Of a stretch of DNA of 64,000 bases, positions 1-64,000 are shown piece by piece (the first letter of the stretch is position 1; the number at the start of each line of letters is the position of its first letter). The translations under genes and the position numbers were made by a program. The notes beneath the pieces are model-generated. The model saw nothing but the letters and a program-made list of their open reading frames with translations, had not been told where the DNA came from and ran no database searches. Source of the stretch: an uncultured virus (IMG/VR IMGVR_UViG_2030936005_000022). Its lineage: Duplodnaviria; Heunggongvirae; Uroviricota; Caudoviricetes. The stretch lies in the IMG/VR virus record IMGVR_UViG_2030936005_000022, positions 1 through 64,000 of that record, one strand, 5' to 3'.

Positions 1-279
1 ATTATCGAGGATAATCAATTGAGTAAAGCTATTCCAGAACAGGTTTACGTTAACGTATCTGAAAGGAATATTAATTACAAGAAAAGTATTATACCTCCAA
101 ACTATGCTGCTGTCATTACAAATGATGGTGCACAACTAATAGAACCTTCCACAATCGAAGGGTACATTTATAACACCGATGACCAAAGCTACTATCGTTA
201 TAATCGAGAGTTCGGGTGGCATCAGGTCATTATGAATAAGTACCGTGCTGGTTACTGGAGAATTGGTTTTAAAGAGTAA
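1..279 (+). CDS. 3' part of a gene truncated by the window edge (hypothetical, probably virion protein)
   Basis: Frame 1 is open from position 1 to TAA at 277-279; the ORF-track TTG start at 19 is probably internal. Confidence 0.6.
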   Translation: MIEDNQLSKAIPEQVYVNVSERNINYKKSIIPPNYAAVITNDGAQLIEPSTIEGYIYNTDDQSYYRYNREFGWHQVIMNKYRAGYWRIGFKE

Positions 280-288
280 GGAGAACTT

Positions 289-738
289 ATGACAAACGAA
301 GCTGTGGGTGCGATATTTCTCGCCAAGAGTACTGGACGGATGATGCTTAATCTACGTTCGGACTCGGTGACGTACTCAAACAATTGGGGCTTCGTTGGTG
401 GGAAGATAGAACATCATGAAAGCCCTATACAAGCATTACACCGTGAGATTGAAGAAGAACTAGGAACATCTGTTCCTGATATTGAAGATATCATTCCTTT
501 TGATGTTTTCTGTACTAAGAATGGAAAATTCAAGTACTATTCATTCATCATTGTATTGCCTGACGAATTTATTCCTGATCTAAATGATGAAAGTGCTGGC
601 TATGCTTGGGTTAAAATTGGCAACTGGCCTAAACCACTACATCCTGGGGCGAAGAGTACACTCTACAATCCTACAATTGTTCATGACTTTAATTCTTTAT
701 GGGATTCCATAAAAAAATGGCAAACCATTCTTGAATAG
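289..738 (+). CDS. Nudix hydrolase
   Basis: Nudix box GGKIEHHESPIQALHREIEEELG; RBS AAGGAG upstream. Confidence 0.9.
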   Translation: MTNEAVGAIFLAKSTGRMMLNLRSDSVTYSNNWGFVGGKIEHHESPIQALHREIEEELGTSVPDIEDIIPFDVFCTKNGKFKYYSFIIVLPDEFIPDLNDESAGYAWVKIGNWPKPLHPGAKSTLYNPTIVHDFNSLWDSIKKWQTILE

Positions 739-749
739 TTTGCCGATAT

Positions 750-786
750 AAAAAAAGGTAGCCCTGTGGCTACCTTTTTGTTTTTT
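750..786. terminator. Bidirectional intrinsic terminator
   Basis: AAAAAAGGTAGCC-CTGT-GGCTACCTTTTT between convergent genes. Confidence 0.85.
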
Positions 787-1890
787 TTATACACCTACAG
801 GTGGAACACCTGTGAGTTTGATGAATACTGACCATTGAGTTAATTTAGTCTGTCCAGCACTTAAACCAGTAATGTTGCCATCAATACGAATACCTAAATG
901 CTTAGGACTGTTTAATGATGCTAATACATAGTTTTCACAATCAGCTTGTGTTGTACCATTTGCACCCGGCAATGAAACATCAACACCGTTAATATTAACG
1001 TTAACGTTCCAAGTTGATTGAGTACTATCGATTGTATCAATAATCTGAGTTAGGTTAGCAACCTGACGTGGATCTGGAATTTGCGAAGCGGTTGTTGTAC
1101 CCGGAACAAAGTTTCCTTGGTTATTTACATACCACGATCCTTTAATTAGCCATGTCTTGTAGTTCTGTGGAATAGACACTACTTCACCTTCGATTAGGTT
1201 AACTTCGCGAGCAATAATTTTTAGTTCATAAAAATAATTTGACCCGAATTGGAATACACCATCACCATTCTGGAATACGGTATAACCGAACTCATTAACA
1301 TCACTTGCTGCACCTACGTTGAAATACGAAATTGGTTTAGTATTTTGTGATTGTGTAAATGACACATACTTAGTACCAGAATCATATTGAATATCAAGTA
1401 AAGATTCGAACTGTTTATTTTGTGGACGAGAAGTTTGAATTTCACGCCATTCTTTGTCCTTCATTAGTACACGAAGGGAATCACCATTATTAGTTAGAAC
1501 CATTCTACCCATGATTGAGTTAGAACCATCTGGAACTGTGTTAAACACTGTGATCATTGGGATAGCAGCCCAATCAAGCTCGGTTGCAGGATTACTTGCA
1601 TCAGGTTGGCGAGCATTATCAACTAATGAAATAAGTAGTTCACCAATACCAGAAGTATATCTGTACCAGATTTGTCCAGTAACGGAACCTTTTGGTGCTA
1701 ATTGACCTGCAAAGTTTTCTGCTTGCCAAAGGGCGTTTTCGTTCCATGCCTGACCGTAGCCTACTTTATTTCTCCCAACCAAGTTAATTGGTGTTGGGTT
1801 TTGGTTTGGTTGGTTAGGACCAAGTACTGAGTTATTTGGGATCGTCGCGAAGATCTTCCCATTACTTCTATAAATTGAATAGTTAATCAT
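787..1890 (-). CDS. Putative virion structural (tail/baseplate) protein
   Basis: 367 aa; N-terminal LVGRNKVGYGQAWNEN..AENFA..GQIWY segment typical of jumbo-phage tail proteins; late-operon context. Confidence 0.6.
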   Translation of the reverse strand: MINYSIYRSNGKIFATIPNNSVLGPNQPNQNPTPINLVGRNKVGYGQAWNENALWQAENFAGQLAPKGSVTGQIWYRYTSGIGELLISLVDNARQPDASNPATELDWAAIPMITVFNTVPDGSNSIMGRMVLTNNGDSLRVLMKDKEWREIQTSRPQNKQFESLLDIQYDSGTKYVSFTQSQNTKPISYFNVGAASDVNEFGYTVFQNGDGVFQFGSNYFYELKIIAREVNLIEGEVVSIPQNYKTWLIKGSWYVNNQGNFVPGTTTASQIPDPRQVANLTQIIDTIDSTQSTWNVNVNINGVDVSLPGANGTTQADCENYVLASLNSPKHLGIRIDGNITGLSAGQTKLTQWSVFIKLTGVPPVGV

Positions 1891-1899
1891 TTATTATCC

Positions 1900-2508
1900 T
1901 TACTGTAGTTGAACACGGACTGTGTATTTCACTTGTAAAACACGGTTTGCACTTTTTTCTACAGGATGGAAAATGATATGAGTTAGTGGTAAACCATTGT
2001 TACCATCAGTATATAAACCTAATTCATCAAATACATACTTGCCATCCATATTAGTACTGGAGCTTGTATTTTGGTCGGATGGTTCACCCAATCCTAGAGT
2101 ACAAACACAGATAATATCGGTATAGACTTGTCCGGGAATGTGCATAGTAGTGATGTTATTGTATTGTGAATCGATACCTGCGTTTACACGTGGGTTAATT
2201 TTTTTAGCATATGTTTCTGAATATAGTCCACCAAACGAAGTTACACGTGGAGTTTTGTAAGTTACACGACCAGTACTTAATACGACTGTACCACCGTTAC
2301 CGAAACGCATTTCTGAAATAGCACCAATATTGATACCTAAGCTATCGACGTTATTTGCTAATGCATCAGCGATTGCACGGCTCATATTTTCAGGGTGAAT
2401 TGCGTTTGCTTTATCTAGAAGTACTTTAGTATTTTCTGGATCAGTTACGTCCGTAATTAGTACGTGTCCTTTAACGAACAATTTCGGTTGTTCAATTTTG
2501 GATTCCAT
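1900..2508 (-). CDS. Putative baseplate/tail structural protein
   Basis: FGNGG and FDELGLY..LTHIIFHPVEKSANR motifs typical of jumbo myovirus structural proteins. Confidence 0.6.
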   Translation of the reverse strand: MESKIEQPKLFVKGHVLITDVTDPENTKVLLDKANAIHPENMSRAIADALANNVDSLGINIGAISEMRFGNGGTVVLSTGRVTYKTPRVTSFGGLYSETYAKKINPRVNAGIDSQYNNITTMHIPGQVYTDIICVCTLGLGEPSDQNTSSSTNMDGKYVFDELGLYTDGNNGLPLTHIIFHPVEKSANRVLQVKYTVRVQLQ

Positions 2509-2517
2509 TTCTTTTCC

Positions 2518-3015
2518 TTAATAGTTTATTTGGATTTCTTCAATTTTTCCTGCCATACGTTTTTGGAAGTCGGAAGGATCGTGACTGATGTAGTTACGGT
2601 CAATACCAACACGAAGGTAAGTGAAGTTTCCTGTTAATGATTCTGCGAATGTACCAGTAACGCCGTGCTTAGTCATAAGTGCACCAGTGTTTGAATTATA
2701 AATTCGAGTATCGGTAAATTCCATATAATATTTACAACTTTCTGTGAATTTGATTGGGAACCAATCTTCTTCTTGTGGATCGCTCGCTAGAGTTGCTTCA
2801 ACGTATATACGTCCGACGAATTCACGCAAAGTGAAAGCGATTGTATGCAATCCTGTAGTACTTCCCCAATAACCACCTGCTGGTAAGTTTTGGGTAACTT
2901 CATTCCAATAATAGTTATCATTGGATGGATACCAGCTATCGGAATCTTGATAATCGATCCATACGCCTGTTTTATCCTTTCTTCTGTAAAGAAAATTCTT
3001 TGATCTTAGAGCCAT
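2518..3015 (-). CDS. Putative virion protein
   Basis: 165 aa ORF, RBS GAGGA, late TAAATA motif upstream. Confidence 0.5.
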   Translation of the reverse strand: MALRSKNFLYRRKDKTGVWIDYQDSDSWYPSNDNYYWNEVTQNLPAGGYWGSTTGLHTIAFTLREFVGRIYVEATLASDPQEEDWFPIKFTESCKYYMEFTDTRIYNSNTGALMTKHGVTGTFAESLTGNFTYLRVGIDRNYISHDPSDFQKRMAGKIEEIQINY

Positions 3016-3047
3016 TTGTCTGTAGTCCTCTTAAATGAACTTTTAGT

Positions 3048-3086
3048 TATTTATTGGAAGTCAAATGTTATTTTACCTGATAAATA
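3048..3086. promoter_or_regulatory. Divergent late-type promoters (TAAATA)
   Basis: TATTTA at 3048-3053 (minus-strand TAAATA) and TAAATA at 3081-3086 between divergent structural operons; resembles the T4 late TATAAATA. Confidence 0.6.
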
Positions 3087-3120
3087 TCTGTAATATGACA
3101 TAACTCATAAGGAAATACAT

Positions 3121-4243
3121 ATGACAATTTCATTCAATAATGGGTCAAGTAGTTCTTGTAATAGTGCTGGTGCAAAGTTCCACATTAACAGTGCTGGTCA
3201 CTTAATTGTAACTTATGCAGATAACACTATCGAAGACTTAGGACAAGTTGTTGGACATGATGGTGCAAATGGTACAAACTTCTATCCAAACCTAATTGGT
3301 TTTGAAGTTCCTGATGAAAACTTTGAAATAGATCAACCGATCGGCTGGACGTACTTAAGTCTTGCGAACGGCAAAGCTATTTTATACTTTAAAACATCAG
3401 CACCGGGCGTAACTCCTGCAACATGGAACCAATCTGAATTTGGTCGTGGTCCAAAAGGTGACTCTGGTCGTCCTTTCACCATTGACGGTTCAGGAACAAC
3501 TTTACCAACCGATCCTCAGATTCTAGTAGATGAATATACTTTCTACAACACAGAAGATGGTAATATCTACATTTATGATTTGGATACAACTTCTTGGCGT
3601 GGACCATTCCCATTCCGTGGGCCTCAAGGTTTACGTGGTCGTTTTATCATCGACTCACAAGGTACAGACTTCCCATCAATCACAGATCTACCATTAGATT
3701 ATACATTCTATAATACCCAAACAGGCTTTTTGTACTATGTAGAAGAAGATTCAGTAACTCACCAGAAACAATGGAGTCCCGGTATTGAATTCCGTGGTCC
3801 ACAAGGTATTCAGGGTGAAAGTATCAAAGGTGATCCGGGTCAAAATGGTAAAGACATTAAAGTTATCGTTAATGACATTGATACAAGCTATACAAACGCA
3901 TTACTAGTAATTGGGACTTGTCCTGCTGGTTATGTTGTTACAAATATTCAATTAGATGTTCTTCAACCATATGAAGGTGATGTGTCAGAAATGCTCGTTC
4001 GCTTTGGTGGTACTGCACAATCTGAATTGGACGGTACAGTTATCGCTCCATATGATTATTTTGATATTCAAACTCAACAACGTTATATCGTTGATGAAGT
4101 AAATCACGAACCTAGTGATAAAGATGAAAATCATTTCTTGTATTTTCAACGAATCCGTAAATAACAGCACAACTGGTAAGATTCATGTCATCGTAACGAT
4201 TGCATTCCAATCCCCAATTGAACCGATTTCAGACCATATCTAA
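3121..4243 (+). CDS. Collagen-repeat fibre/virion protein, interrupted by an apparent +1 frameshift at 4127-4130
   Basis: Repeated RGPQG/GPKGD/GDPGQ triplets. Removing one A from GAAAATC extends the ORF (EIISCIFNESVNNSTTGKIHVIVTIAFQSPIEPISDHI) to TAA 4241-4243, abutting the next RBS. Confidence 0.7.
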
Positions 4244-4253
4244 GGAGATATAA

Positions 4254-5129
4254 ATGGCAATTTTTTCAAACCTAGACGGAACTATGAAAAAATCGTTTAT
4301 TCTTGGTAAGAATGGTGGACGATTCACATATGATGATACCCAAAGTACTATTAAAGTACAAAACTACCAAGGAAACAGATTAATTCCGATTAGTGCGGCA
4401 GACCCTATTGAGCCTTCGCACTTAGTAACACTAGGATATTTTAATACTCACGGTGGCGGTGGAACAGGTAACCCTATTCTACGCGGCACGTCAGAACCAG
4501 ATGTAGGTCTTGGATCTGATGGGGATTTATATGTCCAAGTAGACGATACTAGTATCGTTCAAATCTTCATTAAAGATAATGGGATTTGGAAACCTTTTAC
4601 TAAACCAGTACCACCTCAAGATTCCGATTATGTAACTGCACATACTGTTCAACCCACCGATTTTAATGGCTCCGGCAGTACTTATACATATGTATTACCT
4701 GTGAGTGTTCATAATCGTGGTGCTGGCGTTCTAGTGCAAATACAGGATTCAACTGGTAACAGCGTACAAACTGAAGTACTGCTCGATAATATCGGGAATA
4801 TTACTTTAGTTACAACTGAAAGACCAACCGAGTACTTAACAATTAAACTTATAGGAGCAACTACTATGACTACACCGTATAGTAATACAATCAACAAGTC
4901 CCAATGGGTGCAGAGTGGAGATATGTTTGTACTTTCAGTACCAGCTACTACACATGGGCAAGAACCGGGTCCACTATATATCGCGATTTATGAAAACGTG
5001 GTAGACGGTGCAACTGGCGTTCCTCCTTTCACACTCGTAACTACCGACAGCACTATCGATAGCTCTGGGAATGTCTCATTCAAATCTTATGCCCCATTCA
5101 GCGGTAAAGTCGTTATTAGCGGAAAATAA
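4254..5129 (+). CDS. Putative virion/fibre-associated protein
   Basis: 291 aa; GTSEPDVGLGSDGDLYVQ segment typical of fibre proteins; RBS GGAGA. Confidence 0.6.
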   Translation: MAIFSNLDGTMKKSFILGKNGGRFTYDDTQSTIKVQNYQGNRLIPISAADPIEPSHLVTLGYFNTHGGGGTGNPILRGTSEPDVGLGSDGDLYVQVDDTSIVQIFIKDNGIWKPFTKPVPPQDSDYVTAHTVQPTDFNGSGSTYTYVLPVSVHNRGAGVLVQIQDSTGNSVQTEVLLDNIGNITLVTTERPTEYLTIKLIGATTMTTPYSNTINKSQWVQSGDMFVLSVPATTHGQEPGPLYIAIYENVVDGATGVPPFTLVTTDSTIDSSGNVSFKSYAPFSGKVVISGK

Positions 5130-5134
5130 TATTA

Positions 5135-5165
5135 ATGTCCAGAACTACAAGGTTCTGGATATTTT
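5135..5165 (+). terminator. Intrinsic terminator
   Basis: TGTCCAGAAC-TACAAG-GTTCTGGATATTTT. Confidence 0.65.
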
Positions 5166-5227
5166 CTCATATTATCCAATAAATACACGTAACAATAATA
5201 GTTCAACAATTCCAACGGAGGGATTAC

Positions 5228-8200
5228 ATGTACTCTATTAAAACTGATCTAGGCGTTTCTGGCAACGGTACGATTGACAAAGATCTTCTTGTAAAAGGCA
5301 ACGCAGTTGTTAAAGGAAATCTTAAAGTTGAAGGTACAGTTGACTTTGCTAACGCAACGTTCACACAGATCACAGTAACAGGTGATGCAAATCTCGCTAA
5401 TATCGTATCTACCGGAACTTCTTCACTTACAAACGTGAATGTTTCTGGTAATACTGTACTAGGTGATGCAAGTACTGATACTGTAACTGTTAATGCAACA
5501 AGCACATTCGCTTCTCCTGTTGTATTACAAGGTAACGTAACACAACAATCTGGAACTGCTTCGTTCAAAGCAACTTCAGCCGATTCACTAACTGTAGCTG
5601 GTGTTTCTACTCTAAACGGCAACCTAAACATGGGTGCTGGCACAAAAGCTACAATGAAAGACCTAGAAACCGATACTCTAAAAGTAAATGGTAACTCTAT
5701 TCTAGGCGGTACACTAGCGGTAACTGGTACTTCTACCTTCGGTGACGTTGTTATCAACGGTACTCTATCTGGTACGTACACAATGGACGCTGGTAACTTT
5801 AACAGTATTAAAGTAGCACAACTAAGTGATCTAAACAACGTTAATATCAAAGGATCTACTACTCTAACTGGTAACTTAACTGGTACTAACAGTACTATTT
5901 CTATCAACCACGTTCGTATGCTTGGCTCAGATGCAATCGTTGATTTCGCATATAATGACCCACTACGTCCTACTGATATTAAATCAAGTATTGAACCTTA
6001 CCAAATCAGTTCTAACAACTTTGTTGCTAAAAGTGTTAAGTCCGACTCCGCAGATATTGGTGTTGTTGGTGGTACTTCTGGTCTACACGCAATCGGTCGT
6101 GCAACTATTGATTACCTAAACATTACTGGTAACAGTACTATTGGCGACCAAACTCAACTAGCAGTACAGGGTAAATCAGTATTCACTGGTAAAACTACAG
6201 TTGGTGATCTAGAAATCACTGGCTCCGTAACAGGTCTAACTTTCTCTGATCTAACTGTTGATTCACTAACTGTAACTGGTGCTTCTAACCTACAAGGTGT
6301 AACTGTTGGTGGTAACATTACTGGTTCTTCATCTAGTATTTCTAAATTCGCAACCTTTACTGTTGCTGATGGTACTGCTGGAAACCACGGTATTATTCAA
6401 TTTGATTATTCTGATTCAGCACGTCCTAATGACATTAAATCAAGTATCGAACCATATAAAGTAAGTACAACAGATGTAGCTGCTAAGAACGTTGTTTCTG
6501 ATGCTGCAACCATCGGTGTTGTTGGTGGTACTTCTGGTCTACATGCTCTAGGTAAAGCTACAATTGATTACCTAAAAATTGCTGGTAACAGTACTATCGG
6601 TACTGCATCTCCACAACTAGAAGTAACTGGTAAATCCATCCTAGGTGATGTTGACTTTACAGGTACTGTAACTGGTCTAACAGTTGATGTTTCCGGTCAA
6701 GATCTAACACCTAACTCTGTAGTTGCTACTGCTGCTGTTACTGGTGATACACTATCGTCTGTTACTACAACTTCGGTTGGTACAAATCTAACAGTTGGTG
6801 GTACTTCTGTACTAACTGGTAAACTAACCGCTCCAGCGGCTGATTTCTCTGGTGACATTAACGTAACTGGTCAAACAGTAACCGTTAAAGATCTAGTTGT
6901 AACTGGTACTACTACTGGCGTAACTGCTGAAGCTGACGTTGATGGGCTAGATATCGCTCCTAACTCTGTAGCTGTAACAACAACTCTAGATGTAACTGGC
7001 AAATCAACTCTTGGTGAAGTTGAAACTGGTGCTACAACTCTAGCATCTGCAACCGTAACTGGTGCAACTACTTTAGCTGGCGTTACTGCTTCTGCACTAA
7101 CTACAACTACTTTAGATGTAACTGGTGCAACAACACTAGCTGGCGTAACTGCATCTACTCTAACTGTCCCAACTGTTGCTGGTACTAAAACAACCTTCAC
7201 TGGTGACGTAGAAGTTCAAGGTACATTTACTCCTGCTGCAATCGATTTAAGTACTACTGATGTAGCTGCTAAGTCAATCACTACAACTGGTGATGCAAAC
7301 GTAGGTGGAAACCTAGTAGTAACTGGAACAGTAGATCTAACTGCTGCTGATGTAAGTGTTAAATCACTAACAACTCCGGGAGTTGTAACTTCTACTGATG
7401 CGACAAATCCAAGTACTCTACCAGTACTAAACAGTACATCTCTAACTGCAACTAATGCAGATATCACAGACCTAACCGTAACTGGAAAATCTGTTGTTGG
7501 TGCTGTAACTTCTAGTGGTAAAGTAACTGCTGTTTCTGTTGAAACTGCAACAATCGCAAATGCTGCTGGTATTACACTAGCTAACGATGCAACTGCTGCT
7601 GGTGACCTAACAGTTCAAGGAACACTTGTTCTAGCTGGTGGTTTAGACCTATCCGATGTTGATATTACTTCTAAGTCTATTACGACTACTGAAGGTGCAA
7701 CAATCGGTGGTAACCTATCTGTTGCTGGTACAGTTGACCTAAGTGGTGCTGATGTTACTGCTCTAAGTTTTGTAAGTACTGATGCTGATAAAACTAACAC
7801 ATTCCCTAAACTACAATCTTCTGATTCTACTTTGGGTGCTGCGAAATCAACAACTCTAAACGTAACTGGTGTAAGTACCCTAGCTGGTGTTACTGCAACT
7901 ACTCTAGATGTTACTGGTGCAAGTACATTTGCTGGCGTAACCGCAAGTGATGTAGCTACCACTACACTAGATGTTTCTGGTTCTGCTGCGTTTGATGGTG
8001 GTATTACTTCTGGTAATTCTCAAGTTGAAATCCTTAAAAATACTTCTGTAACTGGTGATCTAAGCGTTTCTGGAACACTAACTGCTGGTGTTATCGACCT
8101 AAGTACTACTGACGTAACTGTTAAGTCTCTTAACTCACTTGGTAATGCTCACGTTGTTGGTGACCTAACTGTTGATGGTCAATTTGACCTAAGCTCTACT

Positions 8201-9988
8201 AACCTAGCTGCTCTATCTCTAGCGAGTTCTGGTAACACAACTGTTGGTGCTGACCTAGTTCTAACCACAGGTAACATTACTGGTTCACCAAAAGTTTCTG
8301 GTACACTAAACGTAACAGGTGCGACAACCCTAGCTGGTGTTACAACTGGTGCGGCTACACTAAACTCTGCTACAGTAACATCTACTTTAGGTGTAACAGG
8401 TGCGACAACTCTAGCTGGTCTAACCGCTGGTGCTACTGGTGTAACAACCCTAGCAAGTTCAGGTAAAGCAACTCTTAACTCACTAGAAGTAACAAATGCT
8501 TCAGTAATGAAAGGTGACCTAACTGTTGAAGGCACTCTATTACCACAAGGTGGTCTAGATTTATCTGGTGCAGACATTTCTGCAAATAGTCTAGAACTAG
8601 CTGCTGGTGCTACTGTTGGTACTACTCTAGCTGTAACTACTGATGCAACTGTTGGTGGAACTCTAACTGTAACTGGTGCAAGTACTTTAGCTGCTGTAAC
8701 AGCAACTTCCGTAACTGGCTCTGGTGCTGGTAAGTTCGATACCGTAACCTCTGATAATGGTCTAACCGTTACTGCTGGTGGTGCAACTGTAACTGCTGGT
8801 GACCTAACCGTGACTGCTGGGAACATTGTTCAAAGTGGTGCGGCGAGTGCAACTGCTTCATTCAAGAAAACTGCTACTACAAACCTACATGTAGGTTCAC
8901 TAGTATGGGATGAAAGTAAGTACATTGCTGAAGTTGGTGGTGCTGTTCATATTAGTGGTGATCTAGACGTTGATGGTACTATTAACGCTGCGATTAACTT
9001 AACTGGTCGTGATATTGCTCCACGTAGTATTGCAACTTCACAAGATATTACAGTTGGTACTACACTAGATGTAACTGGTCAGGCAACAATGGCATCTGCT
9101 ATTATCGGTGAAGATGGTTCCCCTAACAACAACCTACAAGTTAACGGAAACGTTGTTTGTACTGGAAACTTTACTGTTCAGGGTCTAATCATTGGTACAC
9201 TAGATCAGTCTACTTCTGATATTACAGTTAAGTCTGTAACAGCGACTACTTTCGTTAAAGGGGCAACTCTAGAAAGTACTGGTATCGCTACTATCGGTGG
9301 TAAACTAACCGTTAGTGCTGGTGGTGCTGCTGTAACTGGTGGAACTACATCTGATACACTAACTACTACTGGTATCGCAACTATTGGTGGTAAGTTGACT
9401 GTTAGTGCTGGTGGTGCTGCTGTAACTGGTGGTCTAGCTTCTGATACTCTAACTGTAACTGGTCTAAGTACTCTAGCTGCTGTTAACGCAACTAACGTAT
9501 CTGCAAGTGGAACTCTAGCTGTAACCGGAACTTCTGCCTTTACTGGTAAAGTAACTGCTGCTGACCTAGAAAGTACTGGCACAATCACTGCTAATAACTT
9601 AACTGTTACTGGTACATTGACTACTGATATTGCTGACCTAGTAACTGAATCTGTAACTACCAATCGTTATGCTGTTAAAGCTAAAGCAATGGAAAGTGTT
9701 GGTGCAACTTGGACTCCAGATGGTTCTAGTAACGTTTATAACATTACTCTAACTGCTGCATCCTTGACTATCCCATCATTCCCATACACTGTTGGTGAAG
9801 CTGGTTCTTGGTTCATCTATGTTACACAAGATGCTACTGGTGGTCGTACTATTAACTGGAACGCACCATTCGGTGTTGTTGGTGATAGTGAAATTAACGG
9901 TACTGAAAACTCTGTATCCATCTGTCAAGTTGTTTACAGCGGTGTTGGTGACCGTCTAGATGTGTTCATTGCACAACGTAACCTATAA
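5228..9988 (+). CDS. Long T/G/V/S-rich repetitive fibre protein
   Basis: 1586 aa built from LxVTGxTTL and GDLTVxGTL repeats; TAAATA at 5180-5185; followed by a chaperone-like gene. Confidence 0.75.
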   Translation: MYSIKTDLGVSGNGTIDKDLLVKGNAVVKGNLKVEGTVDFANATFTQITVTGDANLANIVSTGTSSLTNVNVSGNTVLGDASTDTVTVNATSTFASPVVLQGNVTQQSGTASFKATSADSLTVAGVSTLNGNLNMGAGTKATMKDLETDTLKVNGNSILGGTLAVTGTSTFGDVVINGTLSGTYTMDAGNFNSIKVAQLSDLNNVNIKGSTTLTGNLTGTNSTISINHVRMLGSDAIVDFAYNDPLRPTDIKSSIEPYQISSNNFVAKSVKSDSADIGVVGGTSGLHAIGRATIDYLNITGNSTIGDQTQLAVQGKSVFTGKTTVGDLEITGSVTGLTFSDLTVDSLTVTGASNLQGVTVGGNITGSSSSISKFATFTVADGTAGNHGIIQFDYSDSARPNDIKSSIEPYKVSTTDVAAKNVVSDAATIGVVGGTSGLHALGKATIDYLKIAGNSTIGTASPQLEVTGKSILGDVDFTGTVTGLTVDVSGQDLTPNSVVATAAVTGDTLSSVTTTSVGTNLTVGGTSVLTGKLTAPAADFSGDINVTGQTVTVKDLVVTGTTTGVTAEADVDGLDIAPNSVAVTTTLDVTGKSTLGEVETGATTLASATVTGATTLAGVTASALTTTTLDVTGATTLAGVTASTLTVPTVAGTKTTFTGDVEVQGTFTPAAIDLSTTDVAAKSITTTGDANVGGNLVVTGTVDLTAADVSVKSLTTPGVVTSTDATNPSTLPVLNSTSLTATNADITDLTVTGKSVVGAVTSSGKVTAVSVETATIANAAGITLANDATAAGDLTVQGTLVLAGGLDLSDVDITSKSITTTEGATIGGNLSVAGTVDLSGADVTALSFVSTDADKTNTFPKLQSSDSTLGAAKSTTLNVTGVSTLAGVTATTLDVTGASTFAGVTASDVATTTLDVSGSAAFDGGITSGNSQVEILKNTSVTGDLSVSGTLTAGVIDLSTTDVTVKSLNSLGNAHVVGDLTVDGQFDLSSTNLAALSLASSGNTTVGADLVLTTGNITGSPKVSGTLNVTGATTLAGVTTGAATLNSATVTSTLGVTGATTLAGLTAGATGVTTLASSGKATLNSLEVTNASVMKGDLTVEGTLLPQGGLDLSGADISANSLELAAGATVGTTLAVTTDATVGGTLTVTGASTLAAVTATSVTGSGAGKFDTVTSDNGLTVTAGGATVTAGDLTVTAGNIVQSGAASATASFKKTATTNLHVGSLVWDESKYIAEVGGAVHISGDLDVDGTINAAINLTGRDIAPRSIATSQDITVGTTLDVTGQATMASAIIGEDGSPNNNLQVNGNVVCTGNFTVQGLIIGTLDQSTSDITVKSVTATTFVKGATLESTGIATIGGKLTVSAGGAAVTGGTTSDTLTTTGIATIGGKLTVSAGGAAVTGGLASDTLTVTGLSTLAAVNATNVSASGTLAVTGTSAFTGKVTAADLESTGTITANNLTVTGTLTTDIADLVTESVTTNRYAVKAKAMESVGATWTPDGSSNVYNITLTAASLTIPSFPYTVGEAGSWFIYVTQDATGGRTINWNAPFGVVGDSEINGTENSVSICQVVYSGVGDRLDVFIAQRNL

Positions 9989-10012
9989 TAGTAAACTAAG
10001 GAGAATAAATCA

Positions 10013-10645
10013 ATGATTTATGTAGCAGTAACTAAAAACGAATCAGGTGAATATGAAATTCTTAAAACCCTAACAAGCGTTATCAACCAACGTAGCCATA
10101 TTACTGGCACTACAATTGGTAACGTAACCTACCTAGACGCCGCAGGGCGTCTAGAACATGGCTTCTGGGAACAGGAAGATTTATACATCGATACTGGTGA
10201 ATTCAAAGAATTTGATCGTAAAGAAGTTGAGTTTGATGATGTTGACGCTCGTGTAACCAATTCATATTTCTATAAACTAATGGATCTAGCTATAATTCGT
10301 GATGAAATGAAAAATCGTGTTCGTTCTTACCGTTCACAATTATCAACAAGTCAATACACTAAAGATGACAAAGTTTATGACATTTCTTCAGAAGGTCGTT
10401 TGGAACTACAAGGTCTAGTACTAGAATCTTTACTTGATTCTACTATTCAAAGTGTTTCAATGCGTTTACCAAGTGGTGAAGATGTAGAATTAACTGTAGC
10501 AGATCTTAAAGCTCTCTACCTTGAAATTGCATTATACCGCGATGGCTTGTTTGATACCGAAGCCCAACTTATGAGTGCAATTGATGCAGCGGCTGACTAC
10601 GAAGCAATTCGTGCAGCAGCAGTATGGGGCGACCAACCTCTCTAA
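10013..10645 (+). CDS. Putative tail-fibre assembly/chaperone-like protein (DUF4376-like)
   Basis: Directly after the fibre gene; C-terminal ..AIDAAADYEAIRAAAVW is typical of this family. Confidence 0.55.
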   Translation: MIYVAVTKNESGEYEILKTLTSVINQRSHITGTTIGNVTYLDAAGRLEHGFWEQEDLYIDTGEFKEFDRKEVEFDDVDARVTNSYFYKLMDLAIIRDEMKNRVRSYRSQLSTSQYTKDDKVYDISSEGRLELQGLVLESLLDSTIQSVSMRLPSGEDVELTVADLKALYLEIALYRDGLFDTEAQLMSAIDAAADYEAIRAAAVWGDQPL

Positions 10646-10648
10646 AAC

Positions 10649-10677
10649 AAAAAAGACCGCTTAAGCGGTCTTTTTTA
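10649..10677 (+). terminator. Intrinsic terminator
   Basis: AAAAAGACCGC-TTAA-GCGGTCTTTTTT. Confidence 0.85.
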
Positions 10678-10744
10678 TTACCTACAACAAATGAGCTATT
10701 ATAGGGTAAATAATGATATATGAGCATATTCTGAGGAATTTTTA

Positions 10745-12694
10745 ATGACAAGTATACAAACAATTAAAGGTGCTAATGGCGTTATTATTAGTAGTAATGC
10801 ATTTTTAGAAATGCCAAAAGCTCCAACAAAAGTAACACAAGATCCTATCCGTAAAGGTATGTTTCGATATAACTTAGCATGGAAAGCGTTCGAAGGTGTT
10901 ATAGATTTCGATGATGGTACTGTAGCTTATAGACGTTTTGCACAACTGGATTCAAATGGACGATTACTTACTTCACAACTACCAGATAACGTAACAAGTG
11001 GGATGGTTTATGCAGGTACTTATGATGCATATCAAGATGATATCGATCCTCCATTTACATATGCAGCACTACCAGCACCATCAACTACAATGAGTGGTAA
11101 TTATTACATCTCTCGTGGTATTATGGACCAAGCAACCAAACACTTGGCAGCTAACCCAACATCAAGTGCTTTTGTTATCTTTACACCAACTAATGCGATG
11201 GGTAACTGGACACAAATAAAATATTATGTTGGTAAAGATCCAAGTACTGGTACAAATACAATAGTAACTTATGCATTTGCACGTATCATCGTTGGTAGTA
11301 TTCCAACAACTGGTCACGCTGGCCTAATTGCATTAGCTAATGGTAACGCAGAACTAACCGCAGCTTTTACTAACGTAAACAACCCTTCAATTGAATTGGG
11401 TTTGTGTGATTCGGATTGGATTATTTTCTCCAATACTAGTGTTCAACGTTTACGTCAAAACCGTGTCAGTATTATGGCATCTTCTGTGTCATATGACAAT
11501 ACCATTATCGCTTCAGTTAAACGTCAGTTCGTTACTAGCAACAGTACAGCACAAGGTGTCATAGATAACCTCGCTATATACGGCCTACGACGCACAGGCG
11601 ACTCCATGACGAACGATGGGACTGCTGGTGCAGGTCGCCTAGGGGTAACGTATGGTACTGCCACAGCCCCTTCTATCGCGTTTAATGACGGTAACAGCGA
11701 TCCTGATTTGAATAGTGGTATGATTCCGAGTCAATGGACTGATACCAGTACTGGTATTTTCCGTCAAGCCGCTGGTAGTATAGGTTTTTCTAGTACAGGT
11801 GTTGAAAAGGTTCGTATTAATAGTATTGGTATGATTCTTTTACAGGCAGGTAACGTAAACGTTGCTACTAATCCTGCATTCCAATTCCAAGGTGCAGGTA
11901 ACACAGTAAACTCTGGTATTTCTGGAATAAACAACACCATCACATTTAGTGTAAATGGAAAGAATCAAGTTGAGATTAAAGATGCGTCATCATTATTCCA
12001 CGGTTCAGTTACAATCGATACTAATTTATTAGTGAGTGGTAATGCTACAGTAAATGGTAATGGTTCTATTTTAGGAAATACAATTTTAGGTGATGCATCT
12101 AGTGATACACTAACCGTAAATGCTACTAGTACATTCCAAGCTAATACCGTGTTCAATGGAACATCGAATAGATTCAAGAATATTAATATGATGCCTAGTG
12201 GTGTCTTTACATTTGAAGGTACTAACCCTACTGCCATTGTACAAGAAGCTACTAACTTAAGATTGAATATGTCTGCATTTTCTGATGTAACAATCAACGA
12301 TGGTTCAACTGTTCGTACTAAAGTAAACCGTTATGGTGTTAAACTTCCAGTACTAAATCCTATTGACAACGCAGTTGGTGAGGATGGTATGATTGCATAC
12401 AGTTCTCAACGTAATACCGTTATGCAAAAAGCAAATGGTCAATGGACCACCGTTTCAGGTGGTGGCGTTGAGCAAGCCTTTACTACTTCTTCATGGGTAT
12501 TGAGTGGTTCATTCTACACTTATACAATTACTGGTACAAATATTCAAAGTGTTGAAGTACAAGAACAAATAGGTTCAAACTTTAATATCGTTGAGGTTGA
12601 CAGTGTTGTAATTTCACCAACAAACGCAGTTCTTTCGATTCCATCTTCACCAGATGTTCGATTTGCTGGTCGAGCTATTATAACATATAGATAA
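10745..12694 (+). CDS. Tail fibre-like virion protein
   Basis: 649 aa; GMFRYN..FEG and DTSTGIF..AAGSIGF fibre motifs; TAAATA at 10707-10712. Confidence 0.65.
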   Translation: MTSIQTIKGANGVIISSNAFLEMPKAPTKVTQDPIRKGMFRYNLAWKAFEGVIDFDDGTVAYRRFAQLDSNGRLLTSQLPDNVTSGMVYAGTYDAYQDDIDPPFTYAALPAPSTTMSGNYYISRGIMDQATKHLAANPTSSAFVIFTPTNAMGNWTQIKYYVGKDPSTGTNTIVTYAFARIIVGSIPTTGHAGLIALANGNAELTAAFTNVNNPSIELGLCDSDWIIFSNTSVQRLRQNRVSIMASSVSYDNTIIASVKRQFVTSNSTAQGVIDNLAIYGLRRTGDSMTNDGTAGAGRLGVTYGTATAPSIAFNDGNSDPDLNSGMIPSQWTDTSTGIFRQAAGSIGFSSTGVEKVRINSIGMILLQAGNVNVATNPAFQFQGAGNTVNSGISGINNTITFSVNGKNQVEIKDASSLFHGSVTIDTNLLVSGNATVNGNGSILGNTILGDASSDTLTVNATSTFQANTVFNGTSNRFKNINMMPSGVFTFEGTNPTAIVQEATNLRLNMSAFSDVTINDGSTVRTKVNRYGVKLPVLNPIDNAVGEDGMIAYSSQRNTVMQKANGQWTTVSGGGVEQAFTTSSWVLSGSFYTYTITGTNIQSVEVQEQIGSNFNIVEVDSVVISPTNAVLSIPSSPDVRFAGRAIITYR

Positions 12695-12695
12695 T

Positions 12696-12727
12696 AAAAA
12701 AAGGAGCCTTTCGGCTCCTTTCTTTTT
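12696..12727. terminator. Bidirectional intrinsic terminator
   Basis: AAAAAAGGAGCC-TTTC-GGCTCCTTTCTTTTT between convergent genes. Confidence 0.85.
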
Positions 12728-13658
12728 AAATTGCCATTGGTGCTTTGATAGTTGCATCTGGATTATAATTTTCAAGTTTGAAAGAATCCATAGTAAAGCA
12801 GTCAATGTCGGTGATGGTTTTATCAATCCATAATGTAGGTAGTTCTTTTGGTTCACGCTGTAGTTGTTCTTTAACTGCGTCCAAATGGTTTGCATAAATG
12901 TGGCAATCACCACCAATCCAAATAAACTCACCAACCTCTAGACCACAAACTTGTGCTAGCATATGAGTTAGTAGAGAATAACTTGCAATGTTAAATGGTA
13001 CACCCAAGAATAAATCCGCACTGCGTTGATATAGAGTACAAGATAGCTTTCCATCAACTACAAAGAACTGAGAGAATGAGTGACATGGTGGTAGTGCCAT
13101 TTTATCCAAATCACCAACATTCCATGCGGATAGAATGTGACGGCGACCGTATGGATCATTCTGTAGACCATCGATTAGTACTGCAATTTGGTCAATAACA
13201 CGTTTCATTACATATAAACCACTAACAGTTTGCTCAACCATATTGTATCCTAGTTCAGTGTGTTTTACCACTTCACCATAGATAGAAGGTAGAATAACTA
13301 CATCTTCCCATTCACGCCATTGCTTGCCATATACTGGCCCTAGTTTACCATTATTGTATCCTAGTGCACGACCTTGATTTTCATAGTTGTCAGTCCAGAT
13401 TGTACGTTTAGCTTCATCACGAGTACCGTAAAGAATTTCACAAAGGCGGCGTTCATCTTGTGAACCTTCAAGGAACCATAGTAGTTCTGAAGACATTGCT
13501 TTCCACGCTAAACGTTTGGTAGTTGTTGCTGGAAAACCTTTTTGGAGATCAAAACGCATTTGTTGACCAATTAGTTTATAGGTTCCTGTGCCAGTACGGT
13601 CAGCACTGTATTTCCCTTCTTCAAGTACTTTCTTGTATAGTTCGTGTAATTGTTGCAT
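12726..13658 (-). CDS. thyA: Thymidylate synthase
   Basis: DRTGTGT, MALPPCH and YQRSADLFLGVPFNIASY motifs. Confidence 0.97.
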   Translation of the reverse strand: MQQLHELYKKVLEEGKYSADRTGTGTYKLIGQQMRFDLQKGFPATTTKRLAWKAMSSELLWFLEGSQDERRLCEILYGTRDEAKRTIWTDNYENQGRALGYNNGKLGPVYGKQWREWEDVVILPSIYGEVVKHTELGYNMVEQTVSGLYVMKRVIDQIAVLIDGLQNDPYGRRHILSAWNVGDLDKMALPPCHSFSQFFVVDGKLSCTLYQRSADLFLGVPFNIASYSLLTHMLAQVCGLEVGEFIWIGGDCHIYANHLDAVKEQLQREPKELPTLWIDKTITDIDCFTMDSFKLENYNPDATIKAPMAI

Positions 13659-13947
13659 TTTCTTTCCTTAGTTTATAAATCTCTTCCTTGAGACATTTGA
13701 TAGTATAATGACTATCTTCAAGTTGTTGTTTGAAATTGTACCGAATATCGGACATTTCAGCTTCCATTCTTTGGTTTTCTGCATCAGTACCATCAACTGT
13801 GCCTTTCTCGTAACCTTCTTCTAGGCCACGCTCGTAACCTTCTTTTTCTGCTGCTTCTGAACCGTCTTTATGACCATCAGCATATCCTTCATTGAATCCA
13901 TCGTGTTTACCAGATTCATATCCAGCATCCCAATTTTCATCTTGCAT
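13621..13947 (-). CDS. Hypothetical protein with GxxxG repeats and coiled-coil C-terminus
   Basis: Likely start ATG 13947 (RBS GAGGT); GYxxG repeats. Confidence 0.55.
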   Translation of the reverse strand: MQDENWDAGYESGKHDGFNEGYADGHKDGSEAAEKEGYERGLEEGYEKGTVDGTDAENQRMEAEMSDIRYNFKQQLEDSHYTIKCLKEEIYKLRKENATITRTIQEST

Positions 13948-13954
13948 AATTACC

Positions 13955-14545
13955 TCATTTGAAATAAGTACAGAAACTATCCATATCAATTTTGGTTGCA
14001 GACCTAGAACCAATACCTGTCCATCTACCATGTGGTTCAGGCACTTCCTTAACTTCTACGAAAGTTTTAGTACTGCAATCGTAAATGTAAGGTTTGTTAT
14101 CTAGTAGGTTGTAGATATAGATTTCTGGGTTTTCGCACGAGTCGATGTACATTTGAACAGCCCAAGCCGTTCCACCATCAACTTCATCAGGTGCAGTAAT
14201 TTTAGCTAATGCGTAGATTCTTTCTGATACTGCGATCTGGAAAGAGTTACGAGCTAAAAGGTTATAAACGTATGAGTTCTTTGGTGGAACTTTACGTCTT
14301 AGTTTTACATTTGCCATGCATAGTTTTGAGAATACTACATCATCTGATAGTATTTCGTTAGGTAGTTCCACAACTGTTGCTTCGTCTACGTGGTACTTGT
14401 GTCCTTTGAAGGAGAAGTGAATTTCTTCATGACCTTTCCAAGAAGCCCACAAACCAAAAAGGCGGTCAGCTCCCGCTGCACCGCCGCTATAACAAACGTT
14501 TTGGAACTCTAACAAACAGTTAGTGAGTTCGGTTATCGTCATCAT
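13955..14545 (-). CDS. SLOG-like Rossmannoid nucleotide-binding protein
   Basis: SGGAAGAD, LLARN and GGTAWAV motifs characteristic of SLOG (YspA/DprA-like) domains. Confidence 0.55.
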   Translation of the reverse strand: MMTITELTNCLLEFQNVCYSGGAAGADRLFGLWASWKGHEEIHFSFKGHKYHVDEATVVELPNEILSDDVVFSKLCMANVKLRRKVPPKNSYVYNLLARNSFQIAVSERIYALAKITAPDEVDGGTAWAVQMYIDSCENPEIYIYNLLDNKPYIYDCSTKTFVEVKEVPEPHGRWTGIGSRSATKIDMDSFCTYFK

Positions 14546-14837
14546 TTGAATCCAATTTGTTAAGTAAATCTTTAAGTTTATCATCTTCCAACGAGAAACT
14601 AGTTTCTAGTGCAGCTAGTAGAACAGCAGATACTTTAATAAGGGATTCTCTGAATTCTTCAAAAGAAACGTGTTTATCTGGTCGAGAGGCAGATTCAAAA
14701 AGATAGTATCCAGCAAGTGCTGTCCAATCATTTTTGGTCTTTAGAGTATCAGATAGAGTCGTTGGTGACTCTATCTGTCTTTGTCTCTCTTCGATAATCA
14801 AGTTAATGATATCTTCGCGAGTAATCTTATTTTTCAC
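14520..14837 (-). CDS. Hypothetical protein (MazG-like helical pattern possible)
   Basis: IIEERQRQ...ESLIKVSAVLLAALE pattern. Confidence 0.45.
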   Translation of the reverse strand: MKNKITREDIINLIIEERQRQIESPTTLSDTLKTKNDWTALAGYYLFESASRPDKHVSFEEFRESLIKVSAVLLAALETSFSLEDDKLKDLLNKLDSNDDDNRTH

Positions 14838-15471
14838 TACGTTCTTTTAGTGCTTTCTTTAGAATTTCGATTGCTTTAGTCTGAGAAGTACCATCAGGAA
14901 TGGTGATGGTTAGTGGCTGATTAGGATCAGCTTCAATCACTTGTACTTGAGGACGAAGTGAAGGTTCTAGGCTATAAGCACGTTCGAAAGTTTCTTTAGC
15001 TAGTTGTTCATACTGTGCTGCATCGGCAAGTAGTTTACCAACAATACCACCAGTTTCGGTGAATTGGGTTTCTGATTTATCCCAAGGGTTAAAATCTTTT
15101 ACTTTACCATCAGTATAAGTGGATTGTGCTACTAACTGATCATTTAGTACATCAAGTGCAATTTTAGCACCATTGCCGATGTGCATATCAATATCAGTAG
15201 TTTTTAGTTTACGTAGGTAACCTAGATTATGTAGAACGTCTAGCATTTTACGACCATCTAGTACTCCAACTTTGTCCATAACGTCCCATAGTTCTAGGGA
15301 TGCTTGACCGCGACCCATTACTAGGTCAACAACAAAGTTCGCATATTGTTCTGGTAGAGAATCTTGATAAATTACCAAGCAATCATTTACTGAATCAGGT
15401 AGTTGTCTCCAAACAATGAAAACACGTGAGCCAGTGGAACGGACAACACCGCAGTGACGAGTAACAGCCAT
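14827..15471 (-). CDS. Hypothetical protein
   Basis: ATG 15471 with RBS AGGGGA; coupled to its neighbours. Confidence 0.65.
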   Translation of the reverse strand: MAVTRHCGVVRSTGSRVFIVWRQLPDSVNDCLVIYQDSLPEQYANFVVDLVMGRGQASLELWDVMDKVGVLDGRKMLDVLHNLGYLRKLKTTDIDMHIGNGAKIALDVLNDQLVAQSTYTDGKVKDFNPWDKSETQFTETGGIVGKLLADAAQYEQLAKETFERAYSLEPSLRPQVQVIEADPNQPLTITIPDGTSQTKAIEILKKALKERSEK

Positions 15472-15472
15472 A

Positions 15473-15730
15473 TTATTCCCCTTTATTATCTGCGGCGGTA
15501 TCTTGTGCTTCAACTTCTTTGTCAGCAGCTTCAGCAGCTTCAACTTGAGCGTTATGCTGTTCGATTAGCTGGTTAGCAACTGTGATGAAACGAGCAACAA
15601 CAGGGGTTACTTCTACTAGGTCTTCTACGGAGAAAGCATTAGCTTTAACTGCTTGTTCCATGATTTTTGCAGCGTTGATGATATCAACGATATCAATGGA
15701 AATTCCGGTTGGTTGATTTTCAGTACTCAT
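15473..15730 (-). CDS. Hypothetical protein
   Basis: First gene after the GGGACA promoter; RBS GGAG. Confidence 0.65.
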   Translation of the reverse strand: MSTENQPTGISIDIVDIINAAKIMEQAVKANAFSVEDLVEVTPVVARFITVANQLIEQHNAQVEAAEAADKEVEAQDTAADNKGE

Positions 15731-15769
15731 AATTTTATACACTCCATGTATTATTTTGTCTTACAACTT

Positions 15770-15800
15770 ATTATATCACATTTTTCTTGCTTTGTCCCAA
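15770..15800 (-). promoter_or_regulatory. Conserved phage promoter, copy 1
   Basis: Minus strand TTGGGACA-AAGCAAGAAAAATGTGA-TATAAT (17-nt spacer). Confidence 0.8.
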
Positions 15801-15809
15801 GAAAAACGC

Positions 15810-15835
15810 AAAAGGCACAATCAATGTGCCTTTTA
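15810..15835 (-). terminator. Intrinsic terminator
   Basis: AAAAGGCACA-ATCAA-TGTGCCTTTT. Confidence 0.75.
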
Positions 15836-15843
15836 TTTACTTC

Positions 15844-17271
15844 TTAACGAGTTTTAGCTTTTTCGGCTTCCCACTCGTAGTGTACAGTTTCACCAAATGG
15901 TGCTTCTTTCTTAGGGTTAGAGTGAATCACAAAAAGAGTTTTGCAATAATCAGGGTCACCCCAAGAGTTCCAAGGTTCACCATCAGTAAACATGATTAGC
16001 TGTTTAGGCTTATAATCATCTTGCTTCATGTGTTCCCAAACTGCTTGGAAATCAGTACCACCACCACCATGAATTGGGTATTCTAGAATCTTCTTCTCGT
16101 CACCAGTTTTATAGTCTTTTACGGTGTATACTGCTGTATCAAATGTCATGATACGGATTTTGAATTGTTTGAATTGCTTAGTGATACCTAGTACTTCACC
16201 AATGAAGTCTTTTAGCATTTCAGTACTAATAGACCCAGAGGCATCTAGTGCAATTGCAATATCAATATCTTCGTCAGGCTTTAGGCCGGGGAAGATAGGA
16301 CAACCATAGAACGAACCCGATGTACCGAAACCAGTACTCCAAGAACGGCGGCTAGGTGTCATAAAGGATGCATCACTCTTCATCCACGACCGTAGTGTAC
16401 GAGCTAGTTTAGCTCTCCAGTCGATTTTAGGCTCTTGGAAGTCTTTAATCATACGCTGAATCTCAGCAGGTGCATTACCAGCACGTGCAGCATTCATCAT
16501 TGCGGTTTTAAAGTCTTCCATATATTCTTTGCGTTTGTCGCCGTCGATTGGATTACCTTCAGCATCTTTTGCTTTCCCCTCGTCAGGGATATCATGCTGG
16601 TCTACAGTACCCCCGCCGCCAAATGTACCACGGAACTTGCCTTGACCTTTGCCGCTTCCACCTTGGCCTTGTCCATCACCTTCACCGTCGCCATCACCTT
16701 CCCCATCGCCTTCGCCTTGGTTCTGCTGTGCTTCTTCTAGGATGATAGTGTAAATTTCTTCAGCCGTTTTACCATCATATTTTTTGTCAAATAGCCAAGT
16801 ATCTTGGATTTGACCAATTTTTTCACGGACTAGAATCTGGTTAATTGCGTAGTCTGCTGCTACGTTCCATGCTTTAGGATCACGGTTACCACGGCGTAGG
16901 AAGTGGTCATAAGCACAGTGTAGGATTTCATGGCAAATTACAGCAATTAGGTTCTGGTCCGATAGACCATTCATTGAACTCGCTACTTGCTCATCCGTGA
17001 TATCTGGAATTGCATCGCGAAGTTTCTTTTCGTACTCAGCACGTTTGGATTCATCCTGTAGACCCATAACGAATTCTACGTTATAGAACAAGTGACGACC
17101 ATCAACTGCCATTGTACGACACCAAGTATTATTCGGTACTGGACGTAGACGTGAAGCTAGTACACCAAAGAATGGATTACCAAGCATCAAAGAAGTACGA
17201 GCAAGAATCATACGGTTGATACATTCTTTTAGTACTTCAGGAGCTACATCAAGATTATTAGTAGTGGACAT
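15844..17271 (-). CDS. VWA-domain protein with HEXXH metallopeptidase-like domain (DUF2201-like)
   Basis: HEILH motif, MIDAS DASGS, GGGGTDF, FTDG. Confidence 0.85.
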   Translation of the reverse strand: MSTTNNLDVAPEVLKECINRMILARTSLMLGNPFFGVLASRLRPVPNNTWCRTMAVDGRHLFYNVEFVMGLQDESKRAEYEKKLRDAIPDITDEQVASSMNGLSDQNLIAVICHEILHCAYDHFLRRGNRDPKAWNVAADYAINQILVREKIGQIQDTWLFDKKYDGKTAEEIYTIILEEAQQNQGEGDGEGDGDGEGDGQGQGGSGKGQGKFRGTFGGGGTVDQHDIPDEGKAKDAEGNPIDGDKRKEYMEDFKTAMMNAARAGNAPAEIQRMIKDFQEPKIDWRAKLARTLRSWMKSDASFMTPSRRSWSTGFGTSGSFYGCPIFPGLKPDEDIDIAIALDASGSISTEMLKDFIGEVLGITKQFKQFKIRIMTFDTAVYTVKDYKTGDEKKILEYPIHGGGGTDFQAVWEHMKQDDYKPKQLIMFTDGEPWNSWGDPDYCKTLFVIHSNPKKEAPFGETVHYEWEAEKAKTR

Positions 17272-17294
17272 ATCAAAATTCCTCTTGTTGGATT

Positions 17295-17320
17295 AAAAGA
17301 GGATGGCAACTGCCATCCTC
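17295..17320 (-). terminator. Hairpin/terminator between the AAA and VWA genes
   Basis: Minus strand GAGGATGGC-AGTT-GCCATCCTC-TTTT. Confidence 0.6.
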
Positions 17321-17327
17321 ATACTTC

Positions 17328-18656
17328 TTAGTTTAGAGTACGTGCACGACGTACTAGGTCTTGGTAGCGTTTTACGAACTCTTGGAACGCTGGTACTTCT
17401 TTGTAAGATAGTTGAACACGTGCTTGGGTTAGTGTACGGATTGCTAGTACAGCTAGTTCAGCAGAGTATTCAGAGAAGTTCTTCTCTAGGAAGATGATGA
17501 AGTTGTTCGCTAGGCGAGACCACTCTTCAACTTCGATTTTCTTCTCTTGTTTTTGCTCGTACAAATCAATGATTTTGTACACTAGGTTTAGGGAGATGAA
17601 GTAGTTAGAAGAAATATCTAGCCCTTCTGGTAGTACTTTAATCTCACCGTTTAGGATTTTCATGGTATCTGGTAGTTTAGATACGTTTTCCACATACTCG
17701 ATGTAGGAGATAGCAACACCTTCACCAACACGCCCTGCAATCATAGCACGATATACAGCTTTGTCAATGGAACCATCGTTGCAATCTTCGAAGTCTGCTA
17801 CACGTTCCCAAGAGCGTGGAGAAGTACCACCAGAGTGAGATGGATCAGTTGGGCTTAGGGTGTTGAAGTTCTTGCTACCAGTGTTGCTGATAAACGCTAC
17901 AGTTGCTGCGTTTAGGCGGTTTGGAATTGCGTAATCGTCAATCCAATCCTGATGGTTAGGTTCCATCTCAATGTGAGTCATACGGTCACGTAGTGGAGTT
18001 GCTAGGGTAAAGGTTACACCACCATCGTTCTCACGGTTACCCGCTGCTAGGATTAGACAGGTCTTAGGTAGCTTCATTTCCCCAACACAGCGGTCTAGGA
18101 TTAGCTGGTAAGATGCTGCCTGTACAATTGGCATTGCGGAGTTGATTTCATCAAATAGAATCACACCTTTCCAATCAGCAGATAGTTTTAGTACTTTTGG
18201 TGCAGCCCACACAACCGCAGTTTCAGCGATGTAATCTTGTACATCTTTTAGCTGAGATTCGATTAGGTTCACACCGTCCATGCCAACAAACACTTTCTCT
18301 GGTACTGGAATACCACGTAGGTCAGTTGGGTCAATCTGAGATAGACGGAAGTCGATGAAGTTACTATCTTGGTCGATTAGTTTAGCATCGAATGCACGTA
18401 GTTCACGCTCGAACTGTGCTTTTTGTGCAGCATCAGTTTCTTGCTCAATTTGAGCTTTCATGAACTCTAGTTTAGCTAGATTGTCTTTACGTAGTGGATA
18501 GTTTTCATCTGCATATTGACGAGCAATTGCGGATTTACCAATACCGGGTGCACCCCAAATCATTAGACTATCTGTAGTTTTATCAGCAAGTGCCATTGCT
18601 TTCTTGGTTTGCTTAGGAGATAGGGTAATGTTTAGGATATCGTTAGTTTTGCTCAT
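17328..18656 (-). CDS. MoxR-like AAA+ ATPase
   Basis: Walker A GAPGIGKS, Walker B ILFDEIN, AAGNR, SPRSW. Confidence 0.9.
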   Translation of the reverse strand: MSKTNDILNITLSPKQTKKAMALADKTTDSLMIWGAPGIGKSAIARQYADENYPLRKDNLAKLEFMKAQIEQETDAAQKAQFERELRAFDAKLIDQDSNFIDFRLSQIDPTDLRGIPVPEKVFVGMDGVNLIESQLKDVQDYIAETAVVWAAPKVLKLSADWKGVILFDEINSAMPIVQAASYQLILDRCVGEMKLPKTCLILAAGNRENDGGVTFTLATPLRDRMTHIEMEPNHQDWIDDYAIPNRLNAATVAFISNTGSKNFNTLSPTDPSHSGGTSPRSWERVADFEDCNDGSIDKAVYRAMIAGRVGEGVAISYIEYVENVSKLPDTMKILNGEIKVLPEGLDISSNYFISLNLVYKIIDLYEQKQEKKIEVEEWSRLANNFIIFLEKNFSEYSAELAVLAIRTLTQARVQLSYKEVPAFQEFVKRYQDLVRRARTLN

Positions 18657-18802
18657 ATGTTATTTCCTCATTTGGATTATAAAAAAGTACTTCATCGTTT
18701 AAGTTACGTTTGACGCTTATCCATAAGCAAAAGAGAAGGCACTGCGTTACTCATAACTTAGTGCCTTGTTAGTATTCCGTACTGTTCTCTTAATATGCGT
18801 TT

Positions 18803-18833
18803 ATTATATCACATAATGTTTCGTTTGTCCCAA
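18803..18833 (-). promoter_or_regulatory. Conserved phage promoter, copy 2
   Basis: Minus strand TTGGGACA-AACGAAACATTATGTGA-TATAAT. Confidence 0.8.
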
Positions 18834-18849
18834 GATTTTTTAAATCTTT

Positions 18850-19224
18850 TTACATGTAAACCGCAAAGAGTTTTTGAAAGTCGTCGCAGCAGAATGTTAA
18901 CTGCGTTACAACCATCATGTCCGAGATGTATATGTCATAACCATTGACATAATACGGACTAGTGCAAATGCGATCCATTGATGTATACACAACCGAATTT
19001 CTATCTTCCCGTTTTAAAGGGACTTTCACAAATTCGTACAGTTCCTTACCGTTACAGATATCAAACCCGAATTTGCTTAATCTTAGACCGCCACCAGTCC
19101 TGAAGTTCTCAAAAATTGACATAAGGAGCATTCGATCAGTAATTTCAGCTTCGCTTTCATATACATCTCTTACCTTCTCCAGTACTTCATTTTGATATTC
19201 AGTGCTGTTGGTCTTTGGGATCAT
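18850..19224 (-). CDS. Conserved-looking hypothetical protein
   Basis: 124 aa; GGLRLSKFGF..MDRICTSPYY pattern. Confidence 0.6.
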   Translation of the reverse strand: MIPKTNSTEYQNEVLEKVRDVYESEAEITDRMLLMSIFENFRTGGGLRLSKFGFDICNGKELYEFVKVPLKREDRNSVVYTSMDRICTSPYYVNGYDIYISDMMVVTQLTFCCDDFQKLFAVYM

Positions 19225-19225
19225 T

Positions 19226-19654
19226 TTAAATCCCTACAAAACCATGTCTAGCTGCATATGACTGACCTTTGGGGTTATCATAGTTCTGCTTTCCATCTTT
19301 ATCAATTTTCGGACCCATACCCTGAGTGCCATATTCGTCACCCGGAATGTTCGGGAACGGGCTATCTTCTTCGACAACTTCTTCATCGCCTAGTTGATGT
19401 TCATCAGTATACTCGTCTTCGTGTAGAATGTCACGCACTTTTTTCAATTTATCTAAAAATTTATCGTAGTCTTCAACTTCTTCACCAGCCATCGAATCGA
19501 TGCAGTGGCGTAGACAACCTACGATATCTTTTAAAAGTTCTTGTGGGGAAAGGGATTCTTCCCCTTCCACCTCAACTTCTTCTTCGGACTCTACTTCTTC
19601 ATTATCTAATATTTCGTCGATACTTTCAAGTAGTTCTCTGTAATTATTTGTCAC
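19226..19654 (-). CDS. Acidic hypothetical (head-associated?) protein
   Basis: Likely GTG start at 19654 after RBS GGAGG. Confidence 0.55.
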   Translation of the reverse strand: MTNNYRELLESIDEILDNEEVESEEEVEVEGEESLSPQELLKDIVGCLRHCIDSMAGEEVEDYDKFLDKLKKVRDILHEDEYTDEHQLGDEEVVEEDSPFPNIPGDEYGTQGMGPKIDKDGKQNYDNPKGQSYAARHGFVGI

Positions 19655-20690
19655 TGAGACCTCCAAGGAAGCGTTCGTACTTAGCTGCAATGCTTTCGTA
19701 GATATCTTCAGCGGTTTCTTCATCTTCTGGGTCGTCGTTATCAGCATCAACTTCTTCTGATTCACGAACGTTGTTTAGAAGTGGGTTATCACCTAGAGCA
19801 GTTCGCTTGTGACGATAGTTATGGCGAGAGTTCTCAATGCCATCATTATCGAATGCATGTGGATCTGGCTCATTTTGTAGTTCTTCTTGCATTGTACGCT
19901 TCCAGTAGTACTGGTTTCCTGAAGGAACAACAATGAAGTGATCTCCTTCAACGCCGTTAGTACGCTGGGATGCATCTTGCACTGCGTCACGTTCAGTAGC
20001 GAATGGACCAAATTTGTTACCTTCAACAGATTGGTTATTATCTTCTTCTAATGATAGATCAGGTAGAATCTGAGCACTTTCACCTAGTTCTGAAGCAGCA
20101 GCTTCTTCTTCGGCATCATCAAGATCTGTATCTTCTTTAGCTTCAGCATTAACAAAATCTTCAGCAGCAGAATCATCTTCAAGTACTAGAGATTCACCGA
20201 TACCAGCAAGTTCAGACATACGACCCATGTCAAACATATCGTCGCCGTCATCGTCAAGTTCCATGCTCACGTCATCAAAACCGACTTCATCACCTAATTC
20301 TACTTCATCTTCAAACTCTGAGGATGATTCTACGCTAGGTTGTCCCGTCATGTCAAGCGACATTTCACTTTCTTCATCATCTGCACCGAAATCAGATACA
20401 GTACCAGCAAGATCATCAATCGCTGCACTTAGATCACCAGCACCATCAGCCGGGGAAGCAGGTGACATTGCATCTTCAGGATTCATAATAGGCTGAGTCT
20501 CTTCACCACCAATACTATCAAAGTCCATTGGTTTAAGTGGAGCAAGACCACCACCCATACCACCAACTGAACCAGTATTGGTTTCTGCTTGCCCTGCTAA
20601 GGCAAGCATACGTGATAGAGTTTCGAAATCTTCTGATTCTAGTCCGTTAACATCAAGTTTAATTGATGCTTCATTAATTTTTTTAGTCAT
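19644..20690 (-). CDS. Highly acidic protein, possible prohead core/internal protein
   Basis: 348 aa, D/E-rich, repeated (I/L)xE motifs; morphogenesis context. Confidence 0.5.
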   Translation of the reverse strand: MTKKINEASIKLDVNGLESEDFETLSRMLALAGQAETNTGSVGGMGGGLAPLKPMDFDSIGGEETQPIMNPEDAMSPASPADGAGDLSAAIDDLAGTVSDFGADDEESEMSLDMTGQPSVESSSEFEDEVELGDEVGFDDVSMELDDDGDDMFDMGRMSELAGIGESLVLEDDSAAEDFVNAEAKEDTDLDDAEEEAAASELGESAQILPDLSLEEDNNQSVEGNKFGPFATERDAVQDASQRTNGVEGDHFIVVPSGNQYYWKRTMQEELQNEPDPHAFDNDGIENSRHNYRHKRTALGDNPLLNNVRESEEVDADNDDPEDEETAEDIYESIAAKYERFLGGLSDK

Positions 20691-20707
20691 TTTTTTAATC
20701 CTTGTGA

Positions 20708-21703
20708 TTACTCATCTCTATTATTTAATGATTGTATAATCTGCTTAACTTTATCTGCATCACCAGATAGCATAATGTCAGCAGCCATAAGTGAAAGTTT
20801 GTCAGCCCGACTAAGCAACATCATAATCTTACGTGCTTGTGGATGTGCTTTGATTTTATCCGCTAAACCTTTGAGTTTATCACCTTCTTTTCGGTCATCC
20901 TCTTTAGCATCGTTATCATCAACCGCCTTTTCCTGATCTACTTTTTCTTCTTCATGACGATCTTCAGGATTAGCAGTACTGGTATCATCTACCTCAGAAT
21001 CTACGTCATCGCGAATTTTATCATTTTCTTCTTTATGATCATCTTTCTTAGCTACGATATCATCTTTTGCTTTTGATGCCATACCTTTAGGTAACATTTT
21101 ACCATCAGCACTAATGAAACGATCATCACCAACATAGGTATATTCTTTACCTTTACTGGAGGTCCAAGTACTTTTACCAATTTTTAGTTCGCTTGAACTA
21201 TTTTCGTCTTCAATTTTACGAATAGCTGCTTGTTCTAATGGACGAGCAGCCGAAATATTAACTTTAAGTCTAGGTTGGGAACCACTAATATACCATTCCC
21301 CACCTTTCTTGTAATATGATTTACCTTTACCAGATACGTATACATAACCGTCTGGAACAGAAGCTAGTGGTTCATCACCATCTGCTTCCATTATAGAATG
21401 ACTAATGCTAAGGCTTTCAGCGATAACATTACCGTTTTGAGTAAATTTACCTTCACCGATAAAAGTATAATCCGCACCTTTATGCTTATATACGTTACCA
21501 ATTTTCATACTAGAAGATGAATTATGTTCAACAATTTGTTTTTGAGCACTTACATACATATTTGAGTACTTTGAAGGGTCAATCATTTGCATAGAAGAGT
21601 TATTAAACCATAACCCTTCAACAAACACATATTTTGAACCAGTATGCGACGTGTAAACATAGCCATTCGGAACCAATGAGTTGTTACCGAAAAAATTTAG
21701 CAT
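20708..21703 (-). CDS. Hypothetical virion protein with internal duplication
   Basis: Two VPxGYVY..W / SSxxKIG..YTxxG modules. Confidence 0.55.
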   Translation of the reverse strand: MLNFFGNNSLVPNGYVYTSHTGSKYVFVEGLWFNNSSMQMIDPSKYSNMYVSAQKQIVEHNSSSSMKIGNVYKHKGADYTFIGEGKFTQNGNVIAESLSISHSIMEADGDEPLASVPDGYVYVSGKGKSYYKKGGEWYISGSQPRLKVNISAARPLEQAAIRKIEDENSSSELKIGKSTWTSSKGKEYTYVGDDRFISADGKMLPKGMASKAKDDIVAKKDDHKEENDKIRDDVDSEVDDTSTANPEDRHEEEKVDQEKAVDDNDAKEDDRKEGDKLKGLADKIKAHPQARKIMMLLSRADKLSLMAADIMLSGDADKVKQIIQSLNNRDE

Positions 21704-21716
21704 TATATATCTCCTA

Positions 21717-22262
21717 TTAACTTAGTAGACGTAGAAGTTGTTCACGTTCAGCAGAACTAAGTCCAGAAAGAATACCTTCTAAACCACCAGCTTGTGGTTG
21801 AGGTTGACCTTGCGGCTGTCCCTGTGGTTCACTTTGAGGTTGTCCTTGAGGCTGACCTTGGGGTTGTTCCTGTGGTTGTTCTTCAGGTTGGAATTCGTTC
21901 ATATATTCACGAACCGCTGATAATAGAGCTTGACCAACATCTTTAGGAGAAAAACTTCTACGTTCATTATTACCCAAGAATTTTGGGTCTAATTTATTTC
22001 CTTTGAAAAAGGCAACAACATCACCATATGGTACAGATTGTTGTGCTTTACCATATTTACGCCCAATGTAACGCTTGAAATCCATCCATAGTTTATTAGC
22101 TTCTGCCCCAACTTCAGCAGCACCCTGTTCAATTTGACCTGAACCAAAAGCACCTTTTACTTTACCCTTCGCAGAGTCAATCGCTGATTGTGTTCTTGAA
22201 TAAGGACGTTCATTAATTGTTTGACGGTCACTACCATCAAACATCTCTTCTAACATGCTCAT
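21717..22262 (-). CDS. Hypothetical protein with QPQG repeats
   Basis: 181 aa; RBS GGAGA of the next gene follows. Confidence 0.6.
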   Translation of the reverse strand: MSMLEEMFDGSDRQTINERPYSRTQSAIDSAKGKVKGAFGSGQIEQGAAEVGAEANKLWMDFKRYIGRKYGKAQQSVPYGDVVAFFKGNKLDPKFLGNNERRSFSPKDVGQALLSAVREYMNEFQPEEQPQEQPQGQPQGQPQSEPQGQPQGQPQPQAGGLEGILSGLSSAEREQLLRLLS

Positions 22263-22264
22263 TA

Positions 22265-22807
22265 TTAATCCTTCTTACCGTTAAAGCCAGCAGCAAAGTA
22301 CTTGGCAAAGTTATCACTCTTTTTAGCTAGATTTTCTAAAGCATCTTTAACAGCAGTATCAGCACGTTCTTGACCAGCTAATTCTGCACTATCGGGTTCT
22401 GGTTCACCGAATGGTTGCCCTAGAGTTGGTTCGTACTCGTCAAAGTCGATATCTTCTAGTTCTTGTTCATATTCTAATTCAATTGGTTCACCCTTACCAC
22501 GAACTTTGATATAAGCCTCAGTCCATTTTAATAGGTTGCCAATTTCATAGCGTAGTACTTCAGTTTGAACTCCACGATTACATGTAAAGTCAAACATCCA
22601 AATTTCACCACAATCTAACTCGTAAAAGTCTAGTGGTTTTTCTTGGAACATTAATTTTTTTAGGCCACCAACTTCAACCGCATCGTAGCGATCCATAAGA
22701 CGAGCAGTAATCTTTGCTAGATCTTCTTTAGTTGGTTCCATTGCAAATTTCACTCTGTATTCATATTCAGGAGTGAGAGATGTTAAGATTGTCTGTAGTT
22801 TATTCAT
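22265..22807 (-). CDS. Hypothetical (virion) protein
   Basis: 180 aa; RBS GGAG; TAAATA at 22837-22842. Confidence 0.6.
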   Translation of the reverse strand: MNKLQTILTSLTPEYEYRVKFAMEPTKEDLAKITARLMDRYDAVEVGGLKKLMFQEKPLDFYELDCGEIWMFDFTCNRGVQTEVLRYEIGNLLKWTEAYIKVRGKGEPIELEYEQELEDIDFDEYEPTLGQPFGEPEPDSAELAGQERADTAVKDALENLAKKSDNFAKYFAAGFNGKKD

Positions 22808-22835
22808 TATTAACTCCGGGTCACAGTAGTTTAAT

Positions 22836-24939
<2,104 letters not shown>

Positions 24940-24948
24940 AACCTCTCC

Positions 24949-25722
24949 TTATAACCCTGCTGAACCGAAAATCTTATCTAGAATATCGAGTCCTTGGTTA
25001 ACGTTATCAGGTAGTAATGAATTAATTCTTGAACTATACATTTCTTCAATAGTATCGTACTGTACTACGTTATCTGGCTTAATAGTAATTTTCATCGTTA
25101 CTGGTGAAGATGAACTATAATCTAGTGAGTCATAGTTAATCTCTTGAATAACACAACCGACGCATACAAAGTACTCCATGATTCCATCATTATTATATGA
25201 AGAACCACCAATAAATTGGTCTACTGCGTTGGTTAAGCCTTGGTTGTTAGTTAATGCGGTTGCAACATCTGTAATGGTGTCACGACCTAAATTTGTTAAG
25301 GTATCTTCAGCATTTCTACCATTAAGCATTTGGATAATTACTCCGAATTTATATCCTGAATATTCTTGTTCAGAACGTGCCGTAATTCTTCGTGGGAAGT
25401 CCAATTGTTTTTGGAGTTGTCTTGATAGAGCTTTTGCGGATTCATTACCTACTGAATCTCTAATAGTGAGTACTATCGGATTCCAGTTATGCTTAGTTAC
25501 ATATGACGTATTAGTGGTGAACATATGTAATTGTTGAGTGTTGAACGACACGGTTGGTCTATCTACTTGATCCACATCTAGAGCAATGTGATCACGTTCA
25601 TTTATATCAGTACCGAAGTTATAAACAATCACTCTGAATTTATATTTTGCTTTTGGCTGAAGCATTGTTTTGTTTCTTCCACTTGGTAGAGGAACGCCAT
25701 ATTTGTTTAGCATGTTTGCCAT
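24949..25722 (-). CDS. Tail tube protein paralog 2 (gp19-like)
   Basis: QPKAKYKFRV, W-PIVLTIRD, YDSLDYSSS. Confidence 0.75.
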   Translation of the reverse strand: MANMLNKYGVPLPSGRNKTMLQPKAKYKFRVIVYNFGTDINERDHIALDVDQVDRPTVSFNTQQLHMFTTNTSYVTKHNWNPIVLTIRDSVGNESAKALSRQLQKQLDFPRRITARSEQEYSGYKFGVIIQMLNGRNAEDTLTNLGRDTITDVATALTNNQGLTNAVDQFIGGSSYNNDGIMEYFVCVGCVIQEINYDSLDYSSSSPVTMKITIKPDNVVQYDTIEEMYSSRINSLLPDNVNQGLDILDKIFGSAGL

Positions 25723-25766
25723 AAAGTAACCCCTATTTAATTTTTGGATCATACATTATTTAGCAT

Positions 25767-25794
25767 AAAAAAAGCCCCAGACGAATCTAGGGCT
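25767..25794 (-). terminator. Intrinsic terminator
   Basis: Minus strand AGCCCTAGA-TTCG-TCTGGGGCT-TTTTT. Confidence 0.8.
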
Positions 25795-25806
25795 ATGATC
25801 TTTAAA

Positions 25807-26493
25807 TTAGTTATTAAAGAAGTTACTATCAGTAAGAGAAGTCGTACTGATTGCGGTTTGTGCACCAGAGATGGTACTTGCGTTAGCAGGTGTACCGTTA
25901 CCAGTTACATCGTCACCTAGAGGTAGACCAGTTGGGCCAAGTAGAGCACACGCATCCGGTTGGATGGTGACAGAGATTACTTGTGGATCAGAACTTGAAT
26001 AGTCCCAATCACCAAAGTTTGTATCAGCGATGAAACAACCTTGGCATACCCATGTATTTTGCGTACCTTGATAAAGGTTAGTAGTAGTTTCACTGTTTGA
26101 ACCGTCGAGTACTTGAATCCACATTTCAAACTTGAACTGTACGTCAGCAATACGAGATTCCTGTGTGTAGTAGTTAAATTCTTTACGCATTTGATTATAC
26201 AATGCTTTTAAAGATGAGTTACCTACGGAGTCACGGAAAGCTAGTTCGATTTCACTCCAAGTGTACTTACCTTTGTAGTGTGCACTACTGTTATAACTGT
26301 GTACAGTTACGTTTTCATGCGATACGTGCGGTGAAGCTACTGTATTAGTATCGATTGTAATAAAATCACCATCTTCCGCAGCACCGAAGCCGAAGAAAAT
26401 TACACGAAACTTGTATTTCGCTTTAGGCTGTTTCATTGCAATACGACCACCACCAGCTAGTGGAACACCATATTTATCCAACATATTTGCCAT
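25807..26493 (-). CDS. Tail tube protein paralog 1 (gp19-like)
   Basis: QPKAKYKFRV, GKYTWSEIELAFRD, GDWDYSSS; directly downstream of the sheath gene. Confidence 0.8.
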   Translation of the reverse strand: MANMLDKYGVPLAGGGRIAMKQPKAKYKFRVIFFGFGAAEDGDFITIDTNTVASPHVSHENVTVHSYNSSAHYKGKYTWSEIELAFRDSVGNSSLKALYNQMRKEFNYYTQESRIADVQFKFEMWIQVLDGSNSETTTNLYQGTQNTWVCQGCFIADTNFGDWDYSSSDPQVISVTIQPDACALLGPTGLPLGDDVTGNGTPANASTISGAQTAISTTSLTDSNFFNN

Positions 26494-26562
26494 ATTGTTC
26501 TCCCAAAATTGGAATTATATCTTTAATATATTTATTAGAAAAGATTCCATCATCGGAGTTAC

Positions 26563-26591
26563 AAAAAAGTAAAGGGGCTAAAAGCCCCTTT
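26563..26591 (-). terminator. Intrinsic terminator
   Basis: AAAGGGGCT-AAA-AGCCCCTTT followed by a T-run on the minus strand. Confidence 0.7.
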
Positions 26592-26601
26592 GGATGTATT
26601 G

Positions 26602-29253
26602 TTATGCCGAAGCAGTTTTCTCAATACGGATTGGAATGTAGATAAAGTTAATACTACGTACTGGCTGGATTGCGATATCCATCCACAATTCGTTTCTATC
26701 GATACGAGTTGGGGTGTTGTTGGATTCGTCACAAACAACTAGGAAGTCGTATAGACCGTTTAGTTGTAGAATCTCAGCTAGGAAACTGTTAACTACGCCT
26801 GTGAACTCTTGACGAGTACTTGCAGTGTTTAGACGGAACAAGAACGGATCAGCAAGAATCTCTAGTTGGCGACGGATGTAAACTACTAGACGAGCTACGT
26901 TTACACGGCTTAGAGCACTACCTTCATCAGCAGCTAGTGTTTTATCACCAAATACTAATAGACCACGGCTTGGACGCATTGCAATCGGGTTAATCTTGTT
27001 AACGTACATAGTGTCACGTTGACCGTTGTTATATACTACTGGAGAGTATTCACCTTCGTCATTAATGTAACCTACAGAAGCAGCGTTACTTACAACACCA
27101 CGTTGAGTACCAGCAGGTGGGAACCAAACATAAGAAACAGAGTCACTATATGCATAGGTACGCATCGCGATTGTACTACCCGGTACTGCAACTTCTTCAC
27201 CATCAACGTTAGTACTTAAGCACCAACCCATGTACTGTGCAGCGTAAGCATAAGCAGTAGTACGACCAATGTCACCATTACTTGGAGCATTGTTTGCGTT
27301 GGTAGCCCATTCTTGAATGGAAGTAGCAACTGGTTTTAGACGTGCTGGAACATCAGTTACAATGAAAGCAGTTTCTTTACGATCAGTGTTTAGTGTTACG
27401 AACTCATCAAGTAGTTCTACATAACCCGGTGAACACATTAGGTTAAAGTCAATAAACTCAGAACGAATTGCTTCGTTACCAACGATTACCGCAGCTAGTG
27501 CTTCTACAATGATTTGACGCTGTGCGTGACGACCGAATAGACCGCTACCATCAATTGCAACACCACTAACAACTTTCCATTTACCATCAACCATTTGTTT
27601 AACAACACCTTCGGTGTTACCCATGTCAACAGCGAGCATACCATTTTGATAAAGGTTTGCACTTGGAACTTCGTCGTTGAAGTCTTCGTAGATCATACCG
27701 TTTAGAGTACTTTGATCTGCTGGATCAAGTTTAACCCACTCACCACGTACATTACGGTAGAAGTTATAACCATCAACACCTTGTGATAGCGGGAGTACCC
27801 AGAAATCACGGTCAGCGGCAGGTTCATCAACTTGTAGATACATGTTGTTATTTTGGATTAGATCCCAATCTTCAGTACTTAGGTTAGCTACATAAAGAGT
27901 TACTTGTAGATTATCAGAGTTGCTGAAATCGTACCAGTAAGTACCATCTGCTGCTTTAGCACGTGGAGCACTTGATGCAACACGAAGAATCTGTGGGTTA
28001 ACTAGAGAATAGTTACTACTATCAACGGTTAGTTTAGCAATGTTAGTTGCATCAAACGTAGATTCACCACTTTGTACAGTTTTGAAGCTATAACCAAGTT
28101 TGTTACTAATAACAACACCGTTGCTTTGTACAGAGAAAGAGAAGCCATCGTTGATTAGTTGAGCAACACGGTTAAGACTTGCAACGATAGTAGCAGAGTT
28201 CTTAATTTGTCCAGTTGGAACAACTAGCACTTTAACAGATTTGTTTAGGTAACTTAAAGTTAGGAAACAATCAGCTTGTGCAATATCTAGACTAATTTCA
28301 CCAACTGGAGTAGCAGGAGCACTCGTAGTAACTAGGTTACCAGTTTTGGTGTATAGTGAGAAACTATAACTATCCCAATCGAATAGTGCAGCGAAATAAG
28401 CATTACTTGATACGCCAGTTTTAGATTCGATTTCGTAGAATGAACTACCAGTGAAGGTTTCAACTGGAACCCATACTTTAGTTAGAGAAGCATAACGCTT
28501 AACAACAAAGCGAGTACCGAAGTAGTTAGAACCATTCTTAACATAACCGTCACGAATCCAGATATCACCTACGTGAATAGCAGAACCAGTTGGCACTTTG
28601 TTAATTGGTGATAGATACGTTTCTACTTGTACTAGACCAGCACTTTCAAATTTGTATACTAGCATCTGTCCAGTACTTGGAACATGACGGATTAGTAGAT
28701 CATCGACGTTTAGACCGACAGTACTTACATCACCGATTAGTTCAGCACTAACGATGCGAACTGGTTTTAAAGTCCAGTCATAAAAACTTTGTGGGTTAGC
28801 TACATTAGCAACATATGCTTCAACTTGCGTTTCAAATGTATCTAGCCATAGAGTACCATTTGGAACATCACCAGTAGGTTCAGTGCCAGATGGTTGTAGT
28901 TGGTTAAGGTCAAGGTCAGCACGTACTACATACGCACGGTTAGCAATCCCCATATAGCTGTATAGACCGTGGAGGCCATACTCGTTTAGCTCATCACCTT
29001 GAACTACGGAACCTAAATGCTTTTGGAACACTGGTGTGCCAAACATATCTAGGGCGTTTTTTTGTGAGGTAATAAGTTGTAACTTACCTGCGTTTGCAGC
29101 TAACGTACCAGAAGCGATAGCAGAACTACCGGGAACTAGCTTGTCTTGTGCAGTTGCGATTACGAAAAGTGGCACAGTTCCGGGTGCGGATTGTGCAGAA
29201 ATCGATTCGTCTGTTACGGTTACACTTACACCGGGTGATAATAAATCAGCCAT
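26602..29253 (-). CDS. Tail sheath protein (gp18-like)
   Basis: LSPGVSV start, WFPPAGTQRG, INPI, FGDKT, RVNVARL, VVCDESNNTP. Confidence 0.95.
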   Translation of the reverse strand: MADLLSPGVSVTVTDESISAQSAPGTVPLFVIATAQDKLVPGSSAIASGTLAANAGKLQLITSQKNALDMFGTPVFQKHLGSVVQGDELNEYGLHGLYSYMGIANRAYVVRADLDLNQLQPSGTEPTGDVPNGTLWLDTFETQVEAYVANVANPQSFYDWTLKPVRIVSAELIGDVSTVGLNVDDLLIRHVPSTGQMLVYKFESAGLVQVETYLSPINKVPTGSAIHVGDIWIRDGYVKNGSNYFGTRFVVKRYASLTKVWVPVETFTGSSFYEIESKTGVSSNAYFAALFDWDSYSFSLYTKTGNLVTTSAPATPVGEISLDIAQADCFLTLSYLNKSVKVLVVPTGQIKNSATIVASLNRVAQLINDGFSFSVQSNGVVISNKLGYSFKTVQSGESTFDATNIAKLTVDSSNYSLVNPQILRVASSAPRAKAADGTYWYDFSNSDNLQVTLYVANLSTEDWDLIQNNNMYLQVDEPAADRDFWVLPLSQGVDGYNFYRNVRGEWVKLDPADQSTLNGMIYEDFNDEVPSANLYQNGMLAVDMGNTEGVVKQMVDGKWKVVSGVAIDGSGLFGRHAQRQIIVEALAAVIVGNEAIRSEFIDFNLMCSPGYVELLDEFVTLNTDRKETAFIVTDVPARLKPVATSIQEWATNANNAPSNGDIGRTTAYAYAAQYMGWCLSTNVDGEEVAVPGSTIAMRTYAYSDSVSYVWFPPAGTQRGVVSNAASVGYINDEGEYSPVVYNNGQRDTMYVNKINPIAMRPSRGLLVFGDKTLAADEGSALSRVNVARLVVYIRRQLEILADPFLFRLNTASTRQEFTGVVNSFLAEILQLNGLYDFLVVCDESNNTPTRIDRNELWMDIAIQPVRSINFIYIPIRIEKTASA

Positions 29254-29258
29254 TTAAA

Positions 29259-29314
29259 ATCCTCCAAATTAATTGGTTTTCGAATATTCGTTATACCATT
29301 ATTTATTGGAGGAT
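29259..29314 (-). promoter_or_regulatory. Late promoter TAAATA inside an RBS-sequestering hairpin (sheath)
   Basis: Inverted repeat ATCCTCCAA (29259-67) / TTGGAGGAT (29306-14) covers the RBS; TATTTA at 29300-05. Confidence 0.7.
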
Positions 29315-29337
29315 AGAAACTTAGGTGTAGAAAGTAG

Positions 29338-29970
29338 TTAGTTTTGGTCGTTGATGCCGTGAAGTATCCATTCGGCCTGTAATTGTAATTTTTCTAAAGT
29401 ACTGTCATTTTTAACTACATAATGTGGCTTATTGATACCAATCCAAGCCCATTCGGAACTATGGATATCATTCAATGATTCAGGTTTTTCACAACCCCTT
29501 ACATTGTAGGTATAAGCATCAGCATACCATGATGGCAAATCTCTCTGTACTTCGATAATAGTACCACCATTAGCACGGATCATTCGTAATTCATTGGGGA
29601 AACGACAATCAGTAATGATAATGTTACCTTCTACTTCCATCATATCTTTTTCTAGGCTGAAAACCCAGATATCATTATGGAAGTGCTTGCGAAGTACATC
29701 AGTTCCATAATTTTGTAGTACCCAACGCGGGGATACACAATCTAATTCAAGACGTTTACACCAGAATGGGTCTGGTAGTTCTCGAATTGCTCTGGACTCA
29801 TCAGTAGTACCTTCTAGCATTTCACGATCCCAACCAAAGATAGCTGCTACCGAATCTTTTAGGTTAGTTGCAAAGGACATACGTTGATATCCACCTTCGA
29901 TGAAGGTTTTAGCAAAGGTATCTTTCCCAGAACCAATGCATCCATTTATTGCTACGATATTTCTTTCCAT
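29338..29970 (-). CDS. Deoxynucleoside monophosphate kinase (gp1-like)
   Basis: GCIGSGKDT, PRWVLQNYGTDVLR, IITDCRFPNE, HSSE. Confidence 0.92.
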   Translation of the reverse strand: MERNIVAINGCIGSGKDTFAKTFIEGGYQRMSFATNLKDSVAAIFGWDREMLEGTTDESRAIRELPDPFWCKRLELDCVSPRWVLQNYGTDVLRKHFHNDIWVFSLEKDMMEVEGNIIITDCRFPNELRMIRANGGTIIEVQRDLPSWYADAYTYNVRGCEKPESLNDIHSSEWAWIGINKPHYVVKNDSTLEKLQLQAEWILHGINDQN

Positions 29971-29981
29971 GTTATACCTAT

Positions 29982-30011
29982 AAAAAAAGGAAGTGACCAT
30001 AAGCCACTTCC
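29982..30011 (-). terminator. Intrinsic terminator
   Basis: Minus strand GGAAGTGG-CTTATGG-TCACTTCC-TTTTTTT. Confidence 0.75.
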
Positions 30012-30019
30012 GTATTTGT

Positions 30020-30808
30020 TTATCCAATTATGAAACCTAATGGCATTCCACCATCTTTATAGTTACGCAATTGTTGTTCTAATTTTTCTTGTAATGCAAA
30101 ACCTTCTTGACGTAAAGTGTCACCATCCATTGAGAATGTACCTTGTGGTCCGGGTAGTGTTGCAAACTTAGAACGGTTTGTACCCAACATAATCTTAGCT
30201 TCTGCTAAAGTCCAGTCACGAATCCAAGGATAGGACATTTGTTGACGGAATAGCATTTCTTCAGGAACGTTTTGGAACACATGTAGTAGTACTTCTTCTG
30301 TTCCACGAATATCACGGTCAATGATTAGTTTCTTGTTAACGGAGTTCCATTGGAAGATGATTTCACGACCAAATAGACGTGCAACCGTTTCATCAAACTG
30401 GTGATATAGATCGTATGTTAGTAATCCACCACCTGTTGCACCACGCACAGCACTAAGCAAATAAGTATTACTATATGCTAGTGAGAATGGGTCAACTGTT
30501 GAACCTTCACCACTTACTACACCGTTACCACGGCGATAGATTCTGCGAACAATTTCAACTTCAGTAGGTAGTACATACACTGACTCAGAAGGGTATAATT
30601 TCATATGTAAAAATGCTTCTTCTTTTGAAGCACTTGACCATGCACGATAGTTTTCTACAGCATTATCAATCGCAATTTCAAGCTGCCCGTCAGTAATTTC
30701 AACGTTTACTGCACCAGCACCTAACATTTGCGTGATTTTATCTTTTAGTTTTTCTCGGTGGTCAAACTGTGGTGATTCTGGATCACCGCCTTGATAATCA
30801 TAAGACAT
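30020..30808 (-). CDS. Neck protein (gp13-like)
   Basis: LGAGAVNVEITDGQL, WIRDWTLAEAK, RSKFATLPGPQG, GFIIG end. Confidence 0.85.
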   Translation of the reverse strand: MSYDYQGGDPESPQFDHREKLKDKITQMLGAGAVNVEITDGQLEIAIDNAVENYRAWSSASKEEAFLHMKLYPSESVYVLPTEVEIVRRIYRRGNGVVSGEGSTVDPFSLAYSNTYLLSAVRGATGGGLLTYDLYHQFDETVARLFGREIIFQWNSVNKKLIIDRDIRGTEEVLLHVFQNVPEEMLFRQQMSYPWIRDWTLAEAKIMLGTNRSKFATLPGPQGTFSMDGDTLRQEGFALQEKLEQQLRNYKDGGMPLGFIIG

Positions 30809-30812
30809 AAAG

Positions 30813-30852
30813 AACCCCTATAATTGTATTATCTACAATATTTATAGGGGTT
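30813..30852 (-). promoter_or_regulatory. Late promoter TATAAATA inside an RBS-sequestering hairpin (neck)
   Basis: Inverted repeat AACCCCTATAA (30813-23) / TTATAGGGGTT (30842-52); exact T4 late consensus at 30839-46. Confidence 0.75.
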
Positions 30853-30859
30853 GAGATCA

Positions 30860-31237
30860 TTACGCTTCAGTACAGTTCTGTAGATGGAAGTCTAGGCGAT
30901 CACCAGCAAAGGGACCAAGTACTAGAACGCTTTCACCATCACCATAACCACTGGCTGGAACCGTTTCTAGACTAACCGCTTGGTATTCGATACTATCTAG
31001 CTCTAGACGCTCATCGGCGTAGAATACGCGAATTACGCCATCATTCTCGGAAACCCATTTCTCATAGGTTTCTTTGAACTGCTTAGTTTCGAATGAACCC
31101 AAGTTGTTTGCTTTACCGGGTGTATATTGTGCTAGTAGTACTTGAGTACCACGAACAAGTTCTTTTGCAACTACATCTGGGGATGTGCCTTTTAGAATTA
31201 CAATTGCTTGATAAATGCTTGGGTTAGTCTGGTTCAT
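30860..31237 (-). CDS. Degenerate peptidyl-tRNA hydrolase 2 (Pth2)-like protein
   Basis: YQAIVI start, central W, ELxxI, VLVLGP..LD end match the Pth2 layout; the catalytic K and DAGxT motif are not evident. Confidence 0.45.
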   Translation of the reverse strand: MNQTNPSIYQAIVILKGTSPDVVAKELVRGTQVLLAQYTPGKANNLGSFETKQFKETYEKWVSENDGVIRVFYADERLELDSIEYQAVSLETVPASGYGDGESVLVLGPFAGDRLDFHLQNCTEA

Positions 31238-31246
31238 TATTACCTC

Positions 31247-31579
31247 TTATTTGGCTACGACAATCTTGTTGTCAGGAACGAAAATCTGTGATTTAGGTTC
31301 AGCGGCAGCTTCTAGTGCAGCAATGTATGCTTGTGCTAGACCAGCTTCAGGAGTACTAATAGAAATAATGTTATATTTCATGAATACTACTTCAGAATCT
31401 AGATCACTAATACCGCCGAGGTAGTCATTAATCGCTAGATCATGAGTTTCTGGGTCAGTACCTAGAATTGCTGGATTGGTCACGATGATTTGTTCATCAT
31501 TGTGTGCTTGCATAACTGCTAGTACTGGACCCATACCGTTGATGTTTAGTAGTTTAACATTCGTTGTCATTTTTGTCAA
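31247..31579 (-). CDS. Hypothetical protein
   Basis: 110 aa ORF with phage-like codon use. Confidence 0.6.
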   Translation of the reverse strand: MTKMTTNVKLLNINGMGPVLAVMQAHNDEQIIVTNPAILGTDPETHDLAINDYLGGISDLDSEVVFMKYNIISISTPEAGLAQAYIAALEAAAEPKSQIFVPDNKIVVAK

Positions 31580-31595
31580 TCCTTTGATTTATTTT

Positions 31596-32068
31596 TTATT
31601 TCAATATGTATAGATGTTTAGATGCATTTGTAATGCGGTGGTCAATGATTTCCGATATCACATCCCAGCACCCGCCGCCTAAGTCTGCCCCAATTTTAGG
31701 GAAGTGGAGATTTGTGCATCTCCCCGTTTCAGCGATAAAATCATTCATGTCTTTGAAGACAGTATCAATCGCATCATAGCTAACGTATTTTTCACCGTCA
31801 TAGCCATAAAATTCCTGAGTAATAGCATTCGCGATTAGTAAATTTTGATTAGCTAAGTAGTATACAGTACTTCCAAGTTTTAAACCTTCAGTTTCATGTA
31901 CTTTTTTGTATTCTTCATATGCAGCAGGATAACGTTCACGAAGTTCTTTAGCAAACCGGAACCCATACGACCTTGTGCATTACAACCATGTACTATAATA
32001 TGTAAATGGTCAGAGTTAACTGATAAACTGTACTTATCAAATAAATTACCATACGATGAATGTATCAT
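31596..32068 (-). CDS. Macrodomain protein (ADP-ribose processing), apparent -1 frameshift at 31953-31955
   Basis: IVHGCNAQGRMGSG, then in the other frame AKELRERYP..NAITQ..YDAI..FPKIGADLGGGCW..I. Confidence 0.85.
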
Positions 32069-32082
32069 AATATCCTCAGATG

Positions 32083-32112
32083 AAAAAAGGACTCTTGTTC
32101 AGGAGTCCTTTT
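32083..32112 (-). terminator. Intrinsic terminator
   Basis: AAAAGGGACTCTTG / CAGGAGTCCTTTT inverted repeat. Confidence 0.75.
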
Positions 32113-32120
32113 AATTATTA

Positions 32121-32363
32121 TTATTCAGTTCCAAAACGTAAACGTTTTAGTTCTTTGCGATGTTTTCTGGCTGTTGTACTTTTGTGGAGGCGATTACTTT
32201 TTTCTGTTGATTTTGTTAGATACCAATCATCTTCTGGAACTTCATAGTCACAGAATCCATTCTCGGTAATAGTACCTAAAAATGCCGACTTCCGAGGAAT
32301 TGCGGTTACTTTAGGTTGACTCTCAAAGATGCCTTGAGCTAATTTTTCACGAAAACTAAGCAT
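32121..32363 (-). CDS. Hypothetical protein
   Basis: ATG 32363 with RBS GGGAGA. Confidence 0.55.
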   Translation of the reverse strand: MLSFREKLAQGIFESQPKVTAIPRKSAFLGTITENGFCDYEVPEDDWYLTKSTEKSNRLHKSTTARKHRKELKRLRFGTE

Positions 32364-32409
32364 AGTGTTTCTCCCAAATTTTTTAACATGAAGGATTGTT
32401 CCTTCATAA

Positions 32410-32658
32410 TTATTTATTGTTGGTTTTTTGAAGAAAATCAACAACCTCTTGTGGGGAACATACCTTGAAAACTTCTTCTAGTAAAGCATCATACTCCGCT
32501 TTACGTTCACTGTACTTACGTAGTGCAGCCATTCTCTTACGGGTAGCTGTCTCAATACCATCTACATCAAGAGGCTGGAAATCAACCCCTAGACGCTTTG
32601 CTAGTTCTTCTGCACGAGAAGTACATTTAGTATGAAAATCACTGATCGTTTGAGTCAT
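32410..32658 (-). CDS. Hypothetical protein
   Basis: Likely ATG 32658 overlapping the glutaredoxin end. Confidence 0.55.
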   Translation of the reverse strand: MTQTISDFHTKCTSRAEELAKRLGVDFQPLDVDGIETATRKRMAALRKYSERKAEYDALLEEVFKVCSPQEVVDFLQKTNNK

Positions 32659-32905
32659 CTTGTTTCTCACTTTTTGCTTTGAGGAATTTAATGAACTCAG
32701 TACATCCACCAACGTACTCATCATCCACAAAAATTTGTGGTACAGTACTAACTGGCTTACCAACAATTTCGATTAGATCGTCTTTTGTCATACCAGTACT
32801 TTCCATATCGATAAATTCCATATCGAATTTGTTCTGGACGCAAATATCTTTTGCTGTGGTGCAATAAGGGCAACCAACTGAACGACCATAAATTTTTACT
32901 TTCAT
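32639..32905 (-). CDS. Glutaredoxin
   Basis: CPYC, TVPQIF, YVGG. Confidence 0.93.
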   Translation of the reverse strand: MKVKIYGRSVGCPYCTTAKDICVQNKFDMEFIDMESTGMTKDDLIEIVGKPVSTVPQIFVDDEYVGGCTEFIKFLKAKSEKQDDSNDQ

Positions 32906-32906
32906 C

Positions 32907-33347
32907 TTATCTTCCTTTCTTCTTCTGGAACTGCTTCACAGCTTTTACAATACTGCTACACATTCGCTTGGTCAAATACAATTCACAGTCTTCTACATCA
33001 ATGTATTTGAACTTATCAAGTTCAGGCTTTGTTTGACCGTACTTATTTGTGTAAGTACTAATACATTTTAGTTCTTTCGGTTCTGGCTTATATTTAGCGG
33101 TGTAATAAAATAATATAAGACGTTTTCCTTTTCTATACGATACATCACCAATCAAAAGGAGATCTTTTTCATCAATCTTAAAACTGGTTTCTTCATAACA
33201 CTCCCGAACAGCCGCTTCTGCATAGCTTTCTTCACCTTCAGCTTTTCCTTTAGGTAAATCCCAATGCTCTTGTCCAGTAGTGTGACCTATAAGTATCTGA
33301 CCATCACGATAAAAAATTATTCCGCATGTGTATCGCATATTTTTCAT
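32907..33347 (-). CDS. Nudix hydrolase (T4 NudE-like)
   Basis: WDLPKGKAEGEESYAEAAVRECYEET. Confidence 0.9.
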   Translation of the reverse strand: MKNMRYTCGIIFYRDGQILIGHTTGQEHWDLPKGKAEGEESYAEAAVRECYEETSFKIDEKDLLLIGDVSYRKGKRLILFYYTAKYKPEPKELKCISTYTNKYGQTKPELDKFKYIDVEDCELYLTKRMCSSIVKAVKQFQKKKGR

Positions 33348-33372
33348 CTCAATTAAATCATCAGATACCTAT

Positions 33373-33401
33373 AGTATATCACATTTTTTTCATTTTGTCC
33401 C
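33373..33401 (-). promoter_or_regulatory. Conserved phage promoter, copy 3
   Basis: Minus strand GGGACA-AAATGAAAAAAATGTGA-TATACT. Confidence 0.75.
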
Positions 33402-33405
33402 GATT

Positions 33406-34530
33406 TTATGCGAACATTTTAGCGACTTCAACCGTGCGTAGGTTTGCAACGTAAGAACGGATATTCTTAGGCTCTAGCTCACCATCTTTTACCATCTGAT
33501 CAATGTCGCCAATAACAGTACCTTCATACTTGTCATAAACCTTGACGATTAGTTCTTCTAGTTCACCATCAACGGTACGTTGAATGTTGAAGTATTCTAG
33601 TACTTTGTATAGGAACTCTTCACCGCCTTGGTTATGAATGTTCATTCTGGATAGTACATCTACCATTTGCTCAGGAGTCTTCTTCCTGAAGGTTTTGATC
33701 TCATCACCGAAAGTTTCAATGAATTTGTGGAACTTCACAAAACGTGCAGGTAGTTTAATCTGACCAACAGTGTAGTCTTTCTTTACATCAGCCGTTGTAC
33801 GGGATAGTAGGTAAGACCACATGAAATCCGCACTGTACGCCTCTGTGCTCATCGTAGCAAACTTATTGATAGCTTCACCGTCATCTTTATTGAAGCTCTC
33901 TAAGCCCGGTAGAATGCGTTTAATCGCACCCCATCCCTTTAGCTGAAAGATGAATGTACTTGGTAGACGCTCGGATAGTGCTTTCTCAAACTCAACGTAA
34001 ACGCGTTCTGGTGTTAGAGAATCAATCTCACCTTTTTTAACCATTTCCATTACCATAGCTTCAGTACTTTCATGTACTGTAAAATCACTATAACGAGTAG
34101 CAAAACGTGCTAGACGTAGTACACGTAGTGGATCTTCAGCAAAGTGTGGGCTGACATGACGTAGTACTTTTGCTTGTAGGTCGGCTTTACCATTATACGG
34201 GTCAACGTGTTTCTGGAATACCGGATCGTAAGCAATTGCGTTGATGGTTAGATCGCGACGGAATAGGTCTTGCTCTAGAGTAACACCTTCAGTCTCTACA
34301 GTGAAACCTTTGTATCCAGTTCCAGATTTACGCTCAACACGAGCTAGTGCATACTCATCACCTGCTGGGGATAGGAATACCGGGAAATCTGCTCCTACTT
34401 GTTGATATCCCTGTGAGATTAGATATTGAATATCACGCTCTTTTGCACCAACAAGTACATAATCTTTGTCTTTAGGTTTTAGGCCAAGTAGTTTGTCACG
34501 AACGAAGCCACCTACGATATATTTTTTCAT
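33406..34530 (-). CDS. cca: tRNA nucleotidyltransferase (CCA-adding enzyme)
   Basis: YIVGGFVRD, DKDYV, EYALAR, DLFRRDLTINAIA, EDPLRVLRLARF. Confidence 0.95.
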   Translation of the reverse strand: MKKYIVGGFVRDKLLGLKPKDKDYVLVGAKERDIQYLISQGYQQVGADFPVFLSPAGDEYALARVERKSGTGYKGFTVETEGVTLEQDLFRRDLTINAIAYDPVFQKHVDPYNGKADLQAKVLRHVSPHFAEDPLRVLRLARFATRYSDFTVHESTEAMVMEMVKKGEIDSLTPERVYVEFEKALSERLPSTFIFQLKGWGAIKRILPGLESFNKDDGEAINKFATMSTEAYSADFMWSYLLSRTTADVKKDYTVGQIKLPARFVKFHKFIETFGDEIKTFRKKTPEQMVDVLSRMNIHNQGGEEFLYKVLEYFNIQRTVDGELEELIVKVYDKYEGTVIGDIDQMVKDGELEPKNIRSYVANLRTVEVAKMFA

Positions 34531-34757
34531 TTATCACCCCTATTCCAGAATTTGTCCCATAGCGATTGTTCTTTCTTTTCGGCTTCTTCTTTTCTGCGTT
34601 TTCCACCATTGTATGCATCAGCGATATCAGATGGTAATAACCCAGCAGGTTTCTCATCAAAATTACGCCAACCATATTTGTCTTTCGGTGGGTAATAGTC
34701 ATCATATGGTGTACCATCACCGCCTAAGCCCCAATCTTCTTCTAGTACTGCAATCAT
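34527..34757 (-). CDS. Hypothetical protein
   Basis: ATG 34757 after RBS GGAG. Confidence 0.55.
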   Translation of the reverse strand: MIAVLEEDWGLGGDGTPYDDYYPPKDKYGWRNFDEKPAGLLPSDIADAYNGGKRRKEEAEKKEQSLWDKFWNRGDK

Positions 34758-34758
34758 A

Positions 34759-35184
34759 TTAGCTACTCCATAAGAAACCATCACAGGCTTCGATAATTTC
34801 TTTCACAAGTTGATAGTTTGAGTATTCTACACTAAGAAGGTTTTCAACGCAAGACTCTTGGAAGAATTCTTCCTCTGATTCAATATCTGAACGGATCGCT
34901 GCCTCGTTTTTCGATTCACAGGTTTTCGCGAAATGGTTAATTCCAAAGAAGTGTACAAATATAAATTTATTACTATAGATATAAAATGCCAGCCCATTCG
35001 GGTCTTTAGCGTAATCCACTTCATCTTCTACTAATGCAATATTAATAGTAATTCTGTGTGACATGGTATTGATGTAAAATTCAGTCAATTCATCAACTCT
35101 AATCCACTCATCTGGATCGTAGTCCAATCCAACTTTCTTAATATAGTTCAGTACTGAACGTAAATTCTCATTATTGATTAGCAT
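34759..35184 (-). CDS. Hypothetical protein (FFQES paralog family)
   Basis: 141 aa; RBS GGAGA. Confidence 0.6.
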   Translation of the reverse strand: MLINNENLRSVLNYIKKVGLDYDPDEWIRVDELTEFYINTMSHRITINIALVEDEVDYAKDPNGLAFYIYSNKFIFVHFFGINHFAKTCESKNEAAIRSDIESEEEFFQESCVENLLSVEYSNYQLVKEIIEACDGFLWSS

Positions 35185-35196
35185 CAGTTCTCCAAT

Positions 35197-35226
35197 AAAA
35201 AAAGGACACTCACTTGAATGTCCTTT
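35197..35226 (-). terminator. Intrinsic terminator
   Basis: AAAGGACA / TGTCCTTT inverted repeat with a T-run on the minus strand. Confidence 0.75.
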
Positions 35227-35234
35227 ATTCTACT

Positions 35235-35555
35235 TTACTCTTCCGTATCTGTCAAGTCAATTTTTTCATGACGTTTGGAAAGTTCTTTTCCTTTCTGACG
35301 TGCTAACATGGTTTCCACATTTTCAAATGCAATGGTAATACAATCATACATGTCATGACCTTGTGTACCACCTGTAATGCTTTTACCAACAACAATAACA
35401 TCAACGTCGAATTCATCATGTTTGATTACTTTTAGATTGACTTTAAGATTAAGGTCGTTCTTAGTGTTGAATTTATCCAATTTTGCCGCACAGTGCTCAA
35501 CATGCTCACGTAGTGCTTCGGTTACTTCAGTATTGATACCTTGAATATTAATCAT
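35235..35555 (-). CDS. hpf: Ribosome hibernation promoting factor (HPF/RaiA family)
   Basis: INIQGINTEVTEALREHV..KLDKF..DMYDCI..LARQKGK. Confidence 0.85.
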   Translation of the reverse strand: MINIQGINTEVTEALREHVEHCAAKLDKFNTKNDLNLKVNLKVIKHDEFDVDVIVVGKSITGGTQGHDMYDCITIAFENVETMLARQKGKELSKRHEKIDLTDTEE

Positions 35556-35565
35556 ACACAACTCC

Positions 35566-36489
35566 TTATAGGGAACTAAGAAGGATTTCAGCACGGTTTC
35601 CAACTTGTTTGAACCATAGTGAACCTTCTATTTCTTTTTTGAACTTACGAGGGTTTTCGTTCTTTACACTATTCCACAATTTCGTGAATTTGTCAAGTTT
35701 ATCGACACCCATAGTGAAAGCCATCTCGTATAAAATACGCTGTTGCTCTTTTGTGAGATTTACAGCATTTTTCCGTTGCAATAGTAAAGTGAAGTCATTG
35801 TAAGTACGGGTCATATCTTTCTTTAGTAGCTGTTTAGCTTCATAATCAGAAATACCTTTTTTGTACTTTATTGCGTCGGAATCCTTTTTACCTAAGTAAT
35901 GTCCATATCCGATGGTATAGTTGCCTTTAACATCTTTATAAGGATAGAACTTAGAATTTTTGTATGACGGACCAACTGTACCGCCAAGTAATTTGCGTTT
36001 TATCACAGCTTGAGATTCTTTCGAACCTTCAGCTTGTTTGATATAATCTACTACTTCTTTATCAAGATGATCGAAGTGAATAGTTACATCAGGTAGAATA
36101 ACAGACTTCAAATCATTCTCATTAGGTAAATGTACTGGTTTACTAACATGTAGTACTTTGATTCCCGAATTAACACGTTTAAACACGTCAATGTACGGGT
36201 ACATTTCAACATTCTCTGGCTTAAACTTTTGAGCGATTACCCAAAACGTATCCTTTGACTGTACAATATACTGTTTTCTGCTTTCCGTCTTATACACAGT
36301 TGCTTTTTGAATCGGCAATGTGGTAACGGGCGGTTGCTTTTGAATTTGAATAACTTGTGGTTTTATTTGTACACCTGAATTTGATGACGGTGTACTATCA
36401 TTGTGTTTATAACCAATATATCCAATAGCTCCAGCCACTAACAGAAAACTTATTAAAACATAAGTTTTGAGTTGTTGGAACGCTCTCAC
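35566..36489 (-). CDS. Membrane-anchored LysM + T4-lysozyme-like muramidase
   Basis: N-terminal TM helix; YIVQSKDTFWVIAQKF (LysM-like); EG..YKDVKGNYTIGYGH and SLWFKQVGNRA (GH24). Confidence 0.85.
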   Translation of the reverse strand: MRAFQQLKTYVLISFLLVAGAIGYIGYKHNDSTPSSNSGVQIKPQVIQIQKQPPVTTLPIQKATVYKTESRKQYIVQSKDTFWVIAQKFKPENVEMYPYIDVFKRVNSGIKVLHVSKPVHLPNENDLKSVILPDVTIHFDHLDKEVVDYIKQAEGSKESQAVIKRKLLGGTVGPSYKNSKFYPYKDVKGNYTIGYGHYLGKKDSDAIKYKKGISDYEAKQLLKKDMTRTYNDFTLLLQRKNAVNLTKEQQRILYEMAFTMGVDKLDKFTKLWNSVKNENPRKFKKEIEGSLWFKQVGNRAEILLSSL

Positions 36490-36586
36490 TGGTTTCTCCT
36501 ATGTTATGGAAACTCCGCACATCTGGACTCAGTTGAGGCCATGTTTGCACAAAGCCTCGTTGGACTTCCTACAATAGTCTATTTGA

Positions 36587-37168
36587 CTACTTCGAAACAT
36601 TGTTTAATGAATCTATGTGAATCGCTTTAAGAAGCTCATCACTCGATGTAAGAATTATAGCACCAATCTCTTCATCAGTGCAAGTACTAATTCCTGCATC
36701 CATGAACCGTTCGATGTTTTGTTGAACAAAAAACGGGACATTCTTTTCTAAGTGCTCGGTAAATCGAGAATCACTCAGTAAAATTGTGTGCATTTTTGGT
36801 AACACAGTTTTAAAACCACGTCGCACACATGTATGTATGATACTCTCTAATTGTGCAAGATCCATATAGGTTGCTAGAGATAATGATTGAAATGCCATGT
36901 CAAATGGTGACATTGGGGGAGGCATTTCTCGACAAATTACTTCAATAACACCAACAGTCAAATCGTTAACATCAAACTCAGGTCTTGAAACGGTTCGTAG
37001 TGATTCTAGTACCATATAAGATATAGAGGATAATGCAGTCTCATATGAGGGAAACGACATGTCCGGTAGTGTTTTGTCATGTACTGAAAAAATAGGATAG
37101 CCACTAGAAGAAGAAATACCTTCTATTGGCATACCCTTGTACATAACACAATAACGATATTTAGTCAT
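36587..37168 (-). CDS. Hypothetical protein
   Basis: ORF coupled to the upstream gene. Confidence 0.6.
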   Translation of the reverse strand: MTKYRYCVMYKGMPIEGISSSSGYPIFSVHDKTLPDMSFPSYETALSSISYMVLESLRTVSRPEFDVNDLTVGVIEVICREMPPPMSPFDMAFQSLSLATYMDLAQLESIIHTCVRRGFKTVLPKMHTILLSDSRFTEHLEKNVPFFVQQNIERFMDAGISTCTDEEIGAIILTSSDELLKAIHIDSLNNVSK

Positions 37169-37577
37169 AGTGTGTTCTTCCAATTGTGAAGTGGAAAGTA
37201 TATTTAGATTGTAATCCTAGCTCTGCTCGTATCTTCCGAAAGAACGGGACTTCAAAATCTATAAAACAGTACAATCCAGCTTTCTTTGGATCTTTCTTCA
37301 CATGAATGTACGGATAGTATCGTATCTTAACAACTTTACCATCATACTTTTTCCACACATCAGCGTTTGGTGGTTTTTCACCACGAACAATACTAACATG
37401 TGCTCCCCAAGAAGGGTCAGCTAAAGGAATGTGTAAATCAGTTCTAACAAAGTACTGGTAGTACTTAACTAACTCTTGGGGCAATTCTAGAATACACCAG
37501 AAATCCGTGTTCTTTTTCATACCAGAACGTGGAGGGTCGTATCTAATCACCCCTTCGATTTCAATGTATTCTTGCAT
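37161..37577 (-). CDS. 2H phosphoesterase superfamily protein
   Basis: Two HxS/T motifs: AHVSIV and FHFTIG. Confidence 0.75.
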   Translation of the reverse strand: MQEYIEIEGVIRYDPPRSGMKKNTDFWCILELPQELVKYYQYFVRTDLHIPLADPSWGAHVSIVRGEKPPNADVWKKYDGKVVKIRYYPYIHVKKDPKKAGLYCFIDFEVPFFRKIRAELGLQSKYTFHFTIGRTHYD

Positions 37578-37578
37578 T

Positions 37579-37719
37579 TTATAATCCGAATATCTGAAGT
37601 AGGGAATATAAGAATAGCACAGTTACCGCACCTAATGCAACTGTTAAGATTGGATTCATTTTCAACGACACTTGAAAGTTCAAGTAAGAAGCGAAAAGAA
37701 AATTACGAACATGTTTCAT
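37579..37719 (-). CDS. Small membrane protein (46 aa, absent from the ORF track)
   Basis: MKHVRNFLFASYLNFQVSLKMNPILTVALGAVTVLFLYSLLQIFGL; RBS AAGGA; fills the gap exactly. Confidence 0.65.
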   Translation of the reverse strand: MKHVRNFLFASYLNFQVSLKMNPILTVALGAVTVLFLYSLLQIFGL

Positions 37720-37735
37720 ATTTAGTCCTTGAATG

Positions 37736-37760
37736 AAAAAGCCCCAATTTTCATGGGGCT
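37736..37760 (-). terminator. Intrinsic terminator
   Basis: Minus strand AGCCCCA-TGAAAAT-TGGGGCT-TTTT. Confidence 0.75.
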
Positions 37761-37767
37761 ATGTTAC

Positions 37768-39291
37768 TTATCCGATGACCTTGTAGCGTGGTACATCAAT
37801 CGCTGCAAGCATAATAGATACTGGATCTACTTGCTCACCTGATAGGATGGCTTTTAGAATTGCTGGACTAAAACCAGAAACCATTGCAGTTCCAGTTTCA
37901 TCGAAGGTAACAGGGTTGTTACCAACACGACCATTTAGGTTCCAGAATACTACGTTAGGTAGTTTGTAACCAGCAGAAGCAAAAGCAGCTTTCGCATACT
38001 CATGGGCTGTTACATCCCAATTCCCTTCGTTTCCACCACCGTAAGTACAGTTGAATTCCATATCACTATAGATAATCATGTACTCAGGCATATCTTCTTG
38101 TGGTACATTTTGCTTCACAGCAACTTCTAGTACCTTTTCAAATGCCTTACCAATGTCAGTACTGCCACCCCAATATTCGTAACCTTCGTAATGACGTAGA
38201 TCATAATACTTCTGATAAATGTCTTTACCTTCGAGTACAAATAGTTGTGGTTCTTCACTGAAGGTCAAGAATACATCCTTGAATGCACCCTTTTGCTTAT
38301 CAGCAGTATAAAGAGATAGAGACATAGCTACATCTAAGCAGCTTAGTGATCCGGTTCCACCAGCAGAACAGCCCATAGAACCACTAGTATCACACATTGG
38401 TAGAATACTAGCACCGTTTAGGAAATCTGGTAGTGCATCCCACTGGCCGATTAGTACATTGTCACGATTGCAATTGTTGAACTTAGTAGTAATGTCGTAA
38501 GGGAACAATGCTCCCGCATTTACCTTGACTTCACCACTTGCAACTTTCTCTCCGAACGCAGTGAAACGTTCTTCATCGTTACGCATAAATGCAGCACGAT
38601 AACGGTTCATTGCTACTGATGGTACATGTGAGTACTCAATTGATGACCAATCACGTGCACACATGTTCTGCTCTACGGTAGAACTTAGTGAGGAAAGTAG
38701 CTTGCGGTACTGTTTCTCGTTCAAGTTCATTACTTGCATTAGTTCACGTGCAATTGTATTGTTTGCAATACGGTTCTGGTTCGCTACTGTATCCTTAGAT
38801 ACATTACCGTTTTTGTCTTTCTTTAGCTTATAGATGCGTGGCATCCATTTAGCACAAAGAGCATTACCAGCACGAAGATGTGCTTCGATGGTACGATACG
38901 CATCTAGTTTTACCTGTGGGTTGGTAAAGATTAGTAGATCATCCCAACGACCATACTCTGCGAGTACTGGAATGATTTCAGAAAGATCATCTTGATGATT
39001 TTCTTCCAAGAAACGAAGAATCTGACGAGTCGTTTCACGCTCACCTGCACCACCACGTACATCACGAACCCATAGGGTCATTTGTAGGGTTAGTTTACGG
39101 TTAGCGGCATACGCCTTTTCAAACGCAGTTTGGAATGTGGAGAAATCCTTACCACGTACTGCACCAAGGATCGCGAAGAGATCAACCAATGGGTTCAATG
39201 AACTCGCATGGGATACTGCACCGTTAGCGGTTACGCCTACGTTATCTTCAGCTTTGGTGTTTACATTTTGGACTGCATCTTTGAATGACAT
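37768..39291 (-). CDS. TROVE/Ro60-related VWA protein (DUF2828-like)
   Basis: RDVRGGAGER, YGRWDDL, AKWMPR, YSHVPSVAM, DTSGSM, SDMEF, VFWNL, VSGFSP. Confidence 0.8.
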   Translation of the reverse strand: MSFKDAVQNVNTKAEDNVGVTANGAVSHASSLNPLVDLFAILGAVRGKDFSTFQTAFEKAYAANRKLTLQMTLWVRDVRGGAGERETTRQILRFLEENHQDDLSEIIPVLAEYGRWDDLLIFTNPQVKLDAYRTIEAHLRAGNALCAKWMPRIYKLKKDKNGNVSKDTVANQNRIANNTIARELMQVMNLNEKQYRKLLSSLSSTVEQNMCARDWSSIEYSHVPSVAMNRYRAAFMRNDEERFTAFGEKVASGEVKVNAGALFPYDITTKFNNCNRDNVLIGQWDALPDFLNGASILPMCDTSGSMGCSAGGTGSLSCLDVAMSLSLYTADKQKGAFKDVFLTFSEEPQLFVLEGKDIYQKYYDLRHYEGYEYWGGSTDIGKAFEKVLEVAVKQNVPQEDMPEYMIIYSDMEFNCTYGGGNEGNWDVTAHEYAKAAFASAGYKLPNVVFWNLNGRVGNNPVTFDETGTAMVSGFSPAILKAILSGEQVDPVSIMLAAIDVPRYKVIG

Positions 39292-39352
39292 ATATTCTTC
39301 CTCTCAGAAATGGATAATTTGTTTGAGTGTTGACTCATTTCTTAATAACTTA

Positions 39353-39383
39353 ATTATATCACATAAAAAGCGGTTTGTCCCAA
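39353..39383 (-). promoter_or_regulatory. Conserved phage promoter, copy 4 (overlaps a terminator hairpin)
   Basis: Minus strand TTGGGACA-AACCGCTTTTTATGTGA-TATAAT; the -35 lies inside a GCGGTTTGT/ACAAACCGC inverted repeat. Confidence 0.8.
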
Positions 39384-39508
39384 GTTTTTGAAACAAACCG
39401 CATATTTTTTAGTCTTGTACGTTATACGTTGCTTTTAACTCAACTTTCGTCATGCATGAAATTTCTGCTGGGGTTAAATTCATACTAGCAGGAATCCAGT
39501 ACTGGTTA

Positions 39509-40795
39509 TTAATCCTCACATTTGAGAAGGAATTTATTATTAATTACTTTAAAGTGTACTGTTACACCATTAACTTTTGTAACACTTTTATATACATCTC
39601 CTTCACAAATTTTATGTTTGATAGATGCGTGGTCAGCAGATGCTAGTGCATCTTTAATGCTTTCGTACTCATCAAAGAAATACACGATATCACCCTGTGG
39701 AACTACAGTCAATCCTAGTAGTGCACAAAATTCTTGGAATTCAGCATCGTCAAAGAAACATTTATTATCAATATCCCAAACACGGAACGCAAAGAATGTA
39801 TGTTCAGTTAGTTCTTCACGGTTACCCTGAATACCCATTCCCATACATTCGCCTTGAATGGCTAGCTGACGATCATGAGCTACACAGTACTCTTTTAGAC
39901 GCTGTGGGATATCGTCTTTTAGGGCCGCTTTCCAGAAGTGAGATTCTGCATCAAATTTAAGTGCTAGGTTACGAGAACAAATTGCAATCTGACCATCTTC
40001 CCACTGGAAAGGATATGGTTTAACTTCAACGATTTCTAGTTCTTGAGTTTCCTCATTCCATGCACGTACTTCTTCATCCACTTTCTCAACAAAGAAATCT
40101 GGGTTAGAGAAGAATGCAATAGTTTGGCTAGAGCCATCTAGCTTTAGAGACTTACGGAAACCTACACCTTTCATGGTCTGAGAGTACTTACCAAAGATAT
40201 TCTGAACACGATCTTCATCAGTCTTAGGGATGGTAATAGGGAAGTTACCTGCACTCTTACATTTCTGTGCACCAGTACCGCCATTACGCTCATCAGGACG
40301 TTCGTACTTAGTAACGTTCAAGAATTCTTCAATACCATAACGTGATTCTTCTAGAATGGAAAGGATGAATTTTTCGTCAAGAACTGCAAATGTTGGTGCA
40401 TTGATAGATAAATTTTTTCCAAATTGTTCTGTCATAAAATCAGTTTGTCCAATTTTATACAATTCATTACTAAACATAGATACCGGGAGTGCTAGCCCTT
40501 GACTGACGACACCACGAAGTTTCTTGGTACGAAGACGGAAGCGACGTACACCAGCTTCATCAATCTTATCAGAACTACCAGTAAGAAATGCGAAGGTTGG
40601 GGTTTCTACTGGTACAAAAGAATCAATCTCAAGGAATACACAGTACTGACCAACTTCAAATTCACCTTTCTTGACTACAACATCCCAACCATCAACGGTT
40701 GCTTTTACAATCATATCCGCACCTTCAATCGGCTCAATAGCATTGATTTTACGAATAGTGACCAGTTTTCTTCCTTCTTTGATAAGTTCAGCCAT
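39509..40795 (-). CDS. RNA ligase, DRB0094/Rnl5-type with N-terminal OB domain
   Basis: RKLVTIRKI..IEGAD..GWDVVVKKGEF, IPKTDEDRVQN, KLDGSS, CSRN, QGE, EGDV, FKVINN. Confidence 0.9.
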   Translation of the reverse strand: MAELIKEGRKLVTIRKINAIEPIEGADMIVKATVDGWDVVVKKGEFEVGQYCVFLEIDSFVPVETPTFAFLTGSSDKIDEAGVRRFRLRTKKLRGVVSQGLALPVSMFSNELYKIGQTDFMTEQFGKNLSINAPTFAVLDEKFILSILEESRYGIEEFLNVTKYERPDERNGGTGAQKCKSAGNFPITIPKTDEDRVQNIFGKYSQTMKGVGFRKSLKLDGSSQTIAFFSNPDFFVEKVDEEVRAWNEETQELEIVEVKPYPFQWEDGQIAICSRNLALKFDAESHFWKAALKDDIPQRLKEYCVAHDRQLAIQGECMGMGIQGNREELTEHTFFAFRVWDIDNKCFFDDAEFQEFCALLGLTVVPQGDIVYFFDEYESIKDALASADHASIKHKICEGDVYKSVTKVNGVTVHFKVINNKFLLKCED

Positions 40796-41048
40796 TTAGT
40801 TTTCTCCAAAAGTGTTTAATAGTTTTGAGAAGAGGGTTGTTTACCTTAATCTCGACAATTTCAATATCTGCTGGTGGTTCTTCATACTTGTAGTACTGAA
40901 CACGTTGTATCTTATATGTGATGAATTCCTTCTTCTCAAAGCAGGAAGCTATCACGTATGGTTTATCGGTCCAGTACTGGATCTTTCTTAGTACTGGATT
41001 GATAACCAATTTTAACCTAGTTTTATGTACTCGATGAATATTAGTCAT
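40788..41048 (-). CDS. Hypothetical protein
   Basis: 86 aa, coupled ORF. Confidence 0.55.
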   Translation of the reverse strand: MTNIHRVHKTRLKLVINPVLRKIQYWTDKPYVIASCFEKKEFITYKIQRVQYYKYEEPPADIEIVEIKVNNPLLKTIKHFWRKLNG

Positions 41049-41397
41049 CAGTACCGCGTAGGATGTAATATGCCATGTACTCTGCGTGTGTACCTTGCAT
41101 TTGATCCTTACGAATCAGTCTACTACCAGAACAAAACATCTTAACACGACTTCTTTGTACTGGATTAGTACGATATATTTTAAAGCACCATCTACTCAAA
41201 AACGGTTCAGGATTTACTACATCTTCAAACGTTTTGAACTTTTTGGACATTCTCGGTTTTGTCATTTCTTTTTCAATTAACGAATAGAAATTATTTGGTT
41301 TAATCAAATGCAACAATTTCCAAGTATATCTCATGTTCAAGAAACGATTAAGATATTTTACATTTCTACGTTTTAACAAACGTCTACTTAGTGCCAT
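41041..41397 (-). CDS. Hypothetical basic protein
   Basis: Likely ATG 41397. Confidence 0.55.
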   Translation of the reverse strand: MALSRRLLKRRNVKYLNRFLNMRYTWKLLHLIKPNNFYSLIEKEMTKPRMSKKFKTFEDVVNPEPFLSRWCFKIYRTNPVQRSRVKMFCSGSRLIRKDQMQGTHAEYMAYYILRGTDD

Positions 41398-41398
41398 A

Positions 41399-41554
41399 TC
41401 AGTCAAGCATCTTAGCGATTTGTCCAGCAGTGAGGTATGCTAATGCAGCACACAACCACCAGTACCAACCATCGGTGTTAGTAATAAACCCATAACCACC
41501 AATCACTGATAGGAGAATGGCGAATGAGTACTTGAATGCATCTTTAGAGTTCAT
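41399..41554 (-). CDS. Small membrane protein (51 aa, absent from the ORF track)
   Basis: MNSKDAFKYSFAILLSVIGGYGFITNTDGWYWWLCAALAYLTAGQIAKMLD; RBS AAGGA. Confidence 0.65.
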   Translation of the reverse strand: MNSKDAFKYSFAILLSVIGGYGFITNTDGWYWWLCAALAYLTAGQIAKMLD

Positions 41555-42053
41555 TTATTTTTCCTTTATCAGCGAAGTATATTTGCACATTATACTGGCA
41601 ATCAGGGTCTCTGTCAAATGAATTTTGCCAAATATTCAATTTATGTATGAGCATTTTGAACTCATCGGAAACCAACTCGTTTACTTCGGATGAAAGAGTT
41701 GGTGAATAGTCAACTAAGGTTAATGCTTTTAATTCAACCTTACTAAAATCATATTGATTTTTGGTTTCCTGTGATGCTAAATGTGGTACTTCAATAACAT
41801 TTATAGAAAACAAATCAGTATTGAAGCTATAAATGTGTGCACATGCAACATAAGTTACCATGTGAAAAGTCTTTTTAGTACATTCAAGTTGTACCATATG
41901 ACCATCATACCATGACCAATCTTTTACTGGAAATCCTAATTCATCAAATAGCATAGTAGCATGTTCTTGGTTCATGCCCCAGATAGAATTACTACCAACT
42001 ATAAAATTCATTAGCATATCGAACTGATCGAATACTTCATCGTAATCATTCAT
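41544..42053 (-). CDS. Hypothetical protein
   Basis: 169 aa coupled ORF. Confidence 0.6.
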   Translation of the reverse strand: MNDYDEVFDQFDMLMNFIVGSNSIWGMNQEHATMLFDELGFPVKDWSWYDGHMVQLECTKKTFHMVTYVACAHIYSFNTDLFSINVIEVPHLASQETKNQYDFSKVELKALTLVDYSPTLSSEVNELVSDEFKMLIHKLNIWQNSFDRDPDCQYNVQIYFADKGKINEL

Positions 42054-42637
42054 AGTAGACGCTCTTTTAATAGTTTTGCATGGCGGCGACGTTGATAAGC
42101 ATCATGTTCGCGTTTCCACTCAGCATGTTCAGAACGCTCTTTAATGAAATCTACTAATTTCAAGAATGTGTAAGCAGAGAGTCTATAATTAGTTCCGTCA
42201 AAAACCAAATCTGGACGTTGTTTGGACATGTAAAGATTACCAAAAGAGTAATAACGGTTTGAAATCCATACTTCTTCAGTAGTATTAAAATCAAGTGTAT
42301 GTGCACCAATTTTATAACTGATTATGCCACGTTCTGCATTTAGAATCAATAAGTTTATGTGCCGATCAGCATCATATGCGATTGGGCGACTGTCATACTT
42401 ACGAAATTCCTGCCATGCGTTACTGTGGATGAATTTCAAACGCGACAAGTACTCTTCTTCGGTTTCATCAGGAGTTTTGTAGTCTACTATTGTCATACCA
42501 CTTTCTGGATCTACATTAACTTCTGGATTACTAACTTTTGGAAATATCTTGTTTTTGGGCCAAAAACGTTGATACCCAATATAGGCTCCTAAAGGTAATG
42601 AGCCACTAATGATACATGCAATAATAGTCTCTAACAT
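42050..42637 (-). CDS. Hypothetical protein with N-terminal TM anchor
   Basis: 195 aa. Confidence 0.6.
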   Translation of the reverse strand: MLETIIACIISGSLPLGAYIGYQRFWPKNKIFPKVSNPEVNVDPESGMTIVDYKTPDETEEEYLSRLKFIHSNAWQEFRKYDSRPIAYDADRHINLLILNAERGIISYKIGAHTLDFNTTEEVWISNRYYSFGNLYMSKQRPDLVFDGTNYRLSAYTFLKLVDFIKERSEHAEWKREHDAYQRRRHAKLLKERLL

Positions 42638-42645
42638 GGTTTCCT

Positions 42646-42984
42646 CTATTTGGTATGTTTTGTGCTTTCGAAGTACATTGTATCAGTACTGGTCTCTAGT
42701 GTAAAGCTCTTTTGACATAATTTTTCCGCTAGACGGAAACCAAACTGTGTACATAGCTTAGTAATTTCTTCAGGATCGCGTGGGAAACGTGGATAGTTAA
42801 TTACACGAATAAGCATCCCTGATTCCTGACCACCAGTGTAGATGTACTCTACTTTAGATACTTGGAAACAAAATCCAAATTCATAAGTAATGCGATTACA
42901 TTCCTGCTGGCAAACATCGAAGTTTCCAGCAATATGTAGATTTGCGTAAAACGTTGGTACTGTATTTTTTAATTCAAAACTCAT
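42646..42984 (-). CDS. Conserved phage hypothetical protein
   Basis: YIYTGGQESG..INYPRFP motif. Confidence 0.65.
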   Translation of the reverse strand: MSFELKNTVPTFYANLHIAGNFDVCQQECNRITYEFGFCFQVSKVEYIYTGGQESGMLIRVINYPRFPRDPEEITKLCTQFGFRLAEKLCQKSFTLETSTDTMYFESTKHTK

Positions 42985-43430
42985 TCTATTGTTACCTTCT
43001 CTTTTTTGAGGCTAAAGCCTTTTCTTGCACTACTAATATCTTTAATTCCTAGGAACTCTTCTTTGAACGATACTAAGTACTTACGAGTATCTAAAGTTAG
43101 GTCACCACGTACTACTTCCGTTTTGTAACTCTCTTTATTATTAAAGAAGGTGTACTTTACGTAGCACTGTCCAAATTTTTCAGAGTTGTAATCATCAGCG
43201 TATACTTTAAAACGGTACTGATCTGTTTCAATCTGAATCATACCTTCAGAGTTAAAGATTGCACGACCATTACCAGCTTGAACCTGTGCCATCATCATGA
43301 GTAATTCGCGGTCGTATTGACTATTAACGTCTAACACCATTTTGGCTTGTAGTTTCTCGCCAAACCAACCACCATTAATCAAGAATGGTAGTACTAATAC
43401 AGCAGATAAAATGTTTAAAGCAATTAACAT
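42981..43430 (-). CDS. Hypothetical protein with N-terminal TM anchor
   Basis: 149 aa; RBS GGAGA. Confidence 0.6.
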   Translation of the reverse strand: MLIALNILSAVLVLPFLINGGWFGEKLQAKMVLDVNSQYDRELLMMMAQVQAGNGRAIFNSEGMIQIETDQYRFKVYADDYNSEKFGQCYVKYTFFNNKESYKTEVVRGDLTLDTRKYLVSFKEEFLGIKDISSARKGFSLKKEKVTIE

Positions 43431-43488
43431 AATGTATTCTCCATAGGAAATAAAAAAAGACCCCGGTTAAGGAGCTTTTATTATTACA

Positions 43489-43710
43489 TTATTCTTCGTC
43501 AGTGTCAAGCACTTCTTTGTACTGTGACCATACGATTCCAGCAAAGAGTGCAATAGCAGCAATCACTAGAATAAAAGTAGGAACAATACTTAGAAGAATT
43601 GCTACTACCACTGCGATTAGTGCACCGCTTGCAGTACTGAACACGTCCTGTACGCCATCCCAAATGCTGCTGGCTACTTTACGTGCAATACTCATAATTA
43701 CATCTGTCAT
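43489..43710 (-). CDS. Small membrane protein
   Basis: 73 aa with a long hydrophobic stretch. Confidence 0.6.
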   Translation of the reverse strand: MTDVIMSIARKVASSIWDGVQDVFSTASGALIAVVVAILLSIVPTFILVIAAIALFAGIVWSQYKEVLDTDEE

Positions 43711-44276
43711 TTTTGACCTCTATGTTGTTTGTGACATTTTCTACACATGCTTTTGTAGGATTCATTACCACCCATGAATACTAAGTCTGTGTTATCCACC
43801 AGCCTAGCTGTCATGATAGCTTTGTTTCCACAATCACATATACTATTAAGATCTTCTAGGTCATCGGCAATCTCTAAGAGATGTGCTGACCCTTCGAATA
43901 GCTTGCCAGAAAAATCAGTCCTAAGACCATAGCAATACACATCGACACCTAGATTATCCACTATTTCTGCCAATTTGTCAACCTGTTCTTTATTCAAGAA
44001 CTGACATTCATCCACAAAAACTGCTTTGTATTCATCATGGTCTTCAATCTCCATATAGAATACTTCAAGTTCTTGTAACGAATTTGGTTTTATTACAAAT
44101 GCATCTGAATCAATGCCAATTCGGGAAGTAATCTTCCCTTCACTATACCTCGTGTCCAACGATGATGTAAGATACATCACCTCAAAACCACGTTCTTTAT
44201 AGCTAAAGGCTTTCCTCAATAGATCAGTACTTTTCCCTGAGTTCATAGCTGCGAACTTATAGTATAAACTAGCCAT
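43707..44276 (-). CDS. tdk: Thymidine kinase
   Basis: AMNSGKST, VFVDECQFL, YGLRTDF, GGNESYKSMCRKCH. Confidence 0.96.
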   Translation of the reverse strand: MASLYYKFAAMNSGKSTDLLRKAFSYKERGFEVMYLTSSLDTRYSEGKITSRIGIDSDAFVIKPNSLQELEVFYMEIEDHDEYKAVFVDECQFLNKEQVDKLAEIVDNLGVDVYCYGLRTDFSGKLFEGSAHLLEIADDLEDLNSICDCGNKAIMTARLVDNTDLVFMGGNESYKSMCRKCHKQHRGQK

Positions 44277-44454
44277 CGTTGGAAATCCTAATACTATCTC
44301 CGTAGCTGTTTATTTTTTCACCATCATATTCAATTTCAACGTTTACGTTCCAGTACTCGTTGTTAGAATAAGGTTCAGCAGTAATACTCACTTGTACTGT
44401 CATATTTTCTAATATCAATTCTTTGATATACGCTTCAATTTCTTCTTTAGTCAT
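44269..44454 (-). CDS. Hypothetical protein
   Basis: 61 aa coupled ORF. Confidence 0.55.
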   Translation of the reverse strand: MTKEEIEAYIKELILENMTVQVSITAEPYSNNEYWNVNVEIEYDGEKINSYGDSIRISNDG

Positions 44455-44657
44455 TAACTTACCTTACTGACACGATCATGATCGCGACAATAAGTGGTTT
44501 CGACAATTTTTCCATCAACTATAGGATTCATCCAAACTTTCTTAGGTGTAACTTTGAAGATTTTTCCCATTAGAAGTGTACTACCATTGTCATGACCAAA
44601 TGCCACGATATCATCAATATTAACTTCTTTTCCGCTTACGTCTTTCGCTTCCATCAT
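44454..44657 (-). CDS. Hypothetical protein
   Basis: 67 aa coupled ORF. Confidence 0.55.
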   Translation of the reverse strand: MMEAKDVSGKEVNIDDIVAFGHDNGSTLLMGKIFKVTPKKVWMNPIVDGKIVETTYCRDHDRVSKVS

Positions 44658-44988
44658 TATACCTTATTATAGTTCTTTTAAATGTACGATTCCTTTCATT
44701 GTACATTTCTATTTTTCCATCTTTAAGCAACTTCTGTAAATCGGGGTCTGCTTTCGTTTGAATGCATCCCTTCCCATTTACACGAAGTAAATAACCTGTT
44801 TGTAATAAACTGATTATAGCTTGTCTCCGTATAGAACCAAAAGGTAAATCTCTTATCTTCTGCATTGCTATAAGAGAGGTACTCGGTAGGTATATAAGAT
44901 TTCCATCTTTATCTGTTTTTGTTGTATATGCTTCTGGATTTAACCCTTTAAGAGTGTGACCCCGCTTACTCCAATAACCCCTAGCCAT
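44620..44988 (-). CDS. Hypothetical protein
   Basis: 122 aa. Confidence 0.55.
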   Translation of the reverse strand: MARGYWSKRGHTLKGLNPEAYTTKTDKDGNLIYLPSTSLIAMQKIRDLPFGSIRRQAIISLLQTGYLLRVNGKGCIQTKADPDLQKLLKDGKIEMYNERNRTFKRTIIRYNDGSERRKRKRS

Positions 44989-44996
44989 TTCTTTAT

Positions 44997-45497
44997 TTAC
45001 CTCATATCAGGATATTTTGCTAAAAGTTCTTTAAGTAAAGCCCTTTCTTCTGTAGATTTTTTCGCTAGACGTATTCTTTCTTTTTCATCTTTCTTAGCTT
45101 GTGCTAAGTACTTTTCTTCGATATCTATATAGTTATTTGTAAACGTATATAGATCACCGACATATTGCACTGCCTTGTATTGAATAGAATTACAATCCAA
45201 TTCAATCTCTTCCACACTTGGCATACTACAATTATTAAATGAACCTTCAAAGTTCCAATCGTTACTGATTAGTACTCCATTTTTCAATACCGCAAAACCA
45301 TAAGTACCGTAATAGTACTTTCTATTGTTTTGGATACGATCACCACGTTGCATATGCTCCTGTTGGGAAGTTTTTAACATCACGTATCTTTCAACCTCAG
45401 ATAGTGATTCAAAGTTTTCCATGCAAAACTCACCTTCGGAAGCATGATAGTTTTCGTTGTCATCACCTCTTTCACGATGAAATAGCACAGTATACAT
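44997..45497 (-). CDS. Hypothetical protein
   Basis: 166 aa. Confidence 0.6.
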   Translation of the reverse strand: MYTVLFHRERGDDNENYHASEGEFCMENFESLSEVERYVMLKTSQQEHMQRGDRIQNNRKYYYGTYGFAVLKNGVLISNDWNFEGSFNNCSMPSVEEIELDCNSIQYKAVQYVGDLYTFTNNYIDIEEKYLAQAKKDEKERIRLAKKSTEERALLKELLAKYPDMR

Positions 45498-45775
45498 TAT
45501 AGCACCTTATTACATAGAACTAGTAATGCCGTAGCATGGGATATTTGTGGTGCAGAATTCAATTCATTCATCTGTTCTTCTACACTACTGTTATAGTCCA
45601 ATTCCTGATTTTGTACAAAATAGAACTGGAATGTAATATTCATAGTATCATCACGATTATCACGAATGTAGGTATTCAACTGATCAATACTCTCAACAAT
45701 AGTAGTATCATCTACCATGTAATGATTTTGACCACTAAAGCCATTTAGGATTGAAACGATTAGTACTTTAGTCAT
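45497..45775 (-). CDS. Hypothetical protein
   Basis: ATG 45775 after RBS GGAGG. Confidence 0.55.
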   Translation of the reverse strand: MTKVLIVSILNGFSGQNHYMVDDTTIVESIDQLNTYIRDNRDDTMNITFQFYFVQNQELDYNSSVEEQMNELNSAPQISHATALLVLCNKVL

Positions 45776-46112
45776 CGTAGTGACCTCCAAAATAAACTTT
45801 ACCTTCAAATCCAAAACGTTCTTTGAATTCTTCTTGTACTTCCATTGTTTTCTTCATAACATCTGTGAAATTCAATTCTTCAGCACTTCCATAAACATCT
45901 AGTACTTCGAATCCAATAACAACATCTTCATCAGATTCATCATAGTGATGTGGAACAATAAAAGACATATTTTCATCATCCATTTCTAACACTTTAAAAA
46001 TGTCTTCAGATGGATAATCTTCATCTTCCCACTCGGAAACTAAAGCAGTAATATCCTTATCTCTCCACTCTTTTACAGTAAAACCTACTACAATCTTTGC
46101 TTCTACACCCAT
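45768..46112 (-). CDS. Hypothetical acidic protein
   Basis: 114 aa. Confidence 0.6.
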   Translation of the reverse strand: MGVEAKIVVGFTVKEWRDKDITALVSEWEDEDYPSEDIFKVLEMDDENMSFIVPHHYDESDEDVVIGFEVLDVYGSAEELNFTDVMKKTMEVQEEFKERFGFEGKVYFGGHYDD

Positions 46113-46651
46113 CAGATGATCCCCGCTTTAATAAATTCTAGTGCTTCTTCCCATTTGAATTTCTGCCAAACAGGTTTCCATGTATCATCTGGTACTTCAG
46201 TAATAATTTCAACATGGAGTACATCATCCGTCGTGTAATGAGTTGTATGCAGTTCACCAATCTTCCCATCAATATATCCACCATCGGAATATCCGGGAAC
46301 AGTCAAGATCCAAGTGCCAGAATGCCAATCTACGTAGTTACAGATGTACTCATTTTCCATAAAGTCGCGTAGGTTTGAAACATTACAACCTTGTTCACCA
46401 CAACGGAACCAAGTACCGTCAAATAGCTGAATACGTACTGCACCAACCTGTGGTTTATCTGATGGTGCTAGGGGGTCATTATTTTCAATGTATTCAGTAC
46501 TGATAAAGAACCCACTAGGAGTAGTTTGAATGCCTACTACACGTTCGGAGAAATGGAAGCTGTCTCCGAAATCTTGGGTATAATATCCTTCATGAAACAC
46601 ATCTGCTTCAGGGTTTTCCAAGAGTAATGCTGCTAAGTCTTTTGCTTTCAT
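46112..46651 (-). CDS. Hypothetical protein
   Basis: 179 aa. Confidence 0.6.
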   Translation of the reverse strand: MKAKDLAALLLENPEADVFHEGYYTQDFGDSFHFSERVVGIQTTPSGFFISTEYIENNDPLAPSDKPQVGAVRIQLFDGTWFRCGEQGCNVSNLRDFMENEYICNYVDWHSGTWILTVPGYSDGGYIDGKIGELHTTHYTTDDVLHVEIITEVPDDTWKPVWQKFKWEEALEFIKAGII

Positions 46652-46992
46652 TATTTCCCTCTGAATTCTTTTAGTTCAAGTGTACTCATTGGTGAGTCAC
46701 ATCCGTCATACCAAACTGAGTGGTAGATATCTACTGTTTCTTCTTTAACAATCATACCATGTTTGTCGCACAAGTCAATAAATTCTTGGAAATTGCCAAA
46801 TTCCCTTGTGCCATAAATGAACCCAGCTTCCCATGATTCACCTTCAAAGTTTTTATGATAAATCAAAGTTCCTTCATTGTTAATGAAAAGGTTTACTGCT
46901 TCTAGCTCGTCATAAACATCATCACGTTTATCTTGCGGTACTTCAAATTGAAGTTCTGCCATTAGGCCGTATGTTACTCGTTCAGTACTCAT
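46651..46992 (-). CDS. Hypothetical protein
   Basis: 113 aa. Confidence 0.6.
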   Translation of the reverse strand: MSTERVTYGLMAELQFEVPQDKRDDVYDELEAVNLFINNEGTLIYHKNFEGESWEAGFIYGTREFGNFQEFIDLCDKHGMIVKEETVDIYHSVWYDGCDSPMSTLELKEFRGK

Positions 46993-47192
46993 TATAGACT
47001 CCCCTTATGTTCGTTTACAAAGTCATATACTTCATCAATACTCTTAAACCAGCCACCGTCGATTTCATCTTCAGTTTCATAGTCTAGTACATCAATTCCT
47101 ATATTATCAACTGCATTATCATAGACAACAAACAAGTACTTCTGTTCGTGTTCTACTTCCTCAATTAGTTCATACAAATCATCAATAGTCAT
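46992..47192 (-). CDS. Hypothetical acidic protein
   Basis: Likely ATG 47192. Confidence 0.5.
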   Translation of the reverse strand: MTIDDLYELIEEVEHEQKYLFVVYDNAVDNIGIDVLDYETEDEIDGGWFKSIDEVYDFVNEHKGSL

Positions 47193-47234
47193 AATTTTAC
47201 CCAAAAGAAAAGGACGCAAAATAGCGTCCCTGTT

Positions 47235-47675
47235 TTATTGTAAATGTTTAAGTTTGTAGAGCGTCCGTTCTACAAATGAGATAATATCCTCTAGACTATT
47301 AACTGAACCGAAATCTTCTCTGGCTTCTAATAGCTGGTGGATATACTTAGCTTGTTCTACATAAGATTCCAATGTAGGAATTGCTTGCTCAAGTGGAAGG
47401 AAACAATAATCTGTATCCATGCCAATTGGTAATGGTCCTCTTGAGTTCATTAGTCCTTCAACAAATGAATCAACGATTTCCGGTAATTCTTTATAGAACT
47501 CATCAAGTTCCATGTGTTTTGAATACATACTGCATTGTAAATGCCAGTGATGACCTAAAGCTGGCAAAAATAAACTATTATCAACAAAAGTTAATAATGC
47601 AATATCTGAGTCATCAGTTTGTTCAGTACTATCCACGTAGTCCATCATACTACGCATATCTTCATATTCGTCCAT
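47235..47675 (-). CDS. Ferritin/Dps-like protein (DUF5856-like)
   Basis: HHWHLQ..YSKHMELDEFY..DSFVE..LEDI..TLYKL. Confidence 0.75.
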   Translation of the reverse strand: MDEYEDMRSMMDYVDSTEQTDDSDIALLTFVDNSLFLPALGHHWHLQCSMYSKHMELDEFYKELPEIVDSFVEGLMNSRGPLPIGMDTDYCFLPLEQAIPTLESYVEQAKYIHQLLEAREDFGSVNSLEDIISFVERTLYKLKHLQ

Positions 47676-47706
47676 ATTAATATCCTCATAGAGTTATATG
47701 AGGTAT

Positions 47707-48108
47707 TTAGTTCTGGAAAGAAAAGTTAACTCCCGATCTAAAATGCTTATTAATATGAGTCATTGTCTCAGATAGACGTTCAAGATCATACGTATTTCTA
47801 TTTCGAATATTCACAATCATTGCATGATCTACATCGGTAACATCCATAAGTTCACACCACTTCTTCATAAAGAAGAGTGTTTTTGGTCTTTTTAGTACTT
47901 CAACTTGTCTTGGGAATCCAATTAAGTAGACATTCTCTCCACACTCTGCGTGATGTACACAGAAATCTAATATTTCATGACAATCAATTGGTTCATCTGG
48001 ATTCATGAAGGTTAGATCGTTTGGATATACAGAGGATAATTGAATGTATATAGAGGTTAAATTTTGGAAGAATTCACTTTCTTTACTGAAGTCAATTATT
48101 TTTGTCAT
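47707..48108 (-). CDS. Hypothetical protein
   Basis: Likely ATG 48108 (RBS AAAGAGA). Confidence 0.55.
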   Translation of the reverse strand: MTKIIDFSKESEFFQNLTSIYIQLSSVYPNDLTFMNPDEPIDCHEILDFCVHHAECGENVYLIGFPRQVEVLKRPKTLFFMKKWCELMDVTDVDHAMIVNIRNRNTYDLERLSETMTHINKHFRSGVNFSFQN

Positions 48109-48286
48109 ATTATAATTCTCTTTATATTCGCTGACCAACTCATTGCATTCGTTAGTCAAGAATTCATTACTTCGTTAGCTATCGCTATCGCTCATCTAAC
48201 TTGTACTGAATTGGAATATTTCAATTGTACTTTAATTATTGACACGGTTTGTTAGCCAATTCCACTCCCCCCACAAAGGAGGGACG

Positions 48287-48309
48287 AAAAAAAATCAGGA
48301 TAATCCTGA
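48287..48309 (-). terminator. Intrinsic terminator ending the putative ncRNA
   Basis: Minus strand TCAGGA-TTA-TCCTGA-TTTTTTTT. Confidence 0.7.
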
Positions 48310-48771
48310 CACTGGTAGTCATACCAATCTGAATTTGTAGATTTTACTCAAATTCCAGACGGATCAATCCATTTGGAATAAAAGTAATCGCTGGCGGGTT
48401 GTCCGGTTTCCAGCTACTACAGTCGCATACAACGGTCGTGTTCCTCACACGCATACAGTACTTGCTAATTCAGCAACAAATACTGCTGTCTCTCCGTAAA
48501 GAGACTCCCTTTCAACTAGGTGAGTATGCCTCATATGTCTATCTAGGGCGTTTATGTTTTCTTACACGCCTTTATTGTGCCGCATTGCCGTGTCGCGTGT
48601 GATTTACTGTCCATTGGATTGACTACACTTACGCTTTATTACTGACGGGTTTCTTTTGCACATCGTACTGAACGAACTACTCATCTGCCATCTACTTTTC
48701 GATAGGATCAGGTTTCAATCTTCATGCTTTCACATGTCATTCAGGATTGGTATGACGAGGGTATCCCTCAT
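48287..48771 (-). ncRNA. Putative large (~480 nt) structured non-coding RNA of unknown class
   Basis: No credible ORF; promoter at 48777-48805; terminator at 48287-48309; 17-bp closing helix; many nested hairpins with GNRA/UNCG-type loops. Confidence 0.7.
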
Positions 48772-48776
48772 CATAT

Positions 48777-48807
48777 ATTATATCACAAAAAAACCCTTTT
48801 GTCCCAA
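48777..48807 (-). promoter_or_regulatory. Conserved phage promoter, copy 5 (drives the ncRNA)
   Basis: Minus strand TTGGGACA-AAAGGGTTTTTTTGTGA-TATAAT. Confidence 0.8.
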
Positions 48808-48808
48808 C

Positions 48809-49198
48809 TTAAAGATAGGTACGCTTCAATTCAGTAGGTGAACGATCAAAGATTGCGTCAATAAATGCAATGTCCTCAAGGAGTTCAGTACTATCCTCTT
48901 TTCTACGCGAAGTTTTTTTGTACGGATTATTTATACCTGAAAAAATCACCTTCACCGGGGAGTCGGTATCAATCTCATTATCAATGAGAGTACAAGTATA
49001 AGAGAGCTTTAAGTACTTCTTATTCTCTTCTAGTGCTAAACGAGCTACTAATTCTTCTATACCAGTTAAATGTGAAATGCTATCAGATTCTTTCAAAAAG
49101 GTAATGGTGCACATAATACTTTTAGTATCGTACATATCAGTTACGTTCTTAACAGCACTAACACATTCTAGTCCAGAAAAATCAATATCTTGAATCAT
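48809..49198 (-). CDS. Hypothetical protein
   Basis: 129 aa. Confidence 0.6.
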   Translation of the reverse strand: MIQDIDFSGLECVSAVKNVTDMYDTKSIMCTITFLKESDSISHLTGIEELVARLALEENKKYLKLSYTCTLIDNEIDTDSPVKVIFSGINNPYKKTSRRKEDSTELLEDIAFIDAIFDRSPTELKRTYL

Positions 49199-49548
49199 CT
49201 AGTTCCCCATTTAATTACAGTAGTAGTTACTTGTTCTTCCCAAACATCAACAATATCGCAATCCACACCCTCTTTATCATAATAGAAGGGGGTAAGCATC
49301 TGTGACTCGGTAAGCCCTTGTTCATAACGAGTATGATACCCTTCTCCGGTCTCGGTGTCAATAAAAACTAGATCGTGAACACTGTTCCAGCGGGTGGTAT
49401 CTACCTGCTCATTGTGAAGTACTTCTAGTACTAAATCATCATCAAAAGCACCCATACTCTCGTTCCATTTCTGACCATAGAATGTAACTTTACCATATGA
49501 GTGTGCAAGACGTTCCATAACGTCTTGTGGGAATCGTTTTGTCTTCAT
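49195..49548 (-). CDS. Conserved phage hypothetical protein
   Basis: TTRW..VF..YEQGLTESQ motif; RBS GGAGA. Confidence 0.65.
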   Translation of the reverse strand: MKTKRFPQDVMERLAHSYGKVTFYGQKWNESMGAFDDDLVLEVLHNEQVDTTRWNSVHDLVFIDTETGEGYHTRYEQGLTESQMLTPFYYDKEGVDCDIVDVWEEQVTTTVIKWGTR

Positions 49549-49559
49549 AATTTCTCCAT

Positions 49560-49590
49560 AAAAAAAGGGAAACCCGTTTGGATTTCCCTT
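49560..49590 (-). terminator. Intrinsic terminator
   Basis: AAGGGAAA / TTTCCCTT inverted repeat with a T-run. Confidence 0.75.
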
Positions 49591-49601
49591 ATTGTATTTT
49601 A

Positions 49602-50243
49602 TTATGCCTGTTCTGTCAACACTTTTTTCAATGCTTTGTTATGACGATTATAAGCCCCTACATGAGCCGCACAGAGGCCGCTGAGGTAATCGGCTACCTT
49701 GGCTTCACGCATCTCATTGCGGTGCTTCACGATGGCCTTGTACTCTTCCGTACCCTCTTCACGCTTACGCAAACGATAATGATGTAGAGATGTAGCACGA
49801 CTAGTAATCAAAGACTGACCATGCTCTTTGTAGCGAGCCAAGAAATCTTCAAGGTTTGGATAGCGAGATCCACGTAGCTGATTACACTTTCTGCACATAG
49901 TGTTGAAGTTTGATTCAACATCGGGACCACCTTGGGATTTAAGAATGTTGTGGTCAACGGTCATTAGTTGCCAAAATTCACCCCAAGTAGTTTCTGCACG
50001 TCCATAAACGTTTAAGTGCATCATACCAAAGATAGCATGAGTACCTTTACCTTCTTCTAAACGTACTTCATGAGATTCGATCCCGCAGCAAATACATTTA
50101 CTATTCTTCAAGAAAGTTGCAACTTTCTCTGGGAAGTAGTTAAACTTCACACCATCAACTTCTGCACTTGTCATCGGACCAGAAGTTTTTAACGTTTTCA
50201 GAACATCTAATGGTAGTACTTTATTGACTTTATAACCCAGCAT
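49602..50243 (-). CDS. HNH endonuclease-domain protein
   Basis: CICCG..TVDHNILKSQGG..NFNTMCRKCNQLRG. Confidence 0.8.
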   Translation of the reverse strand: MLGYKVNKVLPLDVLKTLKTSGPMTSAEVDGVKFNYFPEKVATFLKNSKCICCGIESHEVRLEEGKGTHAIFGMMHLNVYGRAETTWGEFWQLMTVDHNILKSQGGPDVESNFNTMCRKCNQLRGSRYPNLEDFLARYKEHGQSLITSRATSLHHYRLRKREEGTEEYKAIVKHRNEMREAKVADYLSGLCAAHVGAYNRHNKALKKVLTEQA

Positions 50244-50254
50244 AATAAAACCTC

Positions 50255-50593
50255 TTATTTGGTTTGTATTTTTTGTGTCTCTTGAAGTTTACGGATAGTG
50301 TCTACCAGTGAATCATGTGTCACTGCACAATCGGTGTAAATATCATCCCATTTGACGAGTACTCTCATCGTTTCCTTACCATCATACAACTGTTGCCCGT
50401 TTTCGTCAAGCATTATATTGCCTTTTTCGTCACGTGCTGGTACTTCTGGTAATGGCGTATCTTTCGTACATTTTTTGAGTAATGACTCCTGTACGATAAT
50501 TGGCTTAACATCACCTTTGACGGTTTTTGCACAACCTGATAGAGACAATACTATCATAACGCAGCAAGCAATTGCAAGTAAAAATTTACGCAT
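50255..50593 (-). CDS. Outer-membrane spanin (Rz1-like lipoprotein)
   Basis: Signal peptide with lipobox LSGC; YTDCAVTHDSL end. Confidence 0.75.
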   Translation of the reverse strand: MRKFLLAIACCVMIVLSLSGCAKTVKGDVKPIIVQESLLKKCTKDTPLPEVPARDEKGNIMLDENGQQLYDGKETMRVLVKWDDIYTDCAVTHDSLVDTIRKLQETQKIQTK

Positions 50594-50946
50594 TAGTTAG
50601 TTCTCCGTTTATTAGATTCTTCCTTGAGCTTCTTAAGAGCGTCAACACCTTCTTGGTCGAGTGATGGGTTTTTGTAAACCTTCTTCTCTACAATGATGGG
50701 AATCTCTTTCTCAATAATTTGAGCCTTACTTTGTTTAATAAGTTCTTTAGTATCTTCTAAGTTCTTAGCACCTTGTGCCTGAATATCAGATAGACCCTTA
50801 TCAAACATCTTCTCAATTTTGGCTTCTAGGTTGTCTTTGTACCCATGATATACTTCATTCGATTTCCAACCACCCAAGAAAGCCCCAATAACAAAAACTA
50901 GTATTGCTAATGGCTTCCAAAATTTCTGTATGAATGCAAAATTCAT
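50593..50946 (-). CDS. Inner-membrane spanin (Rz-like)
   Basis: N-terminal TM (FLGGWK), coiled coil, EKEIPIIVEK; adjacent to the lipoprotein; late TAAATA upstream. Confidence 0.75.
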   Translation of the reverse strand: MNFAFIQKFWKPLAILVFVIGAFLGGWKSNEVYHGYKDNLEAKIEKMFDKGLSDIQAQGAKNLEDTKELIKQSKAQIIEKEIPIIVEKKVYKNPSLDQEGVDALKKLKEESNKRRTN

Positions 50947-50989
50947 ATATCCTCCTTTGTTTAACTACAATTATTTAGGAGGTACAAAT

Positions 50990-51014
50990 AAAAAACCCAG
51001 CACATGGCTGGGTT
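50990..51014 (-). terminator. Intrinsic terminator
   Basis: AACCCAGC-ACATG-GCTGGGTT with a T-run. Confidence 0.8.
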
Positions 51015-51019
51015 AATTT

Positions 51020-51442
51020 TTATTTACGATCTAGTATCTCACCAAGGGTGGTATCTGGATGTTCTTCTAAACTGATATCAACACCGATAATTTCTTCGAA
51101 GGTGATAATAATTTCAGCCATATCGAGTGAATCAATGTTTTCTAGTTCAGTGATATCATGAATGGTAAAACTGCGAGTTAGATAAATCTTACTACCGTGT
51201 GCGTTTGAAACTACCTCTGACATTTTCTCAAGATAGTACTCTTCAGGTGTAGGAGGTGGTTGTGGTGCAACCATTGGAGCTTTACTTGCAATTTCCGCAT
51301 TGGTAATTTCATTTACAGTGATTTGCTTCATGTACTGAGTAGCTTCCTGTACTTTATGAAGAATAGCATAACGTTCCGCAGTATCTTCAGTACCGAAGTA
51401 ATGCTCCATTAGTAGATCAATAATCTCATTTAGACTTGGCAT
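51020..51442 (-). CDS. Protein with C-terminal acyl-carrier-protein-like domain
   Basis: IDSLDMAEIIITFEE..GVDIS..TTLGEI matches the ACP DSL helix-II pattern. Confidence 0.7.
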   Translation of the reverse strand: MPSLNEIIDLLMEHYFGTEDTAERYAILHKVQEATQYMKQITVNEITNAEIASKAPMVAPQPPPTPEEYYLEKMSEVVSNAHGSKIYLTRSFTIHDITELENIDSLDMAEIIITFEEIIGVDISLEEHPDTTLGEILDRK

Positions 51443-52013
51443 TTTTAATCCTATCTTTGAATCCCGCAGTTACGCGAATTAGTATTCGTTGACATTCACC
51501 TTCCATAATCGGACAGCTATGCAACACCTTGCTAGTGTACTTGTGTACCCAATTGATAGCAGCATTATACTCAACAAATTCATTCTTTGCAAGCACTTCT
51601 TGCACTGATTTACATCCAGTAATATCCATTGGCTCTAGTATGAATTTTGTACCGATAACTGTACTGTAAATGAGATGCGTTTCTGGATCGAAATCATCCC
51701 ATATGTCATTACAACAGTCAAGGTGGTATCCGTAGATACCACTACCTGAATCACCTTCATTTAATGAACGTACTTTATAATCAATTACCATTTCACGATT
51801 ATCATACTGTTTCATTGCTTTCATCATATCTTCAATTAGTGGTTTCAATGATGGATCACACATTTGAAGTACTTTTGAAGGTTTTTCATACTTGAGTACT
51901 AAATCAGGGATAGTATGTTTTGGTGGCTCATAACTAAACAAGTAACAGTCTATACTACCCACGGGGTTTAAATTAGTATCCAACTTCAAAATTCTGAATA
52001 GTAACTTGACCAT
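51426..52013 (-). CDS. 2OG-Fe(II) oxygenase-like protein (start uncertain)
   Basis: GYHLD..H..LHSCP..QRILIRVT (HxD..H..R layout). Confidence 0.5.
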   Translation of the reverse strand: MVKLLFRILKLDTNLNPVGSIDCYLFSYEPPKHTIPDLVLKYEKPSKVLQMCDPSLKPLIEDMMKAMKQYDNREMVIDYKVRSLNEGDSGSGIYGYHLDCCNDIWDDFDPETHLIYSTVIGTKFILEPMDITGCKSVQEVLAKNEFVEYNAAINWVHKYTSKVLHSCPIMEGECQRILIRVTAGFKDRIKNAKSK

Positions 52014-52452
52014 CTTTGGTCGCGATAACCAACCAATCAGTACCTAGTGCTTCTGACATTGAATACACTGGAACATCTAGTTCGATATCATTACATTCAC
52101 TTTTAGTTAGACCAGCATTAATTGCTGCGTACTTTTCACTAGGATTATCATTATCAATATCCCAACCTAGATAGCATTCTAGGAAATCTCCCAATTCACT
52201 CCAACCTTCTAGATCGTTGTGAATATATACTTGAGTAGTGTGAGTACATTCTTCACCATCATTCCAACCGGGAGTATAACCAGTTACATAAATGTGGGTT
52301 AGTTTGGGATACTTTGCGAATACTTCTGGGAAGTACTGTTCAAGTAGTTGAACACCTTTTTCACGTGCAGATTCTTTTAAGATCTCAATTTGTGCGTCAC
52401 GACGAACACCAATTTCTTTTAGTTCTTTATCGATATTAATAGCCACACTCAT
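51973..52452 (-). CDS. Conserved hypothetical protein, paralog A
   Basis: YTPGWNDGEECTH motif. Confidence 0.65.
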   Translation of the reverse strand: MSVAINIDKELKEIGVRRDAQIEILKESAREKGVQLLEQYFPEVFAKYPKLTHIYVTGYTPGWNDGEECTHTTQVYIHNDLEGWSELGDFLECYLGWDIDNDNPSEKYAAINAGLTKSECNDIELDVPVYSMSEALGTDWLVIATKDGQVTIQNFEVGY

Positions 52453-52879
52453 AATCTCCATCTTGGATTGAAATAGTACCGTCTACTTCACGTTTAGCAA
52501 AAACGTACCAATCAGTACCGTTTTGTTCTTCTAGTAGACCTTCAATGCCATCAATTGCATCTTCAATTTCGCGGCGTTGTTGGTTTGAGATGTTCGCGTT
52601 GATTTCACGTTCTTCAATCTCTTCTTCATCTGCATCATCTTCAAGGTATTCTTCAACGAAATCCATGATTTCACCACTTTCAATTGCTACGTGTTGAATA
52701 TGATAGCATGGATCACCGTCATTGAAACTAGGTGTATAAGCATATACAAAGACCATATCTAGGTCTTCATATTGTGCAAAGATATCTTCAAAGAAGGATT
52801 TTACCATTTCAGCCCCATGCTTCTCTACTAAATCTTTTGCTGATGCAATGTGCATACGATAATCTTGAATATAGCTCAT
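52436..52879 (-). CDS. Conserved hypothetical protein, paralog B
   Basis: YTPSFNDGDPCYH motif. Confidence 0.65.
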   Translation of the reverse strand: MSYIQDYRMHIASAKDLVEKHGAEMVKSFFEDIFAQYEDLDMVFVYAYTPSFNDGDPCYHIQHVAIESGEIMDFVEEYLEDDADEEEIEEREINANISNQQRREIEDAIDGIEGLLEEQNGTDWYVFAKREVDGTISIQDGDYECGY

Positions 52880-52887
52880 TTTAGATC

Positions 52888-54132
52888 TCACTTTTTGTTG
52901 TACCAATACATTTCATATAATTCTTCCATCACTTTTGCTGCAACCTTAATATCAGGCTTTTTGCGAAGTTGTGAGGACTTGACTAGTACTTCACGAATAT
53001 AAACCTCTTTATCGTTAAAGTACTGCATCATTTCTTCATAGGACCATGCACCATTTCGGATAGCTAATAACTCTGCTGCATCTGGTCTACGAACGTTAAC
53101 AACACCAGTAGTTAATGCTTCTTCGGCGGTGCGTAGAAGACGTACTACATGCATTGCATGTTTCGTATCATATCCATTTTTGGATTCAAGTTCCGAACGT
53201 TTTGCGTTGCGGTTCTTTTTCCAATCATGGTAGTGCTTACGGTTTTCGTTGTTCTCTTCAAACTCTTTACGATTGAATTTAACAATAAGTGCAGGAGTAA
53301 CTTTTAATTCCTCTGGAGTACGTTCTTTCTTACTATCCCATAAGAGGTTACCTAGACCCATTAGAGTCTTACTGCCTTCTTTTTCTACTACTGCAAAAAT
53401 ATCACTTCCGTAATGGATTAGTTCGTAATCATAATTGTAATGAGTAAGACTAAAATCACGATCAAGTACTTTCTCTGGTAGATAGTTGTGAACTAAACGG
53501 ACGAAGTGATGTTGTGCTAGTGGTACGGTACTGATAAGCTGCAACGAAGTATCACGCATGAATTTATCAAAATCAATGATAGTTTTGATATACATACCTT
53601 TACCTTTCGATGTATCAATACGATCAATTACGTAATCTGGGAAGTAATCATACATCCAATCAATAACTTGCTGGCAAGGATATTGGCTCCAGATTTCACG
53701 CAAACGCCGTTCTGCAATTTGCTCTTTCGCCATCCAACCGTGATGGTTTTTCATGCGAGTAGCTTGGTTGTGTGCATAGCCAGTGTAAGTATAAGCAATC
53801 TTAGTACTCAAGAGGTCATCTCGATAAGAACGTAAGTGATCGTACATTTCAGTACGTTGCACGATATCTTTATCGTCAACCCATAGAGTTTCTAGAATGT
53901 TTGGGTTAGCATCAACGCATAGTTCCATGAAGTGATTCAACTCAAAGAATTTGGTATCTTCTTCGGTTACATCATTTACTTCCCGGACGTTGAAGAAAGG
54001 GGTTAGTACAAATTTCTTTTCGGCTAGAAAGATACCTCGAAAGTCAACATCACTTTCTGGTGTACTTGTGCCATATGCATGTGAGCCAGCATAGTGCTTA
54101 ACTATCTGGCCTTTTAGGTGGTCATCGCTCAT
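52888..54132 (-). CDS. Pol-beta superfamily nucleotidyltransferase (RlaP/YcgL-like)
   Basis: GSHAYGTSTPESDVDFRGIF, NPNILE, GYDTKHAMHVVRLL. Confidence 0.85.
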   Translation of the reverse strand: MSDDHLKGQIVKHYAGSHAYGTSTPESDVDFRGIFLAEKKFVLTPFFNVREVNDVTEEDTKFFELNHFMELCVDANPNILETLWVDDKDIVQRTEMYDHLRSYRDDLLSTKIAYTYTGYAHNQATRMKNHHGWMAKEQIAERRLREIWSQYPCQQVIDWMYDYFPDYVIDRIDTSKGKGMYIKTIIDFDKFMRDTSLQLISTVPLAQHHFVRLVHNYLPEKVLDRDFSLTHYNYDYELIHYGSDIFAVVEKEGSKTLMGLGNLLWDSKKERTPEELKVTPALIVKFNRKEFEENNENRKHYHDWKKNRNAKRSELESKNGYDTKHAMHVVRLLRTAEEALTTGVVNVRRPDAAELLAIRNGAWSYEEMMQYFNDKEVYIREVLVKSSQLRKKPDIKVAAKVMEELYEMYWYNKK

Positions 54133-54518
54133 AAAAATATAGTCATCCTATCTAAGAAACCGTTATAGTACTTCAAAAAATCCATCCGTAAAGCGTGGTA
54201 TTCATCATAGGTAAATCCTAAGTCCAATACTGTACTTTCTTGGAAGAAATTATCTTCAGTACTTAAATCGATTATATTGTATTGACTTCCTTTATTGGAA
54301 ATTTTGGTAAAATCTGTTCCATCTTCTGTGATTTCAACGAAGAAGAAATCCCCGTTAATATCCTTTGGACAAACGAAATTCAACGAACTGCGTTCAGTTC
54401 CACAGTACTCAAACTGTAGAATGTTATTGTCATTAAGGCTATAGAAAGTATCTTCGTCTAATATCTTATCACATTCCTTTATGGTTCTGATTAGTTTATA
54501 TACATCATTCTGAGTCAT
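54129..54518 (-). CDS. Hypothetical protein (FFQES paralog family)
   Basis: 129 aa. Confidence 0.6.
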   Translation of the reverse strand: MTQNDVYKLIRTIKECDKILDEDTFYSLNDNNILQFEYCGTERSSLNFVCPKDINGDFFFVEITEDGTDFTKISNKGSQYNIIDLSTEDNFFQESTVLDLGFTYDEYHALRMDFLKYYNGFLDRMTIFL

Positions 54519-54813
54519 TTAGCATCTCGACAATGGTATTAAAAACTTCAATTATAACATCACCGTGACAAACGAGAGGTGCACAAGAACACCCGATTCG
54601 TAAACCGGATAGTTCTAAAAAGTCTTCAATTTCGAATTCACCACTCTCTAGGCCATCGTAAAGGTACTGTCGGTACATTTCGACAACATATTGCCGGGTA
54701 TGTCCTTTAGATTTATCTTCTGGGAAAGGGTTGCCCCATTTGCTTCCCCTACCGATATAAACGTCAAACTCACCTTTATGGCGGTTGACGAGTACTGGAG
54801 TTATGTACTTCAT
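54505..54813 (-). CDS. DUF4326-like protein
   Basis: DVYIGRGSKWGNPF..GCSCAPLVCHGDVI. Confidence 0.85.
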   Translation of the reverse strand: MKYITPVLVNRHKGEFDVYIGRGSKWGNPFPEDKSKGHTRQYVVEMYRQYLYDGLESGEFEIEDFLELSGLRIGCSCAPLVCHGDVIIEVFNTIVEMLNDSE

Positions 54814-55307
54814 GGGAACTCCCTTGTGTATTTTTTCTCGTATTCAGCAATTTTTGCTCTGGACTCAATATTAAAGTCAATTTGAGCAGAATTTTCTTTC
54901 TTGGTTTTAATTGCATTGTATACGCTTAGGAACACTTTAGCATTTAATTCATCACTTGTCAAGGTGTATTTTGAATCAATTTGGACTTCATCTTTGTGAT
55001 GATTCAATCTAAATTTATCAAAATTATCAGTCATAATGATAAACTCCAAACCAATAGTATCTATATTGACTAAGAATTTATTATAATCTGTTGAGTACCG
55101 TTGATAGTACTTCAAACCTCTTTTGTACATTCCGTGCAATATTGGGTGTACTTTGGCGATACCATACTTTGCTTCAATAATACGCTGACGTGCATAGTCA
55201 GAACCAGATTTGTGTTCTTGAACGTACTTATAAAGTGCTTTACTTTTAGCAATTACTAATCCGTAAAAGAACGGATCATATTCGTGCTTATGAATCTTTT
55301 TGAACAT
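54810..55307 (-). CDS. Hypothetical protein
   Basis: 165 aa. Confidence 0.6.
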   Translation of the reverse strand: MFKKIHKHEYDPFFYGLVIAKSKALYKYVQEHKSGSDYARQRIIEAKYGIAKVHPILHGMYKRGLKYYQRYSTDYNKFLVNIDTIGLEFIIMTDNFDKFRLNHHKDEVQIDSKYTLTSDELNAKVFLSVYNAIKTKKENSAQIDFNIESRAKIAEYEKKYTREFP

Positions 55308-55917
55308 TATAAGTCTCCCGTATTTGACGTTTGATTGCCAATTTACGTTGTGCTTCCTCCCATGCTTCTTTATTCTTTTCGATAATATCTACACCCCTAA
55401 TAGTAGTGTAAATTAATAAAGCATGTTGTGGAGCTTCGTTGAGAACCATAATAGTACTACCAGCTTCACTTATAAGAGTGATTTCTCTTGATGTTACTTT
55501 AAACACAAAGTTGTTTTTTGTGTCAATAAGAGAGTATTCCTTTCCACTAGGAGTAATTGGTGGCTTTAATTTCTTGTGTTCAAATGCTTCACTGATAGTA
55601 TTAGCAACGCCATATTCGATTGCAGTACTAGAACCACTAGAACCTATCCATCCACCATAAAGCCGATGTGGTGGGAGAATTTCGCGAACACGAAGGAATG
55701 TTCCTTGGTATAATTCAAAAACATCCCCTTTAATTAGTGAATCAAAGATGTTCTTACATTCAAGTGGCATAGAAGCATACCAGTACTTGATGTTCATTGC
55801 CATGTTACGAATGTCATCGTTGTTTTCTCTTTCCCCATCGTACTCAAAAATCTTTTTCACGATAAACGGGTTATCAGAGTACATCATATTTGGCAGTACT
55901 GATAGAACTGATTCCAT
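55288..55917 (-). CDS. Hypothetical protein
   Basis: 209 aa. Confidence 0.6.
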   Translation of the reverse strand: MESVLSVLPNMMYSDNPFIVKKIFEYDGERENNDDIRNMAMNIKYWYASMPLECKNIFDSLIKGDVFELYQGTFLRVREILPPHRLYGGWIGSSGSSTAIEYGVANTISEAFEHKKLKPPITPSGKEYSLIDTKNNFVFKVTSREITLISEAGSTIMVLNEAPQHALLIYTTIRGVDIIEKNKEAWEEAQRKLAIKRQIRETYNVQKDS

Positions 55918-56492
55918 TAATACATTCCTCTTAGTTTATCTGAATTTTTGATAACCAACTGTTGTCTTTTTAGTTCTTCTAAGTTCTCTAGCATTTTTTT
56001 GTGCGTAGTGACAATCTTAGCAACAATTAGGCGTTCGTTGTCATTAAACATTTCACACTGAGTGCCAAAGTACAATTTAACGTACTTAGGATCATACTTT
56101 GACCATTTTACACGTTCTTTGTCATACATAGAACCACGATCGATACCACGGCTGTGGTTGAATAGTGTGAAAGATACATCATTTTTCTTATCAATGAAAT
56201 GATAACGGCGGTCATCAAAGTTCGGGGTAAATTCCCAATTATCGGGGTTTTGTACCATATCCAAAACCATTTTGTACGTATGTGGACAGTTACTTAGCCT
56301 GTACTTTACGTGTATTAGTAACTTACGACCGCTGTCTCCCCATTCGGATACGAAGTTCTTTAATAGGAATGGGCTTTTCAAAAGCATAAGAGTGTATAGT
56401 GAGCACTCAATGCTTTCATCCACATTTTCCAATTGAATCTCTTTTCTCTTCGCCCGTTCAGGGGGAATAATATTCAAGACTGGTTCTGTCAT
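55917..56492 (-). CDS. Hypothetical protein
   Basis: ATG 56492 after RBS GGAGG. Confidence 0.6.
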   Translation of the reverse strand: MTEPVLNIIPPERAKRKEIQLENVDESIECSLYTLMLLKSPFLLKNFVSEWGDSGRKLLIHVKYRLSNCPHTYKMVLDMVQNPDNWEFTPNFDDRRYHFIDKKNDVSFTLFNHSRGIDRGSMYDKERVKWSKYDPKYVKLYFGTQCEMFNDNERLIVAKIVTTHKKMLENLEELKRQQLVIKNSDKLRGMY

Positions 56493-56530
56493 ACATCCTC
56501 CAAAATCAACAAGTGCAGGTATTATAGATG

Positions 56531-56560
56531 AAAAAAAAGAGGCTGTCAATAGACAACCTC
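56531..56560 (-). terminator. Intrinsic terminator
   Basis: Minus strand GAGGTTGTC-TATT-GACAGCCTC-TTTTTTTT. Confidence 0.85.
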
Positions 56561-56566
56561 AATAAA

Positions 56567-59299
56567 TTAATGCCAACGTGTTCCTGTTCCTGAAGGGACT
56601 CCAGAACTCGCAGGGATTGCTGACCCACGTTTGGTAACGCTTGGTCTGTATGTTAGGAAACGTGTAACTTTTTCCGTAGTGATGGTATCAATACTTGTTG
56701 CACCAGTTACTATAGTACCAATGAAGCAATCTGTCAAGGACTCTGTGAGAAGAGTTGTTGATATGACATATGTTGCTTTTTTAGTTACTCGGTCCATCCG
56801 TACATAAAGATAAAACGTTGTATTGGCTGGGTTAGGTTTAATCGTTGTTAGATTATACGATACCGGGGCAATCTTGTCAAATATACCACCTAAGAAAACT
56901 GGAACTTCTTGTGTTATATACACATTAAATCCTTGTGGAACTTCCTGTGCTGCAACTACAATTCTATCCGTTACCGAACCAGTGTTTGCTATCATACCAT
57001 CCATTTGTGCTTCAGATGTTCCATAAAGCCCAAATACGGATTTGGTCGCTGAATCACTCCATGAATGATCATATATACCAAACCCAACTCCCGGTAGTAC
57101 TCCCGGTTCGAACGAACCAGTTTGAACATATGATTGTTGTAATGTTCTACTACTTTGTATTGTACCACTTTTAATTTTACCAATAAAGCAATACCATGTG
57201 GTATTTGCTGGAACGTTAAAACCATGAACACTACTAACACCAATGTAATTAAAACCACTAAATTTAGCAATTGTTAATCCATTAAATCTTCGAGTAACAT
57301 CATTAGAAGTAACATCAGTTACATTACTATAACCATTAGAGACAGAAGTACTAATAACACTACCACCAGTAATTGCATTTGAACTCAAGGTCAAAGCTAC
57401 TTCTGCTGTTATGATAGATCCTACGTTTGTATTACTTCTAGATTTCACAACAGCAATTGAATTACCAAATGATGAATCTGGAACATAAAAAATAGTTATT
57501 AAACTTTTGGTTAAATTTGTTAACCCAGCATTTGATATAATAGAATTTTTTAAATTCTGCATAACGGTGTTTGTCATCGTATAACTATTATCAAAAACTC
57601 CAGTACTAGTATTATACTTCCCTTGTGCTGGCTTTGTATATCCTTCAATGAAAGAAGAAGCATATGCACTAACATCACCATTTGCTTCAATCAATGAAAT
57701 CATAGCAGTGTATTGTTCAGTACTTGCACCCGAACCAATAATAGAACGTGTTTGTGGTTCATAACCAGTAAGAGTTCCATGTAGGATTGAATTATAAGTA
57801 TAGGTTCTTGTACTTCCTAATGTGGTAGTACTGTAAGAACTGTACGATGTTGTATTACCATTTTCTGTACCAGCACATGCAAGTACTAATTTGTTTTTAG
57901 TTAAGAATCTAACACCTAATAAGTTTTCACCAATTCCTGAACCAAATATAGGGTTAATATTTGCTGATTGTCTAGATGCAGTACGGGTAACTAAATTCCA
58001 TGAATTGTATGTATCAGTTTGATTAACACTAGCAGTAGAAAGTCCATATGTCGGACCAGATGACCATCTTGATTTATTACTAACAACGAAACCATCACTA
58101 GTTTGGCAAACACTACCAGTATTACCCAATGACAAACCATAACCTGTAATATTAACGGTATCAATTTGATATGGATCGACACGTGTAAAGTTTGTTCCAC
58201 CAGCATCAGCCGAAATTGAAATCGTATTACCCACTGTTTGATCATATGTTATTGTTTTAGTACTAATATTGTAGACGAAGCTAAACCCACTACCAAGCAT
58301 ATTTGTAACAGAAGTATCTGTTAATGCACGAGTACTGAACCATATTGCAACGCGAACTGAAGTATTATCACTATTTGGAACACAATATAAATTATATCTT
58401 TCCAAATTCTGCCAGTTTTCAACATTATTAATATTATTATTGATTGTATACAACGAAGGATCTGAAGAACTAAAACTACTATACATATCCCATATTCTAA
58501 TATTTGTACTATTAGTGTATGCGGTATTTCTTACTGTTTTACCATTATATCCAGTTACACGTGTCATGGAATTGATATTTCCAGCACGAATACTTGCCAC
58601 CGGAACGGTATATAGCACTAGAGCATATCCATTGTTTGTAACAGTTGTATCTTTACCCCAAATGAATACATTCGAGCCAATAACTGACGCATTTACTGGA
58701 TCAAAGTTTGTAAAAGTACTAACCGGGAATTGTGCCGATTGGTGAGATACAATACTTAAAGTACTATTTGTTAATGCTAATATGTAGGTATCACCAGAAG
58801 TTCCACCTGTTGTTTTGTAAAATAATATATCATATGCATTTGATGCATAGAATTGGCTTATTTCTTGATTAGCTGTGAATATAGAAGGTCGATATTCGGT
58901 ATTTGTGGTAACAACATCACTTTGTTGTAATCCTGAAATAGAACGAATATTTCTAACATAAGTGTAATAATATCCATATGTACTACCATTTGTACCAGAA
59001 CGTAGATATACACATGTACCATCATCTTCAAGGATAATTGGTTGTAAGTATTTTATGTACGAATAGTTAGATGCACCAGTGAAAGAACCACTTACGTTCA
59101 CAGGTAGATAATCCATTGTACCAATACGGGATACTGGAAGCATCCCTAGTATAGTGTCAATTTCATCTTTTCGATAATATGGATAATCAACATTACCGTT
59201 TGCATCAGCACCGATTCCGTTGAATGTGCGAAATGTGTTTCTATCGTTTACTTGTAGGTTTCCTGAAACTTCAAGGTTACCATATATTTTCTTTGACAT
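56567..59299 (-). CDS. Large virion (fibre/baseplate appendage) protein, paralog 3
   Basis: S/T/N-rich; shares N- and C-terminal modules with the next two genes. Confidence 0.65.
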   Translation of the reverse strand: MSKKIYGNLEVSGNLQVNDRNTFRTFNGIGADANGNVDYPYYRKDEIDTILGMLPVSRIGTMDYLPVNVSGSFTGASNYSYIKYLQPIILEDDGTCVYLRSGTNGSTYGYYYTYVRNIRSISGLQQSDVVTTNTEYRPSIFTANQEISQFYASNAYDILFYKTTGGTSGDTYILALTNSTLSIVSHQSAQFPVSTFTNFDPVNASVIGSNVFIWGKDTTVTNNGYALVLYTVPVASIRAGNINSMTRVTGYNGKTVRNTAYTNSTNIRIWDMYSSFSSSDPSLYTINNNINNVENWQNLERYNLYCVPNSDNTSVRVAIWFSTRALTDTSVTNMLGSGFSFVYNISTKTITYDQTVGNTISISADAGGTNFTRVDPYQIDTVNITGYGLSLGNTGSVCQTSDGFVVSNKSRWSSGPTYGLSTASVNQTDTYNSWNLVTRTASRQSANINPIFGSGIGENLLGVRFLTKNKLVLACAGTENGNTTSYSSYSTTTLGSTRTYTYNSILHGTLTGYEPQTRSIIGSGASTEQYTAMISLIEANGDVSAYASSFIEGYTKPAQGKYNTSTGVFDNSYTMTNTVMQNLKNSIISNAGLTNLTKSLITIFYVPDSSFGNSIAVVKSRSNTNVGSIITAEVALTLSSNAITGGSVISTSVSNGYSNVTDVTSNDVTRRFNGLTIAKFSGFNYIGVSSVHGFNVPANTTWYCFIGKIKSGTIQSSRTLQQSYVQTGSFEPGVLPGVGFGIYDHSWSDSATKSVFGLYGTSEAQMDGMIANTGSVTDRIVVAAQEVPQGFNVYITQEVPVFLGGIFDKIAPVSYNLTTIKPNPANTTFYLYVRMDRVTKKATYVISTTLLTESLTDCFIGTIVTGATSIDTITTEKVTRFLTYRPSVTKRGSAIPASSGVPSGTGTRWH

Positions 59300-59307
59300 A
59301 ATATTCC

Positions 59308-59898
59308 TTACCAATTAATTGAGCCAGTCTGTGCTGGGTTACCAGTACTAACAGGGAATGCCGCACCGATTTTTGTAGTACTCGGACGATATGTACCAAA
59401 TCTCGAAACTTTTGAAATTGAGTTCGATGTTACCTGAGTAGCATTAGTAGTTATCTTTCCGACAAACATACAAACTTCAGTTTCACTTTGTTCACGAATT
59501 GAGAAATCATATGTCGGTTCACCTTGTTCTAATTTGACGTAAACGCAAAACGTCTGGTTTGTTGCAGGTGTATTATATAGTGCTAAATTATATGATGCTA
59601 TCGGCATATAAGTTAAAGAACCCGCCATAAACATCGGAATAGCTTTATTGAATGTTAAAACTAAACCACTGCTTGTTATATTAAATGATGAACTGTCGTA
59701 TAAATCACCGAACTGACTTAATGGCAGTTCGCGTAAAATATAGTTAGCATCATCTTTTGTTACTAACGGGACCGAAATGGCCCCATTAGTGTTTGCATAG
59801 TAGGTTCCCGTATTTGTAGTAATGGACAACCCTGTATTTTTATTTTGTACAACAATGTTTTTTGCTGCGTTAACATGTGCCTTTATAACAAATGCCAT
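59308..59898 (-). CDS. Short virion protein, paralog 2
   Basis: Consists of the shared terminal modules only. Confidence 0.65.
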   Translation of the reverse strand: MAFVIKAHVNAAKNIVVQNKNTGLSITTNTGTYYANTNGAISVPLVTKDDANYILRELPLSQFGDLYDSSSFNITSSGLVLTFNKAIPMFMAGSLTYMPIASYNLALYNTPATNQTFCVYVKLEQGEPTYDFSIREQSETEVCMFVGKITTNATQVTSNSISKVSRFGTYRPSTTKIGAAFPVSTGNPAQTGSINW

Positions 59899-59908
59899 TT
59901 TAGTCTCC

Positions 59909-62590
59909 TTACCAATTTATTGTACCATTTCCAGATGGCATACCATAACTCACAGGGAATGAAGATCCTGCGGCTTCTAACGATTCACCAAATACATCAA
60001 GTCTCGAACGCTTCTTAACATTAATACTAGATATTTGTGTACTATTAGTTTGAATTGTACCAATCCAGAAAACGTTATATGCTGAGGTTCCTGTTTCAGC
60101 AATTACATCTTCGGTTATATGATATTTTGCAATTCCTTGCTCCATTCGTACATATAAATGGAATGTTGTATTTGCTGGATTAGCTTTTACTGTTCTCAAA
60201 TCAATATTCTGTATTGGCATTGTGAATGACTTACCACTTAACATAACTGGTGTTTCTTCAGTGAAGTACACGATAAATCCTTGTGCAACATCTTGTGAAA
60301 CTACAACAATTGGGCTACCTTGAGCAGTCCAGTTTGTGTACTCAGATAATGTAGTACCAGTTTTTGTAAATACAACTTTTGTCGCAGAGTCCACACTTGA
60401 CATATATCCAAAACCAATCCCCGGTAATGCCGCTGGCATTAAACCCATTACGTTTGATGTATAAGAACCATTTGTGTTGAAATTAGTAAACTGTTGAGTA
60501 GTTTTATCGACTGTTGCTCTCCATGCAAAACTAATATCATTGCCTACTGTAACACGAATTAATGGATCAGAACCACCAATAAAATAGAATGTTCCTGCAT
60601 CATAAATTGTAATACCTGCACTTACTGATCTAGTACTCGCAGTGTTTGTTTGTGACAAATCAGTTTGCAATACACCTTCTTGTACTAAACGTTTAAAAGA
60701 TATTGATGTAATGGAAGTTCTGGAATTCACGTTAACTTCGACAACTCGGTAATAATAATCACGTGTTGTTGTACCAGCAGACAAATATAAAAATGCAGGA
60801 ATGTTAGTCTGTTGTGGAACATACAATACCGCATTTTTTGATGATGTTGTTGATAGTGCCGTTGTTACTTTTGCAAATTCAGAATTTTTAATATTATTAA
60901 ATGCTGTTGCATCAACTGAAATTGAACCAGTACTGTTCATTGAACTATCATAAGTTAATGGAGTGGTTTCTCTTACACCTTGTATAAAAATACCACCATT
61001 AGTAGTAACAGTACTACCGCTAATTGAACTAATTAAAATCATTTTGTTGGCATTGTAATTATAACTATTTCTATTCACAGTAGGTTCATAACCTTGTAGT
61101 GTACCATATGTTGTGGATTTAAATGTAAAATTAGGTGTAGCTTTATGTTCAGCAGTTGAAAATACAGAAGAACCATTCCCACTAATTGACATTTGTTTTG
61201 TAGTATTGTTTGGAAGTAATTCTACTCCAGTTGTATTTTGACCAATAGGTGAACCATAGGATTCATTCATCTGGCCTATTCTGAAATTAATATTTGGATT
61301 TGCTTTCCAGTTCAACATATTGTATGGTGTTACTTCAGTACTATAACCAGCTACTTGAACATACGGAGGTCTACCTAAGTTTGGAGTACTAACACATATT
61401 ACTTGATTTAATGAAGTGTACTCATATGTATTTCCTAAGTTAGCACCACCGTTATGATAGTAAATATCAGTATTTTTGACAACATTCCCACTTGCAACTA
61501 ACGCACTTCCTGTATTGGTTATTGTTAGAGATGCCCCTGTTACATAACCTGAATCAATAGCTACCGCTTTTGTAGTTGGGTTAATTACAAAACTCAATCC
61601 GTGCTGAGGACGAACATTATAACTTGATGTAGAAGCCCAAGCGTCACCATTTAAGCGAATACGTATGTTTCCTGATGCTTTATCCTGAATTCCATAAACG
61701 TCATATGCAACCATGAATGGTACGTTAGCATTTAGACCCGCTGGAACCAACATGTATGGTTGATTAGCCGCATCTGAATCGACTAGTTTATCACAAAGTC
61801 TGATTGTACTCGCCCCCGCTGTATTGGTATATAGTAAGTTACCATTCCATCCTGTTAATTGTGCTGAAGTAAAAGTACCTGCACTTTCATTGAATAAAAT
61901 TCTAACTATACCGAAATTCACATTAGGGGTAGTATTCAATTCTACATAGTAAATGTAGCCATCTTCGCCTAAAAATACGTTTTCGAGAGTCCCGCCATTT
62001 GGACACACTGTGGTAGCTGGTACGATAAAACCATTATGTTGTGTATCATCTAATGTTCCTTTAGTTAATGATGTGAAAAATGTACCATCATTATTTCCAG
62101 TATCTCCGGTTTGCATGGAACCGCATACAATACCACGGTTTGAACTAATAATAGACAACGCATACTTACCTGATGGGAAATATCCCGGATGATAAACTTT
62201 ATTTGTGTTTATAGAAGAAGTCAAATTTGTTGTGTTTAATACATTTGGTAGATACGAATAATAAACACCAACTGTACCACCATTCGTACCGGGACGAAGT
62301 GCTACCATAGTACCGTCATCTTCTAATAGAATCTTTATTCTACGATAGCTAGCGTTTTCAGATGCACCAACGAAGTCACCTGAAACACCAGCAGGTAGGT
62401 AGTTGTGTGTACCATAGTGTGATAATGGAAGAGTACTTATAATATCTTCTAACTCTGCACGAGTATAACCATCAAGTACCATATTACCATTGGCATCAAA
62501 CAATGTACCGTCTATACTTTGTACTGTTCTTAGGCCAGAAGCGAACGCTTGGTGTGTAACGTTATAGCCTCCATAAATTCTTTTTGTCAT
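59909..62590 (-). CDS. Large virion (fibre/baseplate appendage) protein, paralog 1
   Basis: 893 aa; TAAATA at 62623-62628. Confidence 0.65.
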   Translation of the reverse strand: MTKRIYGGYNVTHQAFASGLRTVQSIDGTLFDANGNMVLDGYTRAELEDIISTLPLSHYGTHNYLPAGVSGDFVGASENASYRRIKILLEDDGTMVALRPGTNGGTVGVYYSYLPNVLNTTNLTSSINTNKVYHPGYFPSGKYALSIISSNRGIVCGSMQTGDTGNNDGTFFTSLTKGTLDDTQHNGFIVPATTVCPNGGTLENVFLGEDGYIYYVELNTTPNVNFGIVRILFNESAGTFTSAQLTGWNGNLLYTNTAGASTIRLCDKLVDSDAANQPYMLVPAGLNANVPFMVAYDVYGIQDKASGNIRIRLNGDAWASTSSYNVRPQHGLSFVINPTTKAVAIDSGYVTGASLTITNTGSALVASGNVVKNTDIYYHNGGANLGNTYEYTSLNQVICVSTPNLGRPPYVQVAGYSTEVTPYNMLNWKANPNINFRIGQMNESYGSPIGQNTTGVELLPNNTTKQMSISGNGSSVFSTAEHKATPNFTFKSTTYGTLQGYEPTVNRNSYNYNANKMILISSISGSTVTTNGGIFIQGVRETTPLTYDSSMNSTGSISVDATAFNNIKNSEFAKVTTALSTTSSKNAVLYVPQQTNIPAFLYLSAGTTTRDYYYRVVEVNVNSRTSITSISFKRLVQEGVLQTDLSQTNTASTRSVSAGITIYDAGTFYFIGGSDPLIRVTVGNDISFAWRATVDKTTQQFTNFNTNGSYTSNVMGLMPAALPGIGFGYMSSVDSATKVVFTKTGTTLSEYTNWTAQGSPIVVVSQDVAQGFIVYFTEETPVMLSGKSFTMPIQNIDLRTVKANPANTTFHLYVRMEQGIAKYHITEDVIAETGTSAYNVFWIGTIQTNSTQISSINVKKRSRLDVFGESLEAAGSSFPVSYGMPSGNGTINW

Positions 62591-62638
62591 TTTATATCCC
62601 TTTAGTTAGATATCCATTATTATATTTATGTACAAAAC

Positions 62639-62663
62639 AAAAAAGCACCCATAGGGTGCTTTT
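62639..62663 (-). terminator. Intrinsic terminator
   Basis: AAAAGCACCC-ATA-GGGTGCTTTT. Confidence 0.85.
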
Positions 62664-62664
62664 G

Positions 62665-63135
62665 TTAGAAATCTGTACCTTTTCTTAGTACTCTTTGGTT
62701 ATTTGAACCTCTGAAGGGTAAATTCAAATTCTTTTCCTCTTGAATGAATTTTCCATCAATCAGTACATCAATGTACTTTAAAAGTGGTAGTGCATGGTTG
62801 TTCTGAACTTCCTCTAATGTATATCCGGTCCAGCACCAAATGTCTTTATCTGGGAATATTGTCTTTGCTTTAGCACAAAGTTGAAGTACTGTATCAATAT
62901 TCTTTTTCATTAGTGGATCACCACCAAGTAAGGACAATCCTGAAACGTAAGACTTACTTAGTTCAATTAGAATCTGGTCTTCAGTACTGGCAGTATATTC
63001 AGAACCACTCCTGTAATCCCATGCTTTTTCATTGAAACAGCCCGGACAACCATGACTGCATCCTGAAACGAAGAGAGAGCATCGAATGCCCTCTCCATTA
63101 ACTAAATCATCTTTAATGATAGTTTCGTAATTCAT
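62665..63135 (-). CDS. nrdG: Anaerobic ribonucleotide reductase activase (radical SAM)
   Basis: NGEGIRCSLFVSGCSHGCPGCFN, LGGDP, FRGSNNQR. Confidence 0.96.
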   Translation of the reverse strand: MNYETIIKDDLVNGEGIRCSLFVSGCSHGCPGCFNEKAWDYRSGSEYTASTEDQILIELSKSYVSGLSLLGGDPLMKKNIDTVLQLCAKAKTIFPDKDIWCWTGYTLEEVQNNHALPLLKYIDVLIDGKFIQEEKNLNLPFRGSNNQRVLRKGTDF

Positions 63136-63142
63136 TTATACC

Positions 63143-64000
63143 TCAATTAGTATGTTTTGTACGTTCAGTACATTCTTGTTGTTTACCTTTATTAAAGCCT
63201 CTTGATGATGGATTTCCCAAATACCCTGATACTCTACGGATAACTGACATTGTTTTGTCATTTCTGTTATTACAACTTGGACAATGGAATCCATCACGAT
63301 CAACAGCAAACTCACCCTCAAAGGAACATGCATAGCACTTGTCAACTGGTTGGTTAATACCAAAGTACGGCACTCTGAAATAAGCATAGTCAACCAACGC
63401 TTCTAGTGCTTTTAGGTTGTTTTTAAGGTTAGGTGTCTCAACGTAACTAATGTTACCTCCGTTGCTCAAGTAAGCAAAATCTTCTTCGTAGTTCCACTTC
63501 TCGAATGGTGTACTCTCAACCCATACTGGTTGGTGGAATGAGTTGGTAATGTAGTCGCGTTTGAGTACTGAAGGGAATTTACCCTCAATTGCACGTGCAA
63601 ACTTGTAACAAAGGCTCTCTGCTGGTGTACCGTAAAGACTGAAAGCTAAACGGCTTTGTGTTGAGAAGTCTTTACATTTTGTCTTCATGTAACTTAGAAT
63701 AGAAGTACAGAAGGTTTTGTCAATGTTTCCTTTAAGAATCTCACTGCACTCTGCTAAACCGACATACCCAATGCTAATACTAGCATATCCATCATAGAAT
63801 AGCTGTTCGATTGTATCCTCTGGATCTAACCTTGCAAGTACTCCTTCGGTGAATAGGATTGGGTTTTGTTTTGCTTTCATACTCTTTAAACGCTCTACAC
63901 GGTTCATCTGAGCACGATACGCCATTTGCATATGTTGGTCTATCTTAGTATAGAAATCGCCGTCAGAGGCCGATTCAAGGGCTAATAATGGAAGATTAAT
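63143..64000 (-). CDS. nrdD: Anaerobic ribonucleoside-triphosphate reductase, C-terminal part (truncated by window edge)
   Basis: TPAESL, YITNSFH, CxxC..CPSC, RRVSGYL glycyl-radical motif. Confidence 0.96.
   Translation of the reverse strand: MNLPLLALESASDGDFYTKIDQHMQMAYRAQMNRVERLKSMKAKQNPILFTEGVLARLDPEDTIEQLFYDGYASISIGYVGLAECSEILKGNIDKTFCTSILSYMKTKCKDFSTQSRLAFSLYGTPAESLCYKFARAIEGKFPSVLKRDYITNSFHQPVWVESTPFEKWNYEEDFAYLSNGGNISYVETPNLKNNLKALEALVDYAYFRVPYFGINQPVDKCYACSFEGEFAVDRDGFHCPSCNNRNDKTMSVIRRVSGYLGNPSSRGFNKGKQQECTERTKHTN

What the first reader, a model, noticed from the sequence alone, without database searches (positions are those of the whole stretch)
48287..48771. Large, independently transcribed, highly structured ncRNA candidate (~480 nt)
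Seen in sequence: this is the only long gene-free interval in a very dense window and is visibly GC-richer. A conserved promoter (48777-48805) points into it and a hairpin+T8 terminator (48287-48309) closes it. Its ends pair: 5' GUCAUACCAAUC(C)UGAAU (48756-48739) with 3' AUUCAGAUUGGUAUGAC (48334-48318), 17 bp with one bulged C. Nested helices include CAUGU-GAAA-GCAUG (48723-36), GUCUCUU-UACG-GAGAGAC (48488-505), long-range UCACACGC/GCGUGUGA (48595-602 with 48445-52), GGCGU/ACGCC (48547-70), CUAG..UGAG/CUCA..CUAG (48516-46), CAGUA..UUGCU/AGCAA..UACUG (48456-85), GCUGG/CCAGC (48390-414) and a 12-bp stem (48353-78). The G-U pairs and tetraloops work on the minus strand only. I do not recognise tmRNA, RNase P, group I/II intron or tRNA hallmarks. 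Inference: a large ornate phage RNA (size class of ROOL/GOLLD-type RNAs) or a new class, possibly a ribozyme, protein sponge or RNP scaffold.
Basis: partly seen in the sequence, partly recalled or inferred. Interest (0 to 1): 0.92.

Follow-up and report, generated by a model that had tools for sequence, protein, structure and literature searches.

The report
Five-copy structured RNA of jumbo phages
This gene-free gap encodes a roughly 450-550-base, intricately knotted RNA with a conserved tail that matches no known RNA family, occurs five times in each giant phage genome of this group and once in some bacterial defence islands, and may mark where the phage starts copying its DNA.

Summary
Window 48239-48805 (minus strand) is one copy of an undescribed element: a sigma-70-type promoter, a ~430-nt RNA core, a direct repeat (DR1), an optional terminator, a C-run/G-run hairpin and a second repeat (DR2). 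Rfam 15 gives nothing.

I collected 71 phage copies. Thirteen of 16 near-complete Rak2-like jumbo-phage genomes have five each, all on one strand and spaced more evenly than chance. On their alignment, 89 proposed pairs are 92.7% paired, against 73.1% in shuffles and 38-43% in slid controls. Sixty-eight pairs show changes on both sides, and five helices are pseudoknots.

DR1 and DR2 co-vary as identical sequences, not complementary ones. The end block occurs only beside the RNA.

Single complete copies lie beside integrases in small islands in Enterobacterales chromosomes; two of these carry DarTG or Kiwa.

My best reading (about 0.4) is a cis-acting replication-origin module with a structured pre-primer RNA. 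A trans-acting RNA or RNP machine is nearly as likely. No transcript ends were obtained.

The parts
48777..48805 (-). Promoter: -35-like TTGGGAC, 17-nt spacer, TG-extended -10 TATAAT
   Evidence: 10 of 12 matches, TG present. A TG[AG][AG]AC-like hexamer lies 17-18 nt upstream of the -10 in 54 of the 56 copies (of 71) where the motif was found, and TG sits at -15/-14 in 50 of 56. Bacterial copies have the same type.
48306..48771 (-). RNA core (about 465 nt, from the inferred start about 6 nt after the -10 to the end of DR1)
   Evidence: MFE z -5.0. 89 pairs in 16 helices are 92.7% paired, and 68 show changes on both sides. The start and end are inferred, not mapped.
48668..48744 (-). P1 pseudoknot helix: CUGAAUGA (48744-48737) with UCGUUCAG (48675-48668). 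It encloses hairpin P2 (48736-48723) and P3 (48711-48685) and crosses P4 (48680-78 with 48667-65).
   Evidence: helix 1 (7 of 8 pairs changed on both sides, 86.7% paired), helix 2 (P3, 90.7%) and helix 3 (P4, 100%). P2 is helices 2-3.
48576..48662 (-). P5 (48662-58 with 48580-76) and P6 (48648-45 with 48591-88), enclosing a lineage-variable insert
   Evidence: helices 4 and 5, both 100% paired; 4 of 5 P5 pairs show changes on both sides.
48535..48585 (-). PK3: AUG (48585-83) with CAU (48537-35), crossing P5
   Evidence: helix 6: 3 of 3 pairs changed on both sides, 100% paired. Also.
48547..48570 (-). P8 hairpin GGCGU/ACGCC
   Evidence: helix 7: 5 of 5 pairs changed on both sides, 96.9% paired.
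48456..48505 (-). P10 hairpin (48505-48488) and P11 hairpin (48485-48456), whose loop CUGAAUU (48473-67) forms PK1
   Evidence: helices 10-13; helix 9 (11 of 11 pairs changed on both sides).
48329..48340 (-). 3' tail strand CUACA-AAUUCAG. PK2 (48340-36) pairs with UGUAG (48421-17). PK1 (48335-29) pairs with the P11 loop.
   Evidence: helices 13 and 10: 98.9% and 99.0% paired, with 5 of 5 and 7 of 7 pairs changed on both sides.
48390..48451 (-). P12 hairpin (48451-37), then an H-type pseudoknot. S1 is GUUGU (48433-29) with ACAAC (48402-398). S2 is GCUGG (48414-10) with CCAGC (48394-90). The near-invariant GACCGU and ACCCGC flank it.
   Evidence: helices 11, 12 and 14 (S1 and S2 100% paired). 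The pair 48429/48402 reads CG 34, UA 34, AU 2, GC 1. GACCGU is present in 71 of 71 copies.
48344..48387 (-).
   Evidence: helix 15 (96.9% paired, 3 of 4 pairs changed on both sides). In other paralogue classes the module sits at a different place (alignment).
48306..48316 (-). DR1: ACCAGUGUCAG
   Evidence: it co-varies with DR2 as a direct repeat.
48287..48310 (-). Intrinsic-terminator-like hairpin GUCAGGAUUAUCCUGA plus U8 (optional in the family)
   Evidence: About 38 of 68 copies have an insert bearing a T-run here and about 30 have none. T-runs were tested only in the 31 inserts of 35 nt or more (31 of 31); the 7 inserts of 33-34 nt are counted by length.
48239..48284 (-). End block: C-run/G-run hairpin (48284-48266), a spacer, and DR2 AACCGUGUCAA (48249-48239)
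   Evidence: 70 of 71 copies match. The pattern occurs 5, 5, 5 and 2 times in Munch, BF, GAP32 and this record, always beside the RNA, with 0 elsewhere and 0 for the reversed control. The hairpin is 86% paired with one-sided C/U changes only (helix 16). Its flanks covary between two Serratia copies.

Best explanation
SHOWN. Window 48239-48805 (minus strand) is one member ('class B') of a previously undescribed family of 450-580-bp elements. Each has a sigma-70-type promoter and a ~430-nt RNA core with a conserved multi-pseudoknot fold and about 70 invariant nucleotides. An 11-nt repeat (DR1) follows, then an optional intrinsic terminator, a C-run/G-run hairpin, and a second copy of the repeat (DR2). 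Rak2-like jumbo phages carry five ancient paralogues per ~350-kb genome, all on one strand and spaced more evenly than chance. Single complete copies sit next to integrases in small integrative islands of Enterobacterales; two of five examined carry known defence systems.

INFERRED (my commitment, about 0.4). The element works in cis as a replication-origin module. Host RNA polymerase transcribes the folded RNA, which acts as a structured pre-primer in the manner of ColE1 RNA II or the T4 oriF/oriG origin transcripts (recalled knowledge). The G-run and the DR2 DNA next to it are where the RNA is anchored. DR1 near the RNA's 3' end has the same sequence as DR2, so it can pair with the template strand at DR2. 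The RNA is then handed to the phage replisome. The islands would have captured one copy so that an infecting jumbo phage replicates them, and perhaps packages them.

I put the claim that this is a genuine, conserved structured RNA family at about 0.97. The 0.4 refers to the origin/pre-primer mechanism.
For: Structure. 89 pairs are 92.7% paired against 73.1% in shuffles (0 of 500 as high) and 38-43% when partners are slid. 68 of 89 pairs change on both sides. The covariation score is 0.541 against 0.187. No Rfam family matches.

A cis-acting role is suggested by six things.
(a) The end block lies beyond a terminator-like insert in about 38 of 68 copies, yet it is conserved in 70 of 71 and found nowhere else in four records.
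(b) DR1 and DR2 change together as identical sequences: Y in AYCA/AAYC throughout, C to U in both repeats in one copy, and GUCA to GACA in both in Serratia sp. 2723. My hand search of the covariation lists found no convincing complementary third segment.
(c) Copy number tracks genome size. There are five per ~350 kb in 13 of 16 genomes (4, 4 and 3 in the others) and one per island of roughly 10-12 kb, with one copy per bacterial genome in 5 of 5.
(d) All copies in a genome share a strand, and spacing is more even than random (P 0.001-0.02 in 5 of 6 genomes, 0.07 in XaC1; the genomes are related, so these are not independent).
(e) Neighbouring genes are unrelated between the five sites, and in one site and in S. 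fonticola they converge on the element, so it is not the leader of a particular gene.
(f) Of the island features tested against the phages, only the RNA element is shared: two island proteins have no significant match in four phage records (none for the 286-aa protein; best E 0.0013 for the ParB-like one). The Pfam/PHROGs scans of the island ORFs I submitted named no replication initiator or primase, although several of those ORFs are unassigned.

From recalled knowledge: T4 has several dispersed origins primed by promoter transcripts; plasmids carrying a T4 origin are replicated and packaged on infection (Kreuzer and Alberts, 1980s); and G-clusters nucleate R-loops.
Against: No experiment or read data here shows replication initiation, an R-loop or transcript ends. 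One search gave assembled contigs only.

The cumulative GC skew of the BF genome shows no inflection at four of five sites. That is uninformative for T4-like replication, but it is no support either.

The promoter looks like an ordinary strong sigma-70 promoter. Its link to 'DNA-synthesis' promoters rests on passages of one paper (PMC5259590).

A terminator placed before the G-run in about 38 of 68 copies is awkward for an R-loop at the G-run. About 70 invariant unpaired nucleotides and five pseudoknots are more than any known primer RNA needs, and fit a ribozyme or RNP at least as well. The AT-richness downstream of DR2 is modest: 72.5% against 65.6% for the genome, about 1 sd.
Confidence: 0.4

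Rival explanations
1. A trans-acting RNA machine. The five paralogues would be stable, discrete RNAs that fold into a compact particle and act in trans: as a ribozyme, as an RNP with a phage or host protein, or as an RNA-only assembly of the ROOL/GOLLD kind. The island copy would be a decoy or hijacking mimic.
For: The conservation is on a ribozyme scale: about 70 invariant positions, mostly outside helices, and five pseudoknot helices 87-100% paired. The element has its own promoter, and about 38 of 68 copies have a terminator-like insert. Five distinct paralogue classes are kept across genera. All five XaC1 copies share genome-specific features, as expected if they fit one genome-specific partner.
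Against: It does not explain why the block beyond the terminator is conserved and exclusive to the element. It does not explain why DR1 and DR2 stay identical rather than complementary. It does not explain why copies are evenly spaced on one strand. And a small island has little reason to carry the whole unit when the phage brings five.
Confidence: 0.3
2. A cis-acting transcription-unit leader. The nascent RNA, together with the hairpin and spacer of the end block, would modify the transcribing RNA polymerase. The polymerase would then read through the terminator that follows and through long downstream operons, as put of HK022, lambda nut and rrn boxB-boxA do (recalled knowledge).
For: Each copy follows the end of an upstream unit and precedes genes. 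A terminator is annotated just upstream of Munch copy A. A terminator directly follows the RNA in many copies. The copies lie on the strand of most genes, and one sits at the strand switch near 170 kb in BF. The end block has a hairpin followed by CUCAACAAA, which faintly recalls the boxB-boxA order (my reading).
Against: Downstream genes converge on the element in Munch copy C, in 121Q and in S. fonticola. The island cargo genes are mostly on the other strand. Known antitermination RNAs are 5-8 times smaller. The resemblance to boxA is weak, and I ran no test of it.
Confidence: 0.1
3. A selfish or relic mobile RNA element, such as a degenerate ORF-less intron or retroelement, that spread into intergenic sites of phages and islands and has no function for the carrier.
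For: It is multi-copy and present in unrelated replicons (phages and chromosomal islands). Short direct repeats flank its 3' part.
Against: The positions are syntenic across genera, so the copies are ancient rather than recently mobile. Purifying selection on structure is strong. The element interrupts no gene and carries its own promoter. Rfam finds no group I or II intron signal even at E up to 10.
Confidence: 0.05
4. The interval is protein-coding (small ORFs), or is only ordinary promoter and terminator spacer DNA.
For: Some GenBank records-38-aa ORFs inside the homologous gap. The window has ORFs of 33-67 aa here.
Against: The called ORFs differ in position and strand between genomes. Seven of the 12 records inspected at this syntenic site annotate nothing in the gap; the Munch record leaves the gaps at all five of its sites unannotated. 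Indels are not in multiples of three, and conservation follows base pairing, G-U pairs included.
Confidence: 0.02

Closest known systems
ROOL, GOLLD, OLE and raiA-type large 'ornate' bacterial and phage RNAs
   Same: The size class (about 450-550 nt), many conserved helices plus conserved unpaired nucleotides, a phage association (ROOL and GOLLD), and unknown biochemical function.
   Different: No hit to any Rfam 15 model, which includes those families. The motifs differ (GACCGU...ACCCGC pseudoknot, GAUGAG, GAUAGAC, AAGGGAG). There are five fixed paralogues per genome, a conserved DR-hairpin-DR tail, and copies in integrative islands. Multimer formation was not tested.
ColE1 RNA II pre-primer and T4 oriF/oriG origin transcripts (recalled knowledge)
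   Same: A promoter-driven transcript whose fold and G-rich segment would set up a persistent RNA-DNA hybrid at a fixed site. T4-type phages have several dispersed origins. Replicons carrying an origin are copied by the infecting phage.
   Different: No sequence or structural similarity was tested or is known. The T4 origin RNAs are not known to be structured. The terminator before the G-run and the DR1/DR2 pair have no counterpart. Origin activity is not shown.
HK022 put RNA, lambda nut and rrn boxB-boxA antitermination sites (recalled knowledge)
   Same: A promoter-proximal cis-acting RNA followed by a terminator. The end block has a hairpin followed by a short conserved single-stranded motif.
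   Different: The element is 5-8 times larger. It is not always co-oriented with the downstream genes. The match to boxA is poor.
Hepadnavirus DR1/DR2 primer translocation and retroviral R-repeat strand transfer (recalled knowledge; an analogy only)
   Same: Two short identical direct repeats are kept identical because a nascent strand made at one repeat must anneal at the other.
   Different: There is no reverse transcriptase and no relation in sequence or host. It serves only as a model for why identity, rather than complementarity, would be selected.
Phage satellites that carry a helper's cis site (P4 cos, PICI pac/cos) (recalled knowledge)
   Same: Small integrase-bearing islands, some with defence cargo, that share with the phage only a non-coding element among the features tested.
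   Different: No capsid-redirecting, terminase or replication genes were recognised in the islands. Induction or transfer by a jumbo phage is untested.

Membership tests
Any Rfam 15 family (including ROOL, GOLLD, OLE, raiA, RNase P, group I/II introns, tmRNA, 6S, hammerhead) | A covariance-model score at or above the family's gathering threshold | tested here: not met
   0 matches over the whole window. The best permissive hits are the S15 leader (15.2 bits against 39.5 needed) and whalefall-1 (12.6 against 37). 18 paralogue loci gave 13 weak hits to 12 families, none recurring across loci.
Group I intron | Interrupts a gene (flanking exons) and has a P3-P7 core recognised by RF00028 | tested here: not met
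   The element has its own promoter directly upstream. The flanking genes are intact and differ between the five sites. No RF00028 hit at E up to 10.
tmRNA or tRNA-like RNA | A tRNA-like domain or tag reading frame detectable by ARAGORN | tested here: not met
   ARAGORN finds 0 genes in the window.
Stand-alone bacterial-type ncRNA gene | Own promoter and intrinsic terminator bounding a non-coding, conserved, structured region | tested here: inconclusive
   Promoter and terminator motifs are present and conserved, and covariation is strong. But about 30 of 68 copies lack the terminator, conservation runs past it, and no transcript ends were obtained.
T4-type replication origin (promoter plus downstream unwinding element, R-loop primed) | A promoter of the phage's replication-linked class | tested here: inconclusive
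   The -35-like TGAAAC/TGGGAC with TATAAT matches the 'divergent RpoD-like' class. The CBB paper reports 18 examples in CBB, with the passage on their location cut in what I saw but continuing into genes for DNA synthesis (passages of PMC5259590). The site also looks like a plain sigma-70 promoter.
T4-type replication origin | An AT-rich unwinding element downstream | tested here: inconclusive
   The first 60 nt after DR2 average 72.5% AT against 65.6% for the genome, about 1 sd.
T4-type replication origin | Initiates DNA synthesis; confers phage-dependent replication on a plasmid | not testable with these tools
   Needs marker-frequency data or a plasmid assay.
Processive antitermination RNA (put / nut / rrn type) | Lies upstream of, and co-oriented with, the genes whose transcription it protects | tested here: not met
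   Downstream genes converge on the element at Munch copy C, in 121Q and in S. fonticola. The feature is met at the other sites.
Phage satellite (for the bacterial islands) | An integrase-bearing island that shares a cis-acting element with a helper phage | tested here: met
   An integrase lies next to the element in 5 of 5 islands examined. The RNA element is complete. Two island proteins tested have no significant phage homologue.
Phage satellite (for the bacterial islands) | Induced, replicated or packaged by the helper | not testable with these tools
   Needs infection experiments.

The most novel reading that the evidence does not exclude
The element is a new kind of replication origin. 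A ribozyme-scale, five-pseudoknot pre-primer RNA is made in cis, and its 3' repeat (DR1) is transferred onto the identical DR2 site beside a G-run hairpin to start DNA synthesis, a primer translocation in a DNA phage. Small integrative islands of Enterobacterales, some carrying DarTG or Kiwa, have captured one such origin. That would make them the first recognised satellites of Rak2-like jumbo phages, replicated and possibly spread by the phage they defend against.
Probability: 0.2. Interest if true: 0.95.

Novelty: categorically new. Interest (0 to 1): 0.86.

Why it matters
Large RNAs with this much conserved tertiary-type structure are rare, and each one characterised so far has revealed new biochemistry. 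This one is easy to study. The phages are culturable (Munch, 121Q/PBECO4, BF, GAP32, CBB and others), and each genome offers five natural variants. 71 phage copies and 8 bacterial copies already give a covariation-supported fold suitable for cryo-EM or SHAPE.

If it is an origin, it would explain how ~350-kb T4-like genomes start replication, and it would be the first origin known to depend on so elaborate an RNA. The same element sits in integrase-bearing islands, some carrying DarTG or Kiwa. That points to an unrecognised class of jumbo-phage satellites, and to a route by which defence systems move.

The DR1/DR2 pair is a clean, unexplained signal that any correct mechanism must account for: two sequences kept identical rather than complementary.

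Tried and rejected
1. Public reads. All four runs laid were assembled contigs, so no starts, ends, strand or level could be read. Short contigs from two metatranscriptomes and one transcriptome lie on parts of the RNA region. In a wastewater 'RNA-Seq?' run, contigs of diverged relatives over the RNA have word depths of about 660-1100, against 2-76 on the flanks. The runs were chosen because they hold this stretch, and the deep contigs belong to other phages, so I draw no conclusion on expression.

2. The genome search does not accept a DNA alignment. I built a covariance model of the 5' domain instead.

3. Pseudomonas phage PA5oct has four RNA-seq-defined ncRNAs (abstract and passages of PMC7318152). 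Model R1 finds nothing there (best E 0.37), and by eye ncRNA002 shares no motif.

4. GCAAU/GUUGC long-range pairing. Rejected in favour of GUUGY/RCAAC, which has the compensatory changes.

5. Inner CGG/CCG pairing in the GGAAACCGGACAACCCGCC loop. Rejected because positions vary G/A opposite invariant C.

6. Hammerhead-like reading of CAGAUGAG...CGAA and GUC|A. The core positions vary or differ, and there is no Rfam hit.

7. A mini-ORF after the G-run (AUG AAA ...). By eye, the frame and length are not conserved and the indels are not in threes.

8. A third segment complementary to DR1/DR2. Only an invariant GAC/GUC and inconsistent registers turned up, and weak correlations with the loop position at window 48403 may be phylogenetic.

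9. GC skew as an origin signal: no signal.

10. Literature. Three searches, plus term look-ups in two 2026 preprints and in two jumbo-phage papers, found no description of this RNA. I read only listings and passages, not whole papers or supplements; the promoter tables of PMC5259590 may list some of these promoters.

11. Plasmids: no match.

12. The 28 pattern matches in bacterial genomes that lack an R1 hit are treated as chance.
Full report
WHAT THE WINDOW IS. By blastn the region is about 93% identical to Salmonella phages Munch, 7t3 and SE_PL and to Klebsiella phage fENko-Kae01. It has weaker matches in 62 phage records in all: Escherichia 33, Salmonella 8, Erwinia 8, Yersinia 4, and Serratia, Xanthomonas, Cronobacter and Pectobacterium 2 each. 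The window is part of a 136.8-kb fragment (38% complete) of a Rak2-like, T4-related jumbo phage.

THE OBSERVATION. The gap 48160-48808 is the longest stretch without an ORF of 90 aa or more (649 nt). Two shorter gaps also exist, at 31580-32120 and 44277-44619. The first of these is not structured (z -1.4). GC is 0.40-0.44 in the gap against 0.32-0.37 beside it.

The promoter-like and terminator-like sites are found at the stated places. The promoter scan is not above chance by itself: 7 sites against 8.1 +/- 2.8 expected. The minus strand folds with z -5.0 and the plus strand with z -3.9. Rfam gives nothing at gathering thresholds over the whole window and only sub-threshold noise at E up to 10. 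ARAGORN finds nothing.

HOMOLOGUES AND COPY NUMBER. The same gap is syntenic in Munch, Hallingskeid, EJP2, fHe-Yen9-04, pEa_SNUABM_49, BF, XaC1, GAP32, CBB, XbC2 and Kaldavass. Seven of these records annotate nothing in it. The others hold short ORFs that are inconsistent between genomes.

A BLAST of the element against its own record showed a second, diverged copy at about 118.3-118.9 kb, outside the window. I built a covariance model of the 5' domain (R1: 117 positions, 19 pairs) and searched whole records. Counts per genome:
- Five copies in BF, GAP32 and Munch, and four in 121Q.
- Five in Hallingskeid, EJP2, fHe-Yen9-04, XaC1 and CBB.
- Five in XbC2 and in four complete IMG/VR genomes.
- Four and three in two further IMG/VR genomes.
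- None in PA5oct (best E 0.37).

So 13 of the 16 genomes that carry the element have five copies. E-values are mostly 1e-20 to 1e-30. Two class-D copies score weakly (E 4e-5 and 5e-4), but they carry the other marks described below. One extra weak hit on the opposite strand in GAP32 (E 6.5e-4) was not examined.

Within each genome all strong hits lie on one strand, and their positions correspond between genera. Gaps between copies are 44-94 kb (34 kb at the smallest, in XaC1). A smallest gap this large occurs by chance with P 0.001-0.02 in five of six genomes and 0.07 in XaC1. These genomes are related, so the tests are not independent.

All 71 collected copies have a -10 hexamer 60-80 nt upstream of the model hit and the GACCGU core. 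Seventy of 71 have the end-block motif. At the five Munch sites the element fills unannotated gaps of 570-690 bp between unrelated genes. One site is convergent with the genes downstream, as is the 121Q copy between the endonuclease VII and baseplate-hub genes.

STRUCTURE. On the 71-sequence alignment A3 I looked for stacked column pairs with compensatory changes. I then submitted an 89-pair, 16-helix structure with four bracket types to the pair counter. The results:
- 92.7% of cells are paired, against 73.1 +/- 0.4% in shuffles (0 of 500 as high) and 38-43% when partners are slid by 1-3 columns.
- 68 of 89 pairs change on both sides, against 52.9 in shuffles.
- The covariation score is 0.541, against 0.187 in shuffles and at most 0.106 in slid controls.

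The shuffle control ignores relatedness, but the slid controls keep it.

The fold has a 5' domain in which CUGAAUGA (48744-37) pairs with UCGUUCAG (48675-68), inside the loop of a 3-bp helix. This makes a pseudoknot that encloses hairpins P2 and P3. Two long-range helices, P5 and P6, close a variable insert, and a 3-bp pseudoknot joins AUG (48585-83) to CAU (48537-35).

The 3' domain contains an H-type pseudoknot, GUUGU/ACAAC crossing GCUGG/CCAGC. One of its pairs reads CG 34, UA 34, AU 2, GC 1. The 3' tail CUACA-AAUUCAG (48340-29) pairs both with the first loop of that pseudoknot (UGUAG, 48421-17) and with the loop of hairpin P11 (CUGAAUU, 48473-67). These helices are 99% paired, with 5 of 5 and 7 of 7 pairs changed on both sides.

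About 70 columns are invariant in all 71 copies, many of them unpaired: GAUGAG, GAUAG, AAGGGA, GACCGU, ACCCGC and GUCA. G-U is the commonest pair at several positions, so the fold belongs to the transcribed strand.

Scored on 17 relatives, the terminal stem is 65.7% paired. Its outer 12 bp are specific to the window's near relatives. Two compensatory changes in Hallingskeid, seen by eye, suggest that this outer part may be a real lineage-specific helix. The inner part conflicts with P1 and PK1.

The UCACACGC/GCGUGUGA helix and CUAG/CUAG fail. Five local hairpins are supported. The 12-bp stem at 48353-78 was not entered in either count; from the alignment it looks like a module hairpin containing GAUCCGUC, which sits elsewhere in other paralogue classes.

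THE TAIL. After the core comes DR1 (window ACCAGUGUCAG). About 38 of 68 copies then have a hairpin-plus-T-run insert, and about 30 have none. T-runs were tested only in the 31 inserts of 35 nt or more, and all 31 have one; the 7 inserts of 33-34 nt, the window's among them, are counted by length. A C-run/G-run hairpin follows, then 13-16 nt, then DR2 (AACCGUGUCAA).

This end block is found only next to the RNA. It occurs 5, 5, 5 and 2 times in four records, nowhere else, and never in the reversed control.

DR1 and DR2 vary between copies, even within one genome, but they vary together and in the same sense. AUCA pairs with AAUC and ACCA with AACC throughout. One copy has C to U in both repeats. 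The Serratia sp. 2723 copy has GACA for the otherwise invariant GUCA in both repeats, while its near-identical sister copy in S. fonticola has GUCA in both. The flanks of the C/G hairpin also covary between those two copies.

I found no third segment whose changes complement the DRs. Identity without complementarity is what one expects if a strand made at one repeat must anneal at the other. That step is inference.

BACTERIAL COPIES. An exact-pattern scan for the pseudoknot core found 52 matches on 22 IMG/VR contigs (not all verified, and one 45-kb contig has no R1 hit). It found 36 matches in one-genome-per-species bacterial contigs. Eight of the 36 also carry the 5' domain (R1 E 2e-21 to 8e-25). 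The other 28 do not and are taken as chance.

The eight are:
- the complete chromosome of Serratia fonticola GTA-SR07
- Serratia sp. 2723
- Silvania hatchlandensis
- Enterobacteriaceae bacterium RIT714
- Enterobacter chinensis
- two enterobacterial MAGs
- a 2.8-kb contig binned as Clostridium

Five genomes were searched whole and each has one copy. Among sampled relatives the element is rare. It is in 1 of 151 genomes of the family (the seed itself), in 2 of 5,426 complete E. coli genomes, and in no plasmid.

The copies are complete: promoter of the same type, every core motif, DR1, hairpin and DR2. In all five contexts examined the element lies beside an integrase, inside or at the edge of a small island:
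- E. chinensis, between nadC and a T2SSE gene: large serine recombinase, RNA, CI-like S24 repressor, a 286-aa protein, LprI, small resolvase, DarG-like glycohydrolase, DarT, UvrD-like helicase.
- RIT714: tyrosine integrase beside corC, RNA, then further genes and KwaB with a KwaA-like gene (Kiwa).
- Silvania: large serine recombinase, RNA, CI-like repressor.
- S. fonticola: Hcp, DUF4225, large serine recombinase, two ParB/RepB-like genes, RNA, then rof, rof, tilS.
- E. coli LR-29-1: ffs, IS3, tyrosine-integrase fragment, RNA in a 1.4-kb unannotated gap, hypothetical genes, DUF4326/DUF488/dual-OB genes, recombinase, ybaA.

Two island proteins tested have no significant match in four phage records: none for the 286-aa protein, and best E 0.0013 for the ParB-like protein. 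The family scans of the island ORFs I submitted named no replication initiator or primase, although several of those ORFs have no family.

HOW IT MOST LIKELY WORKS. Four things are shown:
- a conserved, strand-specific, multi-pseudoknot RNA fold
- a conserved tail beyond the terminator
- five dispersed co-oriented copies per phage genome
- one copy per island

From these I infer that the unit acts in cis and needs both the folded RNA and the adjacent tail. The best-fitting known logic is a transcript-primed replication origin. From recalled knowledge, T4-type phages have several such origins, plasmids carrying one are replicated and packaged by T4, ColE1 uses a ~550-nt folded pre-primer, and G-clusters seed R-loops. 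One origin per roughly 70 kb, and one on a small island with no recognised replicase, both fit that logic. DR1 annealing to the template strand at DR2 would explain why the repeats stay identical.

Several things count against it. There is no direct evidence of initiation. A terminator precedes the G-run in more than half the copies. The promoter looks like an ordinary sigma-70 site. The CBB paper notes this divergent class: 18 examples in CBB, with the passage on their location cut in what I saw but continuing into genes for DNA synthesis (passages only). GC skew gives no signal. And the fold is far more elaborate than priming is known to need.

I therefore give the origin/pre-primer reading about 0.4, a trans-acting ribozyme, RNP or RNA-only particle about 0.3, an antitermination leader about 0.1, and other or unknown roles the rest.

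NOVELTY. No Rfam family matches. Three literature searches and look-ups in four papers found no description. These covered listings and passages only; supplements were not read. GenBank and RefSeq annotate nothing, or only inconsistent mini-ORFs, at these sites. The RNA class, its tail with co-varying direct repeats, its fixed five-fold copy number and its presence in integrative islands have no counterpart that I know of.

Noticed in passing
Same record outside the window: G000:C1 about 118,300-118,920, minus strand (locus L002 about 1045-1660): A second, diverged paralogue ('class A') of the element, with promoter, core and end block. It has no terminator between DR1 and the G-run hairpin. 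Its end block lies at 118365-118396.
   Followed up: yes
window 31580-32120: The second-longest stretch without an ORF of 90 aa or more (541 nt). It holds two short minus-strand ORFs (62 and 50 aa) and is not unusually structured (z -1.4). It may be a split or frameshifted gene.
   Followed up: partly
window about 48105-48160, and the homologous place in L011-L019: Just upstream of the next gene's start there is a conserved inverted repeat, TTCTTGRCTWACGnAGTWAGnCAATG in the other genera and a variant in the window. It overlaps a promoter-like site (48137-48109). It could be an operator or a translational hairpin for the ~125-150-aa gene that precedes a Dps/ferritin-like gene.
   Followed up: no
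L227, L228 and L230, about 60-90 nt upstream of the island copies' promoters: A perfect 12-bp inverted repeat, CCTATAAATATC-GGTA-GATATTTATAGG, is conserved in the E. chinensis, RIT714 and Silvania islands. It could be an operator (a CI-like repressor gene is adjacent) or an attachment-site feature.
   Followed up: no
XaC1 record (loci L063, L068, L073, L075, L079): The five copies in Xanthomonas phage XaC1 cluster with each other rather than with their positional counterparts in other phages. They share a long P2 extension. This indicates concerted evolution or a genome-specific partner. The Enterobacter-group island copies carry a similar extension.
   Followed up: partly
L226 10676-11391 (S. 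fonticola): Two tandem rof genes (Rho-termination modulators) lie between the island's RNA end and tilS. One may be island cargo or a duplication at the integration site.
   Followed up: no
Munch record 263543-264508 (L057) and L230 3979-5664: An ADP-ribosylglycohydrolase gene directly follows Munch copy D, and a DarG-like ADP-ribosylglycohydrolase is cargo of the E. chinensis island. I did not test whether the two are related.
   Followed up: no
PA5oct record MK797984.1 21951-22401 (L109): The published RNA-seq-defined 451-nt 'ncRNA002' of this related jumbo phage is GC-rich and unannotated in function. It is not detectably related to the family described here.
   Followed up: partly
window about 49600-50240 and Munch L009 1108-1746: An HNH homing-endonuclease gene and an i-/o-spannin pair lie a few genes upstream of the element in Munch. 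In XaC1 an HNH gene directly abuts the element.
   Followed up: no
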